This document shows positions 1 through 64,000 of a DNA stretch of 64,000 nucleotides, in pieces. Under the pieces are notes generated by a model that was given only the letters and a program-made list of their open reading frames with translations, was not told where the DNA came from and searched no databases. A program made the translations under genes and the position numbers. Position 1 is the stretch's first letter. Each line of letters opens with the position of its first letter. The DNA comes from Macrostomum lignano (lineage: Eukaryota), in the NCBI GenBank assembly GCA_002269645.1, contig NIVC01003840.1, positions 1-64,000 of the forward strand, given 5' to 3'.

Positions 1-1640
1 CTAAATTCGTCAATAAAAATGTAGCGCACACTTTCCATGCTCTTGCATCTCCATTAGGGATTTCTTGCCAACACCAGCACTAAAATTTACATTCAATTTC
101 AAAGCCGAGTGCAAAGTTTCGCCTGCAATATTGAAAGCGGCTACGCCTGTTGATGCCATAATTCTGCATCTTGATTCTCCAATCAACCGACGCAATGTAG
201 AAATCAAGTAGCTTTTTCCAGTTCCAGCGCTACCATACAAATTGCTTTGAGAGGCTCCGGCTTTTCGCCTTGGTTTTCTTCGGCTAGTCTTGAAAGCTGC
301 AAATGACTTTCAATTAGGTTGTACATTTCTCGCTGCCGAACATTAAGCGATTCAACACTGTTTATCGGCATGTCAGCGACCTCTCTTGCGCCAAGTTTTA
401 GGTCGCTACTTAAAAACGCCTTTGCTTCTCCAACCGTTGGAAACTGGCCGCCACTAGCTGCGCTCCAGTCAAAATTTTCTGGCGGCTTTGGCAATTGATC
501 TTCTGGACAGGCCAATAGATTTCTCTCGCGATGAAGTGCCCCCACTGCAACCATCCAATCTTCTTGCTCTTCGTGCTCATAAGTTGGCTGAGCAGCAGAT
601 TGCGCATTTGCGTTGGTCATTTCGGGTAGCTCCGCAACTGCTTCGACTTCTTCGTCAGCTTCGTCGTTGCGCAAATCGTCCAAATTGGGCAGCTGCAGCT
701 CGCATCGATTCTCAGCAGGCATGGCTTCGTACGCTTGCTGCCAGCTTGTGTGCAAACCTTTGGCTTCTCGCTCATTTCGCCAACAACTGTACAACAAAAC
801 CTGCTGCGATAATAGCCTTCGCGTCTTTCGTCTGATTGCTCATTCGGTCGAAAAAATGGACTGATTAGCAAAACTACTTGTTTCGGCCTTTTTGTGCACC
901 TCCCATTAGGGCTGAGACAGTAGTCGGAAAAGAAACGAAACATTGTTACATTTTCCAAATTCTTTGCACGCTTTGAATACTTGTCGCAACTATTCCTGCA
1001 AACACCCTTTTCCTCCACTGCGCGGGTTTCGCCAGTCTGAACAAAAACAAATTCTCGCGAACCCTTGTACATTGACGTCTGCAATAGCAAATGCATTGCC
1101 TCTTGCGCCGAATAATCACGCGCTCCAACTTGCGCCATCAAGTGTTGTTGTACAACACGCCTTGCAGTGTTGCTACGCTGAAAATTGTTATCGGCATTCT
1201 GTTCTGCATTATCTTCCAACTCCTTATGAAGACGCTTTGTCAGCTCCGCCATATAATCCGACTCCTTTTCGCTTTTTGTCGCATACTTGATCAAATAGCG
1301 AATCAAATTCTTCACGGACGAAATCATTTGAACATCGACATTGGCTCTCCACATGCACAGCAACTGCGGACTGTGAGAAATCATTCGCTCGTCGTTGCGC
1401 TGCGTCTCAACTTGCCAATTTAAACGGGATACTCGCTTTGCAACAGTCTTTTCCTGCGGCTCGCGCGGATACTTGAATCGGCACTCTTGTTTGCCTTTTA
1501 CTGTTCGCAAGCACTTTTTACTGCAAATAGTGTGCCTCTCTGTCAAATGCGAAATTAACTGCAAATCTTGCTTGTCATTTTCAATCTCTTCCGGTTTCAG
1601 TTGAGCTGGATGACCTTGACCTGCTAAACTGCCATTCAAA
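1..1640 (-). CDS. C-terminal half of Rep and start of the Pif1 helicase, split across three frames
   Basis: ORFs 617-1681 (YLIKYATK, RDYSAQEA), 204-797 (LNVRQREMY) and 10-240 (GSAGTGKS) continue one Rep/Hel polyprotein. Confidence 0.9.
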
Positions 1641-4600
1641 CTTGATTTCCATAATCCGATTCGTCCATGGCCAAATTCCAACTACAGATGTACTTGTCAA
1701 CAAAGCTCGTCAATTCTTCTGCATTCAATGTATTCGATGTCACATCAACACCATCTGGCATCCAAATGCAACCGTGAACGTGTGGACTTCCGCGACTCTG
1801 ATATATGCGAAACCAATAATCGTTTACTTTCCAGTGCTCGACCAAAAAACGTTTCAAACATGTTTCAAATCGCAACCAAAACACAGTGTCTGCCATTCCG
1901 GGATCTTTTTGCAACTTTGACAACATTTCTGCTCTTAGTTCTACATTGCTTTCATATTGCTCTGCATCGATTCCCCAGGCATGCTGCAACTCTGGCCAAT
2001 GTACATCTGCTGCCGATAGTGTCACGAAAAAATGAGGAACACCAAGCGTTCGAATCATGGCTTCCAATTGCCGTCCTTTACTCTGCCAATAAGCGCTTGT
2101 GCCTCGCAAATCTGATGCTCGAACTGACACGCTAGCCAATACTGCCGGGTCATTTAGTGCTTCAATCATTTCCTTGGCACTTAATCCAGCATACTTGTTG
2201 TCGTGTACAAACACGCGACCAACTTCCAGCGCCCTCCAACGCATCACCATATTTTCAATGTAAAATTTAAACCGCAAATCGGTACGAAATCTTGGACACC
2301 GGAATTGCATCAAATGCTTTGCATAGTCGCCCAAACTTAGTCCAAAATTACGTGGCGTACTATAATCTCCTGCTCCATCCGGAAAGAGATGAGGATAAGC
2401 CAATGTAAAATATCCTTCATCCTGAAATTCGTTTACCGGCTCGTTGCTTCTTGCTGGCCATTTCAATTTTTCACTCAAAAATTTGTCTCGTACTGCCGAT
2501 TCCAATCGACGCAAAGGAGTCTCCAACAGCGAACTAATTGTTTCCTCGAGCTCGTTCGTCTCGTCCGCATTTTTTTCTACTTGTTGCTGCAATCGCTCAG
2601 CTCTGGCTGAGCCGCCTTCTTGCTGTGCCGCCTCGAAATTCACTTCATTGTCAGACTGCATTTCGACAATCATACCTTCTACTTGATGAGCATAACCATC
2701 TTCAGGCAGATGTAGCAACGCATCATTATTCATTGAAACCTGATACTGTCTAAAGTACTTGTTGTTTGCCATTAAATAGCGCATCGCATTAGTCACTTTG
2801 TCGCGTCGAACTCGCAAATTGTTCATTGTGCCGCTTTGCGCTTCTCCAGGCTGAACACGGGCTCTTTCGTCGTACATTAAAACAACTGGCAGAGATCGTC
2901 TTGGCAGCTCTCGCAAAACGTGCGACTGATCTTGAGGCAACATGATTCCGTGTCCTCTCGATTTTGTTTGCTTTTGGGGAAAAATTTGTACCACAACAAT
3001 AACCGACAAAACTGGCGAAATCAACATTTGCTCTGCTACACTCAAATCTTGCAAATCTTCTGGCTGCTCCAACATCGGAATCGCATTGTTTTCTTGGCTA
3101 AACGATTTCGGCTCATTGTCATCTCTGAAACAACGATCGCACATGTCTTCAGAATCGATGCTAAAATATTTTCCAGGAAACTTTTCCCTACACACGTAGC
3201 ACTGTTTCAAATGTGATACTTTTGTTATGTTTTCATTGAAAAAGTCTTGCCTCATCTTTTTGAACTGGTCTGTGAACGGATTGCGAAGGCACTTTGGCAG
3301 ATTAGGATCTCCGATTTCATCTTCAACAATTGGAGCATCTTGAGCGCTCTCTTCTGAAGTGCTGCTCTGCGGAACATTTTCTTTAGCTGGCTGCTGCTCC
3401 ATTGTAGGCCGCTTTCTGGGTGACGAACGGATCGCTTCATCAGGCTTCTCCTGAGTAGCACGTGTCTTTCGTGGTGATGAATACGTAGAAGTAGCTGGAA
3501 TATTATCAGACTGACGTTTATCTTGCTGCTCCTGCTGCAAAGGTGCCGTCTTCCTAGGCGACGATCGAACGGGTTCGCAGATATGATTTTCTGCGTTTGT
3601 CAATCTCTGTTTCCGTGGTAAAGAATTTGCATAGTTGACCACTTGCTGCTGGTTTTTCAAACGCTCGCTGCGACGAGTAGGAGCACTTGGTACAACGTCG
3701 CTCTTCTTTTCTCGACCTCTTCCTTTTTCCAAATGGCAAGAAACGCTTGAAACCGCCGAAACTGAGTCGCCACAACCGATGCAACTGCAACATGGTGCTC
3801 TCCGAGTGCGACTGCTTCTTCTCAATAAGCTCTGACCAGATACACTAGAGGCTGCAACAGACACAGACTCTAATGTGTTTGCTTTAGCGCTCAGTCGACT
3901 ACTCCGACGCGTAGCGCAACTTGCCTTCCCAACATCCTTTTTACGCCGACTGCGCCGCGGAACATTTGATGGCACGGACTCTGACACACGATCACTTTTA
4001 ACTGACTCTGACACATGCTCAATTTCAACTGACTCTGCGCTATCCTCCGCGTCAAGATCGACATTCCAATTCCAGACAGAGTTGTTCCGATCCCGAAGCA
4101 CTTCATATGAATTCGGATGCGCAAACAAACTCGTATTATTTTCCAAGGACTTTGCTTGATTTCTACAACGTCCCTTCCAATGCCTACTTTGAACTCGGGT
4201 CCAGTCTGCAACCTTTTCAAAAGGCGTCATTGGTGGAGCTGGAGGTGGCATCATTACAACAGGATCTTCGACAACATGAACATTCTCGTTGAGAGGGGGC
4301 ATTTCCACATTCTTGGCGCTCAAATCTCCTTGGCCAGTCGGCCGAACTGAGCTTGCTTCATTAACTTCCAAATCATTGACACGAACGATTTCGTAGTGTT
4401 GACTACCAGGATTAAACAACAATCGAATAGTAGCCAAACGTTCTCCAATATTCGGTCGGGAATAATGGCCAGGCCGCGCTAGATTAAGCATGTTTGACTG
4501 ATAAATAAACACTTCTAGCCGCAACAGTTCACCAATTAGTTCTGGAACTCCGCATGGCACGTACATACGGGGACGCCTTGTATCGTCGCGCACTTTTTCC

Positions 4601-4889
4601 CAATTCAGTCCTGTTTGCATAATTCTTTCCTGATTATTGACATCGCGATGCACCCATTGCTCGAATTCTGCAGCAACCGCATCTCGAAAATCTTCTACGC
4701 TTAGCGATTGATAGGCGGAAAAACCTGGCAGTTCTTGTAATTGTCTCAATATGGCCGTGAAAAAACAGTTGCCGTCACCTCGTACATTCTCAACGCGACA
4801 CGAAGAAAAAGGAACCCATACAGGTTGGACTTGTACAGCAGCAGTTACATGACCTTCGGCAAAATCCATTGCAGTAGCACCTGTTTCAT
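1636..4889 (-). CDS. Main exon, frame 1: OTU cysteine protease, basic low-complexity linker (SPRK repeats), Zn finger, N-terminal half of Rep
   Basis: 1089-aa ORF in the track; acceptor ttcttttacag ends at 4890; motifs GDGNCFF, FVTLSAAD..W.EL and RGSPHVH. Confidence 0.9.
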
Positions 4890-5074
4890 CTGTAAAAGAA
4901 TACAACTCTTAAACAGTGAGGTATGATAATTTTAAGGAATTGAGCATTAATTGTATTTTGCACAAGTCGTAAACACTAAAATCTAATTTTCAATATTCGC
5001 AAGCAAAGTCAGATGTAAGAAAGAAAATTAACTTGTACTATGCATAGAAATTCAATAAAAAATAAAACTCTCAC

Positions 5075-5446
5075 CAGCACTCAAGTAGCCTATAAGTTGC
5101 TCATTGTAAGCAGCACCAGAATTGGGCACTTCAGCATCACCTTCGACCACGGGGTATTCCGAAGCAGCCAGAGCGTCGGCCAGAGCAGCATCATGTTCAG
5201 CTAGCAGGGCAGCCAGACCAGCCTCGTCCAGCTTAATCACAGACTCAGTTTTAGCAGCAGCATCAGCAGAAGCACCAGCTTTAGTCCCAGCAGCGGCAAT
5301 AGAAGAGGCAGCAGCAGCTTCCGGTTGTACATCTGGCTCTTGAATCTGTTCTTCGCCAGCAGTTAAATCACCGACAGCAGCAACTTTAATATTATTCTTG
5401 GAGCGGCTCCAGTTTTTCTTCTTCGGCCGTCCGCACTTTTTCGCAC
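5075..5446 (-). CDS. Predicted exon 2 of the Helentron gene (AT-hook-like CGRPKKK, then an Ala/Glu-rich segment)
   Basis: Acceptor ttaaacag|GT at 5447; donor G|gtgaga at 5074; 372 nt open; phase 1 at both ends, matching the next acceptor. Confidence 0.7.
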
Positions 5447-5481
5447 CTGTTTAAAGTCACAGTAAAAAAGAAATTTATAAA

Positions 5482-6111
5482 TCTACCTATATATATATAT
5501 ATATATATATGTCTGTCCATCTATTTCGCTCTAGAGCGTGCCATTCTTGATCAATTTTGATAGCGTTTTTTCTAAACTATTGCAGATTTTGCACTGATTA
5601 TACAGTGGTCAAAATTTCTTAAATCTGCTCAAATTCTAAGGGTGTTAAACATTCGAAAATAGAGTTTCTATAATTATTTTAATGATCTGTCAAACAAGGT
5701 CAGATTCCAATTGAATTTATTCCCTTTGTCGAAACTATTCAGTCGAAACTACTCAGTCGAAACTATTGAGTTCACACTATTCAGTCAAAACTACTCAGTC
5801 AAGATTATTAAGTCTAAACTATTCAGTTGTAACTATTCAGTTGAAATTATTCTGTCTGTCAAAACTATTCAGGCGAAACTATTCAATCTAAACTATTGAG
5901 TGTGAACTATTGATTTGAGCTGCGTCAGTTAAGAGTTTGAAAAATTCACATTTTTAGACATCTGAAAAACACTTTTTTACAGAATTACCTGTGAACTATT
6001 CAGTGTGAGTTATAGTGTGAACAATTGAGATTTATTGTTTGGTAAATAAATTGTGTAGTGCAGGAACTTTTTAGTTTGTCTGTTGCCCAAATGGGCAGCC
6101 AAGAATGCTAG
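5482..6111 (+). mobile_element. Non-autonomous canonical Helitron (630 bp) nested in intron 1 of the Helentron gene
   Basis: Begins 5'-TC after an A; (TA)n near the 5' end; hairpin TGCCCA-AA-TGGGCA at 6084-6097; CTAG at 6108-6111 followed by T; no TSD; internal AAACTATTC-type short repeats at about 5730-5910. Confidence 0.72.
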
Positions 6112-6225
6112 TAAAAGCTGGTTTCCTAAGGTGTGAATATTAATAATAAAGGTAGGATTGCTTTGAAACTATTCCTGAAAGTAGCACCTATCACCTGCAA
6201 GTTGCAACAAATGTACAAAACTTAC

Positions 6226-6304
6226 TATTGGCAGCAACAGAAGAAGCACTTGTATCCTTGTTAATGCTAGTGTTGTCCTTGATGCTGTTTTTGTCGTTGC
6301 CCAT
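6226..6304 (-). CDS. Predicted first coding exon of the Helentron gene (MGNDKNSIKDNTSINKDTSASSVAAN)
   Basis: ATG at 6304, 5 nt after acceptor ttatttag; donor A|gtaagt at 6225 is phase 1 and matches exon 2. Confidence 0.6.
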
Positions 6305-7796
6305 CCTGTCTAAATAAACATGTTAGTAAATATTTCAGAATGATAAAGAAACTAATTAGCTAAACACAGAAAACATGCTACTCTTTACCAAGTTAACTCA
6401 ACTCTTTTCTGGTGGCAAATTTAGTTAAACTACGAACACTAGCACTGCTACTGGATTGTGGATTAATATGCTGCAGCATAATATACTGGCATATAGGCGG
6501 TGTGTGCCATGTAGTTTTTGTGCTTTCAACATTTTTTCTTGGATTTAGTGCATATTTTCTAGAGTTTTTTCAGGCATATTCCATGTTTTTGTACATGCTT
6601 CTAGGAATTCTATATCAGCAAAAAAACATCCCTTGGTAAAAATTCACCATAAACTAAGTGTCTAGCACTTTCAAGCATTGCTTGATATAAGGAGCATTGG
6701 CATGTATATATTGTCTAGCAAAAATGCTAAATTTATAATAAATTGAGCAGAATTTATAAAAAGTGTCCACAAACTTCTACCATTAAGCAGAGTACTACAG
6801 ATATTTGTACTATGCTAAACATATGAAGAAATAAAAAGAATACTTACTTCAAAACTAAAGTCTTAAGTCAAAATTATGCAAACAAAAGGAAAATTCAAGT
6901 TAAATTTGACTGATAACTACAAAATAAAATGTGAAAGGATGAGTACTTTTAAAAGATATATGTAAATATGACTATAATTTATAAAAATATGGAGCAAAAA
7001 GCAAAGCAGAGAAAAAAAATGTAAATATTTGGCAGAATACAATTAATTAGCTATAAAATAATATTAAAGTACTATACTTCAGTTATATTTCAAATAAAAT
7101 TTGAAGCTTACACTTACAGTGTAAAACTGATAACAATTGAATATATTACAATTAAAACTTGTACTTGTAGAATATAATATATTGTACAATAATTATATAT
7201 AATGTAGTAGGATACGAATAAATAGCGTAACAAAACCGAATATTATAGCTACAGATTGAAGCTTGAAAATATTTCAGATTTAGATAGCGTTTGCTTAGAT
7301 AAGTTGCTTTGAAAATTTGGGGTCAAATTTGTCCTACAGCAATAAACTACTGTTAACATAACCGATTTAAATTTAAATTTTTGTAGAAATTATAAGGAAC
7401 AGAACGACTGAAATGTACAGTTTAATTATTTCAAAATTAAATAATTTCGAATTCTATTTTACCTTATTGCTTTCTTCAATTAAATTTTGTTATACAATTT
7501 ATAAAATGCCTATTTTCAAAATATACCTCAAAAAGTAAGTTCAACAGCTTTAAAAATGCGCACGTTTTTACACTTCACGGCTCCAAAAAGTCACCATAGA
7601 AGATTTTTGCAGGACGCAAGACTTTTTACGTTACAAAATAGCACTTTTATGTGCATTTTTTATTCAGTTTCAAAAGGCTTTTTAGTTACCTATTTGGTAT
7701 TTTTTGTTTTAAAGATTTTTGCGAAATCAGGTCATTTTAACTTGTTACGAAACTGTGGACCCACACTTTTACGCAACGCAATGCGCATGATGTCAT

Positions 7797-8860
7797 CTTA
7801 AAGCACTTGCTAAATGCTATTTATTGACACTACACTGAAGGCCTGGCGTAGGATAGTTAATAAATGGCAGCGTGAAATATAGCAAAAAAACGCATAGTAC
7901 CGGAACCTCGTAATTCGGTAAAATGTTAATAGCGTCAAACTACGAATTTTCGCACACTAACGAAGATGGCAGTCATCTGTACGTGTTTACTGGGCACAAT
8001 AGTGCTCTTGGAAGCTAAGAACCTCATAGCGAAAATTAATATATTTTCCGCCCTATGTAGTGCTCAAATGGGTTGTTTTTGCACAAAATCACGTTTTTCG
8101 ATTTTGAGAGTCAATTAAAAATTTTTTTTGCAACTGACAGACGTGAATGTCACTTTTTCTGAGAGTATTCATCTAGATGTTTCTAATAAGTACTAATATG
8201 GGTCATTCTTATGCTTCACCTATCCTTAGTATAGGTACAAAGTCATTATTTCATTTCCAGCAAGTCACGTGACCTGGCCTGAGGTGTACAACGCATCGTG
8301 CAATGCCAGCGAACATACACTCAAATTAAAGCACTTTTTAAATGCTAACTATTGACACCACACTGAAGGCCTGGCGTAGCATCGTTAATAAATGGCAGCG
8401 TGAAATATAGCAAAAAAACGCATAACACCGGAACCTCGTAATTCGGTAAATGTTATTAGCGTAAAAATACGAATTTTCGCACACTAACGAAGATAGCAGT
8501 CATCTGTACGTGTTTACTGGGCACAATAGTGCTCTTGGAAGCTAAGAACCTCATAGCGAAAATCAATAAATTTTTCACCCTATGTGTGCTCATATAGGTT
8601 GTTTTTGCACAAAATCACGTTTTTCGATTTTAAAAGTCAATTATAACAAAATTTTGCAACTGACAGACGTGAATATCATTTTTTCTGACAGTAGTCATCT
8701 AGGTGTTTCTAATAAGTACAAATTTTGGTTCATTCTTACGCTTCACCTATCCTTAGTATAGGTACAAAGTCATTATTTCATTTCCAGCAAGTCACGTGAC
8801 CTGACCTGAGGTGTACAACGCATCGTGCAATGACAGCGAACATACATTCAAATTAAAGTA
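7797..8860. repeat. Two diverged ~530-bp tandem units (A1, A2)
   Basis: aagcactt..cactgaaggcctggcgtag..ggaacctcgtaattcggt..gtcacgtgacct recurs at about 7800 and 8330. Confidence 0.9.
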
Positions 8861-11262
8861 CATCTAAAATGTAGTTCAATGACACCAAGCGCGTCGCGCT
8901 CCGGTAATCCGCTCAAAAGTTACAGGCTAAAAAGTATGTTCGATATGCAAGCCCCCCGTACCGTCGTTAAAGTACATTTCTGTACCGGCAGCGACTTCAA
9001 TAAACTAAGACGAAATTTCAAAATATACATATTGTGCGCAATTTAGTTGTGCACCTTGCCTAAAAAGTCTGATTTTCCTAGCATGTCGTCGTTTCTTATT
9101 TTTTGTACATTTGTATCATGAAAAATACATAAAAATAGCCTAAATCACGTTTATCGACTTTAGCAGTGTATGGCTCAGAGTCAGTGCAACGAAACGGCTC
9201 AAAATGTATTATAAACATGTAGATCTTACCTAAATGACCGCATTCATGTACTTTTTAGAGTCTCGCAACAAGGTTGAATTTCCTTTATTTCGGTTCGAAT
9301 ACCTACCCGTCGAATATTCGAATGTAATTAACAGGTGCGAATGTACAGTTAAAGTGAGTATCTTGGTTAAAGTCGTGCGTCATGTAAGAGTCCCAGGTGC
9401 CATTGTTAGAATGACGCAGCTCAAAGGTCGCGCTGACGCGCGACCTTTGAGCTGCGTCAGTTGAAAGTTGATAAAAATGCGCATTTTTTGACACTTAAAA
9501 AACACACTTTTACAGAATTACCTATCAAGGTAAGCATTTAGCGGAAAATAACCAATCAGTGTCTTGAAGGTCTGAAAATTCGCCAAAAGTTGGGTTCAAT
9601 CAATTTTTGACTCCATATTGTGAATCCTTATTTTTTGAGATTCAAGATTTGGACGGGTCTAAAAAAAGTCACTTTTTTGTTGCCATGGCAACCAAGACGC
9701 GTTGCTATGGAACTTTCACGTCACACATCTTGTAGCCCTAAATGTTTTACGTCCATAGAGGGGTCACACATGGTTTCATCTCAAGTGGTTTTAACTCTGC
9801 ATCAATTTTATTTTCTAAAACGTTGATTTTACGTTGGGGGAGTCTCCGGGACATCTTATCTCGGTCTCGTTTGTCCGGAAAAATTGCCAACGAGGAGCGA
9901 AGCGAGCGAAGCGAGGTTGTTTTTGCACAAAATCACGTTTTTCGATTTTAAAAGTCAATTATAACAAAATTTTGCAACTGACAGACGTGAATATCATTTT
10001 TTCTGACAGTAGTCATCTAGGTGTTTCTAATAAGTACAAATTTTGGTTCATTCTTACGCTTCACCTATCCTTAGTATAGGTACAAAGTCATTATTTCATT
10101 TCCAGCAAGTCACGTGACCTGACCTGAGGTGTACAACGCATCGTGCAATGACAGCGAACATACATTCAAATTAAAGTACATCTAAAATGTAGTTCAATGA
10201 CACCAAGCGCGTCGCGCTCCGGTAATCCGCTCAAAAGTTACAGGCTAAAAAGTATGTTCGATATGCAAGCCCCCCGTACCGTCGTTAAAGTACATTTCTG
10301 TACCGGCAGCGACTTCAATAAACTAAGACGAAATTTCAAAATATACATATTGTGCGCAATTTAGTTGTGCACCTTGCCTAAAAAGTCTGATTTTCCTAGC
10401 ATGTCGTCGTTTCTTATTTTTTGTACATTTGTATCATGAAAAATACATAAAAATAGCCTAAATCACGTTTATCGACTTTAGCAGTGTATGGCTCAGAGTC
10501 AGTGCAACGAAACGGCTCAAAATGTATTATAAACATGTAGATCTTACCTAAATGACCGCATTCATGTACTTTTTAGAGTCTCGCAACAAGGTTGAATTTC
10601 CTTTATTTCGGTTCGAATACCTACCCGTCGAATATTCGAATGTAATTAACAGGTGCGAATGTACAGTTAAAGTGAGTATCTTGGTTAAAGTCGTGCGTCA
10701 TGTAAGAGTCCCAGGTGCCATTGTTAGAATGACGCAGCTCAAAGGTCGCGCTGACGCGCGACCTTTGAGCTGCGTCAGTTGAAAGTTGATAAAAATGCGC
10801 ATTTTTTGACACTTAAAAAACACACTTTTACAGAATTACCTATCAAGGTAAGCATTTAGCGGAAAATAACCAATCAGTGTCTTGAAGGTCTGAAAATTCG
10901 CCAAAAGTTGGGTTCAATCAATTTTTGACTCCATATTGTGAATCCTTATTTTTTGAGATTCAAGATTTGGACGGGTCTAAAAAAAGTCACTTTTTTGTTG
11001 CCATGGCAACCAAGACGCGTTGCTATGGAACTTTCACGTCACACATCTTGTAGCCCTAAATGTTTTACGTCCATAGAGGGGTCACACATGGTTTCATCTC
11101 AAGTGGTTTTAACTCTGCATCAATTTTATTTTCTAAAACGTTGATTTTACGTTGGGGGAGTCTCCGGGACATCTTATCTCGGTCTCGTTTGTCCGAAAAA
11201 ATTGCCAACGAGGAGCTACGCTCGCTTCGCTCGCTTCGCTCCTCGTTGGCAATTTTTCCGGA
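8598..11262. repeat. Near-perfect 1318-bp tandem duplication ending in a GC hairpin; probably a TE-derived unit
   Basis: Identical ORFs at 9234/10552, 9303/10621 and 9620/10938 (offset 1318); second copy starts at 9916; hairpin at 11192-11262. Confidence 0.95.
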
Positions 11263-11354
11263 CTGCACTTCGACCTAACTAGCTAATGTTAGTCAGCTTA
11301 AGTTGAACAGCTGCTGTAGCCCAACAACCGTTGCAAAGCACACCCAAAAGTCTC

Positions 11355-12650
11355 ATGATGAGTTGGCGGATCAACTGTTTACCTGCAGCTGTCGTACTAC
11401 TCATAGGCGGATGTTTAATGGGTAAGTTTTCCGCAACATAATTTAAATTTATCTTGTATTACATGCTCTGCTCTTTATTAATTAGTATGTTTCCTGAGTT
11501 ATAAAATACTTCAGATTCTGTTTTAGGAATTTTTAATAATCCAGAGATTTAAGACCCCCGAAAACCCCCCTATTATAGCGACGAAATTATAATCCTATAT
11601 TAGTATTAAAATCGCAGATATTACTTATTTGTCTATTTCATAAACCTACACTACGAGTAAAACAAGTCTTCAGCAGTTGTCCTGTCCACCCTTCCGGCTG
11701 CATCTCTTGTCCTGGACAGGGACTTCAGCTAGCTCTGGGCTCAGATTAGAAAGCCCTGGCCCGAGGGCCTTGGGGCCCACAGCCTCAGCATTTATTGGCC
11801 TGAACTTCAATAGATTGCTCAGACTTTCATTGAAGATTAGGTCAGTAAGTTCATCCAGTGTTTTTTTAAAAATCCTCTCAGCACTAAACTCCCGCCATTC
11901 CTTTTCTTCTGGTGCAACGAAAACCAAGGATTTTAGATGCTGACCAAATTTTCAAGTAGGCCTTGTCGCCAATTCATGCTATTACGATTCTGCTGCATTG
12001 AAATTCCCAGCTAACTTTTACGTAGGAACTACGTACATGTAGAGTTACCAGCAGTGCAATATAAAACGCCAAGAAATTCTTCGAAAAGTATTTTCCTCTA
12101 TGCTTATACCTATAACTTCTGATCAATTTTAGGCGGCGTCTGTTCGAAAGATTATAAAGGGTAAGACTTGCAATGTCTTTATTAGCCACTACCTTTTTAT
12201 TTTTAAATTAGGCATTACTGTATTATTTAACTATCATTATCTCATTCCACTTTAGAGGCAAAAGAGGTTCAGCAGAGCTGCTCAAAGGAGACAAAGTAAA
12301 GGTGTCCGAAAGTCTCAGGCAGTATATGGACAGAGACGGAACCAATTTTAAATATGACGAAGTCACAGTGTGCGAACTAAAGAATTCAGAGCTGCCCTGA
12401 TAAGGTTGACTATTTGGTCAACGTTCCCTTTTCTGAAGTGAGCTCTAAAGCCAGCACGAGATCCCACTGCTGCGAGTCTTCGTGCTGCACTGCTGATGTC
12501 CAATTTGCGTTGAAATTAATAAGTGACGATAGTCGGTCACGCTACACATTACTTGTTGTATCAGTAGTTTTACCCTTTGCCATTTTAATGCTCACCGTTT
12601 TATGCCGACTGTGTGGTGTAAGTCAACGCGAATCTTATGTTTGGGTTTGA
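11355..12650 (+). pseudogene. Small signal peptide + Cys-rich + single-TM (Shisa-like) gene, paralog 1, frameshifted
   Basis: Exon 11355-11421 MMSWRINCLPAAVVLLIGGCLM G|gtaagt; 28-nt microexon 12133-12160; exon 12256-12650 with CPDK..CCESSCC and TM TLLVVSVVLPFAILMLTVLC; frameshift near 12380. Confidence 0.65.
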
Positions 12651-12880
12651 ATTCTCGTAGGGGTAGAGGCATATAGATTTCAGACCGAATATTTATATAA
12701 TGGCAAGAATTCTAGATCCTTAACTTGCGTCCTGAGATCGGGGCAATAGCTTTCAGATTGTCGACTATTCTGGGTTATATATGGCATCACTAGTGCCATA
12801 TACCTGTAGCTACTGTGCTTATCTGGTGTAAATACTTAACAAAGTGAATATAAATCAACTAATTTCCTTTCTTTATGCAG

Positions 12881-13031
12881 CTACTTATATACTGCTGTAG
12901 CGATCCGGATGCGAAAAATGAACGTATTGCCGATTGTTATGGGAATACTTCTAAATTTTGGAAAGATTCATTAACATTTATCCTAATGCATCGGGAAAAT
13001 CTGTTTTGGAAGACAAAAAGTAAAACTGGAG
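12881..13031 (+). other. Possible orphan exon (LLIYCCSDPDAKNERIADCYG...)
   Basis: Open 151-nt frame between ctttatgcag and G|gtaagt; parent gene unresolved. Confidence 0.3.
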
Positions 13032-13651
13032 GTAAGTAAAATAGTATTGTGCGTTCTATTAGTATTTATAACATTAGAATAACATCAGCAGTGCCAAAAG
13101 CCTCTCATAATACCACAACATTCCACCCCCAGCAGCGACATCAACAGCTTCTACTGATGCAAGCAGTTCGCCATAAGCTGCAGAGCTCGCTAATTTGACA
13201 AATGGTCAAACTATACGTATAACCTAAAATTCAGTATTGAACGTACAGCTGAAAAAACTATTTGGAGAAAGTCGACGTATTGCTCCGAAAAAATGTAACG
13301 ACGCTGAAAGCACCGAACCTAATATTGATTTTTATAACGTATACCGAATTTATCACTACTTTAATTTATTTACGAGTATTACTCCACGGCAAAACAAAAT
13401 ACAACTATCCACCTGCACTTTTGCAAGCTCATCTACGAGTATGACGTCGCAAAACAAGTAATTTATTTGTTATTTTTTATACATATATAAGATAACCACT
13501 AAACAAACCTACTTAACCTACTATAATACCTTACAAAACATTATGGTACATTTTGGATAGCTTTTTTAAATGTAAAGGTATCGTATCTATTCATTTAAGC
13601 AAAAAACTTTGATCAATATGAAACTATGAAGCTACATATGTAAGCGTATGA

Positions 13652-13652
<1 letters not shown>

Positions 13653-13692
<40 letters not shown>

Positions 13693-13737
13693 CACAGACA
13701 GACAGACAGACATTCTGACAGACAGACAGACAGTAGA

Positions 13738-13824
<87 letters not shown>

Positions 13825-13836
13825 GTAGAACACTCT

Positions 13837-13868
<32 letters not shown>
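13653..13868. repeat. (GACA)n microsatellite
   Basis: Direct reading of the sequence. Confidence 0.98.
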
Positions 13869-13935
13869 TTCGTTAATTCTTTTAGGTTCACGGAGTCTGG
13901 CAAAAGGTGTAAGCGTAAAAAACGGGGTTGGGGAT

Positions 13936-14307
13936 TTTTTTATTTATTTTTTTTTTTAGAGACAGGGGGGTTGTGTGCACCCTGGCGCACTTTAAGCGAC
14001 ATAGGCACACAACCGGCGAGAGGCATTACTGCCCATTCCGCCGACTCCCCTGAGCAGGCATACAAGCGCGCGGATACGTTACGCAGGCACACACTCACAC
14101 AGGAGTGTACAGCGGCCCTAACTTTATCAATTGTTAGGCATGTACACTTCACTGCGCCTTGAAGGGTTGGCTCTCAAGGCCGTTAATTGCACAAGCGAGC
14201 CAAGCCGAAATTCCAATTCAGCCCCAAATTAATGTGGCTGCACTTGGAATCGAGCCTGGGTCGCGGCACACCAGAGCAGCTGCGCTACCGCTGGGCTACG
14301 GCCCCCC
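13936..14307 (-). mobile_element. tRNA-derived SINE, family A, with A-rich tail and TSD
   Basis: Head GGGGCCGTAGCCCAGCGG (A box) and GGCTCGATTCC (B box); A-rich tail at 13936-13957; GGGGTTGGGGAT at both 13924-13935 and 14308-14319. Confidence 0.85.
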
Positions 14308-14894
14308 GGGGTTGGGGATAATGCAAGAGTTATTGTTCACCTTGTGGCGAATGTCATGAGAAATGAGTTGAATTGAAATTGTGAGAAGTCAATGGCTATT
14401 AGCTCTTGACGAAGAATAATCGAATATAATTGACAGTCAGTCAGTTACACTATTATGTCTAAACTTGCCAGATTATAGGAGTTAGAAATCTGAAGATTTA
14501 ACCATAGTAAACCATAGTAATCTCTCTACCCCAAAATTTACCGCATGGTTACACGCGTACAACTAGGGGACTTTGATTTTTTCATCAAATTTAGGTTATC
14601 TGTGTATATACGCATTCTGTGTATAGCAGTGGAAATTTGAGAAAAGTAAACTTAAGAAAGTAAAACTAACGTAAGCAAAGGACTCGTAGCTACGCTCGCA
14701 TTATACGAATTTTGGTTGAAAAACAGAACTCCCGCTGAACTTTGTTTTCTATGGTAAATGTTGACCTGTTTCAACGAAAATGTTTATTTTAGCTTTTTAT
14801 TCCTAATTTCGAAGTGTAACTCAGCAGTTCTTCATTCGGACTAAAAATATCCTAGCAAAAAGATCGCAGGTACAAAAAAGCGAGCAAAAATTTT

Positions 14895-15768
14895 ATGAAG
14901 AATTGAGAAATTACTCATTTACTGGAATTTATCGCACTGCTCTTTGTCGAACTTTTGACGGGTGAGTTTTTCACTATATTTAAACACATTGCGACGACAA
15001 GGACAACTAAAGCAACGTATATACAGCTGGACGCGACACTCACGTTTCATAGAGAAAGTTTTGGAGGCCACTTTTCGCCGGAAAATACACGGAGATTAGG
15101 AAGTTTTCATTAGGAAGAGATTAGGAAGAGATGATAAAACAACATTCACTAAATTAAATGACGTTGATGATGCTAAACGAGCCACTTTACCTGATACTGT
15201 GATCAGAATACTGTGATTTGAGGTTTTTCAATGCCACTACTGCTTCATTCAACTTCTCACGCATTTTAGGCGCCGACTCGCGTGATTATAAAGGGTAAGA
15301 CCAGGCAGAGGTTCTAGTAGCCACTACCTAATTGTTGCTCTTAAATAAGCGAATACTGCATTTAACAATGCATCACCACCCTTGCTTCATTCAAGATACA
15401 AAAGAGGTTCCGCAGCGCTGCTAAAAAGTCCTAGAACAAAAGTGTCGAATAATCTCAGGCGGTATATGAACAGAGATGGAGCAAATTTCAAATATGAAGA
15501 AGTCACACTGTGCAGATTTTGCACTAATGAGCTGCAGGCCTGCCCAGATAAAATTTATTATTTGATCAACATTTCTTTCTCTGATGTAAACATCCGCAAC
15601 GGCACGAAATCGTTCTGTTGCAGTTCCGAGTGCTGCAACAGTAGCGAATTTAAGAAAGATCTGTCCTATTTTTTAAAGAGAGGCATACTACTAATTGCCC
15701 TTTTTGGTGGTCACCAAACTTTGTACTACTTCAATTTTTTTTTTATTGTATCACGTATGTGTAAATGA
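14895..15768 (+). pseudogene. Shisa-like membrane protein, paralog 2, with TGA at codon 4
   Basis: Exon 14895-14961 is the same length as paralog 1 exon 1 (MKN*EITHLLEFIALLFVELLT G|gtgagt); 25-nt microexon 15270-15294; exon 15396-15768 KRGS..YMNRDGANFKYEEV..CPDK..CCSSECC aligns with paralog 1. Confidence 0.65.
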
Positions 15769-16559
15769 GTTCGAATCATATGTTTATTTATATTTGAATC
15801 AAGCTAGATATATAGAACAAGATACATATAGAATGGCATACGTTTCAGTAAATCGGGTTTTTATGCAATATCTTGTAAATGAACAAAAAGGAAAAACCAT
15901 TAAAACTAAAGTACCAGCTACACGAAAAGAGTTAATCATAAATGTCACAGCTAGTGTAGTTTATCAGTTTGTAGTCGAAATTTGACAATGTAAAAATCAA
16001 TTTGTCACCCAAAGTGAAACATGCACAGTTCTCAAAGCCGCAGTTTCCAAAGATGCTCGACACTTTAGCCTGATGATTTGGCATTGCAAAAGGAGATGGT
16101 CTATGTTGAATGTTTTCTATGAAAGAGAAATACAGGTGCTCAAGTATAGTTGCCGAACTTACCATTTGAAAGATGCACGTCTTGGTTAAGTTGGCATGCG
16201 ACTGATGAGCTTCGTCTGATGAGCTTCTTTGGTACCGCAGTATCCAAGCTGGGATTCTTTGGGACTGTCGGCTGCTCGACTGAATCGATTGGCCGCTTTC
16301 AGGCATCGTTTATAGCCGTCGAGGCGTTGAAGACTGCATGGTCGCGTTTTCTTCCTAGGTAGCGCTGCACGGTTCGTTCAGTCGTCGACAGGAAGATTTT
16401 TTCAATTAATAAGCGCGGCTGTTTGACGAGATGCACTATAGCCATGGTTGTTTGACAAGACAAATAGCTTTTTCTCCCACTACTCGCTTTCCTGATTTCT
16501 GGCAAGACGCAAGCAAAATCAGCACTCATCACAGTGTTGTCTATGGTCAAACTAAGCCA

Positions 16560-17290
16560 CACAACTCAGTCGTCTATGGGTAAAACAACTCTTAAAACAG
16601 CCAATTGAAGCATGATAAAAAGTGTGGAATAATGACAGCGACAAAAGTGTCGAATAATGGCCGCAAAAGTGTGGAATAATGGTAGATTGCGTAGTAGGTA
16701 AGGGGCTGAAATAATGGCCATAGACACTCGTGCGCTACGCAATCTAAAAACACGAGTGCTACGCGCACTCGTGTTTGGCCATTATTTCAGCCCCTTACCT
16801 ACTACGCAACGTCATTGTGTCATGCTGTACGCTCATTATTCCACGCTTAGGAATCATTATTTTAGGCTTCTAAAAATACATTCATGAGACAATGTGTTTG
16901 TGTATATGGTTTTGTCATAGACAATGATAAATTTTAGTCACTCGTGGCTTCGCCACTCGTGAAAAATTTATCATTGTCTACCTCCAAAACCATATACACA
17001 ATCTATCATTGTCTATAAGACACAGCCTGGCCATTATTTCAGCGTGCCGGAAGCGGTCATTATTTCAGGGTAAGAGTCTGCGTGCGTGCGACTGCGTAAA
17101 GAGGGCGGTGGTTGGGCCATAGACTATAAATGAATAAGCTGATGATAGGCTTGAGCTGACGAGAAGTAGCTGAAATAATGGCCAGTTGAGTTTGTCATTA
17201 CGCCAGGCTGTGTCTTCTGGACAATGACTGAGCGCTGAGTGAAAGTATAAATACAATGCTACGCGCACTCGAGTTTTGGCCATTATTCAA
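16560..17290. mobile_element. Palindrome-rich putative non-autonomous DNA element
   Basis: Perfect 34-bp inverted repeat 16687-16720/16776-16809; nested IRs 16899-16914/16985-17000 and 16918-16935/16963-16980; CACTCGTG cores; repeated GGCCATTATT. Confidence 0.6.
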
Positions 17291-18927
17291 CTCAGTTGCA
17301 TACTATACAATCTACCACTGTATGAATAGTGGGAAGAATTCCATGCATTGAGACTATTAAGAGGTAATATTAAATAGTTTATTATCTAATAAATTAATAC
17401 AACAGATCCCACCATAGCTGGTGTAGAGGGTTTCGTGCAAAATCGATAACAGGTGCCAGGCGGTGCTTAGCCTTCGGTTTATTTTCGCTAGTGCTTGGGT
17501 TTTTTGAGTGTAGAAAATGCTTGAAGAAAATGCTGGCTTTGATACTGTGTATTTTTGGCTTTCCTGAAATTTATAGAATCGTTTTTGCTAAAAATAGATC
17601 ATATAGATACCTACCTACCTACCGACAAACCAATTTTAGCATATGAAAATCGAATTCTATAGTTAGTTTATAGTACGTCCGTACGGTATTCATATTGCGT
17701 ATGATCATAAATTACAGTAATTAAATATATGTTTGCCAGTCGTTGATTTTTTACGGGAACCGTCTATCCATTTTTTTCAAATTAGCTTTCAAAATTGTTC
17801 ATTTTTGGCGATCATGCATACAGTTTTGATGAAAAATTCGAATGGGAAGTGGGCCAACTATTCGAAAAACTATTTTTAATGCTTTTAATGGCGCTCTGTT
17901 TCACGATTTATTTCTTCAGTTCGACCATCTAGGTTTCGCCTTGGTCAATTTACAGTGTAAAATGTACATTCACAATAAAGCTAAGGAGTTTACGACCCTT
18001 TGTGGCGTTGATTGAATTTTATCGCTTACCAACCAGTCTGATAGACGATGGATGAAAGAGTGGGTGCATGGGGGGTTTAAAAGCTGGCCTGAAATTTAAC
18101 AACCCCCTAAACTGCTCTGATCTTGTTTGTTTTGTTTCATTTTATGAATACAACACAAGGTGGCGAAGTTGCAGATGAGGGCAATAGCTAATGGGCCCAA
18201 TTAATTCAAATTAATTTGGCGACTTGGTATATAAAATTTATACCATTGGAAGCGGGTCAAATATCCGAAAAACAAAGTTTTTAGCGCTTTCAGAGAATTT
18301 TTAATTTGAAGGCCCACCATCAGGGTCTTAGTATCGTAGTGTGCTGCTTATATAGCTACTCAGCATCATCGAGAAGTCGCCATCACAGAAGATTCTGTCT
18401 GTGGTCGCCACTTTTGAGAGTGCAGGTAGTCTCTCAATCTTCGCGGGTGACGTAACTTTGCTACGCCGCGGCAGACTAGCTTGAGTTGAGGAATGAAGTG
18501 GGGGATGTGCGAGGGCTTTGTTGGACGGATTAAAGCTACCCCGATCAGTTTCTCGTATCTTATATTTCAGAATAGTCCAAGAGAAATTGCTCACTGGCGC
18601 ATCGAGTGGCGACTTTTCAATGTTTCTGAGTAAATATAAAATTTCGAACAGTGAAAAATTTGATTTGGAAGTAGGTCAACTATTTAAAAGACGATTTTTT
18701 ATGCTTTCAATATTTGAATTCTGAAGTTTAATCATGCCCCCATGGGTGCTTAATGCGCTAGTAGGAACTATTTTTGTCATAAGTGATCGATATATTTTAT
18801 TGTCTATGGTGTATCATCATACTTCATGCATATATTACTTTGTCAATATTAAAATTCTAAAATACGGATCGAGGCGACTTTTATTGTGTAAAAATATTTT
18901 ATGTTGACGAAAATAACTTCGGACAGA

Positions 18928-19627
18928 ATGAAAAGTCTGCAGAAACTATCTTTGTTCATATGGACGTTGATAACGTACATGTCAAGTATTTCAATCGGTA
19001 AGTATGTTCGCCCTCTTGAATTTAGGTAGATACCAAAATTTTAGTTTTCTTAGGATTATAATTTCATCTCCAAAGGGGTTTTTGAGGGTGCTGATTTTAA
19101 ATTTGAGCTTCATTTTTATGTAGCTTCAACCTAACTGTATATAGCTTAAAGCCAAGGAAGCAAAAGCAAGGAACGGCGCGAATGGAGGCTTTTAGAGGGC
19201 CTTCTTCCACTTCAAGCGTCCTATAGTGAAGGCAATTTTTCCGGAGTCCGTAATTTTTTTGGAATCTGCTGTTATTGTTATAAAATGACTTCAAGCACAC
19301 TATAATTATACATGTTCACTGAGACGAGTTCGCATCTCAAATCGCATGTTCTCAGCCAGTTCAAGAAACGGGCAACGACCGATTGTAGCCTCGGATGAAG
19401 ATGATTTCAAGCCCGACGAGCATCAGCCTGAATCCAGCGATAAAATCATGCTGATCCTGGTTGCCGTTTTCCTTGGCGGTCCAATAGTGATCGCTCTGAT
19501 CACTTGCGCCTTGGCCGTTTGTCTCTGTAAACTGCACGAGAATACCGACAAAGTCAGCGGTGTAAGCTCGAATCTTAATCTTAATGAAATTTCACAAGCT
19601 GGACACTTCAAACGCCATGGAACTTGA
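18928..19627 (+). CDS. Possible third small single-pass membrane protein; middle exons unresolved, may be a pseudogene
   Basis: Signal-like exon 18928-18997 MKSLQKLSLFIWTLITYMSSISI G|gtaagt (phase 1, like the paralogs); downstream TM IMLILVAVFLGGPIVIALITCALAVCLC in ORF 19346-19627. Confidence 0.4.
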
Positions 19628-20634
19628 ATTGATCTCAGCCAGAAAATGCAACATTTTAGCGCCATTTTGACTTCTGTGAGGGAGCATGACCCAAGAGGCA
19701 CTTGACCGTCCCCTGAATAGATCCCAAATTACAGCTAAGAGATGCTCTTAATGTCGGGGCATTGTCCTCCAAACTGGTGGTGTGCCAAAGAGTCATGTGT
19801 TACAAACGAGCGATCTCAGGATGTGAACAGGTACATGTACAGGCCAGGTAGGTTGATTTGGGGGGGGGCACCTCTGCCACACCACCAGTCTAGCTAACCA
19901 TGGCTGATGTAAGGGACTCTTACCAGACTAATGCCGGAGCGGGGTCTTTTGCATCCGGAGATTCTGCAGTGTACATTCAACAGCTGCGCTAATTAATTAG
20001 CATATGCACTTTACTCTCGCATCGTGTAGCTGAGTAATGACCAAACTCGTATGAAAACAATTTCGGGTTTCTCTGCCGGGGGATGGGACTGGGGTTGACT
20101 TTTAATGACTGCGAATTAACCTGCGTGGAGATCGAACAGTGACTTAGGGAGTTAACAAGATTATGATAGCTATAGGGTTGTTCCATTCCAAATGACGGGA
20201 AATCTGGGAAGCGTGATACCGCCTGAACAACGTAGCCTTGAACTGCCTTTGACAAGCAAGCAAATGACGAATGACGTCATCTGCCTGCGCTGTGATTGGC
20301 TAGAAAAAATGAGGTTATAGGTCAAGACCGATCAGAGGGGGTTGCGCAACTATTCACATGGCAAAATGCGACTGGCTTACAGATATAGAGTTCTAAATGG
20401 AGGGGGTCGTTTCATATACATGTAAGACCGAAGTTCACAACGCCGAAAACTATACTGCATGATCTTTAATAAGTAACGATAAGTGTGTTGGGGTTGGTGT
20501 AAATAGAGTGGATGTAAAATGAGTAAGTGGGTGTTAAAGAGGTGGGCTGCAGGGTGTAAAATGATCGAGTGGGGTGGGTGGAGTTATCGTTGAGTTGTCG
20601 GGCGATTAGGTCTTGGGATCCTGGAGTTGGGACC

Positions 20635-20985
20635 ATGCATTTCTTACTGTACTTCTTAATATTGAGAGGAGATTGTTGCGGCCTTACTGCTGATATATCA
20701 ATTTTAATAGATTCTACAGACTCATTTCACTCTGCCGATCGGGCATACCAATTCCAGACACCTCAGGCCAGCACCCAGCCGCCGCAGCGAGTCGCCCTAA
20801 TTCCACCAAAGCCAATAACGGAGAGTCCGAAAGCAGTTCAGCCGGGGAGCGTTCCTGAAGATGAGCAGTCTGCTAGTCAGAAGCCAGCTGATAATGTGCC
20901 ACTTAATCCAGTGGGTTTTGCTGATAATTCTCAAAAGTTTGTGAAATTTTCTGCGGAGGAGAATGCGTCAAAATCGGATAGCTAG
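20635..20985 (+). CDS. Possible small secreted Pro/Ser/Gln-rich protein (116 aa)
   Basis: ATG in gaccATG context; hydrophobic start MHFLLYFLILRGDCCG; coding-like composition; no recognised domain. Confidence 0.35.
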   Translation: MHFLLYFLILRGDCCGLTADISILIDSTDSFHSADRAYQFQTPQASTQPPQRVALIPPKPITESPKAVQPGSVPEDEQSASQKPADNVPLNPVGFADNSQKFVKFSAEENASKSDS

Positions 20986-22530
20986 CTGGAGAACTGAAAA
21001 GCAGCTTGCTGTTGGTCTACATGTAAATTGCGTAATGGTCTTCTGCAATAACAAAGGGTATTTAATTTGTCATGCCTATATAACCTACGATGTAACTAAA
21101 CGCCTGCCTACAGGGCCTGTATTTTAAATTATTACCTAAAGTTTTTTTTAACACGCTAGTCTAATTATTTATAACCATAAAAATGAATTTAGTAAAAAAA
21201 ATAAAAGCAAATATTTTTGCCCTATTTTGGACTTTCGTATTGTGAAATTTCATTTGTTTTTATTATTTTATAAACATATAGCTAGCTAGGACATTATATA
21301 GATGGGGGCTCTAGATACATAAGATTGAGAAAGAAAAGATAGCGCGCACAGTCATCAGATTTAGCTATTTTAATATACACAAAAACATAAAAACAAAAAA
21401 TGAGCTTATGTTTAAAATACACGTGACGTAATTTACTTAATCGTTGTTTCAGCAGGGTGCAATTAGAATAATTTTAAAATAACGCAAATTATTAACGAAA
21501 ACTATAGTATATTTCAATGAACAAAAACGTATTTCACAGTTAGCTATTTGAAGTTTGAACTAAAGTATAGTACTTCGTAAGCTACGAACGCTGCTAACAG
21601 TTCTACATATTTTTGTTTGACTGTACTTACATGGATATACTAATTGCGCGAATTTAACTTCTTGATCCCATGCATTTAGACCTATATTAGTCATATACAT
21701 TCCTTTTTCGACTGAATTCACTGAATTTCGACTGAAATATCTATAAAAATGGATTTATTTAGTATATTTTACAACGTCTCATTATTGATAACATGCTTGG
21801 TGCACATTTCATCATTTTCGGGTAAATTTTACTGTAGCCTACGGTAACTAAAAATATTATAATATTTGTATCTTTAGACTCTATTTAGTTAAGCGTTTAT
21901 TTAAAAGCATGTTAAATTCCGGTTTATTGACTATATGGCTAACTCAAGTAATTCTCGTTTACTTTCGTTTACTTCGAAGTAATTATCGTGATATTGTGCC
22001 TACACTAACTTAAAGAGTATATTATTGTTCAAGTAAAGGATATATATAAAATCCTGTCAAGCTAAAAAAGAACACAAAATAATTAAATTACCACTAGATA
22101 GATATAATTGCCTTACTGTAGGTATAAATAATTGCTGTACAATTATTAAATGTTAACCAGTTGATAGTTAAACAAACTCTTCTAAATTTATCTCTCCATT
22201 CAGTGGCTGCTCAGAAGGAGAAGCTTGAAGTTGAGGAGCCTCGACTTGAAGGCGAAGACCGGCATATTGGACACGGAAGGCACCAATCTGGCGGCCATCA
22301 TCGCGCTCGGGTGAGGTACTCCAGCAGCTATCGTGTGCCGCCGCAACTGCTCCAAAGGAAGGGGTGAGTGCGAAAATTCAAGGGGCTGCTATAATTAACG
22401 TGTAGGTTAAAAGGATGCTATTAGAAGCAGGGCGCATCCTTGCAATGCAGACAATGGAGACGATGTCCGTACTGAGCATCCCAATCCTGAACTAAGCATC
22501 CCCTTCCTTACGTTTTCTCCTAAAAATTTT

Positions 22531-23115
22531 TTGACAATCAATCTTCCAATCACCAGCGGAATCGATTTAGCTAACAAGACGCACCTGATCGAGACCGACA
22601 GCGTGCTAATAATCTACCAGTTAAGACGCCTGATTTACAATCGGAGCACAGAAAATCTTGCCGTTTGCGCTGGCCCAGCAACTGGTCCCAGTTTGTCTTC
22701 GAATCGGACTCAATCGTTCAACTATTTTGCCTGCCCAGCAGAAATTGGAGGTACCAAATTAACCAACTCTGTTAACGACGAACGATCAGACGTGGCTTCA
22801 TATTGCTGCGGCTCCGCACCGTCGCAGACTTGCTGCGACAAAGAGACATTCTATCGGACCTATGGTCATCCAGTACCTCCTTCGATGGTTGTCATTGGCG
22901 TCTCTGCCGCTGCTGGGATGATTGTATTAGCATTGCTCACTGCAGTTTTGTTCTGCATCAAACGACCAATTCGAAGGGACTCAACGGTTAGCAAAGTTAA
23001 TAAAAAAGCAGCAAAGTCGGATTTCGCTGGGACACCGCTGATTCTTACTGCGGGCCCGTTGACGGACAGCCTCGGCTCGGTCTATGCGACAAGTCAGCAG
23101 TGCCCGGCAGACTAG
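22531..23115 (+). CDS. Shisa-like single-pass membrane protein; 5' end uncertain
   Basis: YFACP...YCCGS...TCC followed by TM MVVIGVSAAAGMIVLALLTAVLFCI and a basic stop-transfer KRPIRR; possible acceptor gcacag near 22650. Confidence 0.65.
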   Translation: MTINLPITSGIDLANKTHLIETDSVLIIYQLRRLIYNRSTENLAVCAGPATGPSLSSNRTQSFNYFACPAEIGGTKLTNSVNDERSDVASYCCGSAPSQTCCDKETFYRTYGHPVPPSMVVIGVSAAAGMIVLALLTAVLFCIKRPIRRDSTVSKVNKKAAKSDFAGTPLILTAGPLTDSLGSVYATSQQCPAD

Positions 23116-23260
23116 CCCGCTGTCTCACATGTTGACTAATATAGTGATATAACCAATTCGTTGTCTATAGAAATGTACATAAACCAAGTGCTACACTGCG
23201 TTCAATTACGTCAATCGTAAAACGGAAGTGTGCACAGAGAGGGGGATTCAAGGAGACACT

Positions 23261-23495
23261 ACAACCTAGTAGATAGAGACTACAAACTAATAGATAGAGA
23301 CTACAACCTAGTAGATAGAGACTAAAACCTAATAGATAGAGACTACAATCTAGTAGATAGAGACTAAAACCTAGTACATAGAGACTACAATCTAGTAGAT
23401 ATAAACTAAAACCTAATAGATAGAGACTACAACCTAGTAGATAGAGACTACAACCTAGTAGATAGAGGCTACAGCCTACAGAGACTAAAATCTAG
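23261..23495. repeat. 21-bp minisatellite ACAACCTAGTAGATAGAGACT
   Basis: About 11 diverged copies. Confidence 0.9.
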
Positions 23496-23502
23496 TAGAT
23501 CG

Positions 23503-23735
23503 AGGCGCCAGCATAAGAGATAGGGGCGTCAACCTATTAGATATAGGCACCAGAATGAGAGATAGGGGCGTCAACCTATTATATATAGGCGCCAGAATGA
23601 GAGATAGGGGCGTCAACCTATTAGATATAGGCGCCAGAATGAGAGATAGGGGCGTCAACCTATTAGATATAGGCGCCAACATGGGAGATAGAGGCGCCAA
23701 AATGAGAGATAGTGGCGCCAACGTGGGAGATAGTA
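23503..23735. repeat. 42-bp minisatellite containing GGCGCC/GGCGTC
   Basis: 14-aa periodicity (LAPISNRLTPLSLI) in ORF 23485-23784. Confidence 0.9.
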
Positions 23736-24390
23736 GCGCCAAAGGCCTATTAGTTGATTTATCCATTAAAAATAACTTAGTCAATGAAATGTCTGTTCTT
23801 AGCTATATTAACTGTCGTAAAAGTGAACTCACTTGCATTTTAATTTACAGTTATTGATTGCTATTGTGATTATAATGAGCTTGTTTAATTTTATCAACTG
23901 CGATACATTTTGTACTTTTGTACTCTATAGAAACTCGAAAAAATGCTCTTGTATTTGTAATACTGTATGTAAAAGTTTAATTAATTGTGGCTAATAAAAA
24001 GCATTCAAGTTAAAATCAAATTGCAGCAGAACTTTAGCATATTCATATAAATCTTCGATTGCGAAAGCTGGAGTTGCCATGCAAGCTTGAGTTAGTGGTA
24101 AAGCAAAACAGCTATCTGAGACAAAGCTTGAGTACATTTTATCTTGCTGCAGGAGAGCTGTTATCTACCTGTGCCGTGGTGAGAACACAAGCATTAGGGT
24201 CGATTGCAGAGTCCATATACTTGCCTTCTATGAAGAGAATGGAAAGGTTTTTATTTCATGATTTTATCTTTCCACCTAAAGTTTAACAATCGTACGTCAA
24301 ACTTTGTTTATAATGCAAAACCCAGAAACCATGCACTATTTTAAGTAGCGCTGTAGAAGTTTAAGTATGGCCATTGCCCAATTCTCTATC

Positions 24391-25640
24391 TACGAGGTGT
24401 ATTAAAAAAATTAGTGTCCGTGTCCTTAACTCTGCACTGCTTCAGTTCACCCAGCTGTAAAATGGGTGCCAGCATTAGCTGGGCTAATTGAGGGTGCGTG
24501 TGGCGACCCCACAGTCCATTGACTGAACAGCCGTACGCAGCCTTCAGATGCGCCGCGCAATAGCTGCGGCTGAGCTGTCGGTTGCACATCTGACCCAATT
24601 GGGGCAGGTGTAATCAATTATTATTATTATTATTCAAAAAGTTCTTTTCGGTGCCCTACAAAACTCAACACAAACAACTGGAACTATGAAAACACAGTTA
24701 GATTGTTTAACATGATACTGCCACTCAACATATTCACCACCAATGTCTTCACTTCTGCCAGCGATGTACCAGACCTCTGATTCCGGAACTCACGCCACTC
24801 GCGTCCGTTTGGGCGAACAGCTTGACTGCAAGCAGCGTCGATGTGCTCGACGCTGTCGAATCGAATGCCCCGAAGGTGCCTCTTCACAGATGGAAATAAG
24901 AAGAAGTCACACGGCGACAAATCAGGCGACTAAGGTGGATGTTGGAGCACTTCCTGATTTGGTCAGGAGTTCCACGACGTTGTGCTTGCGATGTGCTGGC
25001 GCATTGTCGTGCAGCAGGATCACGCCAGATTCCAGCAGACCAGGGCGCTTCTTTCGTATTGTTGGGCGCAACTTCTCCAGAATCCACTTGTAGTAGTCCC
25101 CATTGACGGTGGTTCCTTGTGGGACTGCCCAGTTCAGCAGGATTCCTTGGGAATCAAGAAACATGAAGTGCATGATCTTCAGCGCACCCAGGCTTCCTGG
25201 TGGCCTTCTGAGGTCTTGGGAGAATGTGCTGGAAGCCATTCGGCAGACTGGGCCTTTGTCTCAGGATCTCAGCTGTAAACCCACGTCTCGTCTCCAGCAG
25301 CAATTCTCGATGGGAAATCCTCCCCTTCACGATGGAACCGACGCAGGTGGCTGCTTGAAGCCAGAGTTCGCTGCATCTTTTGCTCACCTGTCAGCAGGTG
25401 TGGCGCCCACTTGCAAAACTTTTTCTGCAGGTGATGACAGTACTATTTTCGAACTGTCTGCTCAGCTGGTGCACAGTTGCCAAGCACTTGCTGAAACTCC
25501 CTAAACATATCCGACGGCTTTTTTCCTTGCAGAAACTGAAACGTCATCAAGCTTTGAACGTCTAGTTTTGAAATTGATTCAGCCATGGCCAAAAACTTGA
25601 GTGGTAGCTGACCGAAAGGTTTGCTGCTCGAACATAGTTG
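24391..25640 (-). mobile_element. Decayed mariner (DD34D) transposon; transposase pseudogene at about 25586-24684
   Basis: MAESISKLDVQSLMTFQFLQGKKP; WAPHLL; GDETWVY; LHDNAPAH; (Y)SPDLSPCDFFLF; stops, frameshifts and an internal deletion; TIR-like TACGAGGTGTATT..CAAAAAGTT at 24391 split by a SINE; opposite TIR not found. Confidence 0.9.
24413..24634 (+). mobile_element. 5'-truncated SINE, family B, with (ATT)n tail
   Basis: Closely matches the body of the full copy at 59455-59743 (cttcagttcacccagctgtaaaatggg..gcacatctgacc..caggtgtaatcaatta). Confidence 0.85.
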
Positions 25641-25712
25641 CAAACTGAGGCTTAAAACCCTAGAACGTTTAGGCCATAGACATAACTGGTGAAATCGCTA
25701 AAATTCTGTTTA

Positions 25713-26216
<504 letters not shown>

Positions 26217-27249
26217 GAATCATGCTACTGAACTTGACAGTAGAGAATATTCAGTAATATAACGTTATATATTTTTAATTTTGTCTTTCCAAGCTCCATG
26301 TGTATGTTAGGCGGGTCATGCAGCCCAGGGCAACCGCACAAACAGCCGCTGATTGCTAATTTAATTTGCGGCCATATACGCAATTTGTGGGGGGGGGCGG
26401 CTATCAAAACATGAGCCAAAGAAAATTTCTCTCCCAGTCAGATGGTTTTTCTGACCATCGCTGGGGACCTCACTAATTAATACTGCGTGGGGTATAGGAT
26501 GGCCGCACTTTGCCAATAACAACGTTTGGACATTGCTGCTGGACAAGAAAGTGCATCCTCAGATGCAAGTGCACCGGATGACATTTTAAGCAACGCAGAT
26601 TGATCAGTAACCAATGCTTTTGGATAGCTATAAATATCTATAAATCTATAACTATAAATTTTTAATCAAAAGCGCATTCAAAATAAACTTATTCAGACAC
26701 ATACGTGAAAAGTAGTGGCGTGCAAAACATTCGTTTTAATTTTAAACAATATACACAAAATTTGTTTTACGAGAAGTCCCTCGATACATAATTGAGTGCG
26801 GATTCATATTTAAACAATAGGGGAAATCTTGCATGACGTTGGTGCTATGGTGACTCGAAATTGATTTCACGGCAGTTTTGAACGCAACTACGAGTATGTC
26901 AAATAGCGGAGATGAAAGGGTAAAGTTTTTTATCACTAGTTATACCTATCACAATTATTGTTTGCAGAGCGACGCTTGAGAATACAATGGAGTGGCCATC
27001 GAATAATACTAGAAACATACTAGGACTTTTCCATCACAACTGCCTACTGCATAGCAAAAGCAAGTGGAACGAATCCCATTGGCTGAAGCAGATGAGCCAA
27101 TGAATTACAAACTAACTAAGCTACTGCGAAAGAATTTTATGAGTTGGACGGACTGACAGGATCTTTTTGCTAAGAGGATGCAATAAACGGACTGCAGTCG
27201 ACTGCTAATCAATCTGTAAATCATGACCAATTGATTTTTTGACGCAATA

Positions 27250-45717
<18,468 letters not shown>

Positions 45718-45974
45718 ACTAATCCCATGGACAGCTGAAGTACAAGGACGCTGCACTTGCGAATCAGTTGTAACTCTCGCTTTAGGCAGGTTTTCGTTGC
45801 AAAATGCATTGGCGTGGCAGAAAGTTTTACACTACAGCTAGGAGAGACAGAAACAGCTGATATTTCACCGGAACTTTGCTTGCTTGCCGCGGTCTCCGGT
45901 TGCAGCAGCTCAGGAAAAATACCTTGCTTGCTTCATCTAGAAGGAAGTCTAGAAGGTTAGACGTTTGGAATTTA

Positions 45975-46546
45975 GCTTACTGGGGGAATTGCTGAGATGT
46001 CAAGGCTTACTGGGGGAATTGCTGAGATGTCAAGGCTTACTGGGGGAATTGCTGAGATGTCAAGGCTTACTGGGGGAATTGCTGAGATGTCAAGGCTTAC
46101 TGGGGGAATTGCTGAGATGTCAAGGCTTACTGGGGGAGTTGCTGAGATGTCAAGGCTTACTGGGGGAGTTGCTGAGATGTCAAGGCTTACTGGGGGAATT
46201 GCTGAGATGTCAAGGCTTACTGGGGGAATTGCAGAGATGTCAAGGCTTACTGGGGGAATTGCTGAGATGTCAAGGCTTACTGGGGGAATTGCTGATGTCA
46301 AGGCAATTACTGTGGGTATTGCTGAGATGTCAATTGGCTTACTGGGGGAATTGCTGAGATGTCAAGGCTTATTGGGAGAATTGCTGAGATGTCAAGGCTT
46401 ACTGGGGGAATTGCTATGATGTCAAGGCTTACTGGGGGAATTACTGAGATGTCAAGGCTTACTGGGGGAATTGCTGATGTCAAGGCAATTACTGTGGGTA
46501 TTGCTGAGATGTCAAGGCTTACTGGGGCAGTTGCTGAGATGTCAAA
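45975..46546. repeat. 30-bp minisatellite GCTTACTGGGGGAATTGCTGAGATGTCAAG
   Basis: 10-aa periodicity in ORFs 45965-46419. Confidence 0.97.
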
Positions 46547-47383
46547 CTACTGTTTCGGTAAACTATTTATTTTATTAACTAAATGCGATAGTTGAAAAAT
46601 GATTAATTTTGATATTGCGTTTTTTGTAAATCTGTAGCCATTTTCATTGTTTTTAAATTGGACGGCGCATATCATATCGTCTTAGCATATCCAATGTCTC
46701 CTGTGAAAATGTTCAGATGTTCGTTAAAAAGTATTTTTTTAATGATGAATCGTATAAGAAGTAATTTGCATACTAATAGTAGTCTAACGTTTGAATGGAT
46801 ACATAATTCTAATTTATATAGTGCGTATAATATCGTTAATCTAATCTACAAATCGAAAAATGCAGCGATTCAATTATTCATTGCAAAATAACAAATCGCA
46901 TGCAAATAAATTTAAGTAAACATCTTCTATCCATTTGATGTTGTTTATAACCAGGTGACATACAAAAATGTGTTATTTTTCAAGTACTTGTGCACTTGTC
47001 GTCAAGATTGGAGCTGTTGTTCTTAAATACATCCTCAATGTCGTTGCGTTCGTGACTTTTGTAAAAAAATTAAATTGTAAATTCGTTTTGCGCAAGCGGG
47101 TGATTAATAAAATATGAGAAGGTTGAACTGAGAACCGACCGGCTCGAGTGTACATTCTTTATTAAATGACAACTACTTGAAACAATACGAGTATTATACA
47201 AAAATAAATTCAGATTCACGAGTATATTTGAGCAAAGTGACAACGAATGTACAGCATAGTACTACTGTTATTTGGAGCAAAACAGCTATTTTTAAAGTAA
47301 ATTTGCAAAACTAAATTTACTGTCGAAAGCCTGTCGTTAAAAAGGTTATAAAACACCATTTTTGGGTCATATTTGCGGCGATT

Positions 47384-48550
47384 TTTAGGTCAGATCAGGG
47401 GCGATTCTTAGGTCAGAACAATCACGATTTTTAGGTCAGATTAAGGGCGATTCTCAGGTCAGATCAAGGGCGATTCTCAGGTCAGATTAAAAGCGGATTT
47501 TAGGTCAGATCAAGGGAGATTCTTAGGTCAGATCAGGGAAGATTCTTAGGCCCGATCAGGGGAGATTCTTAGGTCAGATCAGGGAAGATTCTTAGGTCAG
47601 ATCAGGGAAGATTCTTAGGTCAGATCAAGGGAGATTCTTAGGTCAGATCAGGGAAGATTCTTAGGTCAGATCAGGGAAGATTCTTAGGTCAGATCAGGGA
47701 AGATTCTTAGGTCAGATGAAGAGCGATTTTTAGGTCAGATCAAGGGCGATTCTTAGGTCAGATCAGGGAAGATTCTTAGGTCAGATCAGGGAAGATTCTT
47801 AGGTCAGATGAAGAGCGATTCTTAGGTCAGATGAGGAGCGATTTTTAGGTCAGAACAATCACGATTCTTAGGTCAGACCAAGGGCGATTCTCAGGTCAGA
47901 TTAAAAGCGGATTTTAGGTCAGATCAAGGGAGATTCTTAGGTCAGATCAGGGAAGATTCTTAGGTCAGATCAGGGAAGATTCTTAGGTCAGATCAGGGAA
48001 GATTCTTAGGTCAGATCAGGGGAGATTCTTAGGTCAGATCAGGGAAGTTTCTAAGGTCAGATCAAGGGAGATTCTTAGGTCAGATCAGGGAAGATTCTTA
48101 GGTCAGATCAGGGAAGATTCTTAGGTCAGATCAGGGAAGATTCTTAGGTCAGATGAAGAGCGATTCTTAGGTCAGATGAGGAGCGATTTTTAGGTCAGAT
48201 CAAGGGCGATTCTCAGGTCAGATTAAAAGCGGATTTTAGGTCAGATCAAGGGAGATTCTTAGGTCAGATCAGGGAAGATTCTTAGGTCAGATCAGGGAAG
48301 ATTCTTAGGTCAGATCAGGGAAGATTCTTAGGTCAGATCAAGGGAGATTCTTAGGTCAGATCAGGGAAGATTCTTAGGTCAGATCAAGGGAGATTCTTAG
48401 GTCAGATCAGGGAAGATTCTTAGGTCAGATCAGGGAAGATTCTTAGGTCAGATGAAGAGCGATTTTTAGGTCAGATCAAGGGCGATTCTAGGGTCAGATC
48501 AAGGGCGATTCCTAAGTCGGATCAAAAGCGGTTCTTAGGTCAGATCAGGG
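47384..48550. repeat. 23-bp minisatellite TTAGGTCAGATCAGGGAAGATTC
   Basis: Direct reading; variant units recur in blocks. Confidence 0.96.
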
Positions 48551-49126
48551 GCATTCGTTAGAACAGTTCCAAGGCAATTTGAATTGAGTCATGGGTCAGA
48601 TCGGGTTCGAGTCACTGCCATATCCTTGGATAGCGAGGCCGGATAAGCAAACAAACAAATAAAAGCAAACTCGGTTTTACAACTAAAAGAAACGAATGAA
48701 GCGCAGTTGAAAATGCATCAATAGACTCATGTCAAGTTATGGAAGAAGTTTTTAATTAGATTTGAAAGCAAAGCAACGGTTAAATGTAATTCATTCATAG
48801 CACCAAGTTATTTAAAAGTACTGTTAGAAAAAAAAACTTTACAAAAATAAAATTCTGTATTAACTAAGCGTACTAAAAAACACATAAGTTCAGCTTGCGA
48901 CACTACATGTATAAGAATTCATATAGAAAATTTGCATTACTACCAAAGAAACCGGATACACAGGTAAATGGTGAGCTTAACCAAAAGTTTACGCAATTTA
49001 ATTAACACCGGAATATTTGTGATTCGTGATTAAACAAAAAACTGTTTTGTATTAATAGGAAATGCAAAGTTTCAAATTGAATTATTGTTTAATAAGCTTT
49101 CTTGGCTGGGTCTGATCATCACTGTT

Positions 49127-49722
49127 TAGGGACGATTCTCAGGTGAGATCAGGGACGATTCTCAGGTGAGTCCAGGGACGATTCTCAGGTGAGTTCAGGG
49201 ACGATTTTCAGGTGAGTTCAGGGACGATTCTCAGGTGAGATCAGGGACGATTCTCAGGTGAGATCAGGGACGATTCTCAGGTGATTTCAGGGACGATTCT
49301 CAGGTGATTTCAGGGACGATTCTCAGGTGAGATCAGGGACGATTCTCAGGTGAGTTCAGGTACGATTCTCAGGTGAGATCAGGGACGATTCTCAGGTGAG
49401 TTCAGGGACGATTCTCAGGTGAGATCAGGGACGATTCTCAGGTGAGATCAGGGACGATTCTCAGGTGAGATCAGGGACGATTCTCAGGTGAGTTCAGGGA
49501 CGATTCTCAGGTGAGATCAGGGACGATTCTCAGGTGAGTTCAGGGGTGATTCTCAGGTGAGATCAGGGACGATTCTCAGGTGAGTTCAGGGACGATTCTC
49601 AGGTGAGATCAGGGACGATTCTCAGGTGAGTTCAGGGACGATTCTCAGGTGAGTTCAGGGACGATTCTCAGGTGAGTTCAGGGACGATTCTCAGGTGAGT
49701 TCAGGGACGATTCTCAGGTGAG
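49127..49722. repeat. 23-bp minisatellite TCAGGTGAGWTCAGGGACGATTC
   Basis: Direct reading of the sequence. Confidence 0.96.
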
Positions 49723-49809
49723 TTACATGATGTTTATCCAAAAATTCTCAGAGCAGTTCAGGTGCCCATTTTGGTGATAGTCCAGGGAAGATACCTCGAA
49801 TACTTGCAA

Positions 49810-52800
49810 CTAATTTTTCCTGCGGATCCGATAGAACAGCCAGTTAACGGTGACGGACCAGTTGCCGGCTTTGGCTTCGTCAAATTTCTTGTTAAAATGC
49901 CGTTCGGCAGCCTGATCGCTGGCGTTGGACTGCAGACTCTCCTGGTGGAAGACAAACGAGCGATAGGTTTCAGGAGACTTCCAGGACGTTTTTAGGCGAT
50001 TTTAGTGACAATTTTAAGTGAGTTCAGGGACCATTTTTAGGTAAGTTCAGGGACCATTCTTAGATAGAGTTCAGGGACAATTCTTAGATAGAGTTCAGGG
50101 ACCATTCTTAGATAGAGTTCAGGGACCATTCTTAGATAGAGTTCAGGGACAATTCTTAGATAGAGTTCAGGGACCAGTCTTAGATAGAGTTCAGGGACCA
50201 TTCTTAGATAGAGTTCAGGGACCAGTCTTAGATAGGGTTCAGGGACCATTCTTAGATAGAGTTCAGAGACAATTCTTAGATAGAGTTCAGGGACAATTCT
50301 TAGATAGAGTTCAGGGACCAGTCTTAGATAGAGTTCAGGGACCATTCTTAGATAGAGTTCAGGGACCATTCTTAGATAGGGTTCAGGGACCAGTCTTAGA
50401 TAGAGTTCAGGGACCAGTCTTAGATAGAGTTCAGGGACCATTCTTAGATAGGGTTCAGGGACCAGTCTTAGATAGAGTTCAGGGACCATTCTTAGAAAGA
50501 GTTCAGGGACCATTCTTAGATAGAGTTCAGGGACCATACTTAGATAGGGTTCAGGGACCATTCTTAGATAGGGTTCAGGGACCATTCTAGATAGGGTTCA
50601 GGGACCATTCTTAGATAGGGTTCAGGGACCATTCTAGATAGGGTTCAGGGACCATTCTAGATAGGGTTCAGGGACCATTCTTAGATAGGGTTCAGGGACC
50701 ATTCTAGATAGGGTTCAGGGACCATTCTTAGATAGGGTTCAGGGACCATTCTAGATAGGGTTCAGGGACCATTCTTAGATAGGGTTCAGGGACCATTCTT
50801 ACGAGCTAGATAGGGTTCAGGGACCATTCTTAGATAGGGTTCAGGGACCATTCTTAGATAGAGTTCAGGGACCATTCTTAGATAGGGTTCAGGGACCATT
50901 CTAGATAGGGTTCAGGGACCATTCTTAGATAGAGTTCAGGGACCATTCTTAGATAGGGTTCAGGGACCAGTCTTAGATAGAGTTCAGGGACCATTCTTAG
51001 ATAGGGTTCAGGGACCATTCTTAGATAGGGTTCAGGGACCAGTCTTAGATAGGGTTCAGGGACCATTCTTAGGCTTCTTAGGTGAGTTCAGGGACCATTC
51101 ATAGGTGAGTGTATCTTAGGAAGTTTCAAGAGGAAGACAAGAAACTCACAATCAGGTAATCCAAATCCGCCGTATCCTTGAGCTCGTCCAATCCGACTTT
51201 GACCATCAGGGCGAACAAGTTGAGCAGCAGGTCACTTCGCTGTCGAATAGCCATGTAGGCCCTGACGCACAGGTCTCTGAAGTGGGCATCGATATTCACG
51301 CTGCCAGTCAGCCTGCCCAGCTCAGTCAGCGCGTCCAGAAACTCCTGGGCCAGCACGAACGGCACCCGCTCCCGTCTGATGCCCAGCTTTGACTTGAAGT
51401 TGCCAAGAATATGGCCGAAGTCGATGTGGAAGAGGACGCCATTCTTCCTCAGCATAATGTTGCCGCAGTGCCGGTCACCGATGCCCAGAATGTAGGTGGC
51501 CACCGAGTAGCCGGCCAGGGAGGACATGAACCGGTGCAGAGCTGCCACTAGTTCAGCGTCAGTCCGGTTGTACTTTTTCAGGTAGGCGGTCACGCGGGAG
51601 AGGCTGGGCTCGTCTGCACTATTGATGATCTTTGCCACCGTGTCGGCGTCTTGGACAACCTGACGACAGGGGGGCAGATTGTAAGACAATTGCCAGAATT
51701 TGTAGCATCTATAATTAATAATGGCTTTGGAAAATTTTAAAAATATTCTAACATTTTTGGGTATATCTAACCTTAACCTACGCTACTGTTAGTAGTTATT
51801 ATAGCTTGGTCTACGAAATTTGACACGTGCAGCAATTTGATCGTCCACCCGAAAACGAAACCTAGCTTAAATCATAAACTCGTAAGCTAAATCCTAAGCT
51901 AAACCCTAAACCCAAAACCATAATACAAAACCTTACCTAAATCTCAAAACTAACCCTAACAAACTAAACCTAAACCCTACTTAAACCTAAGCCCAAATCT
52001 AAATTCAAACCCAAACCTAACCTAAACTAAAAACTAAACCCAAAACCTAAACTAAACCTTAACCCAAATCTAAACCTAAACCCTATCCAAACCTAAACCC
52101 AAACCTAAACTTTAACCTAAACCATAACCTAAACCCAACTCTAAACCCAAAACCTACACCCGAACTTAAACCGCAACCCTAACCTAAATCATAATAAAGT
52201 AGATTATAGATAACCAAAATGGAAAGATATCGATACCCGGTAACAACCATATCACGCATATTACTCTCACCTCGATGAAGCCTTTCCTATCGCCGCAGGT
52301 GACCACCTCGTACAAGTTGAGGCTGATGTCCAGCCCACTCTGCTCCCAGACAAAAGACATAAGCCGCAGACAGTGCAGAATCAGCATGTCCTGTCGAAGG
52401 TCATCGCCGCACTTGAAGATCAGGCTGGTGATCCCGGAAGCTGTGTCATCACGGCTCCAGGCCAGCAGCAGGGGTCGCATTTTCGAGTCCAGCACCCGGC
52501 AGCGCTCGAGATCGGGCCGGCACAGCAGGATGTCCGGGTGGGCCGGCGACCACACGTTGCTGAGGGCTTCCAGCTGGGCCTCAACTCCGCTGCGCAGCTG
52601 CCGGGTGGCGTCTTCGATTTTCGAACGGCTGGCCTGGTAAGGCGCGGCACGGATAGTACACTGTCGGGCTTGAACTCCTGACACCCTCTGGTGGCATTCC
52701 TGACACCCTCTGGTGGCATTCCTGACACCCTCTGGTGGCATTCCTGACAATCCTCTCTGGTGACATTCCTGACACCCTCTGGTGGCATTCCTGACAATCC

Positions 52801-55800
52801 TCTCTGGTGGCATTCCTGACACCCTCTGGTGGCATTCCTGACACCCTCTGGTGGCATTCCTGACACCCTCTGGTGGCATTCCTGACACCCTCTGGTGGCA
52901 TTCCTGACACCCTCTGGTGGCATTCCTGACACCCTCTGGTGGCATTCCTGACACCCTCTGGTGGCATTCCTGACACCCTCTGGTGGCATTCCTGACACCC
53001 TCTGGTGGCATTCCTGACACCCTCTAGTGGCATTCCTGACATCCCTCTCTGGTGGCATTCCCGATAACCCTCTCTGATGGAATTCCTGACATCCCTGATG
53101 GATCTCTGATAGAATTCCTGACAACCCTCTCTGATGGCATTCCTAACAAACCTCTCTGATGGCATTCCTGACAAGCCTCCAGTAGCATTCCTAACATCCA
53201 GCCCTGCTATATTTGAAGTCATTAAAGAACAGAAATTAATCTAATTAAGTACCTTGGAAGCCAGTCCACTCAGCCGCACAGCCAGTCCAATCTGATTGCC
53301 CAGGTACTCCAACAGGCTTGAAGGAGAGAACAGCAGAAATGCTTCTAGGAAGATTCCCAACCTATGCTGACTGCTGTCGCAAGCGAGCATCTCAGCTTTC
53401 ACCAGATAGTACAGGTGGTGACCGATCTGGCGATTGCTGAACGCTTTGCGGAGTAGGTACCTGATATCAGATGGAGTTTGATGAGGCTTGTTTTTTTGTG
53501 TTCAACAGCATTAAATACTACTGACTGAGAGTAAATGGATTTGATGTAGGGATTAGTTGTAGAGAGTCATTTTAGAGTCGCTGTAGGTAACACAGGTCAA
53601 ATAGGAAAGAAGTGACTCTAGAGACGACTCTAAAACGACAAGATGTCACGGTACAAGTCGCCAGAAAATCGTCAAAGAGTCACATAAGAGTCGATTTGAA
53701 GCGTTTTATTGTCAGCGACTCTGGGACCGTAGGGTCGTTCCTGAGGCATTGCCAAAGTCGCTGCAGAATCACTGAGTTGCGTCAGTTTTTGAATTAGAGA
53801 ATCGCATTTCGAATTTTTATAGCAACTCTATTTAGTCTACTTGAGTTAGAAGTTTAAGAGCTAATACAACGACTCTTGGGGCGACTTTTTTGCGACTCTC
53901 ACGATTCTGCAACTATCGCATTACAGTCGTTTGAGTGGTTAAAAAGTCACAAGAGTGGACCAAGAGTCGCTAGAGTCATAAGCGAGTTATTTCCAATGTC
54001 TTCTTTAGCGATACTGATTAGTAAGGCGGATCTGTGAAATTACTTGGACGTCTAAGTGTCGTAGGCCGCAGGGTGTCATAATGTTAAACTATGCCTGGCA
54101 GCTATCAAACACTGAGGCACTCAAGGCTAAATACAAGAGCTCAGGTCTCACCTGGCCAGCGCACTGTCGGGATAAGCCTCGTACTTCAAGCACTCGACCA
54201 TCTGCATCAGAATCAAGCACAGCATGTCGTCCTCAACAGTCACTTTCTGGTCCACAATTCGAACCCCAATCGAACGGATTCGACTGTCCAAACAGCTGGA
54301 GTTGAGCAGCTGCAGGCCCGCCTCCAGGGCTACCTTGTCCAGTTGCCATTTGTTCAGCAACCTGTACGCTTCATCAACAGCTTCAGCGGAGCGCCAGGGA
54401 ATCGCCTGACAGAATTTCACAATCCTCTCTGGATGACAGGTGGCTACTTGATTGCGACATTTCCAAATCAATTTCAAATCCTGATCGGCCGTTTCCACCG
54501 CGGCAAGGGCGTAAGCCAGAGTGGCATCTTCCACTAAGAAGTCGTTTCTAATTTGCTCCGGAGTTGCCGGTCTTTCGCCAGTCTCATTGGCTGAGACGCC
54601 ATCGAACAGTTCCGTAGTTGTTGTAGCAATAGAAAAATTGTCAGCATCTGTAGTGGCTGCAGTGGTGCAGCTGAAATAGCTGGCAATGCTATCACTAGAT
54701 TGGTGCATTGGTGGTTGCAGAACGGACGACTGGCTCAGGTAGACAGTGTAGGGCATGAATGTTGACCAGTAATGCGTATAGTTGGGCAGCTCAAAGCCCA
54801 GAGTGATGTGAAGCGCAACAGGCGGATTATTAGAGTTGGACTGAGCGCAACCGCTAGGATTGAAAACTCCGCTAGTCTGAAGCAGCTGCTTAGAAGGCGC
54901 CCGTTCCACCGGCCACAGGCCGAAAGAGAATGTGCCCATAGTTAGACGACCGTGACTGTCAAACAAGGGCATGTTGCCCCAGGCTATGGGAGTCTCCGAG
55001 TGCTGTGTTCGTTCAACAACGGCCATTGACAGTCGGGCAGCGCGCGGCAGGTCTCGCCAGGCGATGTCAAACTGTTGATTTCTGCAATCGGCCGCAGCGG
55101 AGCCGGGCTGCAGCGGCAGACAGGCAGTCATGCACATGGAGCAGTCGCTCAGAGTTGGAGCAATGTACAAGTAATAATCCGGCTGGTTGTCTTCATCAAT
55201 GCCAGGCGAAGCTGCGGGATCGCCAGTGCCGGCCGAGGCAGCGGCTGCAGCGACTGCGGCTGAGTCCAACAATAAATTAGAATCGAAATTGAATCTGGAC
55301 AGCGTGACGCTGAACTTCAAGGATGGGCTGATACCCATCATGCTGCAGCTTTGGGCGTTGCGACGCGGAGCAATGTAGCTGCGGAATGGGGGATGGAAAA
55401 TTAGAAAAAAATCAAACCCATGACCTTTCTGAGTCACGTCAGCCGGTCGTTCAAATGCTACTTTTTCAGACATTCCCTCTAGTGACTGTTGGTACATATA
55501 TATATATATAGGTCTGCCACTACAGTATGCTGTGGCTGGCTGTCTTGGTGATTTGGGATCTTGCCCTCCAGCTAAATGCTAGGGTACTGACTGGAAAGAG
55601 AGCATCGTACTCAAGAGCCATCCCCATCGCCCGACTCGCGGGACAAATTACTCAGGGTTAGGATTCTGTGTCCTCGACCAAAATGGCCTTGTGCAATGTG
55701 CAATCAAAACTGACCAACTCTATGAATTCTCAGACTAACCGCTGCAATACTCCGTGTCTCAATTGTTCAAGTACACGAGTTGAGGCGGCGCCAGAAGCGC

Positions 55801-58434
55801 TGTGCAATTCGTGAACCTCGCGCGGTTCTAAAATTCGAATCTCCAAATTATTTCGATGATGCGCGATGTGCCGCTGGACAACTTTGTAGGCCCATAGCGG
55901 CCTGTTCTCGTACATAAACACCATTCTGCCGCACAGCTTGATCAGCTGGTGATCCGACTCCCTTAAAAGGGTGTCCCTCTCCGGATGTCTACGCAACAGA
56001 GCCAAGATGTCGTCTGCGATTTTTAGGTTGCAATTATTAATTATAGATTTATTAAGATTGAAGTTGCTATATGCAACAAGTCGCTTTGATGGTGGTGGTA
56101 TCGACTGCACATGACGATAAAACTAGACTATACATGACGATAAAACTAGACTATACATGACGATAAAACTAGACTATACATGACGATAAAACTAGACTAT
56201 ACATGACGATAAAACTAGACTATACATGACGATAAAACTAGACTATACATGACGATAGAACTAGACTATACATGACGATAAAACTAGACTATACATGACG
56301 ATAAAATTAGACTATACATGACGATAAAACTAGACTATACATGACGATAAAACTAGACTATACATGACGATAAAACTAGACTATACATGACGATAAAACT
56401 AGACTATACATGACGATAGAACTAGACTATACATGACGATAAAACTAGACTATACATGACGATAGAACTAGACTATACATGACGATAAAACTAGACTATA
56501 CATGACGATAGAACTAGACTATACATGACGATAGAACTAGACTATACATGACGATAAAACTAGACTATACATGACGATAGAACTAGACTATACATGACGA
56601 TAAAACTAGACTATACATGACGATAAAACTAGACTATACATGACGATAGAACTAGACTATACATGACGATAAAACTAGACTATACATGACGATAGAACTA
56701 GACTATACATGACGATAAAACTAGACTATACATGACGATAGAACTAGACTATACATGACGATAAAACTAGACTATACATGACGATAGAACTAGACTATAC
56801 ATGACGATAAAACTAGACTATACATGACGATAAAACTAGACTATACATGACGATAGAACTAGACTATACATGACGATAAAACTAGACTATACATGACGAT
56901 AAAACTAGACTATACATGACGATAGAACTAGACTATACATGACGATAAAACTAGACTATACATGACGATAAAACTAGACTATACATGACGATAGAACTAG
57001 ACTATACATGACGATAAAACTAGACTATACATGACGATAGAACTAGACTATACATGACGATAGAACTAGACTATACATGACGATAGAACTAGACTATACA
57101 TGACGATAAAACTAGACTATACATGACGATAAAACTAGACTATACATGACGATAGAACTAGACTATACATGACGATAAAACTAGACTATACATGACGATA
57201 GAACTAGACTATACATGACGATAAAACTAGACTATACATGACGATAAAACTAGACTATACATGACGATAGAACTAGACTATACATGACGATAAAACTAGA
57301 CTATACATGACGATAGAACTAGACTATACATGACGATAAAACTTCAACAGAGAAACATATATGGTTAAGCGCAGATCATTACTCACTAGGCCTGTCGCCT
57401 AAACTGACAACAATATCCACAAAGTTGGAGCGCGACATTCGCGGCTGTTTCAGTCGGCCACCATCCGGCTGCTGCAGACGCCGCACGCTCAGGCACATCA
57501 TCGACGAGTCGCTCAATGCAGGCGGTAACTTGTTGCTTAAAGCTACGGGAAAATTAGTTCGAAGCCAGGCAACAAATGAGTCGCGATCTTCAGCCGTCTC
57601 AGCTTGCAACTCAGAGTCGACTAAACGCCTGACCTGGCTGGCGCAGTGGAACATCTCGATGAGCTCAGGGTCAGATGGAGAGGCGAGGCACAGAGGTTGA
57701 CGCTGACACAGTGCGGCGGTGAGCTGCTCAACAATGAGGCGAGACTCCAGATCGCTCGGATTGGCACTACTCAACGACAAGGTGACAATGCTGCCTAGAG
57801 GATCGGATTCTTGGCCTGTGGAAGTTCGGGGGTTCAGTTTTGAAATCATTTGTTTTTAGGTTCGTGCACTATATCGCTACGTCTAGGGTGACGTCCACCC
57901 ACAACCAGTGCTGCTCGTACAAACGCGCCAATACTGTACGCAGGCACGCACTCATATACAAGGTGAACAGTGGCCCAGACTTTCGAATCATCAAGAGTGT
58001 ACACCCTGACGTAAGGGGGGGGGGGAACCTCCAACCTCTAGACCAATTTTCGTGCGCACAAGTCCCAAACGAATGGGGCTGCCGTAAAAATTATAAAACC
58101 ATGTTTAAAGTTGTCTCCCACCTGCTTTCTCGGTCTGCTGAAAGCGACTAAAACTGCTCAGACGTTGCGATTCCTCAAATTCGGTGACCCGACGGAAATA
58201 GCTGTGGTCGAGAAACTCGAAGTAGTATTCCTGCCTGGATTTCATCAAGTGAATTAGACCCAGATCGCTTAGCTTTTTCCATACTAGATGCTTGAGCTGG
58301 GCAAAGGTGACGTCTAACGATATCATCAAGTCCAGTAGATAGGGAAAGTCATCTTGCTGAATGAGCACAGACAGCGGCTGCGGCTCAGAGTACACCTCCG
58401 AGTAAGCATAGTCTGAGTTTTCTTCATTCGCCAT
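49810..58434 (-). CDS. PIK3C(A/B/D): Class I PI3-kinase catalytic subunit (p110-like), 8 exons, ~1151 aa
   Basis: Exons 58434-58122, 57815-57387, 56013-55740, 55378-54152, 53460-53253, 52633-52271, 51659-51150, 49941-49810, all GT-AG and phase-consistent (3456 nt). Adaptor-binding-like N-terminus; C2 (DLPRAARL..IAWGNMPLFD); helical domain (LKYEAYPDSALAR); kinase motifs DSKMRP, FKCGDDLRQD, GIGDRH, HIDFG; C-terminal W..TVNWLF. Donor choice for exon 1 and acceptor choice for exon 6 are less certain. Confidence 0.92.
50018..51110. repeat. 24-bp minisatellite GTTCAGGGACCATTCTTAGATAGR (PI3K intron 7)
   Basis: 8-aa periodicity MVPELYLR. Confidence 0.97.
51870..52190. repeat. Degenerate telomere-like (C2-3TAAA/CCTAAC) tract (PI3K intron 6)
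   Basis: aaaccctaaacccaaaacc..cctaacctaaac.. ; no perfect array. Confidence 0.75.
52676..53190. repeat. 22-bp minisatellite GACACCCTCTGGTGGCATTCCT (PI3K intron 5)
   Basis: 22-aa (66-nt) periodicity in minus-strand ORFs. Confidence 0.97.
56108..57341. repeat. 23-bp minisatellite CATGACGATARAACTAGACTATA (~53 copies, PI3K intron 2)
   Basis: Two variants (AAAA / AGAA), otherwise homogeneous. Confidence 0.98.
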
Positions 58435-58452
58435 GAATGCGAACAGCAAGCA

Positions 58453-58458
58453 CTGAAA
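58453..58458 (-). promoter_or_regulatory. Unpaired 3' splice acceptor (candidate SL trans-splice site) upstream of the PI3K ATG
   Basis: ttatttgTTTCAG|TG, 18 nt before the ATG at 58434. Confidence 0.5.
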
Positions 58459-58689
58459 CAAATAAGCAAGGTTTCGATTCTACTGCTCAAGCTTATATTT
58501 TGTAAATCCTAAGTCTCCTAACCAATAACGGTCTAATGTTAAATACGAGTACTATTTGACCGCTTCAAGCTCTAAATAGTCGAATTTTGATATTGGTTAG
58601 GTGGCGTTTTTGATACTCGAGTAATATACTTGAGTTATAAAAAATAAATATACCATTTCAACTTCGAAGAGGGTTGGATTAATCTTAAC

Positions 58690-58860
58690 GCGCGTGGAGG
58701 TGCAAGAAGATCAAGGATTTCTGAGATTCTCGGTACATTGATGAGCCATGTGGAAGAAAAGCCGACTGTGACCGTTAAACAATCAGTCCTCTGATTGACG
58801 GGACTTGATCAATTACATTGAAGGATGTTACGACGACTTAATGGAGATAGGAAAGAATAG
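58690..58860 (+). pseudogene. Possible degenerate Tc1/IS630-like transposase N-terminal fragment
   Basis: GGARRSRISEILGTLMSHVEEKPTVTVKQ resembles the GG.R..K....L...E..P..T..Q linker; followed by stops; weak. Confidence 0.3.
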
Positions 58861-59454
58861 TGGCATGTCAAGAGAATTCCTACACACGATCTGAATGGCG
58901 GCGCGGAGACATTCATCCCCCCCCCCCCGGAGCGCGATGTATTTTTGTACACGCTGAAGTCAGTAAGTTAATTTGTCATGGTTAGATATTGTTGCATGTT
59001 ATATCATGTTAAAAAAACGGCAAATCAAGTTAGTTAAGGTGTGTCTTATCGGCAGTTTTCATCGCACAAGAAAGTAGGTAAAATTATCCCCATGTTGTTA
59101 TTTTTTTACCGTCTAATCATTAAAATAAATCATTATAAAACAAAACAGATAAAAAGTAAAGTGTAAAACAGAGGTGGTGTATTTATTGAGATAACGAGTG
59201 TGACAGTTTCAAACGTTATGAGCAAGGTAAATGTAACATCTAAAAAACTTTAAAAATTGCATGAACAATGCATGTCTAACTAAAGAAGCACTATTCACAG
59301 CCTTAATTTAGAAAATTCCATTTTGCAGAATTAAATTTTGCCTGATTTCAACAAGTTTAAATTAAGTAAAAAATATTCAAAAAGACCTTTTATCGTAGTA
59401 CACACAACAGTTGTTCGTAGAAGTTTTGATTGCAGCTTTTTTGAACAAAAAAAG

Positions 59455-59743
59455 TAATTGATTACACCTGTGCTAATGGTCAGATGTGCAAACGACAGCT
59501 CAGTTGCAGCTATTGCGCGGCGTATCTGAAAGCTGCGTACGACTGTTCAGTCCAAGGACTGGGGGTCGTCACACTCTCAATTACCCCATCTAATGCCGGT
59601 ATCTATTTTACAGCTGTGTGAACTAAAGCAATTTAGAGTGAAGTGTCTTGATCAAGAACACAAATTATTCTATCTGAGTCGAGAATCGAATCCCAAACCT
59701 TTCAGCCATGAGTCTGGCGCTCTAACCAGTGGGCTACAGTCCC
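59455..59743 (-). mobile_element. Full-length tRNA-derived SINE, family B
   Basis: Head GGGACTGTAGCCCACTGGTTAGAGCG..GGATTCGATTC (A and B boxes); body matches 24413-24634. Confidence 0.85.
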
Positions 59744-59847
59744 CTCGTCTCAAGCTACAACCGCTAACTTTGAACAAAGTCAACAGAAAAACGCATAGGT
59801 GATCGATTTTTTCCAAAAGCTTGTAAAAGCTGTTATTAATCTATCTG

Positions 59848-61805
59848 TCAATCGTTATAACGCGCAAACAAGGTCAGCTGAAGTATAGGTCCAACGCTTA
59901 GCGTGGTTAAATCAGACAGGACAGCTTCAGCAGCTGAGAACGATTTCGTCTGAAGCAAATTATGCTTCCGAAAAGAGAACACACCAACAGCGAACAATGG
60001 CAGAATTGTGAGACTGTCGTAGGCGACAATTCTATCCCAGAGTAGCAGCACCTGTTCCGGCAGCAGTAAACCGGAGAAGGCCAGCATCATCCAGCGGAAA
60101 GCGATGCGCAACGGTTGAATACCTTCGGAGCGTAGATGATGAAACAGTTCAGGCTCTTGAGTTTGCAGCAACGATTCAAATAGGGCGCACAGGCCCAGTA
60201 TGCTATCTGGTTCGGAGCTGATCACGTGCAACTTGTAGAAGTGGCGAGTGTACAGCTCGCGAAATACCAAGTAAAGCTCTTTGGGATCCGGATACAGAAA
60301 GCACAGCGGACACAGTAGCAGAGCGAATCCGTGGAACGGAATCACACCGGAGGGCGGATAGGCCACAGCGGCGGATTCGTCTCCAACCCGACCGTTCAAA
60401 TACGCCTTCGGAGCCGTGGCGCAACAGCGTCGATAAACTCCTACAATAGCTGGATCCCGGCTAAACATCAGCAATATCATGTGCAGATAGTCTTCAAACA
60501 CGAAGTACATATCATTGTTGGCGGCAGTCAGTTTGACATCTTTGAAAATAAGCGCGTCAACTAGCAAATCGTGGTCTAGCACGGCCTGTTTCAGGCCTTG
60601 GAGGTATTGTTCGGCGTGTCCGGTGACTGAGACGTCAAAAATTAACGACCAGAGGCGACCACGATAGGACAGAGGTACACCGCGTTTAGCCAACTCCTGG
60701 GCTAGGGGTGCACTGCCAGATTCGAGTACCTGCAAAATTGACAGGCAATTGATGTTGAGCAAAAAAGCCAGCTGTTGGTGTTGAGCGGGGGAAATTGACC
60801 TGCTGGTCCATGGCATTAACGTTGAAAAGACAGCTATGCGTCATAATACTAAAGTAGGCACTTTAATATATTAACAATTGCAGTGAGAAGATTGCTAACT
60901 TATTAGCCCAACCTTGAAACTGCAGTCTTAGACGTTCCGTTTTTTGGTACAATTAGCGCTACTCTGTCTTTTCGAAAGTGCTGAATTTTCATGCTTTAAA
61001 ATACAGCAATAATGCCAGTGTAGAAAAAGACATGTTTAGTAGCCAGGAAAGACTAGATAAACTACTGCTACTTGAATAGTAACTAACGAACCTTCACAGT
61101 GAGCTTTTCCCGTTCAACATCGCCGTCAGGCAGACACTCGTCATCTACGCCAGTCTGCGACAAGCTAATAGCCAAATCGTGATAGTCCAAACGTAGCTGG
61201 TCAATTGTTTTACAGCGCAACGGAGCGTGTATCAGGCCCCAGCGAGTGTCAGTCATCTCTGGCAGAGCGTTGGGACACCTGACTGCGACCAGCACTTCAA
61301 GGAAGTCCTTAGAAGCGTACACGGGTCTGATTGAAGAGACATCTTTCTCTATCACACTCAGCTCATTCCATTTCGACACCAGCGCGTTGAAATCTTTCTC
61401 CGTTCGACGGCGAGCCAACGGCAAGCCAAGATCTGAGCACATAGTGTTGAGACTTTTGCAGATCCGTTTCTCCCAATTAGCTTGAGCTCTGCCAATATGA
61501 GCAGCCTCACCAACTGGTGTTAACGACTGCTGCTGCTGCTGAGACAGCGGCTGCTGCTGATACTGGCGCTTGGGCAATTTAGCTGATGCAGCAAAAAGCC
61601 AGTTGATAACGCTGCGACGACTTTCAGGCGTGTTTAACCGATCTAACAAAGCGTCTTTAGCGGCGGAGAAGCCGCCACTACTAGAGGCCAAATAGCTGCT
61701 GGATGCGCCCGAAGTCAAGTCTTTCTCCACAGCTTCCAATAGGCTAAGATGCAGATCAGAGTCGAAGAAATTGCGGCAGAGTTCTTCTAAATCGGCTTCT
61801 TCCAT
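59848..61805 (-). CDS. TBC1D19: TBC1 domain family member 19; exons 61805-61092 and 60729-59848 (~531 aa)
   Basis: AQANWEKRICKSLNTMCSDLGLPLARRR, RPVYASKDFLEVL, IFKDVKLTAANNDMYFVFED and PPSGVIPFHGF are characteristic of TBC1D19; donor AAG|gttcgt and acceptor ttgcag|GTA are phase 0. Confidence 0.92.
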
Positions 61806-61840
61806 AGTGAGATGGAGCAATTATTGACCTCTTTGGTACA

Positions 61841-61846
61841 CTGAAA
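61841..61846 (-). promoter_or_regulatory. Unpaired 3' splice acceptor (candidate SL trans-splice site) upstream of the TBC1D19 ATG
   Basis: aaaaTTTCAG|TG, 35 nt before the ATG at 61805; minus-strand AATAAA at 61983-61988. Confidence 0.5.
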
Positions 61847-62371
61847 TTTTTTAGGAGAATTAACATGATTATAAATTGTTATGGAATCGTTTTATCCTTT
61901 AGTCTACGTATTATTATATACTACAAAACAAAACAAATCAAGAGAAACTATGATATCCAATCCAAAATAAATCCATCACTGGTTTATTGATTTCACAGCG
62001 GCATGACAGATACGCCAAAAAACAACCAATTTATCGAACCTAAACCAGGAAATGCTTTTCAAGCGTGAACTCCAGGTCTCCAGCAGATTAACTAGAAATT
62101 GAAAGTTAATTTAATTTCTCAAATGAAATGCTGCTGGCAAACATTTAGTAGTGAATTTTGGGGTAATCACAACCATCGCTATTAACACTATTGAATTGCG
62201 CATCATTTCGTCAGATTTCAACCGATTTTTTTAGAAAAAGCAAGCTGTTCTCCTTGAATTCTTTTGACAATAAGATAAACTATAAAAATCAAGCCTCAAT
62301 AGAGACATTCATCGAGCTCGTAGAAAAAAAACGGAACTAGAAGACGTTGTCTGATAATCTGGGAAGGCGGT

Positions 62372-62897
62372 GGTGGCCCAGCAACTCATGATCTATCCGG
62401 GAGGCTGGCCCAGCAACTGAGGATCTGGGAGGCTGGCCCAGCAACTGAGGATCTGGGAGGCTGGCCCAGCAACTGAGGATCTGGGAGGCTGGCCCAGCAA
62501 CTGAGGATCTGGGAGGCTGGCCCAGCAACTGAGGATCTGGGAGGCTGGCCCAGCAACTGAGGATCTGGGAGGCTGGCCCAGCAACTGAGGATCTGGGAGG
62601 CTGGCCCAGCAACTGAGGATCTGGGAGGCTGGCCCAGCAACTGAGGATCTGGGAGGCTGGCCCAGCAACTGAGGATCTGGGAGGCTGGCCCAGCAACTGA
62701 GGATCTGGGAGGCTGGCCCAGCAACTGAGGATCTGAGAGGCTGGTCTAGCAACTGGGGATCTGAGAGGCTGGTCTAGCAACTGGGGATCTGAGAGGCTGG
62801 CCCAGCAACTGAGGATCTGGGAGGCTGGCCCAGCAACTGGGGATCTAGGAGGCTGGCCCAGCAACTGCGAGGATCTGTGAAGCTGGCCCAGCAACTG
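62372..62897. repeat. 28-bp minisatellite GAGGCTGGCCCAGCAACTGAGGATCTGG
   Basis: 28-aa periodicity in minus-strand ORFs 62337-62912. Confidence 0.97.
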
Positions 62898-62993
62898 ACA
62901 CTCTAAATACAATCATTGACTTTCAATGCTTCTGAGACAATAGGCGATCAACGGTTCCCTTTCAGTCTCAACAGTTTATAAAGCATCCACGAT

Positions 62994-64000
62994 TCATTTT
63001 CTCCTCCTAGCCTTGGCCTTGCGAATTCCTCCGCTGCCACCAGACTTGGAGCTCGATGCGGGCGCTCGGACCAGATTCTTGTACTTGCCAAGACGGGCCA
63101 ACTTGCCAGCAACATTTTTACGGTTCAACAGCCGCCTATCCAACGACAGGTAAGAATAGGGGTCAAGACCGTCCGACTGCGTCTTCTTCTTTTTAATTTT
63201 AGTAGCGCCAGAAGAAGATTTTGCTTGCTTCCGCAATTGCTGCGACTTGTTCAGCTTGCCTCCAGCTGGCTGTTTAGTCATGTCCCGATGAATGCCCCGC
63301 CCGCCCGGCCGGTACTTGGGCTTGGACGCTGAATCGTCTTCATCATCGGATGAGGAGGACACGCCGCCGGAGATGCTGTCTTCGTCATCATTGATAGCGG
63401 CAGTGCCGACCTGCTGTTTCATCTTTCGACTCTGTTTAGCTTTCTCACCGACATCCGCATCATCCGAGTCGCTCTCCTCAATGATCAAACGTCCATCAGA
63501 CGACAATTTGAAATCGTCGCCCAGACGTCGCCGCTTGCTAGCAGCGTCAGCGGCGTCGGCGGATAGCGGCGGTCGGCTCCGATGGATCCTGGCGGCGGCT
63601 AGGGAGTCGCGCAAGTCCAGAATCTCGTCGTCGGCCTCCTCCAACCAGGCGGAATCTGCCAAGCGCTTGCTTCGAGACTTGTTGCCGCTTTTGGCGCTCT
63701 TGCTTCTTCTGCCGTCGCCGTCCTCCGAAGCGGAACTGTCAGACGACATGTTCAACAAGTCGTCGATGCCGCGTACAACTCGAGTAGCTTCGGAGCGTCC
63801 ACCGATGCTGCTGGAGTCTTCACGGCCAGCGGCTGTTTGTGAGTCTTCGCCGCGTTTGCCGCGCTGTTTCAGGCGCTCCTTGTGCTCGGTTCGTTTGCGC
63901 ACATTGGTCAGCTGTTTGTGATAGAAGGCCGGCAGGCCGGCGCGAAGCGTTTCGTAGGGAAAGCCGGCGAGCAGGTCGGTGAGGATGCGGCGGACAGTGG
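62994..64000 (-). CDS. RRP12: RRP12-like ribosome biogenesis protein, C-terminal part (5' portion off-window)
   Basis: Frame is open to the window end (FPYETLRAGLPAFYHKQLTNVRK); FKLSSDGRLII, YRPGGRGIHR and LDPYSYLSL match RRP12 C-terminal motifs. Confidence 0.88.
   Translation of the reverse strand, partial: TVRRILTDLLAGFPYETLRAGLPAFYHKQLTNVRKRTEHKERLKQRGKRGEDSQTAAGREDSSSIGGRSEATRVVRGIDDLLNMSSDSSASEDGDGRRSKSAKSGNKSRSKRLADSAWLEEADDEILDLRDSLAAARIHRSRPPLSADAADAASKRRRLGDDFKLSSDGRLIIEESDSDDADVGEKAKQSRKMKQQVGTAAINDDEDSISGGVSSSSDDEDDSASKPKYRPGGRGIHRDMTKQPAGGKLNKSQQLRKQAKSSSGATKIKKKKTQSDGLDPYSYLSLDRRLLNRKNVAGKLARLGKYKNLVRAPASSSKSGGSGGIRKAKARRRK

What the first reader, a model, noticed from the sequence alone, without database searches (positions are those of the whole stretch)
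9874..11262. Tandem duplication whose junction carries the flipped form of the terminal hairpin
Seen: copy 2 ends in a hairpin with arms TCCGAAAAAATTGCCAACGAGGAGC and GCTCCTCGTTGGCAATTTTTCCGGA. Copy 1 does not end with the direct-repeat version. Its last 42 nt (9874-9915) are the exact reverse complement of 11221-11262, including the CCGG variant found only in the right arm. It then jumps back 1318 bp via a 2-nt AG microhomology. Inference: synthesis folded back through the hairpin and then switched template, resembling the flip/flop ends of rolling-hairpin replication. This could be a footprint of how these elements terminate or amplify.
Basis: partly seen in the sequence, partly recalled or inferred. 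Interest (0 to 1): 0.7.

Follow-up and report, generated by a model that had tools for sequence, protein, structure and literature searches.

The report
Hairpin-break scars in a young Helitron
About half the copies of a very young rolling-circle jumping gene in this animal genome have their front end rearranged at a DNA hairpin, often duplicated with part of the hairpin turned backwards, which is likely the scar of a hairpin-sealed broken DNA end that was cut open and patched when a copying attempt failed, not a virus-like flip/flop end.

Summary
Window 1-11278 is one copy of a very young autonomous HLE2 (Helitron2-type) element. Its RepHel is on the minus strand, so the hairpin is at the 5' end, not a terminator. 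The feature recurs: 17 of 30 insertion loci are rearranged at this hairpin or a second one; 12 distinct junctions keep an inverted loop piece (5-17 of 21 nt, never more), all on the body side. No complete flop end exists, so parvovirus-like flip/flop is rejected. Best reading (0.55, inferred): a Rep-initiated displacement fork collapses; the displaced coding strand becomes hairpin-capped, is opened in the loop and end-joined to the re-synthesised 5' segment. Main rival: host-only hairpin breakage (0.27). Two sister families share a GC-GAA-GC-capped 5' hairpin and show related scars. The window's own junction is in two contigs but was bridged in none of four public runs; two sibling junctions are in one run, one of them spliced. 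Duplicated 5' termini are known in Fusarium Helitron2; eight paper searches found no report of the inverted-loop scar. The scan had not noted this on other DNA.

The parts
11279..11282 (.). Target tetranucleotide CTAG next to the element 5' end (insertion at CTAGT^T)
   Evidence: 28 of 30 distinct flanks end in CTAG, and the empty site is seen in paralogues
11264..11276 (-). 5' subterminal inverted repeat (13 nt, 2 nt from the end); its partner lies about 30 nt from the far end, outside the window
   Evidence: far ends of 7 contigs
11191..11263 (-). 5' subterminal hairpin: arm A 11238-11263, 21-nt loop 11217-11237, arm A' 11191-11216; 26-bp stem with one G-T wobble on the coding strand; three GC-GNA-GC motifs on the coding strand only
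9914..11278 (-). Outer copy: element nt 1-1365, with intact terminus and target junction
9873..9915 (+). Inverted arm A plus 17 loop nt capping the inner copy (the scar); 9914-9915 is the 2-nt microhomology
8596..9872 (-). Duplicated part of the inner copy, which continues into the element body
10730..10777 (.). Second hairpin (22-bp perfect stem, 4-nt loop) in the outer copy; also a junction hotspot in other copies
9412..9459 (.). Second hairpin in the inner copy
7798..8887 (.). Older internal tandem duplication (527-bp period, 91% identity) shared by the family
5914..5990 (-). Old 83% copy of element nt 438-515 that ends inside the arm of the second hairpin; possibly an ancient scar of the same kind
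1..4908 (-). RepHel gene (weak OTU-like N-terminus, DUF6570, Helitron_like_N, PIF1), running off the window; split into four frames here by single-base indels, one 2015-aa frame in C2 and C3811

Best explanation
The junction is one of 12 inverted-loop junctions at the 5' hairpin of a very young HLE2 Helitron family, and is likely the repair scar of a failed rolling-circle copying attempt. Shown: element anatomy, junction structure, recurrence, hairpin hotspots, polarity. Inferred steps: (1) RepHel nicks the coding strand at the 5' end of a donor (chromosomal copy or circle); the flank primes leading-strand synthesis and the old coding strand is displaced, as proposed for Helraiser. (2) The fork collapses after x nt (47 nt to 7.5 kb; 1365 here), leaving one end with terminus plus nt 1..x and one end carrying the displaced strand. 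(3) Complementary synthesis on the displaced strand reaches the folded hairpin; the 15-nt 5' flap is removed and arm A is sealed to the new strand, giving a hairpin-capped end. (4) A nuclease opens the loop; the 5'-ended arm A' is resected and the 3' overhang (arm A plus up to 17 loop nt) is trimmed, possibly until a GCGAAGC mini-hairpin blocks it. (5) End joining with 0-3 nt microhomology or templated inserts fuses the ends, giving [1..x][inverted loop, inverted arm, body]. Rearranged copies can probably still move.
For: Recurrence: 17 of 30 insertion loci are rearranged at one of two hairpins, 15 as direct 5' duplications. 14 of 15 direct-junction inner starts fall in the hairpins, 1.5 expected (0 of 2 million simulations); outer breakpoints are scattered. 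Remnants are 17,17,17,17,16,16,15,15,15,13,7,5 nt (9 of 12 in a 3-nt window, P 8e-5). 9 of 9 informative long remnants carry the arm-A base (P 0.004); 12 body-side versus 0 flank-side (P 0.0005). GCGNAGC motifs occur on the coding strand only and end at loop nt 5 and 14; 11 of 12 remnants end 0-3 nt beyond them (resistance to 3' exonuclease from PMC13037366, passages). Youth: 67 substitution calls in 424 kb, 15 of them the arm swap itself, yet over half the loci are scarred. Yeast data say spacers over 8 nt are poor break substrates unless ssDNA is under-protected (PMC8053094, passages). The fork model is that of PMC5876387 (passages). Templated inserts at junctions in C567, C1546, C3581, C4943, C3095. 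Outer and inner copies share two private substitutions in C68. One junction sits at two loci with different flanks (C630, C815). Two sibling junctions are in run X1, one across a removed 96-nt GT-AG intron.
Against: No step is shown biochemically, and Rep involvement is inferred from rate and polarity only. In sister family B the inverted loop also occurs on the flank side (L191, L194; L216 partly), and no kb-scale 5' duplication was seen in 28 irregular plus 30 intact loci; this looks like ordinary hairpin breakage. Family A polarity could simply reflect the more stable coding-strand fold (-31.9 vs -28.2 kcal/mol). No locus was found with both an intact and a duplicated allele (0 of 6 informative contig pairs), so timing is unknown. 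In C1189 outer and inner copies differ at one shared variant. The mini-hairpin match was noticed after the fact. The window's own junction was not bridged in four runs, and C3811's far flank does not match the empty site, so the assembly is imperfect inside this family.
Confidence: 0.55

Rival explanations
1. Host-only fragility: the hairpin folds on the lagging-strand template or as a cruciform during normal replication, is cut into a hairpin-capped break and opened, and the flank-side end copies a variable tract from the sister chromatid (abortive gap repair) before end joining. RepHel plays no part.
For: Hairpin-capped breaks at inverted repeats are established in yeast (PMC8053094, passages). 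Transposition-independent gap filling at breaks inside TEs is described (PMC8277862, passages). Family B shows lesions on both sides of its hairpin in 24 of 28 irregular loci. The second, internal hairpin is also a hotspot. It predicts the same final sequence.
Against: Over half of near-identical copies are scarred, which needs an extreme rate for a 26-bp stem with a 21-nt loop. Family B lesioned copies are not clearly older than intact ones (9 of 17 with no private substitution; P 0.21; the intact set was biased to best hits). Family A shows no flank-side scar and no duplication of flank DNA.
Confidence: 0.27
2. Double template switch without a break: the nascent minus-sense strand switches at the 5-bp stem base to the other strand, copies arm and loop backwards, then re-primes 1.3 kb behind.
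For: It explains the constant arm-A base and the microhomologies. C3095 has a terminal hairpin with corrected arms and a normal loop, as quasi-palindrome correction gives.
Against: It gives no good reason for the sharp limit at 17 nt. Blunt joins, long templated inserts and a free inverted-end fragment captured in a host duplication (C645) point to broken ends.
Confidence: 0.1
3. True flip/flop termini from rolling-hairpin replication with terminal resolution.
For: A long hairpin with eared loop lies near a terminus, and an HUH protein is encoded.
Against: 0 complete flop ends among 38 terminus matches of family A, 30 of family B and 31 of family C. The hairpin is internal to the terminal repeat. 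Insertions have precise Helitron2 ends, and family C has precise head-to-tail tandems.
Confidence: 0.03
4. Library or assembly artefact (polymerase fold-back chimeras, collapsed repeats).
For: The window's junction is not bridged in four public runs. Contigs carry indel noise, and C3811 appears mis-joined inside the element.
Against: Identical junctions recur in 5 of 5 pairs of contigs that share a locus and are rearranged. Two sibling junctions occur in run X1, one in spliced form. Sister families show analogous scars.
Confidence: 0.05

Closest known systems
HLE2 / Helitron2 / Helentron / DINE-1 (PMC11417382, PMC4067079, PMC2374699: passages)
   Same: 13-nt asymmetric subterminal inverted repeats, small 3' hairpin, insertion at T|T, DUF6570 plus RepHel, internal minisatellite, 5' secondary structure.
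   Different: No endonuclease domain found. The 5' hairpin is a separate 26-bp stem internal to the repeat, with three GC-GNA-GC motifs; strong CTAG target preference; half the copies are scarred there.
Multiple 5' termini of Fusarium FoHeli elements (PMC5148889: passages and section 10)
   Same: Helitron2 copies with duplicated 5' ends that go on to transpose; GAA-loop hairpins at the 5' end.
   Different: There the duplications are under 200 bp and are explained by self-insertion. Here they reach 7.5 kb, the inner copy lacks its terminus, starts in the hairpin and often has inverted arm and loop. The paper's supplementary Table S6 was not read and might show similar junctions.
Helraiser peel-and-paste fork (PMC5876387, PMC4778049: passages)
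   Same: Supplies the proposed substrate: a nick at the left end, leading-strand donor repair, and lagging synthesis on the displaced strand; about 50% aberrant circle junctions were reported.
   Different: [quoted passage not shown]
Hairpin-capped breaks and palindromic nucleotides (yeast inverted repeats, PMC8053094 passages; V(D)J and hAT footprints recalled, not tested)
   Same: Off-centre opening of a sealed end leaves an inverted remnant that end joining retains.
   Different: The remnant here is up to 43 nt, comes from a pre-existing large-loop hairpin, and is coupled to kilobase tandem duplication.
Parvovirus flip/flop termini (recalled; only search listing seen)
   Same: Loop inversion of a terminal-region hairpin by strand exchange.
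   Different: No complete inversion, no equimolar isomers, and the hairpin is not at the molecule end.

Membership tests
HLE2 (Helitron2/Helentron group) | RepHel with HUH Rep and Pif1 helicase | tested here: met
   Pfam Helitron_like_N 1e-29 and PIF1 7e-27 in a 2015-aa frame; window pieces
HLE2 (Helitron2/Helentron group) | Short asymmetric terminal inverted repeats (12-16 nt) | tested here: met
   13-nt repeat 2 nt from the 5' end and about 30 nt from the 3' end in 7 far ends
HLE2 (Helitron2/Helentron group) | Stem-loop after the 3' repeat | tested here: met
   6-bp stem with 3-nt loop
HLE2 (Helitron2/Helentron group) | Insertion at T|T without a true target duplication | tested here: met
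   5 of 7 far ends read CTAGT then T, 2 read C or G; empty site matches with one CTAGTT
HLE2 (Helitron2/Helentron group) | DUF6570 marker domain | tested here: met
   E 2.5e-18; marker status from PMC11417382
HLE2 (Helitron2/Helentron group) | Placement in the HLE2 clade of a RepHel tree | not tested
   no tree was built
Helentron in the strict sense | Apurinic endonuclease domain | tested here: not met
   no Exo_endo_phos hit in 2015 aa at E 0.05
HLE1 (canonical Helitron) | 5' TC, 3' hairpin-CTRR on the coding strand, A|T insertion | tested here: not met
   coding strand starts with TT and carries terminal repeats; the base beyond CTAG varies
Rolling-hairpin (parvovirus-type) flip/flop termini | Two complete inverted-complement terminal isomers | tested here: not met
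   0 complete inversions in all fetched family A DNA; 0 of 30 and 0 of 31 in families B and C
Rolling-hairpin (parvovirus-type) flip/flop termini | Linear ssDNA with hairpins at the molecule ends, resolved by Rep nicking | not testable with these tools
   needs extrachromosomal DNA; in integrated copies the hairpin is 15 nt inside the end
Hairpin-capped break repaired by end joining | Inverted remnant with a sharp upper length limit | tested here: met
   12 remnants, maximum 17 of 21 nt
Hairpin-capped break repaired by end joining | Microhomology or templated inserts at the joins | tested here: met
   resemblance to polymerase-theta products from PMC5730883 passages and recall
Hairpin-capped break repaired by end joining | Physical capped intermediate and nuclease dependence | not testable with these tools
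   needs experiment

The most novel reading that the evidence does not exclude
Long HLE2 Helitrons fail in a large share of mobilisation attempts, and their conserved GC-GAA-GC-capped 5' hairpin, a probable ssDNA recognition or second-strand priming signal, seals the displaced strand into a hairpin-capped linear end. Opening and re-joining it duplicates the 5' end in place and releases fragments that are captured at breaks elsewhere. This would be a natural record of the donor replication fork and a built-in engine for 5'-end diversification, internal repeat growth and host duplications.
Probability: 0.35. Interest if true: 0.75.

Novelty: new variant of a known kind. Interest (0 to 1): 0.55.

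Why it matters
How Helitrons make the second strand and repair the donor is open, and no HLE2 mechanism was found tested in the papers read. This family gives a dozen independent, strand-informative scars with a defined substrate (73-nt hairpin), apparently intact 2015-aa transposase frames and near-identical copies. The donor-fork model therefore becomes directly testable. It offers an alternative to self-insertion for multiple 5' termini, and a route to the variable left ends and internal repeats of Helentron/DINE-1 elements.

Tried and rejected
Complete flop ends: none. Hairpin as 3' terminator: rejected by gene orientation. Self-insertion of a whole copy: the inner copy lacks a terminus, and no remainder follows in C336 or C3811 (C3811 may be mis-joined). 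Rep nicking in the loop: the position after loop nt 17 does not resemble CTAGT^T (inspection only). Reads: the 3-kb lay was blurred by the repeat; the 141-nt lay found no bridge; all runs were contigs, none raw reads. Allele test: 0 of 6 informative same-flank contig pairs differed (5 rearranged pairs, 1 intact pair). Variant phasing was too sparse and noisy; T2021G and C4230T lie in internal repeats. Seven further RepHel loci were uninformative: five end at contig ends, one at a gap, one is 5'-truncated at nt 1484. Age test in family B was not significant. Paper searches found no report of inverted-loop junctions in Helitrons; the library lacks most subscription papers and no supplements were read. 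Earlier-finding look-ups by sequence and by words returned nothing. The host exon at C645 gave no Pfam hit under E 0.1.

Full report
Observation. Window 9873-9915 is the exact reverse complement of 11221-11263 (43 nt); 8596-9898 repeats at 9914-11216 with one mismatch, the arm variant; AG at 9914-9915 fits both sides. The hairpin has 26-nt arms and a 21-nt loop, of which 17 nt are inverted at the junction.

The element. A search of the own genome found about 40 near-identical copies of the hairpin end (lower bound). Window 1-4908 encodes a RepHel on the minus strand. In contig C2 it is one 2015-aa frame with DUF6570, Helitron_like_N and PIF1, no endonuclease hit, and a weak OTU-like N-terminus below the Pfam cut-off. 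The window's frame breaks are single-base indels against C2 and are absent from C3811, so they are probably consensus errors. Far ends from 7 contigs show a 13-nt inverted repeat matching nt 3-15 of the hairpin end, a small stem-loop and CTAGT. 28 of 30 distinct 5' flanks end in CTAG, and the empty site is present in paralogues. These are HLE2 features as defined in PMC11417382 and PMC4067079 (passages). The C2 copy is 15,448 bp with a long 3' minisatellite. The hairpin therefore lies at the 5' end of the coding strand: arm A nt 16-41, loop 42-62, arm A' 63-88; a second hairpin is at 502-549.

Census. Exact patterns gave 54 arm-plus-loop matches, 62 body anchors and 38 termini. After merging contigs with the same flank there are 30 insertion loci with a terminus, plus one terminus-less fragment (C645). 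17 of the 30 are rearranged at one of the two hairpins, 15 as direct duplications [1..x][restart]; 13 show no such change in the stretch seen (3.4 kb in the shortest case). Outer breakpoints are scattered from 47 to 7547. 14 of 15 direct-junction restarts lie in a hairpin against 1.5 expected (the C4217 case was left out of that test). Twelve distinct junctions at 11 loci keep inverted loop sequence of 17,17,17,17,16,16,15,15,15,13,7,5 nt (the 13th row is the noisy second contig of the window's locus). All ten long ones carry the arm-A base; nine are informative because C3095 already has it at its terminus (P 0.004). The two short ones keep the arm-A' base. All 12 face the body; none faces the flank, and no complete inversion exists. 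Other restarts are at 69, 71, 78, 85, 93, 528 and 535 without visible inversion. Joins are blunt, have 1-3 nt microhomology, or carry inserts copied from nearby sequence. The family is extremely young: 67 substitution calls in 424 kb of redundant alignment, 15 of them the arm swap. One junction (3407 to 78) is at two loci with different flanks, so a duplicated copy probably transposed. In C645 a fragment 63-2554 with the inverted end sits at the junction of a host tandem duplication, 2-3 nt into an exon. In C174/C5259 a similar fragment lies inverted in the element's own minisatellite.

Reality of the junction. It is in two contigs (C3840, C3811). None of four public runs bridges it, but three of them show the empty allele at this flank, so they may lack the insertion. 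Run X1 holds the C1189 junction and the C645 junction, the latter with a 96-nt GT-AG intron removed. I infer that this contig came from cDNA, which is independent of the genome consensus though perhaps not of the animal line. Against: the window's far end is probably in C1769, while C3811 ends in another flank, so long-range joins inside this family are not fully reliable.

Sister families. Two other HLE2 families in the genome (B, 59% and C, about 70% Rep identity by association with fetched loci) also start at CTAG|TT and carry a 22-23-bp stem 16-25 nt inside the 5' end, capped by GC-GAA-GC on the coding strand. Family C arms vary in ways that often leave G-T wobbles on that strand (inspection). 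None of 30 B and 31 C termini is inverted. An exact pattern found one C locus (two contigs) with a body-side inverted arm and loop. For B, 69 body anchors and 63 termini led to 28 irregular loci; 24 have lesions in the hairpin, two have the inverted loop on the flank side, and none has a kilobase 5' duplication. Lesioned B copies are not clearly older (P 0.21). So the hairpin is a conserved coding-strand structure and a general hotspot, but strict polarity and large duplications are particular to family A.

Mechanism. The sequence arm A plus loop on the opposite strand is what results if the folded coding-strand hairpin is sealed to the complementary strand and then opened in the loop, leaving a 3' overhang. 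The constant arm-A base fits resection of arm A' and fill-in from that overhang. GCGNAGC motifs end at loop nt 5 and 14 on the coding strand and are absent from the other; such mini-hairpins resist 3' exonucleases (PMC13037366, passages), and 11 of 12 remnants end 0-3 nt beyond them. This match was noticed after the fact. The outer copy needs re-synthesis of nt 1..x. The Helraiser model, a nick at the left end with leading-strand donor repair and lagging synthesis on the displaced strand (PMC5876387, passages), supplies both ends if the fork breaks at x. Filled-in overhangs joined end to end are a known source of tandem duplications (PMC5730883, passages). I put this at 0.55. Host-only hairpin breakage with abortive sister copying gives the same product (0.27); the high scar rate in near-identical copies and the 21-nt loop argue against it (PMC8053094, passages), family B argues for it. 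A break-free double template switch (0.10), artefact (0.05) and true flip/flop (0.03) fit less well.

Novelty. The element is an ordinary member of HLE2. Duplicated 5' termini are described for Fusarium Helitron2, short and attributed to self-insertion (PMC5148889, passages and section 10). Eight full-text searches found no description of inverted-loop junctions or hairpin-capped intermediates in Helitrons; supplements were not read and subscription papers are not covered. PMC12001565, PMC13085455, PMC4778049, PMC8277862 and PMC2374699 were seen as passages only. Earlier scan notes for this genome concern other elements. Verdict: real, recurrent, a new variant of known behaviour, mechanism inferred; interest 0.55.

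Noticed in passing
L064/L090/L099 (G000:C645, about 132.9-135.4 kb): A 2.5-kb element fragment with an inverted hairpin end sits 2-3 nt into a host exon at the junction of a host tandem duplication of several kb; a spliced contig in run X1 reads from the host exon into the inverted hairpin.
   Followed up: partly
L030-L035, L072, L073 (G000:C3095:84-120 kb): A 35-kb cluster of direct and inverted element segments with many junctions at both hairpins, templated inserts and repeated blocks; its terminal hairpin has both arms made identical.
   Followed up: partly
L005/L055 (G000:C68:33-44 kb): A second 5' terminus lies inside a duplicated copy and breaks in the hairpin loop (nt 57), jumping to the 3' minisatellite.
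   Followed up: partly
L068 (G000:C2066): The terminus keeps only 14 nt, followed by a templated insert and an inverted 1-kb internal segment; a further 1.25-kb insertion with terminal inverted repeats and an 8-bp target duplication lies at element nt 2778-2785.
   Followed up: no
L156-L182 (family C): Precise head-to-tail tandem copies with one CTAG at each junction, as rolling-circle arrays would give.
   Followed up: no
L113 (G000:C172, about 699.6-700.1 kb): A family C terminus is followed by 76-83% matches to family A nt 251-348 and 457-548, including the second hairpin, which suggests shared ancestry or exchange of 5' regions.
   Followed up: no
L053/L054 (C48), L046 (C365): Internal deletions run from the RepHel gene into the 3' minisatellite, giving non-autonomous derivatives with intact ends.
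   Followed up: no
window:5052-5450 (-): A 132-aa Ala-rich open frame upstream of RepHel with splice-like borders and no Pfam hit; possibly an exon of RepHel or of a second gene.
   Followed up: no
window:13652-62898: The rest of the window is dense with unrelated minisatellite arrays (37 Tandem Repeats Finder rows in the window, periods 2-91).
   Followed up: no
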